NCBI RefSeq assembly: GCF_038025025.1
Contig: NW_027117351.1
Span: 496,001 to 560,000, forward strand
Length of the DNA stretch: 64,000 nucleotides
Direction of reading: 5' to 3'
Origin: Phyllosticta citribraziliensis
Lineage: Eukaryota
Positions 1-64,000 of the stretch are shown here, piece after piece. The first letter of the stretch is position 1; each line of letters opens with the position of its first letter. The notes beneath the pieces are model-generated. The model had not been told where the DNA came from. It ran no database searches and was given only the letters and a program-made list of their open reading frames with translations. The position numbers were made by a program, and so were the translations under genes.

Positions 1-147
1 CAGAGAGAAAGGAAAAGGCTCCATACAACCAAAGAACAGCATGGGACAAGAATGACAAATGAGGGTAAGACGGTGACCCAAACACACTCGCTCGCGCAAC
101 TTTTTCAACCCATCCAAATGCAAAACACCGTAACGACGAGACCAAAC

Positions 148-1117
148 TCAAATAAGCGAATCTTTTCCAACCATGGCGACCTTGTGCTCCATCCACTCGA
201 GTACGTTTGCGATAATGCCTTCCTCGATGCTGGCCGGGCATTTCCCCATCTCGACGTGCTGCACCAGAGCATGAAACTTGGCAAACTTGGAGCCGCAGCC
301 CAGGCCGGGGCACAGGAAGGGCTGGGGGTTCTCACGCTTGTAGACGCTCGCGAGGTCGATTCCCAGCCTGAGATCTTCGCGGTAGGCCGGGTCGACGTAG
401 GCCCACGAGGGATAGAACGAGGCAGCGATGGAGTTGAGGTGGAACGAGTCGATTCCCGATGGGCAGTTGCCCTGTTCGAGATGGAGGAGCACGTCGCAGA
501 TGCGGGGCAAGGGTTTGGAGCAGGCCCAGCAGGGAATGTCGTGCGGCCTGTGCGTAATCATGTGCTGTCGCGGAGAGGGTTTTCAGTGCACGAGTAGCCA
601 GGGGGTGCTCGAGGGACACGTTGAATTGAGATAGTTTAGCGGCGAGAGAACATACCTGCTGCACCTCATGTTCGCTGCTGTGGTGCTGCTGGCACTCTTC
701 GCATGCAAAGACTTCGTCAAGATGGCTCATGTAGACCTTGAAGTCGACAAAGACCTGCAGACAGCCCCGGCACGAATGGAACTCGTGGGCTGCCAGGTAG
801 TGGTTGAGCAACTGTTCAATGCTCTCGCCGTCAAAGGTGCAGCGCTGGCCATTGGCATGCAGGGCCAGACAGATGAAGTGATTGCTCGAGTCTTCCCAAT
901 GTGCTTCGCGTGCCGAGCGACTGACAAACATGCGCTGGCACCGCTTACATTCGAAGGCATCGAAAACGGATGATTCGAGTTTGGGCCCGCCAGCCGTCGA
1001 GCCTGCAGAAAAGTCGAGATTGAAGTACGGCGAAGAGTACTCTATTGGATGGTTTCCCAGGTATGGAGGGGGTGGAGAAAAGATCGACGGCAGAGACGCT
1101 GATTCGACGGCGAACAT
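148..1117 (-). CDS. C2H2-type zinc-finger protein, 2 exons (1117-656, 564-148)
   Basis: Repeated C-x2-C...H-x3-5-H motifs (CKRCQRMF..AREAH, CRGC..YMSH, CEEC..HMITH, CWAC..LLHLEQGNC, CPGLGC..LVQHVE). A GTATGT...CAG intron (655-565) joins the two ORFs in frame. Confidence 0.8.
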
Positions 1118-1903
1118 GGTGAATGCTGACTATCCACGTCTTGGATTGGAATGGAAGGTTTGGAAAGCTGAACAAGACGATGCGGGACGGACTTGATTTC
1201 TTGAGTTTTGAATCTGATTGTGCCGTCTTGGAGCAAGGGAAGCAGGTCTGCAGTGGGCCGCGGAGCTGCAGTGTCGACCTTACCTTGTGCTGTACCTGCG
1301 TTATCGCCCAGTTAGAGTGCTTGGAAAAAAGAGAACAAGACATGCATTTGCATGTGGTATGGATGAAGCAGAGGGCAGCAAAGGCTGCCAGACAGTCGCC
1401 AAAGTGGGTCGCTTTTTGAAAATAGCGGAGGACGCGCCGAAAACTTAAAGTCAACGCGACCCCAGTAGAGCGAACCCTTGTCGTGTCGCGCGTCCACCCG
1501 GAAACTGCAATGATAGACCGGTGGTACCTCCGACTCGCCCAAAGTCGCCTACGATGGACGTTCCGGACAGAAGAGAGAGGTTCGCGACTGTCGAATCAGT
1601 CGTCGATGCTCGTCGTGCTGTTGGACGGGTCTCTAAAAGCCCCCCGCCGCCTGTCGCTAGAGCTCCGCAATGCTTTTGAACTCTTGTCGTTTGGAACCAG
1701 GGAGCTTGGATCCCCACATGTACGCAGCAGCTAGTCCCCGTTGTGGTATACCTTGAGGTCTGCTACGTCATAGATCGCAGCCCACCTGCATAAGGTAGTG
1801 CGTGTCAAAAGACTCTGTCCGTGATTGCAAACGGCGGCTCCCAGGGCGCGGCCACAGTGGGTGTCGAAAGAAATTACAACTCCTGGCAATACAAGCGTGT
1901 CTA

Positions 1904-1981
1904 GGGAGCGTTCATTTGCTGCTTCGCCTGCGCTTAAGGAGCATTCATTTACTGCTCCGCCTATGTTTAAGGAGCATTCAT
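1904..1981. repeat. 33-bp tandem repeat, about 2.4 copies
   Basis: gggagcgttcatttgctgcttcgcctgcgctta / aggagcattcatttactgctccgcctatgttta / aggagcattcat. Confidence 0.8.
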
Positions 1982-2449
1982 ACACCTGTACATGCGCTTA
2001 GGAAGTGGTCGTTCATTGCGGTAGACAGACCAGGAGAGCCTCATTTCTTTTGCCACCCACTGTGCGGCGATGGAAGGGGATGACTGTTCCCTAACTTTCA
2101 TCTGCAGAAAACATGGATGCTCCCTAGTGCAGCTGCGATGGTCAACAAGTCGTCAGCGTCCGCTCGAATCCGAGCATTGATCGAGTTGGAATCTGTTTAC
2201 TGATACAGGAGTCAAATAACGGAAGAGCGAACCGGTATCAGGTATCGCATAAGCACGTCGCGATATTGCGCGTATCGTTAAACTCCGATTAACCCCACGC
2301 GGTATTAGACTAGTTAACCCCGCCCTACGTCAATTGAAAAGGCAACACTCGACCCTCCCAAGACCTTAGCTGAATCGCCATCGTCAACCCATTGACTGTT
2401 GATTCTCCATTCTCGAATTCGATTATCGCCATCTCCCGCAAAATTCAGA

Positions 2450-3592
2450 ATGACTCGTGTCCTGCTCACCGGTGGAAGCGGCTTCATTGCCGCCCACGTC
2501 CTTGACATTCTCCTCAAGCGCGGGTGAGTGTTGCTACATCCCCTGCATTACATGATCAACGCAGGCTCTCTGACAATTCTTCAGGCACTCGGTTGTGACC
2601 ACCGTCCGTAGCCAGCAAAAGGCCGACAAGATCAAGGAAGCCCATCCCACTTACGGCAAGGACAAGCTCGACTTTGCCATCGTCGAAGACATTGCAAAGG
2701 AGGATGCTTTCGAAGAAGCCGTCAAGTCCGACCCGCCGTTCGAGGCCGTCATCCACACTGCCAGCCCCTTTCACTTCAACGTCACGGACCCAATCAAGGA
2801 CCTCATCAACCCCGCCGTGATTGGAACAACGGGTGTCCTCAAGTCTGTCAAGAAGCATGCTCCGACTGTTAAGAAGGTTGTCATTACTTCGTCGTTTGCG
2901 GCCATTGTGAACCCCTCCAAAGGCAACTGGCCGGAGCACACGTACTCTGAGGCAGACTGGAACCCGGCCACACTCGAGGATGCTCACAAGGACACAACGA
3001 GCGCATACAGAGGTAAGTACAGACACGTTCTAGTCGATGGGCCAATGTGCAGATATTAACAAAATACGCAGTCAGCAAGACGCTCGCGGAAAAGTCAGCT
3101 TGGGATTTTGTCGAGAAAGAAAACCCCAACTTTAAAGTGTCTACGATTAACCCCCCTATGGTCTACGGCGAGGTAGTGCACTATCTGAACTCATTGGACG
3201 CTCTCAATACCTCCAACCAGCGCATCAGAGACGCCATTCTCGGGAAGTGGAAGGAGGAGATCCCCCCAACAGGAGGCTTCTGCTGGGTCGATGTCCGCGA
3301 CGTTGCACTCGCACACGTCAAGGCCATGGAGCTGCCTGCGGCGGACCAGAAGCGCTTCTTCGTCACGGCGGGGGCCTACAGTAACAGGGAGATGGTCGAA
3401 GTCATCCGCAAGCATTTCCCCGAGTACCAAGACAAGCTGCCCGGCCCCGACGTGACTAGCGGCGGCTACCCGGAAGAGGGCTCATTCAAGGTGGACAACT
3501 CGCGGTCCAGGACCATCTTGGGCATCGAATACATTCCGTTTGAGAAGAGCATTGTGGATACGGTCAAGTCTTTGAAGGCAGTGGGTGCTTAG
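2450..3592 (+). CDS. NAD(P)-dependent epimerase/dehydratase-family ketoreductase (GRE2/aldehyde reductase II-like), 3 exons
   Basis: MTRVLLTGGSGFIAAH Rossmann motif, VIHTASPF, ITSSFAA, catalytic YxxSK across intron 2, VDVRDVALAHV. GT-AG introns at about 2524-2584 and 3012-3071. Confidence 0.92.
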
Positions 3593-4565
3593 ATAAGCAC
3601 AGTCGGTGGGCAAGAGGAACGGCAACACTCAATGGGTACTCCTGCGGCAGTGAACGACCGCTTCCTGGGCGCAACTGGTTGGCGGATGACAGCTCCCGAG
3701 ACGCGACTGGGGTAGCGTACGACAGCTCCAAAGACGCAAGTGCACGCAACTGCGACAGGGGAAGAACGTTCCCTGATCAGAGCCGCAGTGCTTGGAGCAC
3801 ACATTTCTTTTGACACCATTTGTGCAGATAGAAGTGGAGGTGGGACAAAAGCTTCATGACTATCCTAGACAACGAATATACGATTTGACTTTTCCGCGGA
3901 CCGACATCCCCCATTCTAAACCTGTCCTTGCAAACGTGTGTTGACTCACAACCAAGAGTCAGTCTATCATGCTACTTTTGGCGAGGTCCAGCCATGTGGA
4001 ATGCGTCGATTTGGGTTGTTGGTGCCTGTCTTTTAATCGCGTTAGCACATGGTTTCGCCAAAGCAATGCGATAAAGAGGGAATAGAATTGAAGGGTCAGA
4101 CTGTTGAGCTTGAAATATTTTTGTGAATATCATGGATGACTCAAAAGTTATCGTTTGAAGAAAAATCATCATGAGAGTGAGTGGTTGCGAAGGAACGTGT
4201 GAGAGGGGCTTACCAAAGTCAAATGCTGCCGCTGTTTGTCGATGGTTAGTGACTGCAACTAGCAGTGGCGAGGCGAATCATTGCGCGCCCATTTCGCGCT
4301 GAAAAGCCAAGGTGGTTGTGAGGAAAAACGAGTCGAGGGATTTTGATTTTTATAGCTCGGGGCACGGTGTCGACTTTGTCCGACCATTTCTTGGCGCTTC
4401 CAAGCCAGCAGGCCTGCCTGAGCCCCACCAAGCAGAGCCCCCCACGACAACAAGCAGATTCCGGCACCAACACCCACCAGCTGCGCAACCCCGAACCTCG
4501 ACCTCCACTTTGTCTTCTATTCTCTCTATCCAACTCCAAACGCAACCCCTCGCATTCCACTCAAA

Positions 4566-5290
4566 ATGGCCGGTTCGTCTCCGCGGAAACGCAAAGTGCT
4601 GTCTGAGAGCTCGACTGACGGGATCCTGCATAGACTTCCAGAACATTGCGAGTACGTACCCGCCAGCAGAAACAGCAAACAAATCCTCAATCAGCTTTCG
4701 GGACGGCCGATACAATGTTTTGCATCATACTGACTCTTATGCGCAGCTCAGTTCGTCCAGTTCTACTACAAGACGTTCGATGAGAACCGCGGTGGCCTCC
4801 AGGCGCTCTACGTACGTTGGGCCCTGCTGCATGATGAGTGGCACGAGTGATTGCTGACGCCGTGGATGCTGTAGCGCCCTCAATCCATGCTCACCTTCGA
4901 GTCCAACGCCGTCCAGGGCACCGAGGGCATCATGGAGAGGCTGACCGTAAGCGAGAAGTCTGCACGCGCTGTCCCCGAATGACTGTCCTGACACTTGAGC
5001 TTCAAGAACCTGCCTTTCCAGAAGGTCGTCCACCAGGTCGCCACTCTCGACTCGCAGCCCGCCAGCGAGGATGGCTCCATTCTCGTCCTGGTCACCGGTG
5101 CTCTGCTGGTATGTTGATGTCATAATGATGATGGAACCGAACGGGAGAAACGGTCTGACATGGCGTGCGATAGGTCGACGAGGAGGGGAGGCCCATGAGC
5201 TACACCCAGGTCTTCACCCTGCGCCCCGACGGCAACGGCAGCTACTTTGTCTTCAACGACGTGTTCCGCCTCGTCTACCCTGCTGCCTAA
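4566..5290 (+). CDS. NTF2: Nuclear transport factor 2, multi-exon with 5' micro-exons
   Basis: Spliced product MADFQNIA.QFVQFYYKTFDENR..LQALY..QSMLTFE...LPFQKVVHQVATLDSQP...LVLVTGALLVDEE.RPMSYTQVFTL...YFVFNDVFRLVY matches NTF2. Not recovered as one ORF in the track. Confidence 0.93.
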
Positions 5291-6079
5291 AGAACGAGAC
5301 GGAGGGCGGTGCCGCTGCAGGTGGTTTATCAAGTCGAGTTGAATACCTGGGTTGGTGCACATGCGCGAAGACGCAGTTCGGGGACGTGGTTCCCAAGGGA
5401 TAGCAAGACGAGGCTTTTTGACCTGCCCAAGGTTGTTGATAAATGCTATGATTTGATGCGCGCATAACAGGCCGTCCCGCCCGTGTACCTGCGCCATGTG
5501 CGGGAAGGGCGCGGAGCCAGCCGACAGACATGGAGACGGTGAAGGGCTACGTTGTTGTTTTGCCAGGCTCTAGCGGGTGTACTCTGCGTCGCTGTGGGTT
5601 GCGAAAAGTGAAAGGATCCTTGTTAAGTGGCAGCGGCTTAGGCGGACGCGACTCCCTCTCGTGGCTGAGCTTTCTCCAAAGTACCAGCGGGCGCGGTGCG
5701 GTGCGGCATACCAGTACGGCCACGGGTGCCTGTGCCCTGGCGCAGCTGCGGCAGAAGGCGTGGCAGGGTCCTGTCCTGGCCACAAAGCTCCAAGTCTTCT
5801 GAAACTCAACACCATCTCGACCACTCCACTCCACCTTACGCCAGGCAGTATAATTCGTCGCCGTCGTCAGAAGCCCGCGCCCAGCCCGATACCCATTCGC
5901 TTCCGCGCTGCCTAGCCACCTGTAGCTTCGCACCACCCCCGAGCCTGCGCCAAGCGATCAACCATCGCACGGAGCACGCGCATCCAGACCATACCTGCAC
6001 TGGCACTGCAGGCAGCCCATCAACCCCACGACCTCGACCGAGACCGGGAGCCGCTGTTTGACGCAGCTAGACAGCCATC

Positions 6080-6896
6080 ATGACGTTCAGGGAGGAGCTC
6101 AAGTCGAGGAACTTCAGTAAGCTGCGCAAAACCGCCCCGGCCCGCCCGCCGCCTTGTTTGTTGCTTGCTTGAAGCTACGTTGCTAACACGGCGACCAGGT
6201 ATATACGGCCAATGGTCAGTACACCCTTTCGCTGCCTCTGCCTTGCCCAAGAAGCTTGCGTGCTTCGTCGCCGCGCAACTGGACATCGGGGAACCTGCGT
6301 CGGCAGATTTGCGCATCGCCAGGGAGGACCCGGTGGTCACAACAGAGCTGGAGCCTACACCATCAGGACACTGGGGATACTTGCGCCGCGCGCCCGGACG
6401 GACGCCGCAGACGCTGGAGAGCGATGCTGACAGCAACGCAGGACCGGAATTCTTTGTGTGATCCTGTGCTTTGCCATGGGCATTGCCAACATTTTCTCCG
6501 GCTTCCCAATCATCGTATTCAGCATCATTTGCCTGTGAGTCGGGTCCACCTCCTATTAGCGGACGGACGAAATTGGCTAACTCGTTTGATTCCAGCGCAT
6601 TCTCACCCGTCATCTTCTTTGTTGAAGTCGCCTTCCTCCTCAAGCTGCCCATCTGGTCGGAGGGCTTCCGCACCTTCTTCCGCCGCCTGCAAGAGAACTG
6701 GCCGCGCATCGTCATGTACCTGGTGATGAGCGTCGTCTTGTGGATCAGCTTGGTCGGCGGCGCCAGCTCTCTGATTGTGCCCGCCGTCTTCCTCTTGTTC
6801 GCCGGCCTCTTCTACTTGCTGGCTGCGCTCAAGAACCAGGACTTCCAGAGCAGCAAGATTTTGGGCGGACAGGGCGTTGCGCAGATGATCATCTGA
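6080..6896 (+). CDS. TVP18: Golgi apparatus membrane protein TVP18, 4 exons
   Basis: Spliced N-terminus MTFREELKSRNFSIYGQWTGILC and C-terminus SKILGGQGVAQMII are typical of fungal Tvp18; several hydrophobic helices. Confidence 0.9.
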
Positions 6897-8663
6897 GCTT
6901 GACAGAGAAAGAAAAAATAATGGGGTTCCGCTGCTTTTGCGCCGTCTTTTTGGTGCTGTTTGCATGGGCGAGCTTGCACCGTATCGATGTACCATGGTAG
7001 CAGGTTGCAGCAGGCTGACGTCACTTTTGATGTTCTTGTACGCGGCTTCACTTTGAACGTCTTTTTTGGCTCGTCGTCGATGGATGGACGCAGACGCAGA
7101 TGCAGAGCGAGCGAGGGGGCATCATTCTGTTGTTGGCAATACTGGACTTGAACTCTTTTTCCTTTCCATTTCTCCTTCACTTTTCACCCGTCGAGGAATC
7201 GCACCACCACCACCACCACCACCACCAAACCATTAGGTACCTCTAGTCTAGTGTTGACACAGTATACAGGAGTTTTAAGGATGGGAAAGGGAAGAATGTG
7301 GAATCAGAGGCTTCTCTTTTATCCTCTTTTTTTTTTTTTTTTTCCCACGTCCTTCTGGTTTTTATCTTTGCTGCTGCTGCTGGTTGTTGAATTGACGTGG
7401 CTGTTGTGCTGCTGAGGATGTAATACTGATTTATATCTAACCGTGTACCCACCATCTGTATATTCCGGTGCTGCTGCCTCTTCTGCAGGTCTTTGACTAC
7501 CTACCTACATGTACCCAGTCAACGTCTACATGTATATGACGAGCGAACTCGAGGGGAAAGAGAAAAAAAAAAAAAAAAGAAAAAGAAAAATGCCCCGCCG
7601 GATACGCCACGCCACACCACGCCACGGTGGAGCAGGGGAACCCACCAGCGGCGGCGCCGCAGCGGGGACAGCGGGGACTGGTTGATAGGGATGCTGGTGC
7701 AAAACATGGCTGTTGCACAAAGACCAGTCGATGAAAAAAGATTTGGCTAGAGAATGACAGTGTAGCATGCAAAACTGCCCTGTTTCAATACATCTACAGA
7801 CACAACGCGCTGGTAGGCGTAGGTCCCCGTCTCGTCAGGCGGGCGGCAGGCCAACCGATTAAACGTCCAACTCGGGTAGCTGACATAGATGGCTTGCCCG
7901 GCGCTGGCCGGCCTAAGGTACCTATGTATGTAATTAGGAGAGAGCGTGCACGCGTCAGGCACAGCATCACCGCAGTCAATCGACGAACGACGTGTGTGCG
8001 GTGTGCTGGTGTTGGTGTTGGGAGAGGAGGAAGCAAAAGGTAAATGGCGCGGCCACCACGGCAACCGAAGCGAACGGGGTCCGCCGCTGCGTGCTGTTGG
8101 TCGACGACGAGGCCGGGGGCAGGCAGGCAGGCAGGCAAGCACCCCAGTTGACCTAGGTCAGGTCAGGTACCCATGATGGCGCTTCGGGTTCTGTTGGAGG
8201 TGCGCCAGGAACAGAACTGAAAAGGTGCGCCCTGATGACCGCATCGAGATGGCGGGCTCTTGTTGGACAGGCAGCGCATCTCAGCAGCCACCTCACCCAC
8301 GCAGGGCTTCATCCATCACGTGGAGACGGCGAGAAACCAAGAGCTGGTGGGGTGGCATCGGACCAGATGCGATTGGGGCGGCTGCAGCGCATCGTGGGAT
8401 GGGCTGGATGGATTGATGGATGGATGGATGGATGGATGAGAATGTGATGCGGTTGGAAAAAGCTGACCGGCGGGACTAGAAGAGACAGACGAACGAATAG
8501 GAGCAGGCCCAATATCATCGTCAGATATGCAAAGTAAATGGCGCTTTCACCTTGTCGTGGGGTGGTGCACAGCCTGCACGGCGTCAGAAGCTCGGCCGTG
8601 GCTCCTGGGACTGGCACCTTGGTCTTGGTGATGGTCGAGCATCCCCGGCCTTGTCTGGATACC

Positions 8664-8792
8664 TATAAACGCTGAATCCCCAGTACCGTAGCTTCACGGT
8701 GCTTGCGTGCTTTTCCACCGCTTCACGTTTCTCTTTGTTGTCCTCGGTCTGCCCTGCCCCACCCCACCTGCTCCCTCCTCGACAAGGTACGT
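8664..8792 (+). promoter_or_regulatory. Probable AIM21 core promoter and first non-coding exon, with 5'-UTR intron donor
   Basis: TATAAA at 8664-8669, a CT-rich tract, then AAG|GTACGT donor at 8787; GCTAAC branch site at 8881-8886. Confidence 0.55.
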
Positions 8793-8891
8793 CGGTGATG
8801 CATGACCTTACTCCTGCAGCTCCTCCTGCATCTCTCGACACCAATGCTTCCCTTTCGCTTCCCGTCGTCTCCACCCGCTTGCTAACGTCAT

Positions 8892-9158
8892 TGTTGGTGG
8901 TCCTGTGTAACAACACCAAGCAGTCTCCCGTCGCGTCATCTTAGCTGCAGTTTACCTAGATAACTACAGCTTATCTAGATAATAACTTGCTACTTTAGTC
9001 AAGATATACTTATCTATTAGCTTCACACATCTTAATAAGTTTAGGACTTATTAGTAGTTAGTACCAGCTACTACTCCCCCTAGTAGTTTTAGTAGTATAT
9101 AGATAGCTCTTAGAGTAGCCTTAAATAGAGTCTTTAGTTCTCTCATCTTACTTTATCA
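8892..9158 (+). repeat. Copia 5' LTR (267 bp)
   Basis: Direct repeat of 19505-19771; the differences seen are C/T and G/A transitions. Confidence 0.95.
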
Positions 9159-10893
9159 GGTTATAAGCCCTCACATTATATATATAAATTACTTATCTAG
9201 CTTATTTTAGTATTATACTATAATACTATCTATATAATTATTACTAATAGTTATTTTATTATTTTATTATTTTATCCCTTATTATCTTATATAATTTCTA
9301 CTCTTTAGTAAATTTATTAGTATTATCTATCTCTATAACTCTAAGTAATATACTAATAGTTATTACCTTTATTATAACTTTACCTTCCCTTCCTCCTTTA
9401 TTATCTAGTAGTTTAGGCTTTACTACCACCTTATCTTCTATACTAGCTAAGTAGGCTAAGGCTAAAGAAGAGGTAGACCTAACTATAAATAATAGTAAGT
9501 TTAGTATCCCTTTAAAGAATATCTAGCCACTTAAAGGCCCTACTAACTAGGTAACCTTTAAGATAATAGTTAAGATAAGGCTTAGTCTATTCTATTATAC
9601 CTATCTACTTAAGGATAAGCTAAAAAATACTACTAATTATAAGAAGGATATATATATTATCTACTAGTTTATAATAATTATTATACTTCCTATTATAATA
9701 GTACTATAGGGGTATACTAGTTTAGCTTGCTCTATATAGTAGAAGCTTTATAATATATATAATACTAAGGGTATCCTCTTTAAGGCTAATATTATTAAGG
9801 ACTTTATCTTCTATTAATATAGTAATTTTATAATAGTAAAGGAATTCTATAATGCCCTATATAAATAAAGGTAAGCCTATATTAGCTATATCTAATAGTA
9901 AGTTAAGGACTAGATTCTCTATATTCTACTCCTAGAAAACTTATAGGATGATATTTCTATCTAGTATATAACTTAGTATATAAATTAGTATAATAAGAAG
10001 GAGATACCTAAGTTTAAGGATCTCTTCTATACTATAACTAATAAGATTAAATATACTAGTAAGAATAGTACTATAGCTCTTACTATTTATACTAGTTAGT
10101 AGTCTACTAAGTAGTCTAAGTCTAACTATACTACCTATAATTACTATAGAAAGAAGGGGTATATTAAGGCTAAGTATAGCTATCTTTACCTTAAATACCA
10201 TCCTACCTATTAGAAGCCAGTATTAGGGGTATTCTATATACTAGATAATTAAGTCTCTAAACTGCTAATAGTAGTAATAGTAATAATAATATTAATAACT
10301 AACCCTCTAGTATAAGGTGCAAACTACTTTACTACCCTATACCTATATCTAGCTTTAATAAAGGATGAATAGATTATTAATACTAGGGCTAATACCTACT
10401 ATATACTAAATTTAACTAAGCTAATAAACTACTTATAGTTTATATAGCTAGTCTAGGTATATAGTTTAGGTATAGTAATAGCTATTAGCTATAGTAATAC
10501 TATACTTTACTATCCTATAAATAGTATAGTTAATACTCTTATAATAGAGGGTGTTCTATATATTCTAGTACTAATAGTTAGTCTTATCTTAGCTTTAAAA
10601 CTTAAGTAGAAGGGACTATACCTAGATTAGCTTACCTCTATATTATAAATATAAAACTATAGAATAGCTATTATAGCTTGCCCTAATAGTTTAGGGGTAA
10701 ATATTCTAATAGTTATTAATAATAATTATATAGTATAAGTATTTACTATAGTAACTCCTCCTATAGTAATATATAAGATATAGTACTAGTAATTAGGGTA
10801 TATCTATACTGGCGCGCTTAATAAGCTCTAGTACTAGGGATAACTTATTATTACTAGTAACTAAGACTTCTATTATAAATCCTGCTATATAGC

Positions 10894-11316
10894 TGTTATA
10901 ACTTGCAGATTTCTTATTATATAGATAAGGGCTAAAGGTAAACTACTAGGAAATATATATATATCTTAATTAAATCTAATAAGTTAAAAGAATAAAATAT
11001 AAAAGATACTTACTATCTATATATTTCCTAGTCCTTCCTTTATACTATTCTACCTCTTATCCTTTATATAAGGGTCCTTAGTTATTATTAGGTAAGTTAT
11101 AAAGATAAGGTATTAATAGGCTGTTATGTGGTATCTTCCTAAGGCTATAGTAGCTAGTACCAGGCTATAGTAGCTAGTACTAGCCTATAGGTTTCAGCCT
11201 AAGCTATAGTAGGCTGCTACCTAAGGTGAGGCTTATACTTCTTATAACTATATAATACTAGGTTTATCTATACTAGCCCTAGTACTTATATAGGTATATA
11301 TATACCTATTATAATA
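10894..11316 (-). repeat. Gypsy 3' LTR (423 bp)
   Basis: Direct repeat of 18711-19133; contains an internal 20-bp tandem (aggctatagtagctagtacc, about 2.4 copies); next to the PPT. Confidence 0.95.
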
Positions 11317-11799
11317 TGCCCCCCCTAAAGAGAAGCTAAAATCGTAGGAATTAGCAGCTATAGGCGCTTATATAGGTATAGACTTATAATATATAATAGT
11401 AGTAATTTAGTAATTTAAGCATTCTATACGTATAGTATAATTATTAGTCTAGGTCTACTACTATACTATCTCTTTCTATTACTATCTCTTTTACTGCGCA
11501 ACCTATAAAAGGTTACTATCTTACTTAGCTATATTTAAAGCTCCCTATTAAAGTACGTTGTTATCCTAGTCTAATTTAGCTATAATCTAGTAAACTAACT
11601 ATTATATATAAAGGTTCTAATAATTTAAATAATTTGTACCCTACTAATAGTAAAGCAGATATTTCTAGCTGCTATATGCTTAATATATCTGCTACTTATT
11701 ATAGTCTAGTCTATTAGGACTTATTACTATTATATAAGAGTTATAGTATTAAGTTATTATTATACGGCATTATTTGCAATCTATTATAGTTACTACTTA

Positions 11800-13036
11800 C
11801 TTAGAGAGCTATTTTAGCTAGTAGTATCTATAAGGACCATTATATAGAGTCCTAAAGTAAGTAAACTTTAATTCTATCTCTAACTATTACTAATTATTAT
11901 CTAGGCTATTAAGTAGTATTATATATCTAGGTTTTACTACTTCATCGTCCCATCTTGCCAACTAATATAATTATAGAGGAGGACACTTATATAAAGACTT
12001 AATTAGGCTAGGCTTTACTTATTTAGCTAGGAATAGCTATAGGCTTATTACTTTACCTATAGCATACTATAGTATTAGGTTCTACTTAATTAGTATTATT
12101 AGTTATTATATAAGGTTCATCATCTATAGCTATACAGCCTGCTACTAACTAGCCTATTATACTACATCACTGCTGGTTCACTGTCGCGCAGCCTGTTTTA
12201 GAGGAAGAAGGTAAAGAGCCTACTTATATATACTATTATTATAATCCTATAGCTTGTTAGGTTCTAGCAGCTAAGTACTTACTACCTGCTACTTTATATA
12301 ATAGCAGTAATAGTAAGATTTATATTACAGCATTACTAGTTAGCTCTAATAAGGCGCCTATTAAGTAGGACTTTAAGTTAATACTTTATATCTCTTATAA
12401 GAATATAGAGAGTGTCGCATAAGTAAGTTTATCTTACTAATATAAGGAATTCTTATCTAACTAACTATATAGGCGCACCTTAGTAGTTCTAAAGTATAAG
12501 AGCGCGCTAAGCGCATCTTAGCCTTAGATAATAGCATGCCTTACTTATATATTATAGTTTCTACTTAGTAATTTAACTACTTATTAGTTAAAACTTAAGC
12601 CAGCTTATACGATACTTTTCTTATCTAGTATACTAGAATTAACAACCCTATTAGCTATACTAAGTATTATAATAATACTAATACTCGCGTATTTATTAGT
12701 TATTACTACCTACCTAGTTTCTTATAGGGCTGCTATACTAACTACCTTTAAGGTATAGGCAACCTTAACTACACTATAAGTAACTTAAAGAGTGCCAAGC
12801 CGCCTGCTTATTATAAGAGGTATAAAGATAAAATTTATATAGAGGAGTTTTAGAACTTATACTACTAAGCTAGATTAGAGGATTAAACTAATTAGGCTTT
12901 AGCTAAGTAGGACATCCTACCTAATAAGCTAGAAGATCTAGAGGAGATAGTCTTATATAATAACTATTATAATAAGAAGAAGGGAAAAGGAAAGAAGTAA
13001 AGAGTAAAAATTAAAGAAGAGGATAGTAGGGAATAA
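11800..13036 (+). pseudogene. RIP-degraded, spliced accessory gene inside the Gypsy element (antisense to gag-pol), DUF3716-like Cys-rich domain; 5' end uncertain
   Basis: De-RIP reading of 12599-12780: ASSYDAFLIQ.TG.DNP.GC.KC......VF.GC..LPGF..GCCANC.......C, followed by an acidic tract and KGKKxRVK. GTAAGT..CTAAC..TAG intron at 12423-12472; possible second intron at 11857-11904. Confidence 0.65.
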
Positions 13037-13139
13037 GTAGTAAAAAGGAGAGACTAGAGAGTAGAAGTTAAGATTAATAGTATTTATATAAGGGTAGATA
13101 GTAAACTAATTAGTCTACTTTCTATATCTTTATAATATT

Positions 13140-16100
13140 TACTATAGGCCTAAGTAACTTATTTTATTATTACTTTCTATTTTAATCTATAGTTCTTCTT
13201 AGAGAAAGGCAGCCTTCTATTTTTCTAGATTTTTTAGTAGTCCTACTATAATAGGGTGTAATAAGTAGAATTCTTTAATTTTCTATAGCGCGCTACTAAA
13301 AGAACTTATATTATACTACTAGTTATCTTAGTTATATCTAGTCTATTTAACTTAGTATTAAAGCTTCCTATATAAGACTTAACTAGCTTAAATATAGTCT
13401 ACTTCCTACTTAGGCTTATCTTAAATAATCTTAGGTTTAGGTTTAGTATATTCCTAACTAGGAAGCTATTCTATTTTAGCCTTATATAGCCTATTAGTAT
13501 AGAAAAGGTTAACTATCTTTATATATAAGGGAAGATTAAGGATATAGGAGGGTCCTTCTATTTCTATAATCTTAAAAGGTCTAGTATTAGGGAAGTCTAA
13601 TTTAAGGTTTAGCTAATTAGTAGACCATCTAGTTTTCTTAATATAGATATAATCTCTAACTATAAAGTCTAGCGCGCAACGGTATTTATTAGCTTATTAG
13701 TATATATACTCTTAGGATTTAAGAATAAGATTCTTTATAAATTTAAAAGCTTCTTATCTTCTCTTTTATAGCATTTATACTACTATATAAGCTATCTTTT
13801 CTAGTTACTAGGGGGTCTCTATTCTTTATTACTAGTTATAGTATATTTAAGGGGAATATCCTAACTTAATCTTAAAAGGTAAAAGTCTAGTAGCTTTATA
13901 GGGAAGTGTTACTTATATAAGGTCTATTAATAGTAGAAGATTAGACTAATTATTCTAAAAGTAATTAATAAAAGGTCTTAATCTTTATATAAGATACTAA
14001 TTAATAATCTCTATAATACTATTAGTTTAAGAGTAGTAGGATAAGTTAAAATGCTACTCTATACTAGTCAGCTTATATAGTTTATTTATAAATGCTAAGA
14101 TGAACTAAGGGCCTTAGTTAGATAGGATAGACTTAGGGTTTCTATAAATATAGTAGATATATTTATAAAAGAGTCTAGAGACTCCTTTAGTATTAATCTT
14201 CTTTATATAAGGCAAGCTAAAGGTTCTTTAACTTAACTAGTCTATAATAACTAGAATTATATTATAGCCTTTTTAGTCTTTAGGCATCTCTTTAAAATCT
14301 ATAGCTAAGTATTACTAGGGTTAAGTAGGAATCTCTAGGGGTTATAGAAGGCCTAGGTCTTTATTATAAAACTCTTTTATTTAGTAGTAAATATAGCATC
14401 CTTGCCTATAAATATTAATTATGTGATTTATAGCTAGCTAGTAGTAATATTACTTAAGGAGTTTTTACATCTTTATAATACTAGAATAGGCAGTTATATA
14501 GGTAGTATATAAAGTATTAAGTATTCTTGTGCGGAGGTTATTATAATCTAGTATAAAGAGGGTACTATATTATAATAAAAGACCATCTTTTAGTTCCTAA
14601 CTATTTCTTTATTTAAGGTCTTTTAAGAGGGCCTTCTATCTCTAGAGTTCTAATTTAGAATCTTCTTAGTTTATATAGAGAAGTTTATCTAAAAATAATA
14701 CTAGAGAAGGAAGTTCTTATTCTAAAATAGAAAGAGGGATAATAGTCTCTAGTAGGATAAGGTATATCTCTTATATAGCCTTTACTTTTTCTTTTTAAGT
14801 CTTTAGGTCTTCTTATTTTTAAGTAAGGTAATTAGTAATAATATTTTCCTTTCCTAGCTAATAGGAGAATTATATATAGAACTCTATAAAAAACTTAGAC
14901 TATCTAGCTTATTATTAATTAAGTTGTTATTTAGTAGAGTAGTACTCTAATACCTAATAGTCTATTATTATAAGAAAAGGTTTTTTAAGGCTAATAAGTA
15001 TTAGTCTCTATTCTTCTAGTCTATTCTTAATAGCTAGTAGTTCTTTATTAGATATTCTATAATAAAGTTCTACATTAGCTATTACCTTAGAGTAGAACGC
15101 TACTAGTTTCTAATTATATAAAGGTTATTAGAGCTATATTAAAACGCCTATAGTAACTCTATTACTTATATTAGTCTCTATATAAGTATTAAGAGTAGGG
15201 TCATAATTAGCTAGAAGTATATTACTATATATTAGCTTCTTAAGTTATTAAATTACCTCCTCTTCTAGGGGTCCTAGTAGTTACTATTTTACCTTAGAGT
15301 ATAGTTTCTCTAATAGCTAGCTAATTTATCTATAGTTAGGGAGAAATTATTAGTAGAAATTATAGAAACCTAAGAAGGATTAAAGAGCTTTAAGGGTTTT
15401 AGATATTAGCTAGTTTTATATAGGTTCTACCTTATCTAGGTCTATCTAAATACCTTCTATAGAAATAATATATCTAAGAAACTTTATATAAGTAACTAAA
15501 AACTTACTCTTCTTTAAATCTACCTATAGTCCTACTTTTTATAGTCTTACTAGTACTTTTTTTACTTATTCCTCATACTCTATAGGGTCTTTAGAGATAA
15601 TAAGTATATTATCTATAAAAGCCATAATAAAATCATCTAAATACTTAAAGAGAACCTAGTTAATAAAACATTAAAAGGCTATAGGTCTATTACTTAATCT
15701 AAATAGCAAGATATAGTATTTAAATAAGCTATATCTTATATAGAAGGTAGTCTTATCTTTAGAATCCTTAGTAAGATAAATATAGTAGAAAGCTTATTAA
15801 ATATTAAGCTTAGTATAAATTTTACCCTTTCTAACGCGCTAAAGTAACTCTATAATAAGAGGAAGGGGGTATAAATCCTTAGTAGTTTATTTATTAAGCT
15901 ATTAGTAGTCTATATAAAATCTCTATCCCCCACTAGGCTTTTTTACTATAAGAATAGGAGAAGTATAGGTAGTAAAGCTCTTAGTAATAAAGCCTTTTTA
16001 AAGGTTCTTAATAATATACTCTTTTATAGCCTTAAGCTGCTCTAGAGATATTCTATAGAGAGGACTAGGTAGAAGCTCTAGTAGACTATTATATATAAGA

Positions 16101-18600
16101 GATATTTTATAATTAACCCCTACATAATATAGTAGTAGCTTATTAGACTCTATTTTAGAAAATACATCTTAAAATTCCTTATAAGTAGCTAGTAGCTTAG
16201 AAGCTAATAATTCCTTAGTTTCTTTATCTTTAAGAGCCACTTAAACTTATATAAGGTTAATAGTATAGATCTCTATTAGCACAACTTATATTTTATAGAT
16301 AGAAAGCTTAAAAGCATCTTAAGTTTAAAATTTAATTCCCTTAATAACCTATATTAAGGGAAGAAGGCATTTATTAAAGTTTTTATCTCTATAGTCTATA
16401 TCTACTTAATATTCTTTCTATAGTTCGTTACTTTATATAGAGACTTTTAGTAGGCATAAAAGATACTAAAAGGATTAGTTAACTAGTAGCTATCTCTAGA
16501 CTAGTTTATATTATTTATAGTCTAGAAGAACATCGTGCTAGTTAAAAAACTATTACCTAAGAATCATGTTATTACGGCTAATATTATAAATAAAAGTATA
16601 AGTAGAAACTATTTAATCCTAGAAGTAAAGTTAAAGATAAAAGTAAAAATTAACTTTCTTATTTATATATTAGTTAAACCTAGTAATATTAAGCCCTTTA
16701 CCTATTATTCTCTTTTTTATAGCACCTATAGACTAGAGAGTTAGTAGTAGCTTAGGGTAAATAAAACTTATACTACTAGTACTAGTATTAGCTAGGGCAC
16801 GAATTTCTAAGGCGCGGCTATTAGATATAATTAAGGTTTATATAGTAAAGGGTATACCTCTAATAAAGTAACTAAGATTTATATAAGAACCTTTAATATA
16901 TATTACTCTAAGTTTAGACCTAAGGTAGGAGACTTTACCTAGGCCTTATTATTTTCTAATAAAGACTAATCTCCTTTATTTATATAGATATCTTTAGTAC
17001 TTTCTTCTTTAACTAACTCTATTACCTTTATCTTAGGTTATAGGCATTATCTCTATAAATAGCTAAACTAGCTATAGCAATTATATGGTCTAATCTCTAT
17101 ATAGACTTCTACTTTACCTTTATAGGTTGTATTATATAAGGGAGCCCTAGATATAGATCGCGCCTAGGCATAACTAGAAGATAAAGTACTTATACTATCT
17201 AAGATAGTTATCTTTACTTATTCTTATTATCTCTTCTTTACTTATTTCTTATATAACGTAAGTGTTAGTTTTCTATAGTTAGAATAGTAGTTACTAAGAC
17301 TTTAAGTAATAGGGTAGGCTTATTAGAGGTACTTATAAAAGTTAACATCCCTATCTTACTCTATAGTAACTATATAGGTTTAAAGGAGAGGATCTATTAT
17401 ATTATAAAAGTCCTCTTTCTACTATTCCTAAGGAAGATCTATATCTAAGGCTAATTATATAAAGTTTAATTAAAACTTCTAAAGGTCTATAGAGATATAG
17501 TATATAAGAGAGTATAACTACTTCTTTATATCCTTATATTTATATAGACTCTAAAAGAGGTTATCTAGGAATTTAAAGATATCCTTATTTAGAGTGACTT
17601 TATTAGCCTTTATATAAGAAGTAAGGAAAGGAGTTAGGTAATATAAGACTTCTCTACTAATATAGGAAATAATATAACCTATAATATTCTATTTAGTCTC
17701 CTCTACTATATCTTTAGTAAAGTAATTATAGTTTTATTTAATTTTATTTTATATAAGGAGGGTCTAGTATTTATATAAGGGGTCTTCTCTATTAGTAAGA
17801 AGAGGAGGATTAGGAACCTTACTACTTTAGTATTTCTTACTACTTAAAGATAAAGTAGAGGTTTTAGTAGTAGTTTCCCTTATATAGTTAGGAGGAGGTC
17901 TAAGAGTCCTTATAACTCTACTAGTAGAAGGATCTTAAGAGAGGGTAATAGGTCTTAAGTACTAAGCTAATAAAAAGGGCCTAATATATCCTTCCCTTAG
18001 AACTTCTCTAAGTCTATTAGTATAGTTTAAGAGCATTTACTTAAGAGCCTAGTTTTACCTTTATATATAGTTTAGTTACTACTATACTTAAGACTTATTT
18101 AAGGATGCAATCTTAGATTTAAATTAATTAATATCTAAGCGCGGTACCTTTATAAATGCCTCTATAACTAGAGCTTAAACTGTATAAGTTAACCCTAGGT
18201 CTTAGGTATATTCTTTTACCTCTACTACTAGGACTAAGTAGAAATTATATAGGAGAATAGGGGTAGGTCCTCTCTTATTATTATTTAATAAGTATCTAGT
18301 ATTATATAAATCTTTAGTTCCTTTATATAAATCTTATTAGGTTAATTAACTAGTACTAATACCTTTAGTAGTACTAGATATATTAGCTTTATTCTTAGCT
18401 ATACTATCTTTATAGTCTTCTACTTAGAATGTCCCTTAAGTAGGTTATAGATAGGACACCTTCTAAATATTTATATACTACTCTATAGCCTTAACTAAAG
18501 ACTTCTATAGTTAATATATACTTAATACTCCTTAGTCCTTAGATAATACTAATGCACCTAATAAAGACGACTTAGATTTACTAAGGAAAAGTAATAAGTA
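13140..18600 (-). pseudogene. Gypsy gag-pol (RIP-destroyed; ends approximate)
   Basis: Domain motifs as listed for the element; many TAA/TAG codons at positions expected for Gln/Trp/Arg. Confidence 0.85.
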
Positions 18601-18710
18601 GTCTTATATAAGACTATAGCTATATATAATATTACTTAGGTTAAATATTATAACACCTTTATAGGTAAAGAAGTAGGATAGAGCTAAAACTTAAAATAAT
18701 CTTTTATATC

Positions 18711-19133
18711 TATTATAACTTATAGATTTCTTATTATATAGGTAAGAGCTAAAGGTAAACTACTAGAGAATATATATATATTTTAATTAAATCTAATAAG
18801 TTAAAAGAATAAAATATAAAAGATACTTACTACCTATATATTTCCTAGTCCTTCCTTTATACTATTCTACCTCTTATCCTTTATATAAGGGTCCTTAGTT
18901 ATTATTAGGTAAGTTATAAAGGTAAGGTATTAATAGGCTGTTATATAGTATCTTCCTAAGGCTATAGTAGCTAGTACTAGGCTGTAGTAGCTAGTACCAG
19001 CCTGTAGGTTTTAGCCTAAGCTATAGTAGGCTGCTACCTAAGGTGAGGCTTATACTTCCTATAACTATATAATACTAGGTTCATCTATACTAGCCCTAGT
19101 GCTTATATAGGCGCGTGTATACCTATTATAATA
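18711..19133 (-). repeat. Gypsy 5' LTR (423 bp)
   Basis: Direct repeat of 10894-11316; minus-strand TATATAAA at about 18880-18887. Confidence 0.95.
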
Positions 19134-19504
19134 TCTAGATAACTTAAGTTCTTACTAAAATAGGTTATAAGGGCCTTAATACTTAACTAATCTAGCTCTA
19201 TAATAATAATAAGAATGCTGTCTAATTTACTAATAGTATAGAGTTTAATACTGCTATAAAATATATTAATCTATACTACTAGTATATTAAGTAGGTAGTT
19301 ATAGATAGAACTATAACTATCTCTTATATCTCTACTAATAAGATAATTGCGGACAGGCTTATTAAAGTATTAGTAATAGTTAAGTACTACTACTTTTATA
19401 ACCTTATTAGGTATAGACTAATATAGTAAGTTTTCTATTTAGTTAATATAACTACTTATATATCTACTCTACTATAACTATCTCTTTTCTTATCCTAGGG
19501 GGTA

Positions 19505-19771
19505 TATTAGTAGTCCTATATAATAATACTAAGTAGTCTCCTATTATATCATCTTAGCTACAGTTTACCTAGATAACTATAGCTTATCTAGATAATAACT
19601 TACTACTTTAGTTAAGATATACTTATCTATTAGCTTCACACATCTTAATGAGTTTAGGACTTATCAGCAGTTGGTACTAGCTACTGCTCCCCCTGGCAGT
19701 TTTAGCAGTATATAGATAGCTCTTAGAGTAGCCTTGAATAGAGTCTTCAGTTCTCTCATCTTACTTCATCA
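19505..19771 (+). repeat. Copia 3' LTR (267 bp)
   Basis: Follows the PPT, ends in CA and is followed by the GTCAT TSD. Confidence 0.95.
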
Positions 19772-19868
19772 GTCATTGCCATCCTCCAGCATTCGATTCC
19801 CTTCATCTCAGCTGTCTTTGCAACCCGACATTTATTCCTCTAGCATATAACCCATCATCGTCACCATC

Positions 19869-22800
19869 ATGGCTGCCCCGACCATCCCTCCTCGTCCAGC
19901 TCGCTCCACGCCTCAGCAGCAAAACCCCAACGCCAACGCCAACGGCAACGGCTCGACAGCCATGCCCAGCATCCCTCCTCGTCCCAAGCGCAGCACCGAG
20001 CGCTCCATCTCCCCCAACCGTGACAACTTTGCCCGCTCGCCCCTCAACGACCCCTCGTTCATCAACGGCTCGAGTACGAACCACAGCAAGCGCCCCTCCG
20101 CTTCCGATCTCCCAGCTCGCCCACCGAGCGTCACATTACCCACCATTGGCCAGGAGGGCAGCGAGTATGCCTCCTTCGACACACCGCCCATCGATGAGAA
20201 TGCCCCGCAGCAAACCAGGGATGCCGAGGGCCTGAAGCTGTACGCTCCCACGGCGTCGCTGCCGCAGTCGACGAACCGGTCGAGGATTGCCGGCGTGACG
20301 CGCGCCGACTCGGCCCAGGTGGCTGCTGCTGGCCTGGGCAAGAAGCCGTCCGAGCCCGATCTTTTCCCCGGCGGCCACTCTCGAGGCCACTCGAGGAGCG
20401 GCTCGTCGACGGGCCGCAGCTCGCGTCCGACGTCACTGTACCAGCAGGACGAGGAGCACGGCATCCCCGAGATTGGCTTGCAGGTGCCCATGTACCCGAA
20501 TGCGGGAGACGTCCAGGCCCCGACGCCCTCGCTACATAGCAACGCCCCGTCGACGGGCGTCGGATATTTCAACAATGGTGGCAGCAGCAGTGCCAAGCTC
20601 CATGGTCGCCCCTTTGCGGGCCCGCCTGGTAGTTATGGCATGCATGGCCACGGGCTGAAGCCCACGGATGACCTGGAGAGGAAGTGGTATGCCACTCATC
20701 CAGACGACGCGGCGCGGGAGGCGCAGGGCGCGTATGGCCCGGCCATACAGGAAAATAGAAGGGAGTGGACCCTGAGCAGCGAGCAGTTGAATAAGCTGGT
20801 GCAGGAGAGTGCCAACAAGGGTGTTGGAATGGGTACGATCAATATTGATTCGGGTCGATCTCGACCTCTGTCCAAGCTAATCGTCTGCATCTAGGCGCGT
20901 CCCCGGCTGTCACGGCCACTCCTGGCGAGGAGATTGGCTACATGGCTTCTGAAGAGTATGCCTCGCGCATGACTTCCCCTCGCCCGCAATCCGTGCCGCC
21001 AAAGGAGCGCACTCGCAGCTCCCAGACGCACGCCGAGTCGCCGCTCCGCATGACCAAAATGGTGGCCGAGCAGGCCCTGGACGGCGGCGACGACGGCAGC
21101 GCCATTGAGCACGACGACGAGGGAAATGTCATTCACATTGACCCGCCCGCGCATCCCCGAAGTGAGATGCACGGCCCTGGCATCGACTACGACGAGTTGG
21201 GTCCCGAGGGTGGCAACGGCGAGGAGCACGGCGGCTTCATCACCGAAGACGGCCGCGGGACGCCAGTCCTCGCTTCCGACGAGCTCAAGAGGCATCAGAC
21301 GCCTGGCGGCGAGTACCAGCAGCCGGCGGTGCCGGCCGAGCTCGAGCATGAACGTAGGATTAGCCAGGAGGGCGGCGAGTATCACCGCCGGTCTGGGAGC
21401 AGATCGACCAGCCGGCCCACCAGCGTCTCGCGCTGGAGAAGCCAGGGCGATGCCGAAGACCGCTCAAACACTCCTCTTGACGGCGTCAAGGAGTATGAGC
21501 CGCTTTTCCCTGAAGAAGAGGACGAGAAGCCTGTAGAGAAGCCGCTCACGGCTGCTGACAAGTTGAAGCGCCCGGAGCTAGCGCGCCACCATTTCCCCAG
21601 CCAGGACGTTTGGGAAGACACGCCGAGCAGCTTGCAGTTGCAGGCGGAGGTCCAAACGCCCGAAGTGCCGTCTCAGCCGGCCTCGGGCACTGCGTCGCTC
21701 GAGTCGTCACAGGTGTTTGAAAAGCCTGAAAGGGAGCAGCAGCGCAAGGCTGATGCGGCGCCCAAAGACCAACCACAACAGCAAAGTTTTTTCATTCCTG
21801 ACCAAGCCAAACGCCTTGCTCACCTGAATAAGGATGTGCTCGCAGACATGCCCTCGCGACCCGGCATGCAGCAAAGATTCCCCAGCCGCGACATTTGGGA
21901 GGACACGCCCGACGAGCTGAAGCTCGTCACGACGGTCAACGCGCCGCAGGAGCAAGAGTCGCCGTCTGAACCAAAGTCGGCAGTCAGCGACGCCCCACCC
22001 AAACCGCAAATACCGGCGCGACCCGCGCGCGCGAAGCCCGGCGAGTCGCCCGTTGAGAAGAAAGCAGCGCCTATCCTCCCCGACCGCCCCAAGCCCCAGA
22101 TTCCAGTCCGCCCGGCTCGCCCCGCCCACAAGCCGTCTGACGAAGCGGTCCCGTTGTCCAAGGTCTCGTCGGCCAGCAGCAATAACACGGCCACGGCCGA
22201 CGATGCAGCCGCTGCCGCCGCGCCGCCGGTCACCAAACCCAAACCCCCTGTCCCTTCGCGCCCTGGCGGAAGTAAGATTGCCGCCCTCAAGGCAGGCTTT
22301 TTGAGCAATTTGGAATCGCGTCTGCAGCTGGGCCCGCAGGGCCCGAAGAAGGAAGAAAAGGAGGACGAGGTCAAGGAGAAGGCGCCGCTGGCTGATGCGC
22401 GCAAGGGCCGTGCAAAGGGGCCGGCGAGGAGGCGTCCAGGTGCTGGTGCTGGTGCTGCGGCTTCTGCGCCTGCGGAGTCGACCCAGAAGCCCGTTGCGTT
22501 GTCGTTTGCCAAGGCTATCACTGTCTTTGCGATTGATGAGGACGGCGCGCTGGATGTCCCCGAGTTGAGTGCTGCGCGTGCGGGCGAGGAGAAGGATGGC
22601 TCGGCGGAGGCGAAGGAGATTGCGACGCAGGTGCCGCGGGACCCGCAACCGGCGCCCGGTGATGTAGACGGCGAGACGAAGCCCGTCGTCGATGTCAAGC
22701 CGAGTGATGAGGGTGCGGATGACGCCAAACCCGCCGAACCAGCAACGAGAGAAGAGCAGGACGAGACGCGCCCCGCTGCCACCACAGCCGCGCCGCAGTC

Positions 22801-23266
22801 GTCGACACAAGCTGAATCAGAGACAGCGGCAGGCGACGACGAGCCCGTCGAACAATCTCCCCTCCTCGCCAAACAGCCGACCAACGCCACCGCCTCGTCG
22901 ACGTCAGACTCGACGACGCAGACGGGCCAGCAGGACATCGTCGTGCCGCCCGCTGCTGCCGCCGCCGCTGCCCCTGCTGGTGCAGAGAGCGAAGGCGACA
23001 AGGCGACCCAGACGACCACGGAGAAGATCACGGCGTACCTGGGCGGCCGCGCGCAGGAGGACGGCAGCGTTGTCGTGCGTGAGGTGCTTGCTGGCGAGGG
23101 AAAGGGTGAGAGCCGTGCGGTTGGTGAGGGGGAGGGTGAGGACGGGGGTGAGGGGGACGGTGAAGCGGGGCGCGACGTCTTGTTGCGGGAGGAGTTTGTT
23201 GGCGGGGTGGGCGAGGGCGGCGTCGTTGGCGAGGCGCGCGTGCAGAGGACGGGGCATGGGATGTAG
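19869..23266 (+). CDS. AIM21: Altered inheritance of mitochondria protein 21-like actin-patch/capping-protein regulator, 2 coding exons
   Basis: Pro-rich PxxPxR motifs, FPSQDVWEDTP and FPSRDIWEDTP repeats, GSKIAALKAGFL..LE.RL..GP, and a CPI-like LADARKGRAKGPARRRP motif. Intron at about 20833-20894. Confidence 0.85.
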
Positions 23267-23661
23267 GGTTCGGCTTGGCTGGGCTGGTCTTTTTGAGGGG
23301 TGTGGTGGGTGGGGATGGGGATGGGATGGTGATGGGGAGGTAGATTGTGTGGTTGGACTGCGTCTAGCGAAGGGGAATATGGTGTTGCGCGGCGGTCATA
23401 GACGTCGATGGATGGTTGGACGGACGGACGGACGGACGGATGGGATAGGTGGTGGATCTAATCCAATGGAGTGCTCAGTTTGTTTCGTCCTTTTATGGCT
23501 TTCGTGTCGTCTCGCCTTAGGCTGGCTACCCCTCACCCCTTACCCCCTTAGCGTCTGTGTTCTCTCTATCTGTACACACGCCACGCACGCCCCCTTCCTG
23601 ACCATACACCACCAAGAACGCAGACGTTGGAATTTCGATTCCTACCCATCCCTCATCCCCT

Positions 23662-23804
23662 TCACATCTCCATCTTCACGTGCGGCAGCCCCGCCGCTTC
23701 CGCCGTCTCCTCTTTCCCCTTCTGCTTCTCCTGCCGCCGCTGCTTGTCGACCGCGTCGACCGCGCGCCTCGCCGCAAACGCCTTGACGGCGTCGACGAGT
23801 GTCG

Positions 23805-23843
<39 letters not shown>

Positions 23844-25999
23844 TGCTGCCGGCGGCGGCGGCGGCGGCGGCGTCGTCCATCCGCCACACGGCCGTGTCCT
23901 CGGCCTGCTGCTGCTCCAGTGGTGCGCCGCCGCCCCACCACCGCACGCCCAACTCCCTGTCCGCCCACGACAACCACGTCGACAGTTTCGTCTCGGCCGT
24001 CGCTGCGTCTGCAGCGTTGCTCTTTTTCCTCGCAGCACCACCGCCACTACCGCCACTACCGCCACCGCCACTCCTATCAGCAGCGGCCGCGTGCAGCAAG
24101 CAGACCTCGGCCGCGCGCTCGCTGGGCACGGCGACGCGACCGGGCGGAGCGGCGGCGTGTGGTGCGACGACGGCGTGCGCGAGGTGCACGACGAGGGCGT
24201 GGTCGAGGAAGTCGGCGAGGTCGGCGAAGGTGTCGAAGGAAAGCGAGCGGGGGCGGGGGTGTGGCGACGCCGGCGTTGTTGTTGCTGCTGTTGCTGTTTG
24301 GTCTGGGTACAGCAGCGATGTCAGTGAGGGGGGCAGCGTGGCAGAGAAGTCGGTGCCTTGGGTGGGTAGGGCGACGAGCGTGCGGAGGGTTATGGTGATG
24401 GGCTGGTGGTGGTCGGCGGCGGCGGCGGCGGCGGCGGGGGGTTCTGATTGTGAGGGGTACGGGAGGTGGATGGTTGCGCTGGTAGAGAGCGGGCGTGACA
24501 GCGTTGAGAGGAGGGCGTCGAGGACGGGGATGCTGCAGCCGGCGGAGGTGGTGGGTATGGTCGTGAGGGAGGAGGGGAGAGAGGCGTGGGCCGGAGTCAA
24601 CGCTGTGCTGAATGACAGCCCAGCGCGAGACATGGCTTGCCCGAGGCCGCCGAGATATGCTCGGAGCGCATTGGTGGCCATGTAGTGGTAGACGTAGTGG
24701 AGGAGAGTGCGGATGATGGGCGCGGGTAGGTCTGGCCGCTTGCGATCTGTCAGGGGAGGGGGAGGCTGAGAGCGCCGCTTGAGCCGCTGGTTGTATGCGT
24801 GTGTGAGCAAGAGGCGGAGCGCCAGAGCAATGTCTTCTGCCAGACCGTCCTGAGAATGGTCTGGAGATGTTTCGTCCAAGTCTTCCAGGCCGACAAGGTC
24901 AATGTGAATTTCCTTTTGCGGGCCCTTCAATTCGTCTGCTTGGGGCGACTTGATGGGCACGATGATGACGCGGTCTCGAAGACGGACGTTGTGCGAGAGT
25001 AGATGTCGTGATTCCATGGTCATCTCTTGAAAGAGCTCTTGCTCAAACAACGAGTCTCGCGCACGTCTGATCAAGTCTTCGATTTCAAGGTCGCTTTGTG
25101 GGGCAAGCAGCAGCCGGTTCTGATGTGATGATCCCAGCGTCTTGCCCTGTTGGACGATTCGGACGCGAATTGCCTTTGGTTTCTGCACGAGCGCCTCATC
25201 CAAGATGATGGCGCCGTCATCCTTGGCTCGAAGGGGAGCGAAGCCGCGTGCTTTGAATTGATCCGTGGCTTCGGAGAATCCAAATTGGACGCCCAAGGTC
25301 CCTCTTTCGCGAGGAAACCTGCGAAGCGACCAGCCTCTCCCGGTGATGGAGAGTATTTGGCTCCAGTATTGTGTCTCTTTGCGCACCTCCTTTTCCAGCC
25401 TCGTGGCAGCTTGCAGCAGCGAGTCTGCCGATGACCCAAGGCCCTCCATAGTCCAGCCCTTAGCCACAAGATCCCGCTGTTTCTTCTCACGCTCCTCCGG
25501 TTGTTTCAATGGCCATTTGTCGTACGAAAAAGAGCCTTCCGGCACGCCACTGGTTTTGAGGGCAGGCGATAGATAATTTGCGCCGCGCGGACTGTCTTTG
25601 GAGAGTAGGAGGCCGAGGAAATCAATGGTGAAGAGGATTTCTTGCTGAGCATCACTGGGATTTGTGAGACATGGTCGTGTGTACAGTGGAATACTCGAGG
25701 ACGTACTTGATGTGCCTGAACATGTCGGCCTTGACCTGGCGAATGTGCTCTATCCGCTTCTTGACGTCGTCGGCGTCGTCGTCTTCTTCATCCTGCTCTT
25801 CCGACTCGACGATGCCAGCCTCTTGGTTTGCTGCCATTTGCCTGAGCTTCTCCTCGTCCATATGTCTGTATTGCCCAAACTGCTGTGAAATGCGCGCGAG
25901 CTGCGACATGAGCGGTTCTTCCTGGTCGCTTTCGGAGGGCAAAGGACGCAAGGCCAGTGGAAAGCTGCCATGGCTGCCAGACAGATCGGAGTCACCCAT
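23662..25999 (-). CDS. SRB4: Mediator complex subunit 17, 2 exons
   Basis: LALRP, RISQQFGQYRHMDEEKLR, SADSLLQAATRLEKEVRKETQYW, LGVQFGFSEA..FKARGFAPLR, ARDSLFEQELFQEMTMESR and RRSQPPPPLT are Med17-like motifs. Intron at about 25706-25655. Confidence 0.9.
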
Positions 26000-26285
26000 G
26001 GCGGCGCAGACGAGTTTAGTGAAGGGGCAGGTGGGCGGCGCGTTGGATGTCGAGGTGGTGTTGAGAGCGCGTCGTGTCGTCGCAAACCAAGACCAGCATG
26101 CCCGGCTCCCGCTAGCGACCAATCTGATGCCTATCGATAAGAGCTTTGGCGCTCGAGGTCAGGGGTGCACCGTGCACCGACACGATCCCTGCGCGTGTGA
26201 CATCGGTGCCGCCCGATGGGAGAGGCAAAGAGACGTCGACTTCTGTCAAACCCCCCTTCTCTCTCCTCCTAACCACCTTGCCAAA

Positions 26286-27859
26286 ATGACGACCAGATAC
26301 AGAGTCGAATGTGAGTTCAATTCGCCCTGCGCTATGCTCCGCTGCTAATCAATCCCATTCAGATGCTCTTAAGGTCCGTATAGCTGTCCTGTCCGCGCTT
26401 GGCCGCACTGTGCTGATAGTACCGACAGACTCACCGACGAGACCAACTGGTACCTATTCTCTTCCCCCACGCCTCAACACGCTCAATGCTAATCCCTTGG
26501 TAGATTGAATGGATCAAGGTGCAGTGCCTCTCAACCAAAAGTTGCGTGTCCTAATCTCCGCCTCAGGGTCTGCTGGCTGTTCCATTTGTGCTGCACTCGC
26601 AACCGACCGCCGTCTTTGACCCACACCATGAGGGCAGCACCGACAAGATGGCCTCCATTGCCCATCGCAGATATGCCGAGATTATGCGCGACGTCGAAGA
26701 GCTCATCAACGACCACAGTTTGTCCCCATGACACCTGTCAGGTGCTACTCTTTTCTAAACATTGACTAGTCAAGCACCAACGAGCGGGGACCGAGCAAAA
26801 CTCCAAACTCAAGCTGCTGGTCCCAGCAGTCTCCAAATTCTTTACGCCGCTGCTCCTCCACGATGCCTTCGTCTACCAAGACACTCGACGTTTCATCAGC
26901 CATCGCCGATTTGTGGCCCCTTCCTTCAACGACGTCCGCCTCATTCTCAATACCGCCCAGGTCATGTCCTTGGTGCGGGCCGGGCCGCTCGACCTGATCA
27001 CCTTTGATGGTGATGTCACCCTGTACGATGACGGGCAGAGCCTGACCCCAGACAACCCCGTGATTCCCCGCATTCTCGAGCTCATGCGCAAGGGCACGAG
27101 GATCGGCATTGTAACTGCAGCAGGCTACACCGAGGCTCGGCGCTACCACGAGCGTCTGCATGGCCTCCTCGAGGCAATACAGCAGTCTGACATGCCGACC
27201 GACTACAAGCAAAACCTAATTGTGCTCGGCGGCGAGAGCAGCTATCTTTTCAAGTACTCTGGAGTAGAAGAGCACCTGCTCAACTATGTGCCAAGACCGG
27301 ACTGGATTCTCGAAGAGATGAAGTCGTGGACCGACGGTGACGTGGCAGAGCTGTTGGATGTTGCAGAGTCTGCGCTGAAGGAATGTGTCAGGAACATGAG
27401 GCTGCCCGCAGACGTGATACGCAAGGAGCGCGCTGTTGGTATCGTTCCTACTGCCGGAAACCGCTTTGCTCGTGAGCAGCTGGAGGAGACTGTGATGGTG
27501 ACGCAAAAGATATTGGTACGGTCCATGACCGCAATCTGCGCCTCTGCTAATTTGGCCAGGAAATGTCTCCTGTTGGTCGGCGTCTACCATTTTGCGCATT
27601 CAACGGCGGCAACGATGTCTTTGTCGACATTGGCGACAAGTCTTGGGGTGTTCTCGCCTGCCAGCGATTCTATGGAGGCATCGAAGGAAACAAGACGCTC
27701 CACGTCGGCGACCAGTTCCTATCGGCAGGTGCCAATGATTTCAAAGCTCGCCTGGCCTGCACCACGGCTTGGATTGCAAGCCCAGCTGAGACGTGCAATC
27801 TGCTGGACGAAATCAGCGAATTGGATTCTATTGCGCACAGAGCTGCGCAAAGCAAGTAG
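26286..27859 (+). CDS. ISN1: IMP-specific 5'-nucleotidase 1 (HAD family), 7 exons
   Basis: Spliced N-terminus MTTRYRVEYALKTHRRDQLIEWIKGLLAVPFVLH; TFDGDVTLYDDG, IVTAAGY, FNGGNDVFVDIGDK, HVGDQF...GANDFKAR. Confidence 0.95.
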
Positions 27860-28175
27860 GGGCAGCTTCTCTTGATGGATCGGCATGATTGCGCTTGGGG
27901 TGAGTTGGTCTCCGAGGATATTTGATACCACATCACAGTGGGTCTCGAAAGCTTCCATCTTTCTATTCAATGCCTTGGTTTCTCGTCATATTTCAAAATC
28001 ACATCTTTTGTAATGCTATATTGGTGGTTTGCTTTTGACTTGTCCCTGGCTGAAAGTTCTGCAAGTGGCACATCAGCATATCTGTATCTCTTGTCAGCAT
28101 GACGGAGAGAATGCATTTGTTCTCTCAAATAAGCAAACATTGCATCCAGTGCTCTAAGTCTAGTTTGCACACACT

Positions 28176-29068
28176 CTACTGTTCCTTCTCAGGTTCTGCC
28201 TCTGCCGCTTTGAGCTCATTGACCTTGTTGGCTTTGTCCTCCCAAGCCAGTTCCACGTACCTGCATGGCAATCAGCATCTAGCATTCATGAATCTTCCAT
28301 CAATTTCTTGGACTTACTTGGTGTGGCTGCCCCTTGCAAACACTAGGTTCTTTTCGTTGGTGAAATGGACGGTGGTAAATGCAAGCTTTCGACCGACTGT
28401 TGCCATCAAATTAGTCAATCTCAATTCCATCCAATGTCTTTTTGGAGACATACTCTTGTCGCAACGCGCCTCTCCCTGGATGAGTTGGCCAATCGTTCCA
28501 CCAGAGCTTGGATACGACACTGAGAGAAGTCAATCTTCCCCCATTCTATGGTCGTTACGCTTGTGGCTCACCATTAATGTCCGTCGAAACGCCTGTTGCG
28601 AAGAGGCCGCGGGATGCCACTGCGAGAGAGCCGCCGAGATCGACTGTAGGGCGAATCTTTAGCTTTTGACCAGCTTTTGAACTGCTTGAGTATTGTTACC
28701 CATGCTGGCAATAGTTCCTCCGTGCAGTGTCTTTAGACGGTTCGTGTGCTGCTGCTCAATCTGCAGTTGAAATTGAACACAGCCCAGGCGGGCGCCGGTG
28801 ATTCGGAGCTGTTAAGGTGTCAGTCACCTCTGTAGTGGGATACAAAATAAAATGAAGGACAAGCAGTTAATGGCTGGGAGCATTCATCTGATTGTCAAAA
28901 TGAAGCATTTCGGTTACATACGTTATTCAACAGCCTGTAGGCGCGCGATAAATCAGTTCGCGTCTTATCAATCCAAGAAGCGTCCTACCGTGGCTCAAGC
29001 CCTGAACCGGACTGGAATGACCGCCAGACAGATTCCACAAAGCCTTGGATTTTTTGGTTGGATCGCAT
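28176..29068 (-). CDS. PaaI/hot-dog acyl-CoA thioesterase (ACOT13-like), about 7 exons
   Basis: Spliced product MRSNQKIQGFVESVWRSF...LEPRLLNNLRI....HTNRLKTLHGGTIASMVDLGGSLAVASRGLFATGVSTDINVSY...GRKLAFT...FARGSHTKYV. Contains the HGG motif; missed by the ORF track. Confidence 0.9.
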
Positions 29069-29291
29069 TTTGTTGTTTTGATGGAAATGGTCAATGGTGT
29101 TGAAGGGTTAGACGTCATGGACCTCGGGACGGCAACCGGCGAGGGGAGGGCACGCTAGTCAGGGCACTGCTGGTTCAGCCCTACATGGCGTTGATCCTGG
29201 CATCCAGCTCGCGCATCTTCCACCACCTCTCTCAGCCAACGATGATCCCAAGCTAGCAAAACACTCTGAATGAGTTCGCCGTCCCACCGCC

Positions 29292-30865
29292 ATGTCGGCC
29301 TCTTCCTCCCAAGCGCTCGAATACCTCGAGCAGCAGCCTGGCCTCACCCACAAGCGGCTCTACCAGCAACCATCCACGGCATTGGCCGTCTTCCGCCGCA
29401 TGCTGCCGCATCTAGGTCTGTCGCCGACTTGAAAATGCTCTTTTGATGCCAGAGCTGACAGGTTTCTCTGCAGCCAAGACGATCGTCATGGCCATGCTGT
29501 ACATGACGGGACCATTCTCAGCCGCAGAGCTCGACAATTGGATTCGCCCAGACTCCAAAGGGTTCGTCTCTTGTGCCATAGCATGACCAGATCGCTGACA
29601 GCTACCAGAGAAAAAGACAAGGCCATATCCGTTCTTGAAGCCCTCCACATTGTCGCCCAAACTCCGGAGCCGTCTGGTGCTCGCGCCTATCGCCTTTCCA
29701 GCGGCTTCCAAAACTCTCTCAGACAAGCCCTCACCGGCGGAGGCAACCATCGTTCATTCGGCGTACCCTGCGATACAGCACCCCACCATAGAATATCCAT
29801 AGAGGAACTAGACCAATACGCGCGGCGGAAATGGGAGGCCATATTGTATTACATGGTTGGCAGCACCGGGACTGGCATGGCGGGCGGCAGTGGCATCAGT
29901 CAAGGCACCAAGACTCTTCTGGAAATGGGGACTTTTGTCGAGACCAAATTCGGTCGCACCGTCATCACAAAGGCTGGGTTCTCGTTCTTGCTCCAAGAGG
30001 TCAACGCGCAGGTCTGGAGTCTCTTGATAGTGTATCTGGACTCTGCACCAACGGTACTTGTGCCATCCGTCTCGATTGGCCATGTTTGCTAACGAATGAA
30101 CAGTTGAAAATGGACCAAGTCGACGTGCTGTCGTTCCTCTTTATGCTAGGTAGTCTTGAGCTGGGCCAGGACTACAGCACCGCACCTCTCTCCCCTACCC
30201 AACTCCAAATGCTCGACGATCTCAACGACTTTGGCATCGTCCTGCGTCCCAAGAACCAACCACGCTTCTACCCGACCCGCCTCGCGACGACGTTGACATC
30301 TGACGCGGCGGCCCTCCGCAACACCGAATCCATCTCGACCGCGCTCACGGCGTCATCCACCTCGGATGTCACCAGCTCCAGCGGCGCGCCCAGCAAAGGC
30401 TACATCATCATCGAGACCAACTACCGACTCTACGCCTACACGTCATCGGAGCTGCAAATCGCCGTGCTCAACCTCTTCGTGACGCTGGAAACGCGCTTCC
30501 CCAACCTGGTCTCGGGCAAGCTGACCAAGGAGTCGGTGCAGCGCGCCATCACTTTGGGCATCACGGCGGACCAAATCATCTCGTACCTGGACACGTACGC
30601 GCACCCGCAGATGCAGCGGCGCAACCCGGTCCTGCCCCCGACCGTCGTCGACCAGATCCGCCTGTGGCAGATCGAGGGCGACCGCATGCAGGCCATCGAC
30701 GGCTTCCTCATGAAGGACTTCAAGGACTGGGACGAGTATCGCGATATCAGAGACTACGCCAAGGCCATCGGCGTCCTGAGCTGGGATAGCGATGTTAAGC
30801 GCTTGCTCTTCATCACGAAGACGGAGCAGATTGGCCAGTTTATCAAGAATAGGAGTAGGCGGTGA
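29292..30865 (+). CDS. TFB2: TFIIH core subunit p52/Tfb2, 4 exons
   Basis: RLYQQPSTALAVFRRMLP.LAK, ARRKWEAILYYMVGS, ITKAGFSFLLQ, FYPTRLAT, IIETNYRLYAYT, LPPTVVDQIRLWQIE. Confidence 0.95.
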
Positions 30866-31789
30866 CCCTGCGGGGTGGGGCCGGAGGGGGGGAAGAGGGA
30901 AGGGGGATGCTGGTTGGTAGACCGTCCTTCTTCTTCTTCTTCTTCTTCTTCTTTTGCTTCTCTTCCGCTTCTTTTTCGGTGTCGTGGCGTGGGAGTCTTT
31001 GCTGGTGCTCATTGGGACTGCTGCGGCTTGGGCGACAGTAGCATGGCGTTTTTGTTTGGCGTTTACGAGACGGATCTGCCTGACATGTGGACGGATGGAC
31101 GGGCGGAGCAGACCACCCGCAGTAGCCGGGCTGCGGCGAGGGTTGCCCCTTCGATGCCCGCGTACCTTGAATAAAAAAAAGCATCCTGCTAGATAGATAC
31201 CAGACAATGGAGTCTTCGGGCAATGTATCTTGAACAACCTAAACCCACCTCACCTCATCCCATCTCATCTCACCTCACCACAGCACAGCTGATCAGACCA
31301 GAGAGAAGAACAGCATATGTCATGTGTCATACGTCGTTTACTCAAAGTATCTACCTGTGTATTTATTTGTTCGTCTTATCTGTGTGTCCGTCCAATAACA
31401 TACGCCATCCGATCCTACCTGTGTATTCCCACGTATGACGTACCGAAAAGCCGATTCTGCTGTTTGTCTCTATCACGTACTGTCGATGATGTCGGTTATC
31501 AGGGGCTCCAAATCGAACCAAGAAGGAAAGCAAGAAAGGAACAAAGCGAGACAGACAGAACAGAGAAAACAGAGAAAAGAAAAAGAACGACTGACACGAC
31601 AGACTGACGCTCCTTGCCAAAAGCATCCCCTACGCGTAAGAGAGAGGGAGGGAGTCAGAAACCTGCCCCCTCAAAACACCAACACACCCAAAAACAGAAA
31701 CAGGGACAAACAGTACCGTCGCGTCGCGTCGTCCGGGCCGCCAACAAATAAAAGACTGCAGGCACGGCACGCACGCCACAGCCGCCGCA

Positions 31790-33328
31790 TCAAATAGCGA
31801 CGCCAATCGGCATCGCGGCCGCCGCATACGCCGCGCTCTCGCCCGCGTACGCGCCGCCATCACCTCCGCTTTCTCCACTCGCATACGGCGGCCGCACCGA
31901 CTCACACGACAAGCGCGCGCGCGACGGCAGGTGGAAAGCGGCGGCGGCGGCAGCCGCCGCCTGTGGGAGCGTAGGAGAGAGAGACTGCAGGGGCGGGGAC
32001 AAGGACAGCGATGCGGGACGTGAGGAGTGGCGGGTTGTGCCGTGCTGCTGCTGCTGTTGCTGCTGTTGCTTTTGCTTGTGGTGCGGCTGCCGGTTCTGGT
32101 GCTGATGCTGGTGCTGGGGTGCGCGAGGATTGGCGTCGTGGGGAGGGGCGGCGGGCATGGGCGACGACATGGGCGCCTGCCAGTGCGCGGCGAACGTGTG
32201 CGCAGGGCTTGGCCACGACACAGTGGCGTCTTCGTCGTCGGCGTCGGCGTCGTCTTGGTCGAGCGCGGCAGCAGAGTCGCGGCGGAGAGCCTTGGTGGGC
32301 CAGGGGGCAGACTGGCGGGCTGTGATGGAGGCTGCGGCGGGTGTCTCGCGGTCGAACGGTCCGTCGTTGGTGTAGGCGTTGACGACGTCGTAATAGTCGG
32401 GAGTGTCGTCGTCTGGAAACAACTCGGCGAGCGGCGTAGGCTTGGGAGGCGCGAGCTTAGGTGTTGGGCGTCTTCGCGTTGACAGGCGCCGGCGCTGATG
32501 CGTCGGTACAGCCGCCGTTTGCATTGCGCTGCGCGGAGCTGCCGGCGCAGGCGGCGGATACAGTTGGTAGTGCCTCAAGCGCCTGACTGGCGACGGCGAC
32601 GCGGAGAACTCCTCGCGGAACACGGTGCGGTGCGGGACGGTAAAGTGGTTTGCCTTTTGCGTCTCGGAAATGGTGCTCAGCAGGTTGGGCTGCGTGTAGG
32701 AGCGGAGAGGCATGGGGCTTTTGGCGAGGCGGCGCGGGGCAGGGGGTGAGTGGTTCAAGAGCCAAGGGGGCCGGATTTCATCTGGCGGTGTTGCTGTTGA
32801 GGCTGGTGGGATGGGGGGAGGGCTTGGTGCGGGCGGAAGATGGCATTGGCCCTCCGAGGCAAACTCGTTGGCGTAGGGGAAGCTGGTGAGGGAGCCGCCG
32901 CGGCGATGGTGTCGGAGGGGCTGGCGGCCAGGCGGAGGGCTTTCTCGCCAGTCGGCCTCTGCGACACGGCTTGCCAGCTGCGTGATGTCGTTGGTCGTAT
33001 GACTTCGTGGAAGACCGCCAGTGATGGGGTGTTCGGACCATTTGAGATCGGGCCAGTAGTCCCCTGATGTGGCAACATCAAAGTCGGTGAAGCTCAGCCG
33101 CGAGCGGTCTGGCACAGGAGATGGGGGTGAAGGGGGAATCGATTCTTGCTTGGCAGCTCGACGGTAGTGGTGGCTGCGACGACCAAAGGGATTGAGTGGG
33201 CTGGTGCGAGAAGCAAACGATTTGAGCTGCTGGAGCTTGCTCTCGCGAGATGGCGTGGTGGGTTGCTTGTTGGAGCTTTGCCTTGCTCCCCATCTGGCTT
33301 TGAGAAGCTCGACGGCGTGTACCAACAT
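31790..33328 (-). CDS. Hypothetical Pro/Ser/Arg-rich disordered protein (3' structure uncertain)
   Basis: 512-codon ATG-initiated ORF with no recognisable domain; the 3' part is microsatellite-rich. Confidence 0.45.
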   Translation of the reverse strand: MLVHAVELLKARWGARQSSNKQPTTPSRESKLQQLKSFASRTSPLNPFGRRSHHYRRAAKQESIPPSPPSPVPDRSRLSFTDFDVATSGDYWPDLKWSEHPITGGLPRSHTTNDITQLASRVAEADWRESPPPGRQPLRHHRRGGSLTSFPYANEFASEGQCHLPPAPSPPPIPPASTATPPDEIRPPWLLNHSPPAPRRLAKSPMPLRSYTQPNLLSTISETQKANHFTVPHRTVFREEFSASPSPVRRLRHYQLYPPPAPAAPRSAMQTAAVPTHQRRRLSTRRRPTPKLAPPKPTPLAELFPDDDTPDYYDVVNAYTNDGPFDRETPAAASITARQSAPWPTKALRRDSAAALDQDDADADDEDATVSWPSPAHTFAAHWQAPMSSPMPAAPPHDANPRAPQHQHQHQNRQPHHKQKQQQQQQQQHGTTRHSSRPASLSLSPPLQSLSPTLPQAAAAAAAAFHLPSRARLSCESVRPPYASGESGGDGGAYAGESAAYAAAAMPIGVAI

Positions 33329-34107
33329 GATTGAAACGAGTGACTGGAGTGAGGTTATGCAGACGACACGAGAGAGGAGGAGATGGGGCGAAGACGATGA
33401 TATTGCAGTTATACATGTAGACAGAGAGGAAAGCGCGTGTGCGAGAGCCCTGAGGGTGGACGTTTCCAGGTCTTCATGAGCACGTTTTGGTGCATTTCAG
33501 CCATGGTGGAAGCAGGGACTGGACATGGGGATAGTGTGGCATCGCGGCCATGTGGAAAGGGCATTTGGGCGCGACGTGGATCCAGACGGGGCGTGGACTG
33601 GCGCATTCGAAGCTTCTTTTGTTCCCAGCTCTTTTTGCATTCTTGCTTCCAGAAGGAGACGTCTGGGCTTCCTGTCATTCCCCTTGAGGCAAGACTGATG
33701 TCTGTTAGCGGCAGGCCGAGTTCGTCAGGGCAAGAAGCAGAAACAGCGTCGGCCGATGGATGAATCGAAACGTAATGTTTGGTGGTTGCGAGACCGCATG
33801 GCAGCTCCGTCTGTAGCCACCGGAGCGGTATCGGATGGAAAGGTCGCGGTGCCGACGTCGGGCTGGGCCAGTTGGATGGTGGTGTTGATGATGAGGTGAT
33901 GTTGGTGGCTGACAATCGGCCGCTTGGTGTATGGCTGGCCGTCTTCACAAGCCTAGGGGTGCGCGCGGCGATCCCTGCAACTGTTTTCAGCGAACCTCGG
34001 CCGCGTCCGCAGAAATCGTCATAGCGCATTTATCCATTCTCCAACCCACGGCATCCACCTGCGCTGCGACTGATGCTCGTGCCCGGAGCTCCTCTGCACT
34101 TCTCGTC

Positions 34108-36067
34108 ATGGCTTCCAGGATAGCTTCGTCGTCGCTCTTGCGCCGCTCCCTCGCACCAGACTCGGCCAATGCCCTCCGCTTCGCTACAAGATCCGCCGCA
34201 TCAAGATCAGCGCCCGCCACATGCTCGGCTGCAAGATGCCTCTTTCAGTCCTACAGGCCCGCCCTCCGCATCGCTGGCCAGAGGAGGGCCTTTTCGAATA
34301 CTGCCCGCGCCAGACTTGCCGACGTCGACGAAGAATTCGACCCCAGCTCCATCGACCGTGAAAGCGACCAGGTCGATGTCTGCATCATCGGTGGTGGTCC
34401 CGCCGGACTTTGCGCCGCCATACGGCTGAAGCAATTGGCCAACGAGGCTGGCAACGAAGACTTCCGAGTCCTCTTGCTTGAAAAGGCGGGCGAAATAGGG
34501 GACCATATGGTGTCTGGCAACGTCCTGCAACCCAGCGCTCTCGATGAACTGCTGCCAGACTGGCTCTCAGAGGACAACCCGAACCGCTTCGAACATGCCA
34601 CTCCCGCCAAGTCGGAAAAGATGCGCTTCCTGACTGAGAAATACAACGTGTGGCTCCCGGTGCCCCCTCAGATGAACAATCACGGAAACTACATCATCAG
34701 CTTGAATCAGCTCGTAAAGTGGTTGGGAGAGCGGGCTGAAGAAATTGGTGTCGAAATATACCCGGGCTTTTCTGCATCCGAGGTGCTCTACAACGCTGAT
34801 GGATCGGTAAAGGGCGTCGCGACAAACGATCAAGGTGTGGGTAGGGACGGCAAACCCAAGGACTCGTTTGAGCGCGGCATGGAATTCCACGCGAGATGCA
34901 CCCTCTTGGGTGAGGGTTGCCACGGCAGCTTGACCAAGCAGCTCATCAAGAAATTCGACTTGAGACGGGACTCCGAGCATCAAACATACGGACTGGGGAT
35001 CAAGGAAGTCTGGGAAATTCCGCCGGAAAAGTTCCAAAATGGTCTCATCGCGCATTCTCTCGGCTACCCGCTACCATACGATACGTACGGAGGTGGATGG
35101 ATGTACCATTTCGGTGACAACATGGTCAGCATAGGTCTTGTCGTAGGTCTGGACTACCCGAACCCATGGCTTTCTCCGTACGGCGAATTCCAGAAGATGA
35201 AGGCGCACCCGTTCTACCGGCAATACCTCGAGGGCGGCAAATGTATATCCTACGCTGCTCGCACGTTAAACGAGGGAGGATTCCAGTCTATTCCCAAATG
35301 TGCTTTCCCGGGTGGAGCCCTCATCGGAGATACGGCTGGATTCCTGAATCTGCCAAAGGTCAAAGGCACTCATACAGCAATGAAGTCTGGAATGCTTGCT
35401 GCCGAAGCCGCCTATGATGCCCTTAGCGCAAACTCCGATGAAGGCTCGATATTTCTTTACAACTACGAGGACAAGCTGCGCGAGTCGACAATTTGGAGTG
35501 AACTGAAAGAGGTTCGCAACATGCGGCCGTCGTTCCACACGCCTCTCGGTCTTTACGGCGGAGTAATGTACTCCGGTCTGGCGGCCTTTGTGCTGCGCGG
35601 CAAGGAGCCGTGGACCTTCAATCACGGAAAACCGGATCACGCTGCCACCAAGACTGCCGACGAGTGCAAGAAGATTGAATACCCCAAGCCCGACGGAAAG
35701 ATCACTTTTGACATCCTGACCAGTGTCAGTCGGTCCGGCACCAACCACGAAGAGGATCAACCGGTGCATCTGCAGGTCAAAGATTGGGATAAGCACGCCA
35801 AGATGGAGTGGCCCAAGTACAAGGGCGTAGAGAACAGGTTCTGTCCCGCCGGTGTGTATGAGTATGTCGAGGACGACAGCAAGGAATTGGGCGTCAGGTT
35901 CCAAATCAACGCCCAAAAGTAAGTCGAGCGATCCAGTGCCTTCTGCGCAATACTAACATGACTACAGCTGCGTTCACTGCAAGACCTGCGACATCAAGGA
36001 CCCAAGCCAAGACGTCAACTGGACCTGTCCCATGGGCGGCGAAGGCCCCAAGTACTACATGACCTGA
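34108..36067 (+). CDS. CIR2: Mitochondrial electron transfer flavoprotein-ubiquinone oxidoreductase, 2 exons
   Basis: Arg/Ser-rich presequence, [15 protein letters not shown] motif, [17 protein letters not shown]. The last exon (after intron 35919-35968) gives the [13 protein letters not shown] 4Fe-4S motif. Confidence 0.96.
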
Positions 36068-37378
36068 GCTATGAACTCTACTCCTATTGGGCTCGTCGAT
36101 ACACACCACGCCTTATTCGCATTCTGCACATTACAGGCAATGGTTTCCCTATTCTTCCATCTGTTCTACATAGCGCATAGCGGCCATTTGCAGCGCTTTC
36201 TGGGACCGACAGAACACACACTTAATACCCGCACTGTTTGGGCATTATAGAGCAAACAACATCTCATTTCTTGGTCTTCCTGCCCGGGAGCTGCGAAGCT
36301 TCGGGCTCCTGTTGGTATTTTCCTGCACCCCACTCCTGGTTTTGTGCGTGGTCCGGTCCGCCTTGCAGTCCCGCGGATCTTTCGTTTTCGGTACATGTAG
36401 AGGTCTGCGTTGGAACGGAGTTGAGACGGAAAGGATGAGCAACTACCTACTGGAACAGTGGAGTAGGCTCGTGTCGGTGTACTTGAGTGCCCAAAAACAA
36501 GTTCAATTTCTGCTACCAACGACATTTTGGGGAACTCCGTTCACGTCCGCTGACCTTCCCATTCGCCCTCTCTTTTCGACTGGTCGTCCTTTTCAGCGCC
36601 CGCACTTAACCACCCAGACAGCCAGCAAGACAGGCCCCTTTTCATATGCAGTAACCATGCAGGCAGAGTGCAGATCGACTTCCTCAAGGAACCTCTTTTC
36701 CACTTGTTGCTTACCCCGCGTCCACTCCACTCTGCAGAACCTCACCACAAGGAACCCTGCCTCAACAACATCAACAGCTGTACGTACTTCCCTATCCCTC
36801 CACATATGTTGCAGCACACTGGATACGGCTCCAGCACCCTGTGCGATAATACCGGTTCCAGTCAAGGTGGCAGATTAGCGCAATCGTACCATAAACCCAG
36901 CCCCACAAGAGATACAGGACGATACCACAGCGGCACATCCTCATGTATCGATGTACAGCTACCCATGCCGACTCGGCAGCGGGACGCCTCCGAAAGCGCC
37001 ACCCCCGGCGCCATCCGTCAGATCCGTCAGCGAGCAATCAGTCTCCTCACACAAAAGCGGCCCCGGGGATATCCCCTGCTCGCCCCACAAACTGCACAAG
37101 CATGGCTCATGGCATCCTTGCCGCTGCGCCGCTGTTCGACGGCGTAGTGCTTGCTTTACTCCCCTTCGACCGAGATGCGGCGGCGTTTATATGGTCTGGT
37201 TGCGTCTCTTCTTTGTTTGGATTGAGTGCTTCTGAGCTTTTGGTCTCTTTGCTGCCCGTGGCTGCTTGTGGATGATTCGTATTGCTCGATATCGTCACTG
37301 CGATTGCAAGAGCTATTTGTTGAAGTTCATCTCGGTCTAGCTGACGCCCTGAATTGAGGAGCATTCGTCTGCGTCGCT

Positions 37379-38776
37379 ATGGCGCCAACGACGGAAACTA
37401 TGAAGGGGCTCGTGTACAATGGTGTGGGCAAGATTGCGATTGAGGAGCGGCCGGTGCCTACGATCAAGAAGCCAGCGGACGCGGTGGTGAAGATGGTATA
37501 CTCGACCATGTAAGTCATACGGCCTCCTTCTCTTTCTCAGAGACAGCGGCAAAAACACGCACTAACTCCAAACATCAGCTGCGGCAGCGACCTCCACATC
37601 CTCAAAGGCGACGTGCCCTCCGTTCCGCCGGGCCGCGTCCTCGGCCACGAAGGCGTCGGCATCGTCACGGCCACCGGGTCCAACGTGTCGCGCTTCGCGC
37701 CCGGCGACGCCGTGCTGGTCGGCTGCATCACCGTGTGCGGCAGCTGCGCCCACTGCCGCCGCGGCATGCACTCCAACTGCACCGCCGACGACAACGACGG
37801 CGGCTGGGTGCTCGGCAACGCCATTGACGGCACGCAGGCGCAGTACGTGCGCATCCCGCACGCCGACAACAGCCTGCACCGCGTGCCGGCGGCATCGTCG
37901 TCGTCGTCGGCAGCGCACCTCGACGACGAAGACCACCTCAAGGCGCTCGTCATGCTGAGCGACACGCTGCCGACGGGCCTCGAGTGCGGCGCGCTGAACA
38001 GCCGGGTCACACCGGGCAGCAGCGTCGCGATCGTAGGTGCCGGGCCCGTCGGGCTCGCCGCGCTGCTCACAGCCCAGCTCTACAGCCCGAGCTTCGTCGT
38101 CGTCGTCGACCTGGACGCGGAGCGGCTGGCCGTGGCGCGCTCCATGGGCGCGCAGCACACGGCGAAGCCAGACGAGGCGGTGGCGCTGGTGCAGCGGCTG
38201 ACGGAGGGCCGCGGCTGCGACGCCGTGATGGAGGTGGTCGGCGTGCCGCAGACGTTTGCGCTGTGCCAGGAGCTCGTGGCGGCCGGGGGCGTCATTGCGA
38301 ATGTGGGCGTGCATGGCGAGAAGGTGGATTTGCACCTCGAGAAGCTGTGGAGTAAAAACATTGGTACGGTCGTCAAAGCCCCTGTTCCCCTGGTCTTTCC
38401 ACCCCTTCCACTTCCCGGTCCTGCTTCAACCCAGACCTACAGTAGAGCGGCTGATTGATTGACTGACTGACTCGTCCCGATGTGAACAGCCATTACGACG
38501 CGCCTCGTCGACACCGTCACGACGCCCATGCTGCTCAAGCTCTTCGCCGCCGGCAAGCTGCCGGCTGAGAAGCTGATCACGCATAGTACGAACCCCCCTT
38601 CTCCTGACAAACCCAAGCCCACCGCTAACACACTCACGCCAGCCTTTCCCTTCTCAGACATCATGACCGCGTACGACACGTTCAGAGCCGCAAGCAAGAC
38701 GAAAGCTCTCAAAGTCATCATCGATTTCGAGCAGGACGTGCCAGGCGCTGCTGGGGTGCGGGGTGCCAGGTTGTAG
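37379..38776 (+). CDS. Zinc-dependent alcohol dehydrogenase (MDR superfamily, FDH-like/bacterial-type subgroup), 4 exons
   Basis: TICGSDLHI, GHEGVG, structural Zn C-x2-C-x2-C-x7-C, GAGPVG, IANVGVHG, ITTRLVDT.TTPML; three GT-AG introns. Confidence 0.92.
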
Positions 38777-39757
38777 GATGGAGGATGGCGTGGCTGGGGT
38801 CACCCTTTCAAGCGCGAGGAGTGGAGGTTGGATATGAGGGACATGATGGTGCGAGGAAGGAAAAAGTATTGTTGGTCGTTTGCGAGCACGTAGGTGCCGT
38901 CTACGTGCAATGTAGTATTGCGATAGTGCCATCCAAGCAGTCTTGGAAACCAAATCGACCATGTCAAATACCTCCCCACGCTTTCAAAATCGCAGCACGC
39001 CATTGGCATAGTCTTGTAGTCTTGAGGCGTGATGCTCAGCTGCCACTATCCCAGAATCTCGTCGTCCAAGTTACGCCACTATGAAAAGGTTCTCGAGCAC
39101 ATCTACGGGCAGGAAAAGCAGCACGATGACGCTGAACGTAAACTTCACATGGACGGCAAGCACCAACCATTCCCGCTTCAAAAGAGCCACGCACATTCTA
39201 CGACCATCAAAGGAAATCTGCTACACCGACTGCCTTCCACAACGAGAGACAGTCAAGAAACTATGTAGGTACCACGAAGGCAGGCGAAGAAGGAAAAGAG
39301 GCGAGAGAGAAAAGGGGAAGCAGTAAAGCAAAACAATCTGTCAACGAAAGCACCTCAACTCCCACCACCCGCGACGACCAACCAGGCCGTCCATCCACTG
39401 CACCACTTAACCAAAAGCTCGAATCAGGGGGAATCAAACTGAACACGCAATGGGAAAAAAGAGGGAGGAAAGGAGACTCGTCCGCCAGCCCGCCGCCCAC
39501 CCGTGCAAAACCAAAAATGCGCTCTCGCTCGAAAAAGTTTCAACAGGAAGTGCCCGCTCGTCGCTGCGTGAAAGCGTGATGAAAAGGACCGTCGTGAATG
39601 TGCTCGCTCGCTCGCTCGCTCGGAAACGATGGTGTGGATGGGAGAAGAGTTGAGTTGACGAAGGGGGAAGGGAGCAAAAGAGAAGAAGAGGAATATGAGA
39701 CAAACCGAAAACGGCGCAAGTGCCGCTATTGCACACCTACCGTGTGCCCAGCGGCAT

Positions 39758-42706
39758 TCAGCAGTTTTGCAGGTAATTGCTGGGCACGAGGCCAAAGGCG
39801 CCGGGCTGGCCGACTATCTCGGCGGCCCACCAGCCGTCGTCTTGCTCTTTGATGACGGCGAGGATGTCGTGTTTGGCGAAGCTGAGCTCCTCGGGAATCT
39901 GCGCCGCGTAGGGGTACATGGCGCGTGCTATGGCGCAGTGGTGTTAGCAGTGCAAGAAATAGGACAGAAAGGCTCAACTCACCGTAGTGCAGCACTCTTG
40001 GGTCGGGCTGGACCATTGTTTGCGGTCGCGCCTCGGCCACGCTCTTGCTCCTCACACGCGTGCTCAGTGCTCCTCCGGCGTTGCTGCCGCCATAGCTACT
40101 CATGGGCCTTGAAGCTGGAGGCATGCCTCCGCGCTGACTGCCGCCGTACGTTGATCCACTTGTTGTGGGGGTCAGCTGCAGCGCCATGTCTCCTCCACTG
40201 CTGTGGCTGCTGGTCGGTCGTTGAGCAAAGTGTGGTGCAGGAGAGGTGGCGCCTCCGCGGTTTCCTGGACGCGAGAATTGCGGGTTGGGCGACAAGGCAC
40301 GCGGCACATTTGTGGGAGCATTATTCATCCAGTATGCATCGTTGGGGCGGCCTTTGATTGGGCTGGATGATTGAGCACGAGGTCTGTTTGCGGTAGGCGC
40401 TGCAAAATGGTTTGGCGAGGCTCCACGGTGGATCTGCGCCTGCATATGGGGAGGGGACCGCATTCCTTGCTGAGCCTCATGCAGTCCAGGACGAGGGCTT
40501 GTACCGCGGTTAATTCCTGGGCTGAGTGCACGCGGGATATCGTTGCTGGTCCGAGAAGCGGAATGGGCCGAGCCGCCTGATGAGCGCGGAGTGAACATCT
40601 TTTGCGTCTGGCTGACGTACTTCTGCGTTGTTTGTTGCATTTGCTTGGCCGTGTGGGCACCCGGAGGAGCGCTGAGCAAGCTGACTGGCTGCTCATACGA
40701 TGGAGGAGGTGTTCCACTTTTTGCCGCATTCAAGCCTGCCTGACCAAGCACAGGAGGTGGATTAAGATCAGGCGCAGGGGTCCTTACGGGCGTTCTGGTG
40801 ATGCCGGCGTATCGGTCTGCTGTAATGCGGCTTGCGGATTTCTTGGAGCCTCCTCCTTTGAGCTCAGCCAGAGCCTGTGCTAGAATATCGCCGTCGTCCT
40901 TTGGAGGTTTTGTAGGAGATTTCTTCGGCGAAGGCGCGACGTCAAACACATTCTTTCCAACGTTGAGCTGGAAGTTCGCTCTTGGGTCGACCGGATCAGG
41001 GTCTGGGCTCGGAGATGCCCGGATATTGCCCGCAATCATCGATGCACGAGTTTGACGACTGTAGAGCGGCTGCTGTGTAGACCAAGTGTTGCGACTGTTG
41101 GTCACAGGGGCTGGCTCGGGTTCCCTGTCCTTTTTCTTGAAAGGACTGCGGCCTTGGAAAATCCCACTCCTCTTCTTGAGAATCGAACGATCGCCTGGGC
41201 CAGCCGGGATAGGATCTTCAAGTTGCTTCACCGGCGAGGGGGCGCCACTGAAGGGTTCGCCGCTTGTGTAAGAGTTTGGATTGGAATAATCGCTGCGAGA
41301 GTCTCGACTGTCGGGCCGCACTGGGCTTGGTACAACAGAGCTTCGTTCCGACGGAGGTGCGATGCGGCAAAACTGTGTCATTCCGTCCGTGGGGTAGGCA
41401 TTGTGAGGAACAGCCGGAATGTCTCCGTATTGGTTCGTGTACTGCTGTTGAAGCGCTTGCGCCTGGCTGTATGAGCGTCTCGAGGGCTCCTGGGCGGGAT
41501 GGGGTACAGTGCCATGCAAGTCCTTGTGGCCTAGCTCTCTGGCCAGTGGGTTGTTCGGATCGTGGTGAGATTCGAAGACAGATGGCTGCGGCGATGAGCT
41601 CCGGAACGCGGGATTCATCGTTCTTTGAAATTGTGCCACGGAGTAGCTGTTGTCTTCCGACGTCTCCGAAACGTCGTCTGCGTCTCCACGACAAAAGTCT
41701 ATGAATTTGGGTGCATCTGGTATTTCCTGCCCGGTCCCACTGTCCTTGATGAAGTTGGTAATGTCTTTTTGCACGTCGCACTCTTCGAGGGAAAGACGTA
41801 TCCTTTCGAGAGCCTTTGAATCGTTAGCACTGGATCCACATCCTGGGCGGCTACTTACAGAATCGTCGATTTCGCAGACGGTCGAGGAAATGTTGGCAAA
41901 TTGCCACAGACTGCTCTTCATAAAGTCAATGCGCTCTTCTTCGAGGTCTTGGAAGCCATCACAAGCTTTTTTCCACTCCCTGTTCCATCGAACGGTGGTA
42001 TCCTCCAAAACTTTGACAGCCTGCTCGTACTCCTGGCTGCTTGTCGATATTTGTATCTTGGTCTTTTCCAGCTTGGCTTTATTCTTCCGTTCCTCCTGGC
42101 CCATGACCATGTGTCCCTGCGCCAGGTAGCCCTTGATTTTCAAACAATCCTGCTCATACCGGTCCCGCGATTTGTTGACGGCGCTTGTTTGCTGCATTTT
42201 GACTTTCAAAAGCTTCTCGATTCCAGCCTGGATAATCTTTCGGCGTTCCTTCATGCCTCCGGCAAAGGCCGATAGCTGCTCTTCGAGTTCCGACTTCATT
42301 TGACTGGCGATTTGCTGGTGCGCTTTGCCCATGGACTCCATTTCGGATCGTACAGATTCGAGCGACAATTTTAGTGTACCGCATTCGGACGAGCCGAGCG
42401 GCTTCCGGGCTAGGTTGAGTAGTTTTCTTGCATAGTCCTCTTCGATTTGAGCGCGGGCTGCAACTGTTAGTTCAGGCTCCGGGCATGGGGTACAAGTACG
42501 TACCGGTGTAGAACGACTTCATCTCATCTCCCGTCACTTTGGCGTTGTGCATGCGCTCCAAGAGCGGCGAGACACCAGCATCATCTTTTCCCCAAAAATT
42601 GTTGGCAACTAAAAGACGGAGTTAGAGCAGCTGACGGCAGTTCACGGAAAGATGGCGTACAGGAGAGCGTCACGGAGGGCGGATCAGTGAGCGATGTCCC
42701 AGCCAT
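39758..42706 (-). CDS. HOF1: F-BAR/SH3 cytokinesis protein (Hof1/Cdc15/Imp2 family)
   Basis: N-terminal SFANNFWGKDDAGV.PLLERM, RAQIEEDYARKL, FQDLEEER (F-BAR). The final exon encodes an SH3 domain: ARAMYPYAAQIPEELSF...DDGWW...GLVPSNY. Confidence 0.9.
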
Positions 42707-43574
42707 GGTGCCGGGAGCTCACGCGGGAGCTTTGGAAGCGGCGCAGTCGAGGTGGTGGGAGGAAAAGGGTAGGAGAAGCAGAGATAGCAAGCTCGAGGCC
42801 GGATGACAAGGACGTGGCGTGAATAATTTCAGAAGAGTTGCTGAACAGGTGTGCCAGGTAGAGTGGGCAGCAAGGTGGGTAAACATGCAGCGGCAGGCGT
42901 TCGCTGGGTAACGGGACCTGAGGCAAGGAAGTGGCACCGCCACAGTTACCCGGCGTCTCCAGCCACAGTCACGTTGGAGCCGCCACTCCACCGCCACAAC
43001 ACCAGGGCAATGGACGGGAATCCCCGACCACCGACTACACGTGAGCTCGCCCTCCTCGCAGCCCAGGCGCACACCACAAAACACCGCCAGCGGCAAAATC
43101 GACGCTCCCGGGGGGCATTTGATTGCTATCCATCTCGAGGCATGTTTGATGCACCGCCAAGGGTCACGGGGCCCATGGACGCGAGACGCGCAATTGAGTT
43201 CCAGGCGACGTGGTTGGCCCGCTGTTGCTGGACAAGCCGCCGTCAACTCTGGAACGGGGCGCAGTAGCCGTATACACGGGGCAGCGACGCCATTTGATGG
43301 ACAATGATAATAAATCTGTAAACGTAGTTCGTGTAGAAGTAGAATACAATGGCCGGGCGTGGAGGTGGTAGCCGTAGCTCACGTAGACTCGACCGTCGGC
43401 AGCTGCCGCCAAGAGGCCCGCGCAGCCCGAAGCCAACCTTGCCGTGAGTGAGCCTTCACCTTCCAAGACACATACGCTCCTCATCATCATCCTCCTCCAC
43501 CATCACGTCCCCCGCCTTCGCCTCCCACCCTTTCCCGTGTCGCGACCTTGCCATCCGATGGAATAGCTGTCTAG

Positions 43575-46500
43575 ATGAGCCAGCAATTCCCCTGGGGCAC
43601 CTCAAGTCAGCAACCCAGCGGACGCCGTGGCCTTGCTCCCATATCCACTGCCTTCAACTCCTCCAGCAGACCCAGCTCCTCGGCTGCCAACTCGCCCTCA
43701 CGACCCGCCTTTTCTCCCATCAACCCACCCTCTGCTCAGGCCCCCGCCTCTTCCTCTCGCCGCATCGTCAGCCGCACCTCGTCCGCCTCGTCGACGACCT
43801 CGCATTTCTCCCCGTCGCAACCCGGACAGCAGCAGCATACCCAAGGGCCGCTGCTGTCTTCCGCTCGCCGTCCAACCATAGCTTCATCAGGCGCCTCCCA
43901 ATTCGCTTCCTCCGCCGCGGCTTTGCCTTCCGCTTCGCAAGGTGGTGGAGGTGCGTCAAGCACCAGCGGCGGAGGGAGCTCCAAAGTGGCTCGGGCCTCA
44001 CCCTCACTCTCACAGCCAGGCAACGTTGGTTCGCCTAGCAGCAACTCGGCTGCATCGGCTCCCTCGGACCAGTCCCTCTCCAGGATCGTCATTGCCCAAG
44101 TCTTTCTCCTGCTCAGCTCGCTAAAGGAGGACAAGGACAGGACCAAGTGGGAACAGCAAACCGACCAGATTCGCAAGGTATGTTGTCACGTCGCGCCTCA
44201 ATTAGGCGTCGCTAACTCGTTGGGTGAAGCTGGTCGACTCGAACGGCATGGAGGTGTTTTCCAAGTACTTCCGCCGCCTGCTCCAGGGCAACGCGTCGCA
44301 AATATTCCCTGGCTCTGCCAAGAGCAGCGACAACACCGGAAGCTACCCTTTGCTCGTCGGCGAAATGCAAAAAATCACACAAGACCCCCAACAAGCATAC
44401 AAGATTGCCGAAGCCATTGACACGACAGAGGGTGATTTGTACAGGGATTTCGACTTGTCCACGTTCATGGAGCACTTCAAGTTGGATCCGGTGGGAAAGA
44501 CGACTTTGGCCCTGGCGTGCAAGACGACTTCAAAACCCGATTTGCGGACCAAAGGCAAGCTTCTCATCCCTTCCCGACCGCACAAAACTATCGCTTCCTG
44601 ACCGCACAAAACTAATTCCATCCAGCCGACGCGATTTTGTCCAACAACTATCAAAGCTTTCTCATGTCGCTCGTCAACTCGGCTCCAGAGGCCGTCGAAG
44701 ACATCCCGCCCAACATTCTGGCCTCCGTAATCGACCGGCTCGCTCAAGACCCGCCACGAACTTGGAACGACGACAGCAAAAACAATCTGCTCTTCGCCAT
44801 ACGCGCCAAGTATGACAAGGCCACGGGAATCGTCCCTTTCGACGTACAGGCAGCTCTACACCTGTTCGAACTGCTGGAGAGCCCCAATACTCTGTTGCGA
44901 CTCGTGCAGCGCGCAGGCCCTCGAGGAACGTTGACTGTGGACGCTTGCAAGGAGCTAATGGCATCGGTCGACGCACGCGATGTCCGAGACCAGCAAGTCG
45001 CGAATGCGCTCCTGTTCATGGCCATCACGCAGAATGGCCAAGCATACAGCGCCAGCAATTTTGTGGCTGCGGTTCGCGAACACCGGGCTGGACAACGCCT
45101 AGACTGGCAGGACGTAATCCATTCTTTCGACCGCGAAGGACTCAAGGTCAACTCACAGCAATTCCTTTCCCTGTACAGGGCACTTTTACCACTGGCGCAG
45201 GACTATGAGAATTTCGACATTCAGCTACTGTGGGGAGGATCTTGGACGCACCAGGACACGCAGCTGTCCTTTGTCGTGTCCTTCCTCTCTTGCAGCCCGG
45301 AGGACTTGGACGTCAACCAGATCCCACGACTTCGGAAATCCTTTACCCTTGAGCTTTTTGCCGACGCTTCACCCGAGGTGAAGCAGAGAGCGCAAGAAGT
45401 CACAAAGCACCCACTCGTATCCTTGGACGCAACGACCGCCCTCTTCACCATCATATTCCGCTCGCAGGACACGTACGGTTTTGCTCAACGTTTGCACATC
45501 CCCCAAACAGTGATTAATCAACACACGGACATTTTTGTCGTGGCAGCTGCTGCTGTGCCCAAACCGTGGGTGGGTTTGCAAGAAATGGCGATGCGTCAGC
45601 TATTTGGTCCATTCGTCGAAAAACGAGTGCACGTTTACAGCTTTGCGTTGCACGGGCTTTGGAAACAGGACAACATTTGGGTTGCCGGCAAATTCCTTGA
45701 CCTCTACAACTCGAACCCGCTGTCCCTGTCAAACATCTTGGAACACGCGTCGGAACACGGCTGGATCGCCGACCTTGTTGCCCTCAACTCGGACATGAGC
45801 TTAGACCTCGCTGCGCTGGCACACAAGGAAGGTCTTTTCGACCTCGATACCTGGGCCCAAGACACCCTCCGCCGGATCCCCGTGTTCCCAAGGGTCCTGC
45901 AGACCTTTCTCCAGAACAAGGCCGAGACGGATCTGCAAGCGCAGCGCGACGGCGCGCCACCTGTCAACGTTCCTCTCGCCGTCAAGACTGTGCATCCGCT
46001 ACTTGGCTTCCTCCAAGGCCATCTTCCAGACGAGGAGCTTGTCTCCCTCCAGAGGATCTGCATCGGTGCTTATCCGAGGTTAATCAACTACGGAGAAGGC
46101 ATGGACGAAATCATCGACGTGAACGGCAAAGACGGCAATGCGATCTCTCCCGAAGCTGATCGGAAGATGCAAGAGCACTACAGGAACATGTATTCGGGCG
46201 ACAGCGACGTCCGGAAAATCATCGAGGAGCTTCAGAGGTACAAGTCATCTGAAGATCCCGCCGATCAGGACCTCTTCGCCTGCATGATTCATGGCCTTTT
46301 CGACGAGTACAACTGTTTTGGAGAATACCCAATCGAGGCTTTGGCAACCACGGCTGTGTTATTTGGCGGCATCATCCAGTTCAATCTTCTGCCTCGGATT
46401 CCTTTGCAGGCCGCGCTTGCCATGGTTCTCGAGGCGGTCCAGGATTACCCTCCAGAAGCATCCATGTACAAGTTTGGACTGCAAGCTCTCATCAACTTCT

Positions 46501-49500
46501 CGAACCGTTTGCCTGAATGGCCTAGATTCTGCGATCGTCTCTTGCGCGTTCCTGGTCTTCAAGGTACTGAGGTTTGGACAAAGGCGGAGGAGATTGTCAG
46601 GCGGCAACGTTCAGGCGAGGTCAACGGCGAAGCCGATGGGGACATTCAAGCTTTGTCCGTTCGGCCCAATGGAAACTCGCAGCCTGAACAGCCAAATCGA
46701 CCCTTTACTTGCCTTCATGCAGACCCCCCATCTGCTGAGGACTACGAAGATCCCGAAGAGGAGGTTCAGGACAAGGTTCTCTTCGTCCTCAACAATGTTT
46801 CGGAGCGTAACCTCGATGAAAAGCTCAAGGACCTGATGGAGGCATTGGAAGAGAAACACCACCAGTGGTTTGCAAGCTACTTGGTCGAGGAGAGGGCAAA
46901 GATGCAGCCCAACTTCCAGCAGCTCTACCTGGACATGTTGGAGCTCTTCAACCACAAAAAGCTGTGGGCTGAAGTCCTTCGCGAGACCTATGTGTCGGTC
47001 ATTCGTCTTTTGAACGCCGAGACGACCATCAACTCATCGACGGAACGCACCCACTTGAAAAATCTTGGCGACTGGCTCGGGTCGTTGACAATTGCCAGAG
47101 ACAAGCCCATCAAGTTCAAGAACATTTCCTTCAAGGACCTCCTCATAGAGGGCCACGACACTCAGCGGCTGGTAATTGTGATTCCGTTTACTTGCAAGGT
47201 TCTCATTCAGGCGAGCAAGTCGATGGTTTTCAAACCGCCGAATCCATGGCTCATGGAGATTGTCCGGCTCCTCATTGAGCTCTACCACTTTGCAGAGCTC
47301 AAGCTCAACCTCAAGTTTGAGATTGAGGTCTTGTGTAGAGGCTTGGAACTGGACTACAAGACGATTGAACCCTCCAACTGCATCAGATCTCGGCCTCTCC
47401 AGGAAGAGGAACTCATCGCTCAGGGCGTCCCAGATGGCCTCGAAGGTTTCAACGAGCTGTCTCTCATGGGCCTCAACAGGGCCAGAGGCATCAATGAACG
47501 TTTCTCGCCCGCCGCCATTCAGGCCTCTCTGCCCGACCTCAGCCAGTCACTCGTCTACCCTCCTGCTTCAGGCAACCTGGGAGCCACAACTCGTTTGCGA
47601 CAAATCTTCCACGCGGCCGCTCAGTCTGCCATTGCGGAAATCATCGCACCGGTCGTGGAGCGGTCAGTCACGATTGCCGCCATCTCAACTTCTCAGCTCG
47701 TCACCAAGGACTTCGCGATGGAATTGGATGACGTCAAGTTCCGCGAGGCAGCCCACAGAATGGTCAAGGCTTTATCGGGCAGCCTCGCGCTGGTAACTTG
47801 CAAGGAACCTCTCCGCATGAGCATCATGAACAACATTCGCATCTTGGCCCGGGATTTGCCTGAGCAAGCATTGCCGGAGGGTCTGATTCTGATGTTTGTT
47901 AATGACAACTTGGACACGGTCTGCAGCATGGTCGAGCACGCCGCGGAAACTCAGTCTGTGGCCGAGATTGACGTGCAAATTGAGGGTGGCCTTCGCCAGC
48001 GCCGCTACCACAAGAGCGCTCAAATACGCGAGCCCTTCAATGACCCTCCAGTCAAACACTGGGCTGGATATATCCCCGAACCTTACCGACAGAGCCCAGG
48101 AGGCCTCAACGCCGAGCAACTGGCCATCTACGAAGACTTCGGCCGCCAGACTCGTGGCATGACACACGCCAACAACAACTCGCAGGACAGTGGCCGTCAA
48201 CTCCCCGAGGCCATGCAAGACCCATACCCGCAGGTCCCCAACCTCCCCACTCCTGCCGAAGCTCCTGCGATTCCGCGTCCAGGCTCGCAGGTTCCCTCTC
48301 GTATCCAAAACGCCCCACCGATGTCTGGCACGATGCAACAAGCCCATCTCAATGGATTTGTTGACCCGCAAACAATGGCTGACAGGGCTCTTGGCTACCT
48401 AGTCGACCTGCAACGGAGCCTCAAGGAGACTGTAGAGGAGCACGTGGAAGAGCTGCTTCCGCAAGCACCAACGCGAGAGATCTACGAGCAGTTGATTCAC
48501 CTCGTCGAGTCGTCGGGCGCACAGAAAGACAATCTCTCACTGGGCATTGCTGGCAAAGTGGCTAATAGCCTCATAGCAGAGGTGGATCGTCGTCTCGAAT
48601 TCGAGGTCATGGTCCAGCTGCTGCTTGTCTTGTGCCACCAATCCTCCCAGACTGCTCGGCAGATTATGATCTGGCTGTCCAACCTCGAGCCCGAGAGGCT
48701 CCTCAACGCTCACCTTGCGGTTTGTTTGATTCAGGCCAATCTGATGGATCTTCAGCGCTTGGACATTACAATTGCCAAGGTAATTCACGCGCGCAACCCC
48801 CACGCGCTGGACAGCCTCTCTCAGCTGCTTGACGAGACGGTCTTGGGCACCAACGTCGCCGCCTTCCGGACAGACTTTTCCCGATCCCTCGAGGCTTTGA
48901 CGCAGTGGTTGGTCGAGGATGTTGACCTCGATGCTGGAAAGCAAATCATGTCGAAGCTGCAGGTCCCTGACACTGCCCTTCCTACTCCTTCCGACTTGGT
49001 GCAGAGGGAACAGATTGAATACGTGTTTGAGGAATGGCTACGTTTGACCCGTGCAGGACAACCCCAAGCCCCGTCTCAGCAGTTGATTGGCGCTTTTCTC
49101 GTCCAGTTGCAATCTCGAGGCTTCATTCGGTCGCACGACTCGACAGCCCATTTTCTTCACGTGCTCATCGAGGTGTCGATCGAAACCCACGAGCAAGAGA
49201 TGCGTTCGCCATTTTGGAGTCCTGAAGCCGCCTTCTTGTGTGTCGACAGCCTGGCCAAGTTGATTGTCTGCTTGACCATCTACCAGCACGAGATTGTTGA
49301 CAAGCCAAACAAGGCAGAGTACTTTGACAAGGTGCTGAGCCTTGTTATTGTGGTCCTCATGAGCCACCACAACACTCGCGGTGAGCGTTTCAACGCCAAG
49401 GTGTTCCATCGCCTCTTCAACACCATCATTTGCGAGCTCCATGACAGCAAGAGCCTCCTCTCGACTCCTGGACTCGAGACGGCTTTGATGATGGCCTTGG

Positions 49501-50667
49501 GCAAAGCGTTTACGTTTTTGGTTCCCAAGCGCTTCCAAGGCTTCGCTTTCCAATGGCTGGCTCTCGTTTCCCAGCGCTTCTTCATGCCCGTGATGCTGAG
49601 CTTGGCTGATGACAAGGTATGTGGAACAAGCTGCTGGAAGACGAGTCATCTAACAATATCGCAGCGCTGGGATCTCTACACCGAGTTGACCGAGGCTATG
49701 CTTGCGCACGCCGGCCACCTCATGAAGCCTATCGAGCAGGACAACAATGCCAGAGTCTTTTTCCGCGGCGTCCTCCGCGTCCTCTTGGTCATCCACCACG
49801 ACTTCCCTGAATTCTTGGCCGAAAACCACTTCCGCCTGTGCAATGCCATTCCTTCGCAGTGCACCCAGCTTCGCAACCTGGTGGTCAGCGCCTTTCCATC
49901 ATCGTTCCCAGAACTCCCCGATCCCTTTACGACTGGCTTCAAGGTGGATCGCCTCGAGGATGTGAGGAAGGCGCCTGCCATTCGTGGCGACACTGAGGAG
50001 CCGCTGCGTGAGCACGGAGTCAAGAACGCTGTAGACAGCTTGCTCAAGACATCGGAGCAGAGCGCGGACGACCTCCTCAGGGTCATCGACGCTGCCTACA
50101 GCCCCAAGCGTGAGGAGACTGGTTTTGGGTTCGCTCCCGTTACCGTGGATACGGCCTTCCTCCACGCTCTTGTTCTCTACATTGGCAGCAGCGCCGTGAG
50201 CGCCACCAACAAGGGCCCTGTATTCAACGCGGCTTCTCCACACGCCAAGCTTCTCGAGACGCTTGCTCGGGAACTCCGTCCCGAAGGCCGCTACCACCTG
50301 TTGAGCGCCATGGCCAATCAGCTGCGCTGGCCCAATAGCCACACGCACTACTTTTGCTACGCCATTCTGCATCTGTTTGGCTCACGCGGCGATCAGACCA
50401 ACCTCGATGTGCAGCAACAGATCACTCGTGTGCTGCTGGAGCGTCTTCTCGTCCATCGTCCGCATCCATGGGGCTTGATCATCACTCTGCTCGAGATTCT
50501 CAAGAACCGCGACTACCAGTTCTGGGACCTGCCGTTTGTCAAGGCTGCTCCTGAGGTAAGGTTCCGTATTCCATTTCGCTGAACATTGACTGACTCCAAG
50601 ATAGGTGGAACGTTTGTTCGGTGCCTTGTTTCAGCACATCAACCAGAGCCCGCGGGCCGTCTCGTAA
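43575..50667 (+). CDS. NOT1: CCR4-NOT complex scaffold subunit Not1, 5 exons
   Basis: ACMIHGLFDEY, QDKVLFVLNN, HLKNLG.WLG.LT, NLKFEIEVL, PVVERSVTIA, ANQLRWPNSHTHYF, RPHPWGL..TL.E. Introns 44178-44229, 44555-44625 (GC-AG), 49617-49664 and about 50556-50603. Confidence 0.97.
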
Positions 50668-53600
50668 ATGCGCCACGTCTTGAAAACTCCAGGCGCATAA
50701 TCTTCGTCTTGTCGCCACGTCCAATTCCCATTCGACCAAGCAATTTTGGTACCCTGCTGCCGGCCGCAGTTCGGCCGCCAGCATCAAAGAACCAAGACTA
50801 CACGTTGGTATTCCGTCAACAAGTCTTGGTAAACGTGAGACCGATTTGCAAGCTGGCCAATCCTCCAAAGAGCCGGAGAAACCGGCCCTTGGCCCTCTGG
50901 TAGATTATGCTTCTCCGGCTTCGTCGACTGGCTTGGACCACCATCGCAACCTTCGATTCTACCAACGTTTCGATTGATCGATCGTGGGTACTCTTAACAC
51001 CTTCTCTCGCATGCTTGCACGACGAATGATTTGACACGACACCAAGAACATAGAGGGGCTTCGAGCGGGGCTCACAGCATGCGACCGACAGGTGGACTGG
51101 AAGAGTGTATGTGTGTCATCACTAGGAAGCGCACGCCATGCGCAGCTCTCATCCATTCCTCCCCTTCGTCTCATCCGTCTCTTTGCTTTTGCTTCGCTCA
51201 CCAAAGCCCCACAGCATCACCTTTTACTGTAAAAAGTTCTCTCACACTGGCACTGCGAGGCGGGTCGTTGTTCATGCTCTTTTTCCCTCTTCTTCAAAAA
51301 CCTTTCTTACATGCTCTTCTCTCTCTCTCTTCTCCAATCAAGCAGTCGGTCGAATTCATCATGACATTTGCATTTTCAGTGCGCTGGGAGCTAGGGAGCT
51401 GGTGGGGCGGGCGTGTGTGTGTCTCAACAACTATACAGGGTGGGTGGGTAGGGGGGGAAAGGGAAACTTGGTTGGGTACTACTGCCGCTCTTACCTTTTT
51501 TCAGTTTTCTCTCTTCTCTTCATCTCTCTCTCTCCAAAACTCCTCCCTTTTCGCTCTTTCTTTCTCTCTAAAACACTATGGGAATGGAAAATTTTTAATT
51601 CTACATGGGCTGTTTGCGGGCCGTTTGCGTTTGTTGGTTGATTGTCGTTGGTTGTCGCCGCTTTTGCTTCTACTGCTGGTGCGGCGGTGGCGGTGGCGGC
51701 GCGACTGGTCTGAGGCCGAGCGGCGATGTTGGTGAGCGAAGCCCGTCGTTGTCGTTCTTCAGGAGGGCATGCTGATGGATTGAACGACGATCTGAGTGGT
51801 GTACGGGGCTTGGTCAAGCGGTCTGATGAGCGGCAGCGATGATGATGACGATGTTCTCGTTGTCATTGTCGTGGAGTACCATGTGGAGGACGACACCACA
51901 CGGTGGCAGGAATAATGGGACGGACGGATGGATGGTCGACTTCCTGTCGCAGCGATCTTGATTAGAGGATGCCCGCCCGGCCACCGTATCTAGCTTCTTT
52001 CCAGACACGAGCTTGCTGTGTCTCTTTCAGCGGCTTTGAGCGATTTAAAGATTTCTTCATTGTTCGACTTTAGTATGGAAAGGGGGTTTGAGGAATGTGA
52101 GTGCTTGGTGATGTGTTTGTTGGTCTTGCTCCTGCTGCTGCTGTTTTTGTGCCGGCCTGCTCTGCTATATGTTGTTGGGGTATGTGGGCACGCAAACTGG
52201 AATCGGGCATATGCTGAATCTAGGTGCTTGGGTGCTCAGCTGCTTCCGCGAGTCCATCATGCCTACCTATTTAAACCTCGACAGACAGCCGTTCGTACAG
52301 GGCCTCTTCTCTATCCGACGGTCTCACTCAACCTTGCATCTTTGAGGTACCACAACAAGGTTACTGTCGCCGGGTTGGGACCATTCATTCGGCTGCACTG
52401 ATCTTGTCAGCGCAGCGCCTGGTAAAGTTAGGAACTGTTCTTTCAGGTTAGGCTGTCAGTAGGAAAGCAGAAGGATGGGCATCATTGTAAAGTGATGCAA
52501 TGCAAATACATCATAACATTTTTGCAAGTGTACAAAGATGCTGAGACTCATCAGTGCGAAGTTTTGCCACAGTCCTTCTTCCGACTTCTCTCAAGGTCAA
52601 GTCGACCAAGCGACCTTGGCCCCAAAAGACAGGAAGAAGAAACAAGTAAGTCAGTTCCGGTGTCGACGTTCCCCACCGCCTCTCTAGGAAGAAGTTCTGA
52701 GTGTGAGTGCAAAGATTGGAAGAGCGAAGTGTTACGGGCTCTTTGTACCTCCTCCAGTCAGCGCGATACCGGCAAACCACATGTCAGACATGCGCGCGAA
52801 CAGACGCATTGGCACACGTTGCTGGCAACAGGTTGACGCGCGTGATTGCTCCCTGCGCCCTCACTGGTCGTCAAAGCACGTGACTGCTCCAAGCCATCGC
52901 GCGTATATAAAGGACCTGGCCTTCCCACTTTCCTGCCAGTAAGTCAGTCAGGAGCGAGTCTTCTCCAGGAAGGGAAAGAAAATCCTGCCAATTCTGACTG
53001 GGCTGAACAGCTCCAGTCATCGACTACTTTTGTTTGGTTTGGTTTGGAGGAGTACGGACATTTTCTGGTCTACGTCAAAGATTTTGTTCGTGGCGCCGTC
53101 ATTGCTGATCAGTGATGAAGGAGGATGTGGCATCTTTGCTTCTTGATGGCCAGCATCATTGCCTGCCGTAGAGGAAACGACGGCGCCACCGCTCACTCGG
53201 GCTGGGGAAAGGAGACAGGGCAGAGCGGAGCCGCCGCCACAGTGGGAACTTTTCAACCAGCGCTGGCCCGGAAAAGCCCAAACAGTTCATCCCTGCCATG
53301 GTGGTAGTAGTCGAGAGTGGCGAGGGCACTTGAAGACAAATCTGCCAGACGCGAGAAGAAAAGTGGCTTTTATACCTCGCTGAGTCGGCCAAAGCGCCTT
53401 TCACAAGCCTGGAGTCACTTGGCTGGCTGTTGCATGTGTTGCATGTGCTGCGGGCTGCGCGTGATTCGACACGCCTCGCCTCTCCTCATACCCTCTCTCG
53501 CTGTCCAGATATAAAAGACGGCTCTTTCTCGCCAGAGACTCAGACACTCCACCGACGTCTTCCGGCCTCCCAAGGCCGTGAGCCTATGAAATACATCAAA

Positions 53601-56006
53601 AAGCGACTGCTTTGACTGGAGGAGACAGTCGGCACTTTGTTCTTGTTCCTGGTCCTGGCAAGTCACAGTCCTCAAAGTGACCAGGCTGACCAAAATGGCC
53701 TTCTGTTCTCGTGTCGGCATGTTGGACGTTCCCATCATCTCATGCCACACGCCCACAGCATCACTGCTTCCTGCTGCATTCCTCGACATGACTTAACGAT
53801 GAAGAAGACGCTCTGTAGACAATCGAAGCGTCAGAAAGGCCGAGAGAAAGGGGGTCGCGCAACACGGCCGCAGAACGAGTGTGTCGCTGAGCTTGTCTCT
53901 GTGAGAGAGCAATCGTTGGCTACATCACGCACTTGCTGCGAAGCTGGCTGGCGTGAGAGAGAAAGAGGAGAGGAGACGCGAGCGACGGCGCAGTTTATAT
54001 ATCGCGTCCGAGCCGTTGAGCGGCTCTCCAGACGACGGAGCGGCAGCACAAGCTTCCGTCGTCGTCCTCGTGCTTCCTCTCGTGTCATTGCACCCCAGAC
54101 AGCTGCCCTCCGTCAGTGAGAAGATGTCAACTGTCAGTCAAATGTCAGTGAGCTTGACACGGGCAGAGCCGCAGCAAGCAACAACACCCCTTCTACAGCC
54201 TCTCCCCTCACAAACCACAGCAGCAAGAAACCAGAACAAAATGAACTCACTCGCTCAACGCAAGTCCTCCACATGCTCACCCAACTCACCCAACCCATCC
54301 AACCACCTCTCCATCTCCCCATCGCAGTGCACCAACAAATCGCCAACTAAGCCAAACCGCCCGCACCTGCGCTGCGCCTAGACGGCAGACACGGCACGGA
54401 ACGTCGCGGGGACGGCGACGGCGCGGAGCGACGCCCCGCGATGCGATACTGGCGTCGGAGCAGCGAGACCGCCATCGCCGTGTTCGCCGCCCGGGACGCC
54501 AGCCAGACGGAGCTTGATTGGGTTGGTTGGTTGGATGGCGGGCGTGATAGTGGCAGCGGGAGCGGCGGCGGGAGCGGCGGTGGTGGCAGTGAGTGGTGCG
54601 GGAATAAGACGGACTGCCGTATCTTTTGTCGTGCTATCTTTGTCTGTGTGTGGTGGTGTAGGTTAGGGAGCGGGTGGCTTGGAATACCCCCGGAAAAAGC
54701 ACAGTGAGTGAGTATGATGGGCGCGCTGGGTTGTTTAGATCAATAGAGGAGAGGGAGATGAAATCCTGCAGCTGCTGCCGCTGCTGCCGTGGGAGAAGAG
54801 GAAGACGATGCGATTGATTGTGTCTTTGTGCGGTCCACATGCTCCCTCCGGCGCATTAGATTCTTGTGATTTGACGTTTTCGACACCGCCGGCACAGAGT
54901 TGACTGCATTGTACTCAGTTGGTCTTTGATCTGTACGTAGCCTCCTCGCTACAAGCGCCAACCGCGAGCAAACCTGTTCATAGCTCAGCAATTCATCAGA
55001 CCATGGCAAGAAACAAAGATAACCGGCAGCCGCCCCCGTCTCGTACGCTTAACTCACATTGAACGAGTTGACTTTATCTGTTGTGTTTCAGCGCGAGGAA
55101 GCTCTGGAAGTAAGTCGATGGGGTGAAGACGGACTTTCTTTCCTTCGGACACAATTGCCACTTGGACTCGAGTGTCAGCAGGTGGATCGAACCGAACCCA
55201 TTCGTAGCACCAATGGCCAACCAGCCAGCCAGCCAGCCGTGGTTAAGATAAGTGCGCCCGCCTGTCTGGCAATCGAGACGGACGGACGTGCTGTACCGCG
55301 GGCAGCCCAGCCCAGCCCAGCACAGCACAGCACAGCACAGCCCTCCCGTCCCTGAGCAAACGCTATATTCCCTGCGCGTCGACCCCGCCCCCGCAATCGC
55401 CTGTCTAGTCTGTTGCTGCGTCAAGGTGCTAGCGCTCACTGTCAGCTACCAGCTGTGCTCGAAACAGCAACCAAGTCCTGAACACTAAGGCTAGCTCGCA
55501 TCTACATTGTACAGTTCAGTACGTAACTGGCAACTGAGATAGCCACACACACAGACACGCGCATCGCCAGCAAATCAACCGCAGCCCCCCTGGCCGGGTG
55601 CTCCCCAAGCAGTGCCCGCGGAGTCGCGTCCTAGGGCAGACAGACTTCCCGCGTATCCGCGCAAGGTGGGATGGCGAAGCTTGAGCTCCTCTGCCCAAGA
55701 CGAGCCAGCGAGCTAAAGCATGTGCCGGGCATTGGCAGAGAGCTGCTGCAGTGGTGAGCTAGTTTGGACGCATTGATAACAGACCCCGTCGAACAGCGGG
55801 CGGCGGGGCGGGAGAGAAGTGGGAGGAGAGGGGAGGGGAAGACGGGTTATAAACCGCTCATTCGGTCCCGATTTCTAATCACCGTTATTCGTTCTCTCTT
55901 GGTCCCATTGGATTGAAGTTGACGTGCGCAGTGGACAGCAACAGAAGAGATCAGAAGGAAATACCCACCGCTGTACCGCACCGCTTCGACTCGAGGACCT
56001 CTCGTC

Positions 56007-57022
56007 ATGGCAGCCAGAGCCGACTCGCCCACGGGCATCCAGGAACACGTCGACACGAAGGAGCGCGGCTTCCACGACACAAAGTCGCCGTACTGTCTGC
56101 CAAATGAGTAAGCCAATTCCTCTACCCACCAACCGAACCAGCATGCACTGACGCGCCTCACAGCTCCGAAGAGCACGAACGCCTCTTCTCGCAATCCAAT
56201 GGCGTAGCCGCCATCTTCGGCGGCCGCATGTCGCACGCGCCAATCTCGCGCGATTCCAAGCCTCCAACCAAGATGCTCGACATTGGGTGCGGCACGGGCA
56301 GCGTCAGTCTCTACCTCGGCGAGACGTACCCAACCGCGTACGTTTACGGCCTGGACCTGTCCAAAGTGCCCGACATCTCGCAGCGCCAGGCAGCCGAGAA
56401 GCAGCGCAACGTCAAGTTCGTGCGGGACAACTACATGGAAGCCGTCGTGGGATCGCCGGGGCCGACGGACGAGGCCAAGGATCTGTGGCAGCCAAACAGC
56501 TATGACCTGATCTTCGGCCGCGCGCTGATCCTCGGCATCGAGAACTGGGACCTCTACTTCCAGAAGGCGTTCCAGCTGCTCAAGCCCGGCGGCTGGGTCG
56601 AGGACCAGGACGTCGATCAGACCATGCTGACGTACCCGGACCGCCGCAATTTGGAGGATGAGGAAGAGTGGGAGTGGCTGCGCGTGCTTCGAAAGTATGA
56701 GACGGAGGCGGGCATCGATGCCGATGCTGGGAAGAACGCAGCTGAGCGCATGCGCAAGGCGGGCTTTGTCGATGTCCGCGTCGAGAAGTACGTCTGGCCG
56801 TTTGTCAAGATTGAAGAACTGCCTGAGACGTGGGCGCTCGCTGAGCACTGTCAGCGCACGCACAAGGACATCATGCAAACCGCCTTGAAGAAACTTATCG
56901 AGGGCAAGCTGCCCAAGGAGAAGGTTGACAAGTATGTTGCAGACCTTGACAGACTCATGTTCTCAGCGCCGGGCGTTCACTACCCCTTCTACGTCACCCT
57001 TGGCAGGAAGCCGGACAAATGA
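56007..57022 (+). CDS. Class I SAM-dependent methyltransferase (LaeA-like/TAM family), 2 exons
   Basis: Y.LPND..EHERL across the intron (about 56108-56163), MLDIGCGTG motif I, VYGLDLS, YDLIFGR, LLKPGGWVE, MRKAGFVDV, GRKP terminus. Confidence 0.9.
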
Positions 57023-60000
57023 GCAGCGTACGTCGCGAAGGTGAATTGTTGACCCGAGCTTTGACTTTGAGGGGTCTCAAACCTGGTAGCTCGGCATCGT
57101 TGTTGGGCCAGTTGGGCGATCTATTCCACAGTTTAGCTTTCTCCATGGAAATAGATCTAGAAAGAAGTTTGAGTCGTCTCACTTGCGCTGCCCTTAGCAA
57201 ATGCCGGTACCTGTTCCTGTCCAATTGTTTCTGTTGAGATGAGCGACTGTGAGACACTTTTCGAACCCTCGTCAAAGTACCTTTGACAACATGCCACTGC
57301 CGAAAGCTTACCAGTTGAACATCACCAATACATCTGCGTCGATTGCCTGGTATGTCGACTGATGGTTGCCATCAAGCGCTCGTAGTAGCAGTGCAACGAG
57401 ACGCCACGGCGTCAATTCAGAGCCCGAGACATGGAGAAAGTAGCACAGCCAACGGCAAGAACGCCACCAATCCGATCAAGAAACGAGTACCACGTGGAGC
57501 GAAGTAGACGGGCAGCAGGTTTGAACAGCTATGCTTGGAGCTGTCGACGAAGAATCGCAGCTGGTCAATAGAGCAAGCAAAAATGGCTCCATCGCAAGGA
57601 AGCCGTCTCGAGCCCCTTCTCCAGGAAAACTGCCTGATTGGGAAAAGTGCCTCGGCTATCTGTATGCTGGCTGAGAACTTGAGATGCAGGGCAAGCATCG
57701 ACACCCTGACACATGTTCGACGCAACCCTGCGTAACAGCAGCACAGCGCCGCGTTGCCCGTGACGCTCTCGCCGCAACAGCCACGCAATCCTGTAATGAA
57801 GATGGGCAGGCCGTAAGGCTGGGTTGACCCAGGCTGACGCCGTTGGGCTAGGGCGCAGGCATGGAGACGGTAGTGGCGCTCAGCATCAGCACCAGCAGGG
57901 CACCAAGCCGAGGCAATTTTCACCACCATCTTGTTCAACATCGGTCAGTTTTAATGACGGCGAGCGGCGAGAGCCGCAATCACGACGACACGACTGCTGG
58001 GCGACGCAAAGCGGGCAAAGGAAGCGAGCGGTCTTGCTCAGCGAGATGAGCTGCGGAGAGCGAGCGGACGATCACGACGGCGCCGGCCAACGCGGAGAAC
58101 GGGACGTCAGACACCAGAGACGCGACGGCGACGGCATGCCGTGGCGAGCGGGAAGCGAGCGACGGGGGGCCGCGGACGATCGCTCGCTCTGGGCTGGGCC
58201 GGGGAGAAAGAAGTGCCGGTAACGGTGGTGATGGATTGAAGGTCGTGATGGTCTCGAAGGGGGGAGCGGAAGGACAGCGTTTGTTCCCCGGCCGGCCGTC
58301 CGCCGGGCTCATGGGCAGGATTTGCAGGCCGAGATGATGACCTGACCATCGCCCCCAAGAAGGAGAATCCGCTTAGGTCCTCTGGTCGCTCCGCTGCGTC
58401 TCCACATTGTTAGTCATTCTGCCAGTGAGAGGGATGGAGGAGTCAGCTTGACAGCGACGACGACGACGACACGGTCTGCCTTGGCGGAGACGACATGGTG
58501 ATGTGCAACGCCTTCTCTGCCGCCCAGAGCGCCACACAGGCGCAGCAACAAGTAGATGTGCAAGCGGCCAGCTGCAGAGGAAGAAGACAGAAGGAAAAGG
58601 ACTTGTGGGGCCAGATCCACCACCCCGAAAGAGCGGTTCCTGGAAGACACGGTTTTCTCGTTTCTCGGTTTGCTTTGCGGACGGACGACGCGCCGAATGA
58701 TGGCTTCACCTTGGGCTGCCACGAGCACGGCGAGAAAGAGGACGAACGGCGAGGCGTGCGGCGGCGGCGACAACGACTCGCTCCCCGTTTCATCAGCCGC
58801 GGGCATTGAAAAGAGACAGGGAGCTGGCCGCTGGGTGATGGCGATCTTCTCTTGCTGCGGGGTTACGCAATGCCGCTGTGGCTGCGCAGCTGGGCCGCTC
58901 TGCCTGGGTTCCTGTTGGCCAAAGCAAGCAAGAAAGGCGTCTTCTTGTTTGCATCTCGTCGTCGGAGCTCCCGAGGCCAAGGCGACGCTATGCTGCTCTG
59001 GCGACGGATGATGACGGTCTGCAGCTAACGAAGTAGTCGTTGGTGGTGGTTTTAGGCGTAGCCTTGCTGGGCTGCGCTGTCTGTCTGCCATGAAGCCGCA
59101 CTCGCAATGTGATTCGCAGAACGATGACAAGGCCGCGCTGCTAGAGCGATTTGAGCAGCTGAAGGACGAGCAACAGCGCCGTCAAGTCGAGGTGCGACGA
59201 CCGCGGCCAGCGTAGCGCGAGAAGCGAGCTGGTCGAAAGGAAAATGCCTGAAAGGCCCGAGGCCTTCCTTCAGCTCGATGGCAGGACCTGAGGTGACGAA
59301 CGAAGCGCCCGCTCATCGAGGCAAGCGTTTTCGCCATCGTCGCCGTCGTCGGCGCTGGGCTCGAGCAAAAAAAGCCACATCAGCTCACACATGCGATGCG
59401 ACCACGAGCATGGCGGGCGGCGGCGACCCGACAGCCAGGAAAAACGACCAAAAGCAAAAAGAAAAAACTCCACCACCACCACCAAACCAACAACGCAAAG
59501 AAAACCAGGGCCGCGGCTCCGACCCGAGGCGGCGTATGCGTACATAAATCCGTCCCAAACGAAGCAAAACGACGCCCACCTCGAGCTGCCTGATTGGTTG
59601 CTTCACCACTGCGAGCTGCACGACTGCGGCGAAGACGACGTCTCTCCACGCACGCGAACCCGCCGTGTCGGGTGCCAGAAGCAATTGTTTGGTTCATCTA
59701 ATGCGTAGATTGGTATGTACCTGTGCAGCTTTTGACCCACTCGTCTCTCCTCTCTCTCGCCGTCCCGGGAAAGACGGTGCTCTGCCTGCTTTTTCGCGCG
59801 CCCGCCCGCCTGCCCGTCTGCCTGGTCAGCCTACGCCTCCTTAGAATATGCGTGTTTACGCATGATGGGGGGGTTCAGAGTTCAGAGGTCGGATGCTGCA
59901 GCCAGTCACTTTGGCATTTCCCGAGGGCCGACAGAACCAATCCACCTATCCACCCAGCCATCCGGTCCATACGTGATGCAGCACGCATGAACATCACTCA

Positions 60001-61841
60001 ACAACAACCATGTCCCGCCCCTCCCCATCCCTCTTTTCTTTTCTTTCTTTCTCATCTTTCCTTTCCTTTGTCTCGACCGACCGACGGCCCGCCATCCGTC
60101 GTCTGTCAGGAATCCTGAAACACGGCCACTTGCCTGCATGCCGAGCGCGTGCTTGCTTGCTTGCTCGAGCCCTACCCTACCCACCCATGCAACACACTGC
60201 CGTCACGCTCCATGCATGCATGCATGCATGCAGGCGCAATCCCTCGGAATCAGATAGAGTACCCGTAGGCAGGCAGGTATGTAGGCAGCATAGGCAGGCT
60301 GACTAGTTGGCTGTGCAGTATAGGAGGCAGGCAAGGTACTGCAGTGCTCGGCTTAGCCTCACTATTTGCTGCAGTTGACCAATCAACGGATGATGGTGAG
60401 GGGAGAAACATGTGCTTTATTTTAGGGATGCGTCTTTTGCTCTTGATGATGCTGCTGGATAGATGGCGATAGTGTACAGGAGACAAGTTGAACAACTCCC
60501 CCACAATCAACCAACATGCCACTCAACCTCACAAGGCAAACCTCGCTCCCCTCCTCGTGTCTTCCGTCCGCGGCGCGGAATTCTCTGTCGCCCTCCCTAC
60601 GCCGTCGCAGTCGCAGTCCGTCTCACTCTGCATCAACGACGCGAGTCAAGCACGTCGCCAGGCGAGCAGCGTTCTGTCTTGGCGTTTCAGCGACAGCAGC
60701 AGGAGCAGTTCTGTCCGTCCGTTCGTCTGACTCGGCTGCCGAGCGCCGACTGCGGCTGCTGGCAGGCAGTGGACGCGATGGGAAAAGGTAGGAAGGTTGG
60801 TTGTAGGTTTGAAGATCACCCGCGACATGTCGGTAGGACTCAGGGTTTGTAGAATACATTAGCGAATAGTGGTAAGGTCGGCGTAGCGTACGTATGCGTA
60901 CAGGTACAACTATAGATACAAGTACAGCGATGGTAGAAATGAACTGAAGGGGGGGTGCCTGTCGACGAGATGAGGTGAGGTATCAGCAGACGACGCCAGA
61001 CGTGCGCAAGAAAGCCAACTATGAACAAAATCGAAACATTTGGGTTGGGGAAAGACAAGAAGACGACGCAAAGATTCATAAAGACAGATGAGATGGAAAT
61101 GCGGCGGCGGCGGCTAGCGTGCCAACCAGCCAACCAGCCAACAGGCCGATTAAGAGAGAATTACGGCGGTAGTAGCTCGTCATCAGTACCAGTCAAGTCA
61201 CTCTTGGTGTCCACCACACACAGTCCAGTCCGCCCAAACTGTACCACAAAAGACCCGCCATGCCCTTCATCCATGCCCACCAAATACCAACCAGCCAGCC
61301 AGCCAACCAAATAAGACAATGCCGCCTCCTTACATACCAAGCCTATATATGTTCGTCCGCCCACCCACGTATGAATACCACCGCCTTACCTACAGACCAA
61401 CCAAACCCAGTACCGTCCTTCCTTCCATCTATCCATCCATGGCCTTTGAGAGTGATGACTCGTCAAACAGTACAAAGGGACACCAACCAGGGTATAAGAC
61501 ATGCACGAAGCAAAAGAGAAAAAGGGAAAAGAGAAAGCAAATTTTCCCACCCGTCGAATCAAACAGAGGAGGTCGTTGCGCCATGGGACCAATAAAGGGG
61601 GGGAAAGGAAAAGGTTGATGTGCACAAATGAGAGGAAAATACAAAAATGCGCGTGTTAAAAGATTCCAAGTGACGTTTTGGGCAACGACGAACAAGAAGA
61701 AGAGGGACGGGCAAGACAACAAGAGAACTCGTCCACAGTCGTCAAGGGGAAATGGGATGGGATGCCAGACAGTCTACGACAAACAAAAGGGGGAAGAAAC
61801 AATCGGGGAAGGGGTAAACGTGCGCTTTACAAGCAAAAGAT

Positions 61842-64000
61842 CTATGCCTCTTCCATAAGGGCTTCGTCGCCAACCTCGCGCCACTCGCGCGAGCGGTCGG
61901 CAAGACGTTTGATGCCCGTGATGCGCTGCGCCCAGAGCGACTCGGCGGGCGTGCGGAAAGTGTAGCCGCGCTGCGAGCTGATGGTGCCAATGGCCTGCAG
62001 GACTGCCTTGCGCGAGTCGCGCCCAAAGACGGCAGGGTGGTTCATCCACTCGAGCGCAGCCTCGAGCTCGGCGTCGAGCGCCGACATGGTGTTGGGGTCG
62101 ATGCCGGCGGCAGGGTGGAAGTTGCTGTCCACGTGAGGAGAAGGCAAAAGGGAGGGGGTGTGTGGCCTGTTTTGCACGTCCGAGGGAGTAGGCGAGGGCT
62201 GCGCTGGGGTGTCGGAGCTAGGGTTGCCGGGTGTGGGAGGCAGGCCGGATGGTGGCGGACCAGGCGGTGGCGGCAGTGGCGGGAGTCCACCCTTTGCCAG
62301 ACCCTTCAAGATACTCCTCGTCTCGCTGAGCAGGTGGTGGGCGCGCTCGTGCTGACCGCGGGACACTAGAGTAAGCGCTCGCGTGAGCATGTCTGACGTC
62401 AAAAGCTCCATCCGCCTCTGGACGACAGAGGGATGCGGCGGGATCGGAGGTGTCGCAGGCCTGTTTTTGGAATGTCTCCGAGAAGCGGGAAGAACCGTGA
62501 TAGCCAGAAGAGATGGCCTTGGAAGGTGAGAAAGGGTGCCATCTCGCATAATGTCGCCAAAGGTTAGATCCGCTTGAATCAGAGGCACTTCTTCCACACT
62601 TAGGCTGCGCTGGTCATCCTGGTCAAGCGGGCCTCCGAGTGCCTCGAGTCCAGAAACAATAGTTTCCCAAGGATCCTGAGGGACGTGCTCCGGCGTGCTG
62701 TTGTCGGGCGTTATGGCCAACTGGACGAGAATGTCTGACCAACGTTAGCTGCGAGTTGTGCATGCGCTCAGCCCAACGGCCAACTTACCCCTCTTGTCGC
62801 CAAAGCGCAGGTCGCCAAGGGCTGCTTCCGCATCTTTGCCAGTTGCTCGCTTGGTTATCTGCAGAGCCCCGCTGATTTTTACAAACTTGGCCGGGGATCC
62901 TTCGGGTAGCCGCAACTTGAGCTTGACGTTTTGGTGGGAAACGGTCTGCAGCGAGCCGAGGGTTCCGGCGACGCATTCGCGCAGCATCATCCAATCCTTG
63001 ACGTACGTGTAGGACGCTTTGGTGCGGGTGGATAATTCAATCATCGTGTCGGGCTTGTGGGTCAACCCCAGCCCAAAAGAGTGGATGGTGACCCTGGAGA
63101 ATGTCAGCGCGCTATTCCTTTCGAGGCAAGTCGGAACCAGGGGTGACCTACTTGGCGGCTTCTGCTCTAGACACGACAAAGTCGACGCTCTCGCCATCCG
63201 ACGTCGAAGAGTCGCTAATCAGCAGGATGCTGGCGACGGGATTCGACGATCTCCGCTGCATGAGTAGGTCCATGGCCACGTTGGCGCCTTCGACCACGTC
63301 GGCGCGCAAACTCTTTTGACCAACCGGCCTTACGGAATCCAGCACTTTGGACCATCCGCTCCATTTCTTCGTTGTCATGCCCACCATTGGCACCCCTCCA
63401 CCACTGGACCCAAACGAGACGAGGCCCATGCGATCTCTGTCGCCGAGATTGGATACTAGAAATCTGAGCGCATCCCGCAGCAGCGAGATCTTGAGGCCCT
63501 GCATGGACGACGAGACTGGAATGACGACGACAATGTCGATCGGGACATGGGGCGATGCGGGTACTGCGCCTTCTTGGAAGCCTGCACGCGAGCTCGTGTA
63601 TTCCGTAGGTGCGGTAATTGTCGAACGGGCTCCAGCATACGAGTTGACAGATGACACCCTCCTCTTGGTCGACCGGTAGTCTTCATCGTCAGTGCCCGAA
63701 TTTTCTTGATCCGCGTCTTGAATGCGCACTTGCGGTTCGCTGTGAATTTCGATCAAGGCGCGCTTCCACAGCTCGAGTTTCTTGGGATCCTTGAAGTGCA
63801 GGTGGAATGCGGGGAGTTCGGCAACGGACAGGGACAAGGTCAAGATGCCGTCTTCAGGGAAAGATTCCACGTGGTTCAAGTGCTTCTTGATGAGAATGGA
63901 GCCCTTTAATGTGCATTTTGCGCGCTTGCTGTTGGAAGGGTCGTGTCCATTATACGAGTGGTGCTTCTTCTCCTTGACGCAAATGAGCATGTCAGAGAAG
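61842..64000 (-). CDS. PH + von Willebrand factor A domain protein (C-terminal part of a Far1-like RING-PH-VWA scaffold), 5'-truncated by the window
   Basis: PH-like segment (LFSDMLICVKE...LELWKRAL), VWA DIVVVIPVSSSMQGLK..LRDAL..LV..LGDRDRMGLVSF, ILLISDS, IHSFGLG. Introns at about 63150-63095 and 62788-62735. The RING domain would lie outside the window. Confidence 0.8.

Follow-up and report, generated by a model that had tools for sequence, protein, structure and literature searches.

A leader intron of AIM21 split by nested RIP-mutated retroelements in Phyllosticta citribraziliensis, with a possible new transcription start at the LTR edge

How is a gene expressed once repeat DNA has come to lie between its promoter and its coding region? 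RIP-degraded DNA nucleates heterochromatin in model fungi. The AIM21 locus of Phyllosticta citribraziliensis offers a natural experiment: 10.9 kb of retroelement DNA mutated by RIP divides a conserved leader intron, and a housekeeping-type gene 97 nt downstream, a conserved regulator of actin patches, is intact and expressed. Here, we analyse this locus in a window of 64,000 nucleotides (the whole stretch of DNA examined; features are outlined in table 1). Our reading, to which we give a probability of about 0.55, is that insertion of nested elements uncoupled AIM21 from its old promoter, and that the gene now starts at the edge of the 3′ LTR.

Table 1. Positions of AIM21 and of the inserted elements in the window.
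Feature	Position	Strand	Remarks
TATAAA box, ancestral AIM21 promoter	8664–8669	+	direct reading; X1 RNA contig begins ~41 nt downstream
AIM21 ancestral exon 1, non-coding and now orphaned	8710–8786	+	start approximate, from contig end
Split 5′-UTR intron, 5′ part	8787–8891	+	donor GTACGT 8787–8792, GCTAAC, left GTCAT; unspliced in X1
5′ LTR, outer element	8892–9158	+	267 nt, TG..CA, RIP-mutated; exact copy transcribed
Left internal remnant, outer element	9159–10893	+	GC 0.254; without recognisable coding domains
Nested Gypsy-like LTR retrotransposon	10894–19133	−	~8.2 kb; RVT_1 and RT_RNaseH matches
Integrase core, inner element, weak	14096–14323	−	rve E 0.024, 15.3 bits, below 32.6 cutoff
RNase H, inner element	14882–15265	−	RT_RNaseH E 2.3e-09
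Reverse transcriptase (RT), inner element	15470–15946	−	RVT_1 E 2.7e-13
Right internal remnant, outer element	19134–19504	+	ends in purine tract AGGGGG 19497–19502
3′ LTR, outer element	19505–19771	+	same sense as AIM21; TATATAG 19709–19715
Right GTCAT, intron pyrimidine tail and acceptor CAG	19772–19789	+	in mRNA leader of insertion-bearing species
Ancestral exon 2 leader	19790–19868	+	79 nt, without upstream ATG
AIM21 coding region	19869–23266	+	exons 19869–20832 and 20895–23266; 1111 aa
AIM21 CDS intron	20833–20894	+	GTACGA..TAG; skipped in RNA contigs X1, X2 and X9

The AT-rich island at 8892–19771 (10,880 bp, delimited by reading the sequence and by repeat comparison) is a true insertion, and GTCAT is duplicated around it, at 8887–8891 on the left and 19772–19776 on the right. 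GC content is 0.56–0.64 in the flanks and 0.25–0.31 within the island. RIP is recognised by a TpA/ApT ratio above ~0.89, a (CpA+TpG)/(ApC+GpT) ratio below ~1.03 and C:G to T:A transitions between repeat copies. Both indices lie past these thresholds in the island, the former at 1.76–2.33 (0.33–0.74 outside) and the latter at 0.10–0.64 (1.23–2.29 outside), and the mismatches between the two outer LTRs, which are 89% alike, are transitions throughout. Expressed LTR copies elsewhere, seen in RNA contigs, carry G or C at positions where the window has A or T. The heterochromatin that the initial annotation suspected between promoter and coding sequence is putative, and would be marked by H3K9me3 and/or 5mC over the island. 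The initial annotation of this DNA had proposed a large RIP island inserted with a target-site duplication, and the LTR pair, the GTCAT on both sides and the RIP indices bear this out. It had treated the island as one element; there are two, nested, the second being a Gypsy-like element on the minus strand.

The outer element has the features of an LTR retrotransposon, namely direct LTRs with TG..CA ends, the GTCAT duplication and a polypurine tract, and it is assigned to the plus strand because that tract precedes the 3′ LTR. It keeps ~2.1 kb of interior, in which a six-frame search of the internal remnants returned no Pfam family at E ≤ 10; its last 122 codons had 0 matches among 1.84 billion representatives. 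An RVT_2-type reverse transcriptase with an integrase upstream of it, the arrangement that defines Ty1/Copia elements, was not found by Pfam in any of the six frames, and the earlier label ‘Copia’ is unsupported. Heavy RIP and the loss of about half of the interior may have masked its domains. The inner element has LTRs at about 10894–11316 and 18711–19133 that are 94% alike and, on one strand, the Ty3/Gypsy order of RVT_1, then RNase H, then a weak integrase core, which lies downstream of the other two in the same frame. A matching target-site duplication was not recognised at its ends, which suggests deletion or recombination between the elements. Ty3/Gypsy and unclassified LTR retrotransposons nested in the AT-rich isochores of fungi share with the island its LTR pairs, TG..CA ends, 5-bp duplication, nesting and RIP, and share with the inner element the order of RT, RNase H and integrase; they differ in that the ~2.1 kb interior of the outer element has no detectable domains and the inner element no matching duplication.

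Downstream of the island, the AIM21 coding sequence is intact and is expressed in the insertion-bearing species. PF11489 matches the two ORF halves with E 6e-76 (profile 1–288) and E 1e-96 (profile 301–717), a match to the Aim21 family over the length of its profile; there are 476 homologues at E ≤ 1e-10, and those listed carry PF11489. The spliced model of 1111 amino acids is identical to the public annotated protein, and its N-terminus is common to three other Phyllosticta proteins. The gene is intact and free of RIP mutation, as initially claimed, points confirmed by the normal indices of the flank and by the identity to the annotated protein. The leader at 19772–19868 contains no ATG.

The flanks of the island are the two halves of a genuine 5′-UTR intron, with joined-exon RNA seen in a related species only. 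The fungal consensus is GTANGT for the donor and CTRAY for the branch site. Direct reading places a pyrimidine-rich tract (~8720–8786) ahead of the donor AAG|GTACGT, with GT at 8787, and a branch motif GCTAAC at 8881–8886, in which the branch A is 8885; on the far side of the island, TGCCATCCTCCAG occupies 19777–19789 and ends in the acceptor CAG (19787–19789). Removal of the island and one copy of GTCAT yields a 118-nt intron, GTACGT...GCTAAC...CAG, with the GT..AG borders, GTANGT donor and CTRAY branch site 10–30 nt from the acceptor of a spliceosomal intron, the branch A lying 19 nt before CAG. The insertion point falls after the only CTAAC branch motif and before the acceptor, and 8700–8786 holds no ATG. 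This is the intron of the initial annotation, with TATAAA and a CT tract upstream, except that its acceptor lies 79 nt before the ATG (19869) and not 80. When the flanks were shuffled, an intron of GTANGT, CTAAC and YAG spanning the junction arose in 95 of 20,000 trials, and a looser pattern in 590 of 20,000.

Relatives bear on the reconstruction directly, since it had been staked on their splicing 8787–19789. In run X4, from a related species, one RNA contig (record 17; 5312 nt, depth 726) joins the exons exactly, 8786 to 19790, as the reconstruction requires. It aligns to 8754–8778, then has 7 letters, then continues from 19788 onward; compared with the window, it contains the end of exon 1 (8754–8786) with one extra base, and the joint follows once the aligner's ambiguity over AG is resolved. 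The short side of this joint has 25 aligned letters at a likeness threshold of 80, where sides below 30 call for caution. The contig is taken as RNA because a GT..AG intron of the neighbouring gene (6535–6595) is also skipped, although the CDS intron is not skipped by X4, unlike X1, X2 and X9. Among 31 distinct orthologous AIM21 loci from metagenomes, 19 have the leader-intron pattern upstream of the ATG, compared with 3 of 31 reverse-complement controls; the count is of a sequence pattern, in loci that include near-duplicates and make up ~14 distinct configurations. The acceptor of this pattern is mostly 46–78 nt before the ATG. A 5′-UTR intron is thus probably common to AIM21 orthologues across the Dothideomycetes.

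Transcription of the split locus was followed in runs X1 and X2 of the insertion-bearing species. All four runs consist of assembled contigs, which drop rare variants and do not show starts, ends or levels; X1, and possibly X2, may derive from the assembled strain and are therefore not independent of the window. The ancestral exon 1 is still transcribed: an X1 contig (record 2, depth 645) covers 8710–8923 unspliced and with 0 differences, crossing both the donor and the 8891|8892 boundary into the 5′ LTR, and X1 has no cover at 7634–8200. An X2 contig (record 10, depth 456) matches 8912–9123 of the RIP-mutated 5′ LTR, also with 0 differences. RNA depth then falls to 8.5 (X1) and 1.8 (X2) at 9335–9901 and to 0 at 9902–11035. 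No transcripts run from the 5′ LTR into the interior of the element at this locus in the X1 and X2 contigs, and so the LTR's own retroelement promoter looks inactive in this copy. The AIM21 mRNA contig (X1 record 7, 3307 nt) begins at 19768, after 20 loose adapter-like letters that we take to be sequencing adapter; it retains the old intron tail at 19772–19789 and splices the CDS intron. As a contig, which does not define a start, it includes at most 4 LTR bases (19768–19771), at a repeat boundary of the kind where assemblies break. No contig in X1 or X2 holds exon 1 with exon 2, and no joint of 8786 to 19790 is listed; a minor or even substantial isoform of this kind may still be made in the insertion-bearing species.

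These observations are consistent with the following course of events. A sense-oriented LTR retrotransposon entered the last 18 nt of the conserved 118-nt leader intron, downstream of the CTAAC branch site and ahead of the CAG acceptor, duplicating GTCAT; a Gypsy-like element then nested inside it, and RIP destroyed both. AIM21 would thereby have lost its connection to non-coding exon 1 and to the promoter it once used. That promoter, with its TATA box, would still fire, but its transcript, unable to complete splicing, would pass over the donor without using it, enter the 5′ LTR and end there or just past it as an orphan non-coding RNA. The AIM21 mRNA would start at the junction of 3′ LTR and flank (~19771) or a few bases from it, and its leader of ~98 nt would have no upstream ATG and retain what was once the tail of the intron. 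What we infer from the contigs is where exactly the mRNA starts, that the upstream transcript terminates in the 5′ LTR, and that the LTR supplies promoter function. Should this start be correct, bases −1 to about −100, the core promoter, would necessarily consist of RIP-mutated LTR DNA, in which TATATAG would lie at −62 to −56.

Of the three fates that had been proposed for the transcript, the contigs agree best with a start in the 3′ LTR, which lies in sense orientation, though at the last 1–4 bases of that LTR only. Transcription might instead begin deeper, at a U3/R boundary or elsewhere in the island; this would be classic LTR read-out, and the contig would simply have been cut short where the repeat begins. 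The element has the sense orientation, TATA-like motifs occur at 19517 and 19709, and other copies of the LTR are abundant in RNA contigs; at least one of them reads out into its own flank (an X1 loose end behind 19771), and LTR variants with A>G and T>C reach depths of 3106–8223 in X2. We nevertheless consider a deeper start quite unlikely, as words unique to the junction of LTR and flank should have extended the contig up to ~30 nt into the LTR, where adapter-like letters are found at 19768 instead, and as any start before 19648 would bring an upstream ATG into the leader. A different view is that AIM21 has a native second start at or just after the leader intron, so that the insertion only removed a distal isoform and the LTR adds nothing specific. 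The X9 RNA contig, from another relative, begins ~29 letters before 19806, near the equivalent of 19777, and does not include exon 1; its loose letters look by eye like the intron tail, and such a start could be older than the insertion. The apparent AIM21 start is at the first non-LTR bases, and there is no indication in the depth bins 9335–11035 that the RIP-mutated 5′ LTR drives interior transcripts. Still, X4, the one relative with its leader resolved, has exon 1 spliced to exon 2, and any native core promoter upstream of ~19771 was displaced by 10.9 kb, leaving LTR DNA there regardless; the native proximal start is, on balance, unlikely.

The remaining two fates involve splicing. An intron of ~11 kb (8787–19789) that used a new branch site close to the acceptor would let the old promoter make AIM21 mRNA: donor and acceptor are intact, exon 1 is transcribed, and contigs drop rare variants. 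Filamentous ascomycetes, however, typically have introns of tens to a few hundred nucleotides, and 10.9 kb now lie between the acceptor and the original branch motif. Such an intron is not seen in X1 or X2, although exon 1 and AIM21 were both assembled at depth; the AIM21 contig holds the acceptor region 19772–19789 unspliced, RNA cover at the locus stops by ~9335, and we regard this route as very improbable. A gene trap had also been suggested, with splicing to AAG/CAG at 8918–8923, and the upstream transcript does appear to be trapped, by read-through into the 5′ LTR. The first AGs after the branch A at 8885 are at 8919 and 8922, ~35 nt off, with branch site and donor intact. Splicing from donor 8786 to these sites (AAG/CAG 8919–8923) is nonetheless hardly credible, given that the sole contig there (8710–8923) is unspliced and that neither X1 nor X2 lists a joint of this kind.

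A start at the LTR edge would not be a new class of mechanism, as promoter replacement driven by transposable elements (TEs) is well known in animals and plants. LTRs capture or replace promoters upstream of coding exons in mouse IAP alleles (agouti viable yellow) and in retroviral promoter insertion. There, as at AIM21, an LTR element lies between the native promoter or first non-coding exon and the coding exons; there, and apparently here, upstream native transcripts are cut off and expression comes from the downstream end of the element. The AIM21 element differs from mouse IAP in being a RIP-degraded relic and not an epigenetically variable intact LTR, and its apparent start, known from contigs, is at the last bases of the LTR and not at a defined U3/R start. 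We know of no described Neurospora case of an active start 0–100 nt from a RIP block. In a report on Neurospora crassa DMM-1, RIP relics are nucleators of heterochromatin with guarded borders, and there, as here, an AT-rich RIP block adjoins an active gene at a sharp compositional boundary (PMC9023284). The AIM21 start, in contrast, would lie 0–100 nt from the RIP block, as judged from sequence and RNA contigs. Within the Dothideomycetes, an insertion upstream of a melanin regulator of Zymoseptoria tritici alters its expression and is likewise a natural TE insertion in a 5′ regulatory region taken as a regulatory allele (PMC6047131). It is reported to sit ahead of the promoter and to reduce expression, whereas the AIM21 insertion is in the leader intron and splits promoter and exon 1 from the coding sequence of a gene that is expressed.

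If the start is confirmed, the locus would document the replacement of a promoter by a dead LTR in a RIP-competent fungus, offer a way to ask how near to a RIP block an active start can lie, and give a case in which a promoter and exon 1, once orphaned, make a non-coding transcript. The fuller proposal, in which the RIP-degraded LTR is the working core promoter of AIM21, with its start at the border of the RIP block, and the ancestral promoter 11 kb away yields an orphan non-coding RNA ending in the other LTR, is tentative and rather doubtful. Were it true, it would show that promoters can be exapted from RIP relics and that active and silent chromatin can meet at a boundary sharper than 100 nt. 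The 5′-UTR intron of AIM21 is itself rarely recorded by gene annotation.

The AIM21 leader is interrupted by a 10,880-bp block flanked by two copies of GTCAT (see table), with a GC content of 0.25–0.31 against 0.51–0.67 in its surroundings. The initial annotation had placed a RIP-mutated island here, between the branch point and the acceptor of a 5′-UTR intron, and this observation was confirmed: direct reading of 8400–9300 and 19400–20300 recovered every motif that it named. When the island (8892–19771) and one GTCAT copy are taken out, a 118-nt intron is restored in which the branch adenine lies 19 nt before CAG. This intron separates an ancestral non-coding exon 1 (about 8710–8786) from the leader of exon 2 (19790–19868). 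A short GGAT-type microsatellite (8406–8438) precedes the AIM21 TATA box by about 270 nt.

Features of the AIM21 locus and of the inserted island (window positions)
Feature	Position	Strand	Remarks
Upstream gene	ORF 6462–6896		small membrane-protein-like
TATAAA	8664–8669	+	read in sequence; followed by a pyrimidine-rich tract
Donor AAG/GTACGT	GT at 8787	+	read in sequence
Branch motif GCTAAC	8881–8886	+	read in sequence
Target duplication GTCAT	8887–8891 and 19772–19776		read in sequence
Outer element, LTRs	8892–9158 and 19505–19771	+	267 nt each, TG start, CA end, 89% alike
Outer element, interior	9159–10893 and 19134–19504		only about 2.1 kb kept
Inner element	about 10894–19133	-	LTRs about 423 nt, 94% alike
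Intron tail TGCCATCCTCCAG	ends at 19789	+	read in sequence
AIM21 ATG	19869	+	acceptor 79 nt upstream
AIM21 CDS intron	20833–20894		62 nt, GT..AG

The gene downstream is securely identified. The two halves of its ORF match Pfam Aim21 (PF11489) with E-values of 6e-76 and 1e-96, and the model without the CDS intron encodes 1111 aa, identical to a public protein that its source assigns to Phyllosticta citribraziliensis. Its first residues are common to three other Phyllosticta proteins, which marks the ATG at 19869 as the conserved start. In yeast, Aim21, Tda2 and capping protein act together at endocytic actin patches (PMC5896931, PMC5551697).

Our conclusion is that this is a genuine and old leader intron. 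The evidence comprises the rebuilt intron and its rarity in shuffled sequence, an RNA joint in a related organism, and intron patterns in metagenomes. When the two flanks were shuffled 20,000 times, a junction-spanning GTANGT...CTAAC...YAG intron arose by chance 95 times and a looser pattern 590 times. RNA evidence was drawn from contigs of four public runs aligned to 6500–23500. An intron of the upstream gene (6535–6595; 61 nt, GT..AG) is skipped in contigs of all four, which therefore all contain spliced RNA and provide an internal control. Run X4, from related organism B, has a contig of 5312 nt (depth 726) whose alignment to AIM21 begins at 19788; 5′ of this point stand seven letters, preceded by 8754–8778. 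Together with the AG aligned at 19788–19789, the seven letters correspond to the final eight bases of exon 1 plus one additional base, which places the joint of this contig exactly between 8786 and 19790. Its short side has 25 aligned letters (likeness threshold 80). This contig also keeps the CDS intron that contigs of runs X1, X2 and X9 skip, which may reflect intron retention or a choice of assembly path.

Metagenome assemblies provided 47 loci encoding AIM21 relatives at up to 57% identity, a distance too great to show an empty site; for 31 loci, 300 nt or more of distinct upstream sequence was available. Within 400 nt before the ATG, the donor–branch–acceptor pattern occurs at 19 of these 31 loci, versus 3 of 31 when the reverse complement is scanned; several of these loci are near-duplicates, and there are about 14 distinct configurations. 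The candidate introns span 187–272 nt; CACTGAC is an example of their branch motifs, and the acceptor lies mostly 46–78 nt before the ATG. Well-formed candidate 5′-UTR introns, with the branch motif 12–18 nt from the acceptor, are present at L003, L005, L008, L012, L014, L015, L020, L024, L027, L029, L030, L032, L034 and L037. Judged by these patterns, the AIM21 leader intron seems to have been kept across Dothideomycete-like fungi.

Repeat finding, self-BLAST and pairwise alignment resolve the island into two nested LTR elements. All internal differences between the outer LTRs are transitions, and the purine tract AGGGGG directly before the 3′ LTR places the outer element in the sense orientation of AIM21. 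No protein family was recognised in this element by Pfam scans of all six frames (stops read as X), and its last 122 codons had no hits among 1.84 billion representatives; with both searches empty, the label ‘Copia’ is unverified. A possible resemblance of its end frame to a Copia polyprotein C-terminus was considered and dropped. The inner element encodes a reverse transcriptase (RVT_1, E 2.7e-13) and an RT-linked RNase H (E 2.3e-09) by Pfam, followed downstream in the same frame by a weak integrase core (E 0.024, below the Pfam cutoff); the predicted domain order, including this weak match, is that of Ty3/Gypsy. No matching target duplication is seen at its edges (10889–10893 versus 19134–19139), which, together with the short outer interior, suggests a deletion, or a recombination between elements, such as two inner insertions. 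As RIP indices, across the island TpA/ApT is 1.76–2.33 and (CpA+TpG)/(ApC+GpT) 0.10–0.64; in both flanks and AIM21 the values are 0.33–0.74 and 1.23–2.29.

Transcripts of the insertion-bearing species, organism A, come from runs X1 and X2, which match the window near-perfectly in AIM21; the assembled strain itself may be the source of X1 and perhaps of X2. An X1 contig of 214 nt (8710–8923, no differences, depth 645) starts about 41 nt after TATAAA, leaves the donor unspliced, keeps the whole 5′ part of the intron and bridges the insertion junction for 32 nt into the 5′ LTR. It is not DNA contamination, since X1 has no contig over 7634–8200. An X2 contig of 212 nt (8912–9123, no differences, depth 456) matches the RIP-mutated 5′ LTR itself. 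Contig depth is 8.5 (X1) and 1.8 (X2) in 9335–9901, where the X1 contig listed differs from the window (T>C at 9496) and represents another copy, and 0 in 9902–11035; uncovered parts of the island signify contig absence only. At the far side, the X1 contig of AIM21 (3307 nt, depth 151, CDS intron spliced) begins at 19768 and includes the former intron tail 19772–19789. It is preceded by 20 extra letters that resemble a sequencing adapter. The depth of AIM21 relative to neighbouring genes was rejected as a measure of expression change, as contig depths cannot rank genes.

We favour, at a probability of roughly 0.55, a reading in which the insertion cut the coding exons off from the promoter and exon 1. 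The ancestral promoter would give rise to an orphan RNA that enters the 5′ LTR and ends in or just after it, while AIM21 would start at the border of the 3′ LTR and the flank, with a leader of about 98 nt that lacks upstream ATGs; no ATG occurs in 8700–8786 or in 19772–19868. If the border start is right, the core promoter would be LTR DNA, and TATATAG lies at 19709–19715 in the 3′ LTR. The chief limit on this reading is that contigs do not fix transcript ends and lose rare forms. The interpretation in the initial annotation is supported in part; of the fates that it offered (splicing into the LTR, an intron of about 11 kb or a start in the 3′ LTR), the last fits best.

A proximal start of AIM21's own, older than the insertion, is possible, though doubtful; in its favour, a contig from another relative (run X9) begins near the equivalent of 19777, with 5′ letters that may belong to exon 1 or to the intron tail. 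It is unlikely that AIM21 starts deeper in the LTR and that an assembly break hides this. Residual splicing across 11 kb is improbable, and splicing into the LTR at 8919–8923 more improbable still: the joints listed for X1 and X2 include neither 8786 to 19790 nor any that leads from 8786 into the LTR, an absence from contigs, which drop rare forms, and not proof.

At sites where the LTRs of the window have A or T, many other contigs of organism A, covering 19457–19698 and 8892–9172, show G or C, with a depth as high as 8223 in X2. Loose ends occur at both LTR boundaries: three X2 contigs enter the LTR from other flanks at 8892, and X1 contigs leave into another flank behind 19771. From these variants at depth and loose ends it follows that the genome contains further, less mutated copies of the outer LTR at other places and that these are strongly transcribed, at least one reading out into neighbouring DNA. 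A joint from 8972 to 19633 in X1 and X2 was considered as a deletion allele and rejected; its contig, which begins with a match to the 5′ LTR and finishes with one to the 3′ LTR, belongs to a less mutated copy of the LTR.

Promoter uncoupling and replacement by LTR insertion, as read at this locus, is a known kind of event, and promoter replacement or addition by transposable elements is classic in mammals, insects, plants and yeast. Less common here are the nature of the insert, a RIP relic, and the splitting of a conserved leader intron. Insertions upstream of genes are reported to change expression in Dothideomycetes (PMC6047131), and in Neurospora RIP relics are described as nucleating heterochromatin, with DMM-1 restraining its spread (PMC9023284). 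In two papers on Phyllosticta genomes, repeats amount to about 5% and Illumina transcriptomes are presented; RIP and transposons are not discussed in the passages searched. Our literature search found no paper on the AIM21 locus and, for Phyllosticta, nothing about transposons or RIP except the overall repeat content. An X2 RNA contig of 1115 nt (depth 68, no differences) covers 7353–8396, which lies between the upstream gene and the promoter of AIM21 and has no obvious gene; it may be a non-coding or unannotated transcript.

Follow-up and report, generated by a model that had tools for sequence, protein, structure and literature searches.

What once occupied the segment of about 1.8 kb that separates pol from the 3' LTR in a chromovirus of Phyllosticta citribraziliensis, and whether the element carried there a gene of its own, is the question raised by the locus described in this work, which lies within a window (i.e., the whole stretch of DNA that was analysed) of 64,000 nucleotides. 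A first-pass annotation had proposed for this segment an intron-bearing gene, antisense to gag-pol, whose product displays a cysteine-rich domain similar to DUF3716.

The window consists of GC-rich host DNA (0.52-0.66) interrupted at about 8.9-19.8 kb by a single AT-rich island (GC, 0.25-0.31), which carries the signature of RIP (TpA/ApT, 1.6-2.0; (CpA+TpG)/(ApC+GpT), 0.07-0.35). A heavily RIP-mutated Ty3/Gypsy chromovirus of 8.3 kb was found within the island on the minus strand, and the features that delimit it are the following:

10855..11317, minus strand: 3' LTR of the inner chromovirus, aligned to 18679-19134; a contig of run X9 departs at 11316, the LTR edge
11318..11330, minus strand: polypurine tract with a G-run, CTTTAGGGGGGGC, identified by its sequence and adjoining the 3' LTR
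11318..13141, no strand assigned: tail, from the polypurine tract to the end of pol, about 1.8 kb (1823 nt), present in multiple copies, in several of which it is continuous with the pol end
13142..16600, minus strand: pol, from protease to a chromodomain-like end, RIPed, recognized by Pfam and by Pol relatives
18679..19134, minus strand: 5' LTR of the inner chromovirus, from the LTR-LTR alignment

Of the 456 bases aligned between the two LTRs, 422 are identical, and most of the mismatches are transitions. A Pfam search of the six read-through frames of 8800-19800 yielded RVT_1 and RNase H alone, and these in the pol frame alone, where, with stops read through, RVT_1 was located at about 15469-15946 (E=2.7e-13) and two RNase H families at about 14881-15265 (E=2.4e-09). 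Furthermore, 216 chromovirus-type Pol relatives were retrieved at E<=1e-10, with a top identity of 37%. Full-length alignment to relatives bearing PF00665 and PF00385 revealed the integrase and the chromodomain, neither of which received a Pfam call on the RIPed reading, and the pol terminus was set at about 13142-13150, following a chromodomain-like stretch in agreement with the relatives' consensus. The element thus displays the features by which a chromovirus is recognized, namely an LTR pair, a polypurine tract, and a pol ordered as RT, RNase H, integrase and chromodomain, the last two seen through relatives. In addition, a pair of outer direct repeats at 8894-9159 and 19507-19772 indicates that the chromovirus is nested inside another RIPed element. 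Two premises of the first-pass annotation are borne out by these data: the space of about 1.8 kb that separates pol from the polypurine tract and 3' LTR, by Pfam, the Pol relatives and the LTR alignment; and the orientation of pol, antisense to the candidate gene, by the minus-strand RVT_1 and RNase H matches.

The tail is present in other copies of the element. Contigs of four public sequencing runs were aligned to 11250-13350, and matches were obtained for 173 contigs in run X5 and 14 in run X9, with 80-100% likeness and differences of the RIP kind. Contigs of both runs, a clearly distinct copy included, bridge the tail and pol: X5 record 15 (13033-13209), X5 record 14 (12918-13062, with 14 differences) and X9 record 24 (12921-13178). 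Absence of the segment from other copies had been named beforehand as an outcome that would speak against an element-borne gene; diverged contigs were instead found to cover the tail in both runs, some of them reaching pol. The presence of multiple diverged tail copies joined to pol indicates that the tail is part of the element family and not a one-off insertion.

On the strand opposite to gag-pol, the candidate gene is composed of the following parts:

11857..11904, plus strand: candidate intron of 48 nt, with the sequence motifs GTAAGT, CTAAC and TAG
11905..12422, plus strand: candidate upstream exon, with codons from 11907, weakly supported by the codon model
12423..12472, plus strand: candidate intron of 50 nt, with GTAAGT, two CTAAC and TAG, and a frame switch across it
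12473..13036, plus strand: candidate main exon, encoding a Cys/Tyr-rich motif followed by Glu/Asp-rich and Lys-rich stretches, with 14 RIP-type stops, from translation and the codon model
12656..12772, plus strand: putative six-cysteine motif, with one intact Cys at 12731 and Tyr codons at the other positions

The residues from 12473 on which the proposal was built (AKRILAL...ASLYDTFLI...GC.TN.) are present in the translation, in a frame with 14 stops per 188 codons and a single intact cysteine at 12731, the remaining putative cysteines being Tyr codons that may descend from Cys or His codons alike. The first-pass annotation had further argued that a coherent protein appears when TpA changes are undone. 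This part does not stand, since TGA is absent from the plus strand of the tail and the stops are all TAA or TAG, so that any plus frame opens once TpA is undone and openness carries no weight as an argument. The reconstructed cysteines fared unevenly. One stretch was confirmed by a less RIPed X5 copy with a loose end at 12734, which reads TGC GCC AAC (Cys-Ala-Asn) at 12734-12742, as had been reconstructed; the others are Tyr codons in a six-position Cys/Tyr pattern that occurs 4 times in the island versus 2 expected, which is not significant by itself. A post hoc regular expression of Cys/Tyr positions, drawn up once the candidate was known, had its sole match in the island at 12656 and matched in 0 of 100 simulations.

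Coding potential was assessed with a codon log-likelihood model for which the RIPed pol frame of the element itself, contrasted with the five other frames of pol, served as training set. In control analyses, the held-out half of pol obtained +43 bits versus -49 to -149 in the other frames, one frame was singled out in gag, and the LTR was negative throughout. The claimed plus frame of 12473-13036 obtained +16.0 bits, part of which is supplied by GAG, AAG and AAA codons, the training pol being Lys/Glu-rich; the other five frames ranged from -13.7 to -37.8, and in 5000 simulations that preserved the local dinucleotide composition the score of the claimed frame was never matched. Both halves of the exon passed separately (cysteine half, P=0.015; C-terminal half, P=0.006), and in an empirical null built from other RIPed parts of the island only 0.85% of 820 windows reached 16 bits, the true gag frame among them. 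Furthermore, TpA displays a three-base periodicity in 12473-13036 (P=0.0034), and the claimed frame exceeds the others in third-position GC (0.36), which pol does not do, at a level that is not significant (P=0.18).

Both intron motifs described by the first-pass annotation were recovered, that of 12423-12472 with GTAAGT at 12423, two CTAAC at 12457-12465 and TAG at 12470-12472. The plus strand of the tail (1823 nt) contains more canonical intron motifs than expected, with 2 found versus 0.078 (P of 2 or more, 0.0065), and a single such motif occurs in the other 8.7 kb of the same strand; a strict intron motif is also present at 9495, outside the tail, and one of 36 nt at 12282 on the minus strand. 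The best plus frame changes class exactly across 12423-12472, with the shift of 2 bases implied by a 50-nt intron, and the best plus frame upstream coincides with the one proposed in the first-pass annotation (P=0.006-0.014). In the upstream exon (11905-12422), the frame from 11907 obtained -8.0 bits (P=0.006 versus local simulations) and the other plus frames -39 and -47; the minus frame from 12420 obtained +4.6 bits (P=0.012), which leaves the coding strand ambiguous in this part. The claim of antisense coding therefore holds for 12473-13036, where the claimed plus frame is the sole positive one, and is ambiguous for 11905-12422, where a minus frame scores as well.

The tail was compared with the outer RIPed DNA at 9160-10877 by DNA alignment tolerant of transitions and by matching of purine/pyrimidine words, and likeness stayed at control level; the intron-like match at 9495 and a Cys/Tyr match at 9682 were for this reason taken as chance. 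The contigs of the four public runs contain no splice joint at 12423-12472 or 11857-11904. One X13 contig (RNA by guess, with an adapter-like end) crosses 12353-12489 unspliced, and a 103-nt skip, from 11608 to 11712, is present in one X5 contig. None of these contig observations was counted as evidence on expression.

Related elements were searched for in metagenome contigs, which were scanned with an alignment of 12 Pol relatives, and 66 loci were obtained. Pol was defined in them as the longest plus-strand ORF of at least 600 aa, and a G-rich tract was found after it in 15 loci: 5-57 nt past pol in 12 of these, 233 nt past it in L068, and after long spacers in two loci, L018 (555 nt) and L026 (1392 nt). 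Each of these two spacers contains an antisense ORF with the pattern C-x2-C-x11-C-x8/9-C-x2-C-x6-C, which had no match elsewhere in the six frames of 524 kb, and the two cysteine domains display a weak likeness to each other (BLASTP E=0.004, 31% identity over 39 residues). The L018 ORF, whose protein is 84 aa long, adjoins the pol stop. The L026 gene consists of 4 exons and 3 introns of the form GTAAGY...CTRAC...YAG (51, 52 and 46 nt) and encodes 221 aa, with a Gln-rich start, the cysteine domain, a middle exon judged by eye to be helical, a basic KRPRV stretch and an acidic end; its stop lies 107 nt from that of pol, which is intact. The layout of L026 matches the architecture proposed for the window.

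A direct sequence link between these proteins and the tail was sought by several means. RIP-aware probabilistic alignment of the L026 protein to the tail gave 24-32 half-bits in all six frames, i.e., noise, and the cysteine-domain chunk of the window ranked 147th (L018) and 9th (L026) of 1380 in the comparison with the two domains, which is not significant. A RIP-aware Smith-Waterman comparison by maximum over ancestral options was discarded as uninformative, as all frames obtained 113-139. In a FastTree phylogeny of 29 Pol sequences, the window element groups with L001 and L041. L001, its nearest pol relative, is devoid of a tail, and in L041, of the same clade, pol is followed by a tail of 2 kb that contains a sense ORF of 563 aa; compared with the tail of the window, this ORF gave 29-40 half-bits over six frames with none standing out, and is considered unrelated. 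The antisense ORF is also absent from L030, sister of L018, and from L032, sister of L026. This patchy presence in sister elements suggests that the slot after pol is a place where accessory genes come and go. A scan of viral contigs gave 3 distant elements, all without tails, and a word search with the L018 and L026 alignment retrieved the L018 record alone. For the two domains, the best PDB sequence match had E=0.9, and the AlphaFold2 model of the L026 cysteine exon reached a pLDDT of 59.5, too low for a fold search.

Searches with the window's own reading returned no relatives. When 12473-13036 was read through, with X at the stops, 0 Pfam families were found at E<=10, RIP having left one Cys codon; PF12511 did not match the raw reading, in which nearly all putative Cys codons are now Tyr; and a word search with the candidate reading gave 0 matches among 42 candidates of 103-329 aa. 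A phmmer search of 1.84 billion representatives gave one match, a 1756-aa repeat protein with bacterial-type domains (P0002), which was rejected as spurious, the likeness being limited to a repeated 33-residue stretch with 36% identity. Such failures are expected of RIPed DNA, and the question is not decided by them.

As for the intact ORF of L018 and the exons of L026, neither PF12511 nor any other Pfam family matched them at E<=10. In the ESM Atlas, a cluster with 28% PF12511 members appeared at rank 21 for L018 (score 0.79) and at rank 3 among named clusters for L026 (0.77), both below the 0.9 line and treated as leads only; the nearest clusters for both contain unnamed Ascomycota proteins of 76-105 aa (0.86-0.90). 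The window reading fits what we take to be the cysteine-rich motif of DUF3716 once tyrosines are taken as former cysteines. On the strength of this motif, membership of the window gene in DUF3716 (PF12511) may be put forward tentatively, as an assignment that we would sooner doubt than adopt. DUF3716 proteins named REP9-1 and REP9-2 are carried by REP9, an IS3EU DNA transposon of Zymoseptoria tritici, and no retrotransposon link for the family is mentioned in the available passages of that report (PMC8232023).

With the integration of these findings, the reading that we favour, with moderate confidence, is that the tail is a RIP-killed, spliced accessory gene with a cysteine-rich domain, borne by the element in antisense orientation. 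In its support, a coding signal was detected that is specific to one frame, intron signals were found in excess, the segment recurs in several copies, and two relatives carry equivalent genes that are intact. The proposal of a once-coding, intron-bearing region antisense to gag-pol and tail-to-tail with pol is in this way upheld by the codon signal, the intron motifs and the multiple copies. In intact copies, transcription would start from a promoter of the gene's own near the polypurine-tract end of the tail and proceed toward pol, and at least one intron of 50 nt, and probably a second of 48 nt, would be spliced out. The product would be a small protein with a cysteine-rich, probably zinc-binding domain followed by an acidic and lysine-rich tail resembling a nuclear signal. 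Introns survive retrotransposition only when they are antisense to the genomic RNA; those of the candidate gene would have persisted because they are antisense in that RNA and hence never spliced out of it. The first-pass annotation had used the same argument, which is established knowledge and is fitted by L026. We infer further that the predicted product may bind zinc and be located in the nucleus, and that the gene might regulate the element, either as a protein or via antisense RNA; an anti-silencing or regulator function is conjecture.

Three other explanations were weighed. That the tail is non-coding (e.g., a degenerate 3' untranslated or regulatory region), the protein, introns and cysteine motif having been over-read from RIPed AT-rich DNA, is in our opinion unlikely. 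Such DNA is indeed rich in TAT/TAC, GTAAGT, CTAAC and TAG, every frame opens after RIP reversal, the Cys/Tyr pattern is found 4 times where 2 are expected, strict intron motifs also occur at 9495 and, on the minus strand, at 12282, no homolog was returned by any search run, and the alignments to the proteins of relatives stayed at noise level. A non-coding tail is nevertheless difficult to reconcile with a codon signal specific to one frame, unmatched in the 5000 simulations and negative in the five other frames, with the periodicity of TpA (P=0.0034), with the frame switch at the intron and the enrichment of intron motifs (P=0.0065), with TGC at a reconstructed cysteine position in another copy, and with the intact equivalents in L018 and L026. 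The gene could alternatively be real and lie on the plus strand, yet be a passenger, useless to the element, i.e., a host gene, possibly of the DUF3716 kind, captured in reverse with its introns by an ancestor of the family; we consider this decidedly unlikely. Passengers are described as occurring in one or few copies only (PMC7264820, available passages), whereas at least two other runs contain the tail in many copies that have diverged; moreover, the position and the tail-to-tail spacing of about 100 nt recur in the window and L026, and the L018 ORF adjoins the pol stop. Points in favour of a passenger are the sporadic distribution, with L030, L032 and L001 devoid of the gene, the third-position GC of the claimed frame, highest there and unlike pol (though with P=0.18), and transduction, which is discussed as one origin of extra ORFs in the same passages (PMC7264820).

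The remaining explanation states that the tail, at least at 11340-12420, encodes or encoded a sense-strand ORF like that of L041, the plus reading there being its shadow. It would account for the positive score of the minus frame from 12420 (+4.6 bits), which stays near zero over 11340-12390 while unrelated frames average about -20 per 188 codons, and for the 563-aa sense ORF found after pol in the window's own clade. However, that minus frame is interrupted by 84 stops over 607 codons, a density no lower than in the other frames, the L041 ORF is unlike the tail by the alignment described above, and 12473-13036 is positive in the plus frame alone, so that we hold a sense-strand ORF to be very improbable.

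In plants, LTR retrotransposons with additional antisense genes have, to our knowledge, been on record for over 25 years; one fungus has been known to carry them since 2011, and none of these genes has an assigned function. A fungal lineage with canonical introns, a cysteine domain and intact copies, as in L026, would constitute a tractable system, in which it could be asked whether such a gene regulates the element and why it is gained and lost between sister elements. The case is also a warning for annotation, as genes of this kind lie within repeats that are masked or RIPed and are seldom annotated. Were the DUF3716 link true, it would provide a first biological context for the family, whose members would be accessory proteins of transposons belonging to class I as well as class II. 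The window copy itself is dead, and therefore no direct effect on the host is to be expected.

Among known systems, the Zn2Cys6 binuclear cluster (Gal4 type) has the spacing C-x2-C-x6-C-x5-12-C-x2-C-x6-8-C. The L018 and L026 domains resemble it in having six cysteines arranged in two C-x2-C-centred halves and in their restriction to fungi, and differ from it in that the third cysteine follows the second by 11 and not 6 residues; Zn_clus gave no Pfam match at E<=10. HBZ of HTLV-1 provides a further comparison, as a regulatory protein whose gene has its own promoter, lies close to the 3' end and runs antisense to the genomic RNA. HBZ belongs to an animal retrovirus, bears no sequence relation to the window gene, and has its promoter in an LTR instead of in an internal tail; the available passages of PMC7264820 place the antisense promoter of HTLV in the 3' LTR.

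In the class of antisense ORFs of the aORF-3R type, the candidate gene (about 11857-13036) has the expected place, in the interval from the pol terminus to the polypurine tract, and lies on the expected strand for 12473-13036, with 11905-12422 being ambiguous in this respect. The plant members of the class differ from the window gene in their hosts, and the plant elements with antisense ORFs are mostly of non-chromovirus lineages. Position and orientation are the same, i.e., antisense and between pol and the 3' LTR, in gene23 of maize Grande and in the ORFs of rice RIRE2, Silene Retand and Phaseolus PvRetro13, as described in the available passages of PMC7264820 (see also PMC11963269), and the roles proposed for them are those of an accessory regulator or a source of double-stranded RNA. 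In Grande, a promoter of its own precedes the antisense gene, and the GENE23 protein is nuclear and of no known function (PMC7264820); the plant proteins are presented there as lacking clear similarity to other database proteins, and the word "intron" is absent from the available text of that review. The terms "antisense" and "opposite" occur 0 times in "LTR Retrotransposons in Fungi" (PMC3248453).

The REP9 proteins are distinct in that they belong to a class II element, and they resemble the window gene in being fungal, transposon-borne, of unknown function and without a signal peptide, according to the available passages of PMC8232023. A broader scheme, to which we give little credence, would regard the six-cysteine, distantly DUF3716-like proteins as a mobile accessory module that transposons of more than one class have gained repeatedly in fungi. 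Chromoviruses would carry it in the form of a spliced antisense gene between pol and the polypurine tract (the window, L018, L026 and perhaps brtn of Boty), and IS3EU DNA transposons as REP9-1 and REP9-2; the elements would then employ a nuclear zinc-binding protein to tune their own transcription or blunt host silencing, and the patchiness would result from gain by recombination between elements.

The closest parallel is found in Botrytis cinerea, where brtn was described as an additional antisense gene of the Boty-like chromoviruses (Zhao et al. 2011, Virology 417:248, as cited in PMC7264820, PMC8365987, PMC4227169 and PMC5987419). Boty is named as a non-plant case in the antisense-ORF review (PMC7264820), BcGypsy1 is drawn with brtn in PMC8365987, whose supplements mention neither brtn nor DUF, and a Boty-like element with a CHROMO domain and "brtn-106" appears in PMC4227169. 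In Monilinia, a transcript shows similarity to BRTN as well as to a truncated Pol. The host lineage is different from that of the window, the likening is by position and description, and introns, cysteines and DUF3716 are not stated in the available passages of the citing texts. An antisense extra gene in a fungal chromovirus was hence already published in 2011 and, as far as those passages describe it, brtn shares with the window gene a fungal Ty3/Gypsy element with a chromodomain, a location between pol and the 3' LTR in antisense orientation to gag-pol, and the existence of several copies or subfamilies.

Intact antisense genes encoding Cys-rich proteins were found in two of the metagenomic loci harboring relatives of the window's RIPed Ty3/Gypsy chromovirus, as follows:

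L026:4505-5319, minus strand, intact antisense Cys-rich gene with three canonical introns
L018:4295-4546, minus strand, intact antisense Cys-rich gene

The elements hosting these genes are chromoviruses, ordinary in other respects, and in both of them the LTR starts directly after the G-run with a common sequence, T[GA]ATGTGACG. Their closest pol relatives, present in loci L032 and L030, lack the antisense gene.

Two details were also observed in the candidate antisense gene of the window. At 12107-12110, within the candidate upstream exon, the window reads TATA vs. CGCG in two contigs from the public sequencing run X5, which suggests that this was once a CpG-rich spot. Further, the sequence ATAAGT, possibly a GTAAGT donor altered by RIP, is located at 12776-12781, one codon past the sixth putative cysteine; its placement relative to the Cys domain is that of intron 2 in the L026 gene, and no convincing branch point or acceptor was identified downstream of it.

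The chromovirus is flanked on both sides by a pair of outer direct repeats (266 nt, 89% alike):

8894-9159, left outer direct repeat
19507-19772, right outer direct repeat

The RIPed DNA separating these repeats from the inner LTRs amounts to only about 2.1 kb; the arrangement looks like an insertion of the chromovirus into a small non-autonomous LTR element. Within this outer element, one plus-strand frame at 9200-9715 scored above the local null of the codon model trained on the RIPed pol frame (P=0.026); position 9495 holds a strict intron-like motif, and position 9682 a Cys/Tyr pattern. These signals were judged to be due to chance, since similarity tests between the outer element and the chromovirus tail (i.e., the region between the polypurine tract and the end of pol) gave control-level results.

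An intact element of the window's own pol clade, in locus L041, carries a different post-pol ORF:

L041:6825-8513, plus (sense) strand, ORF of 563 aa following pol

This ORF displayed no similarity to the window's tail, and its position corresponds to that occupied by env in retroviruses.
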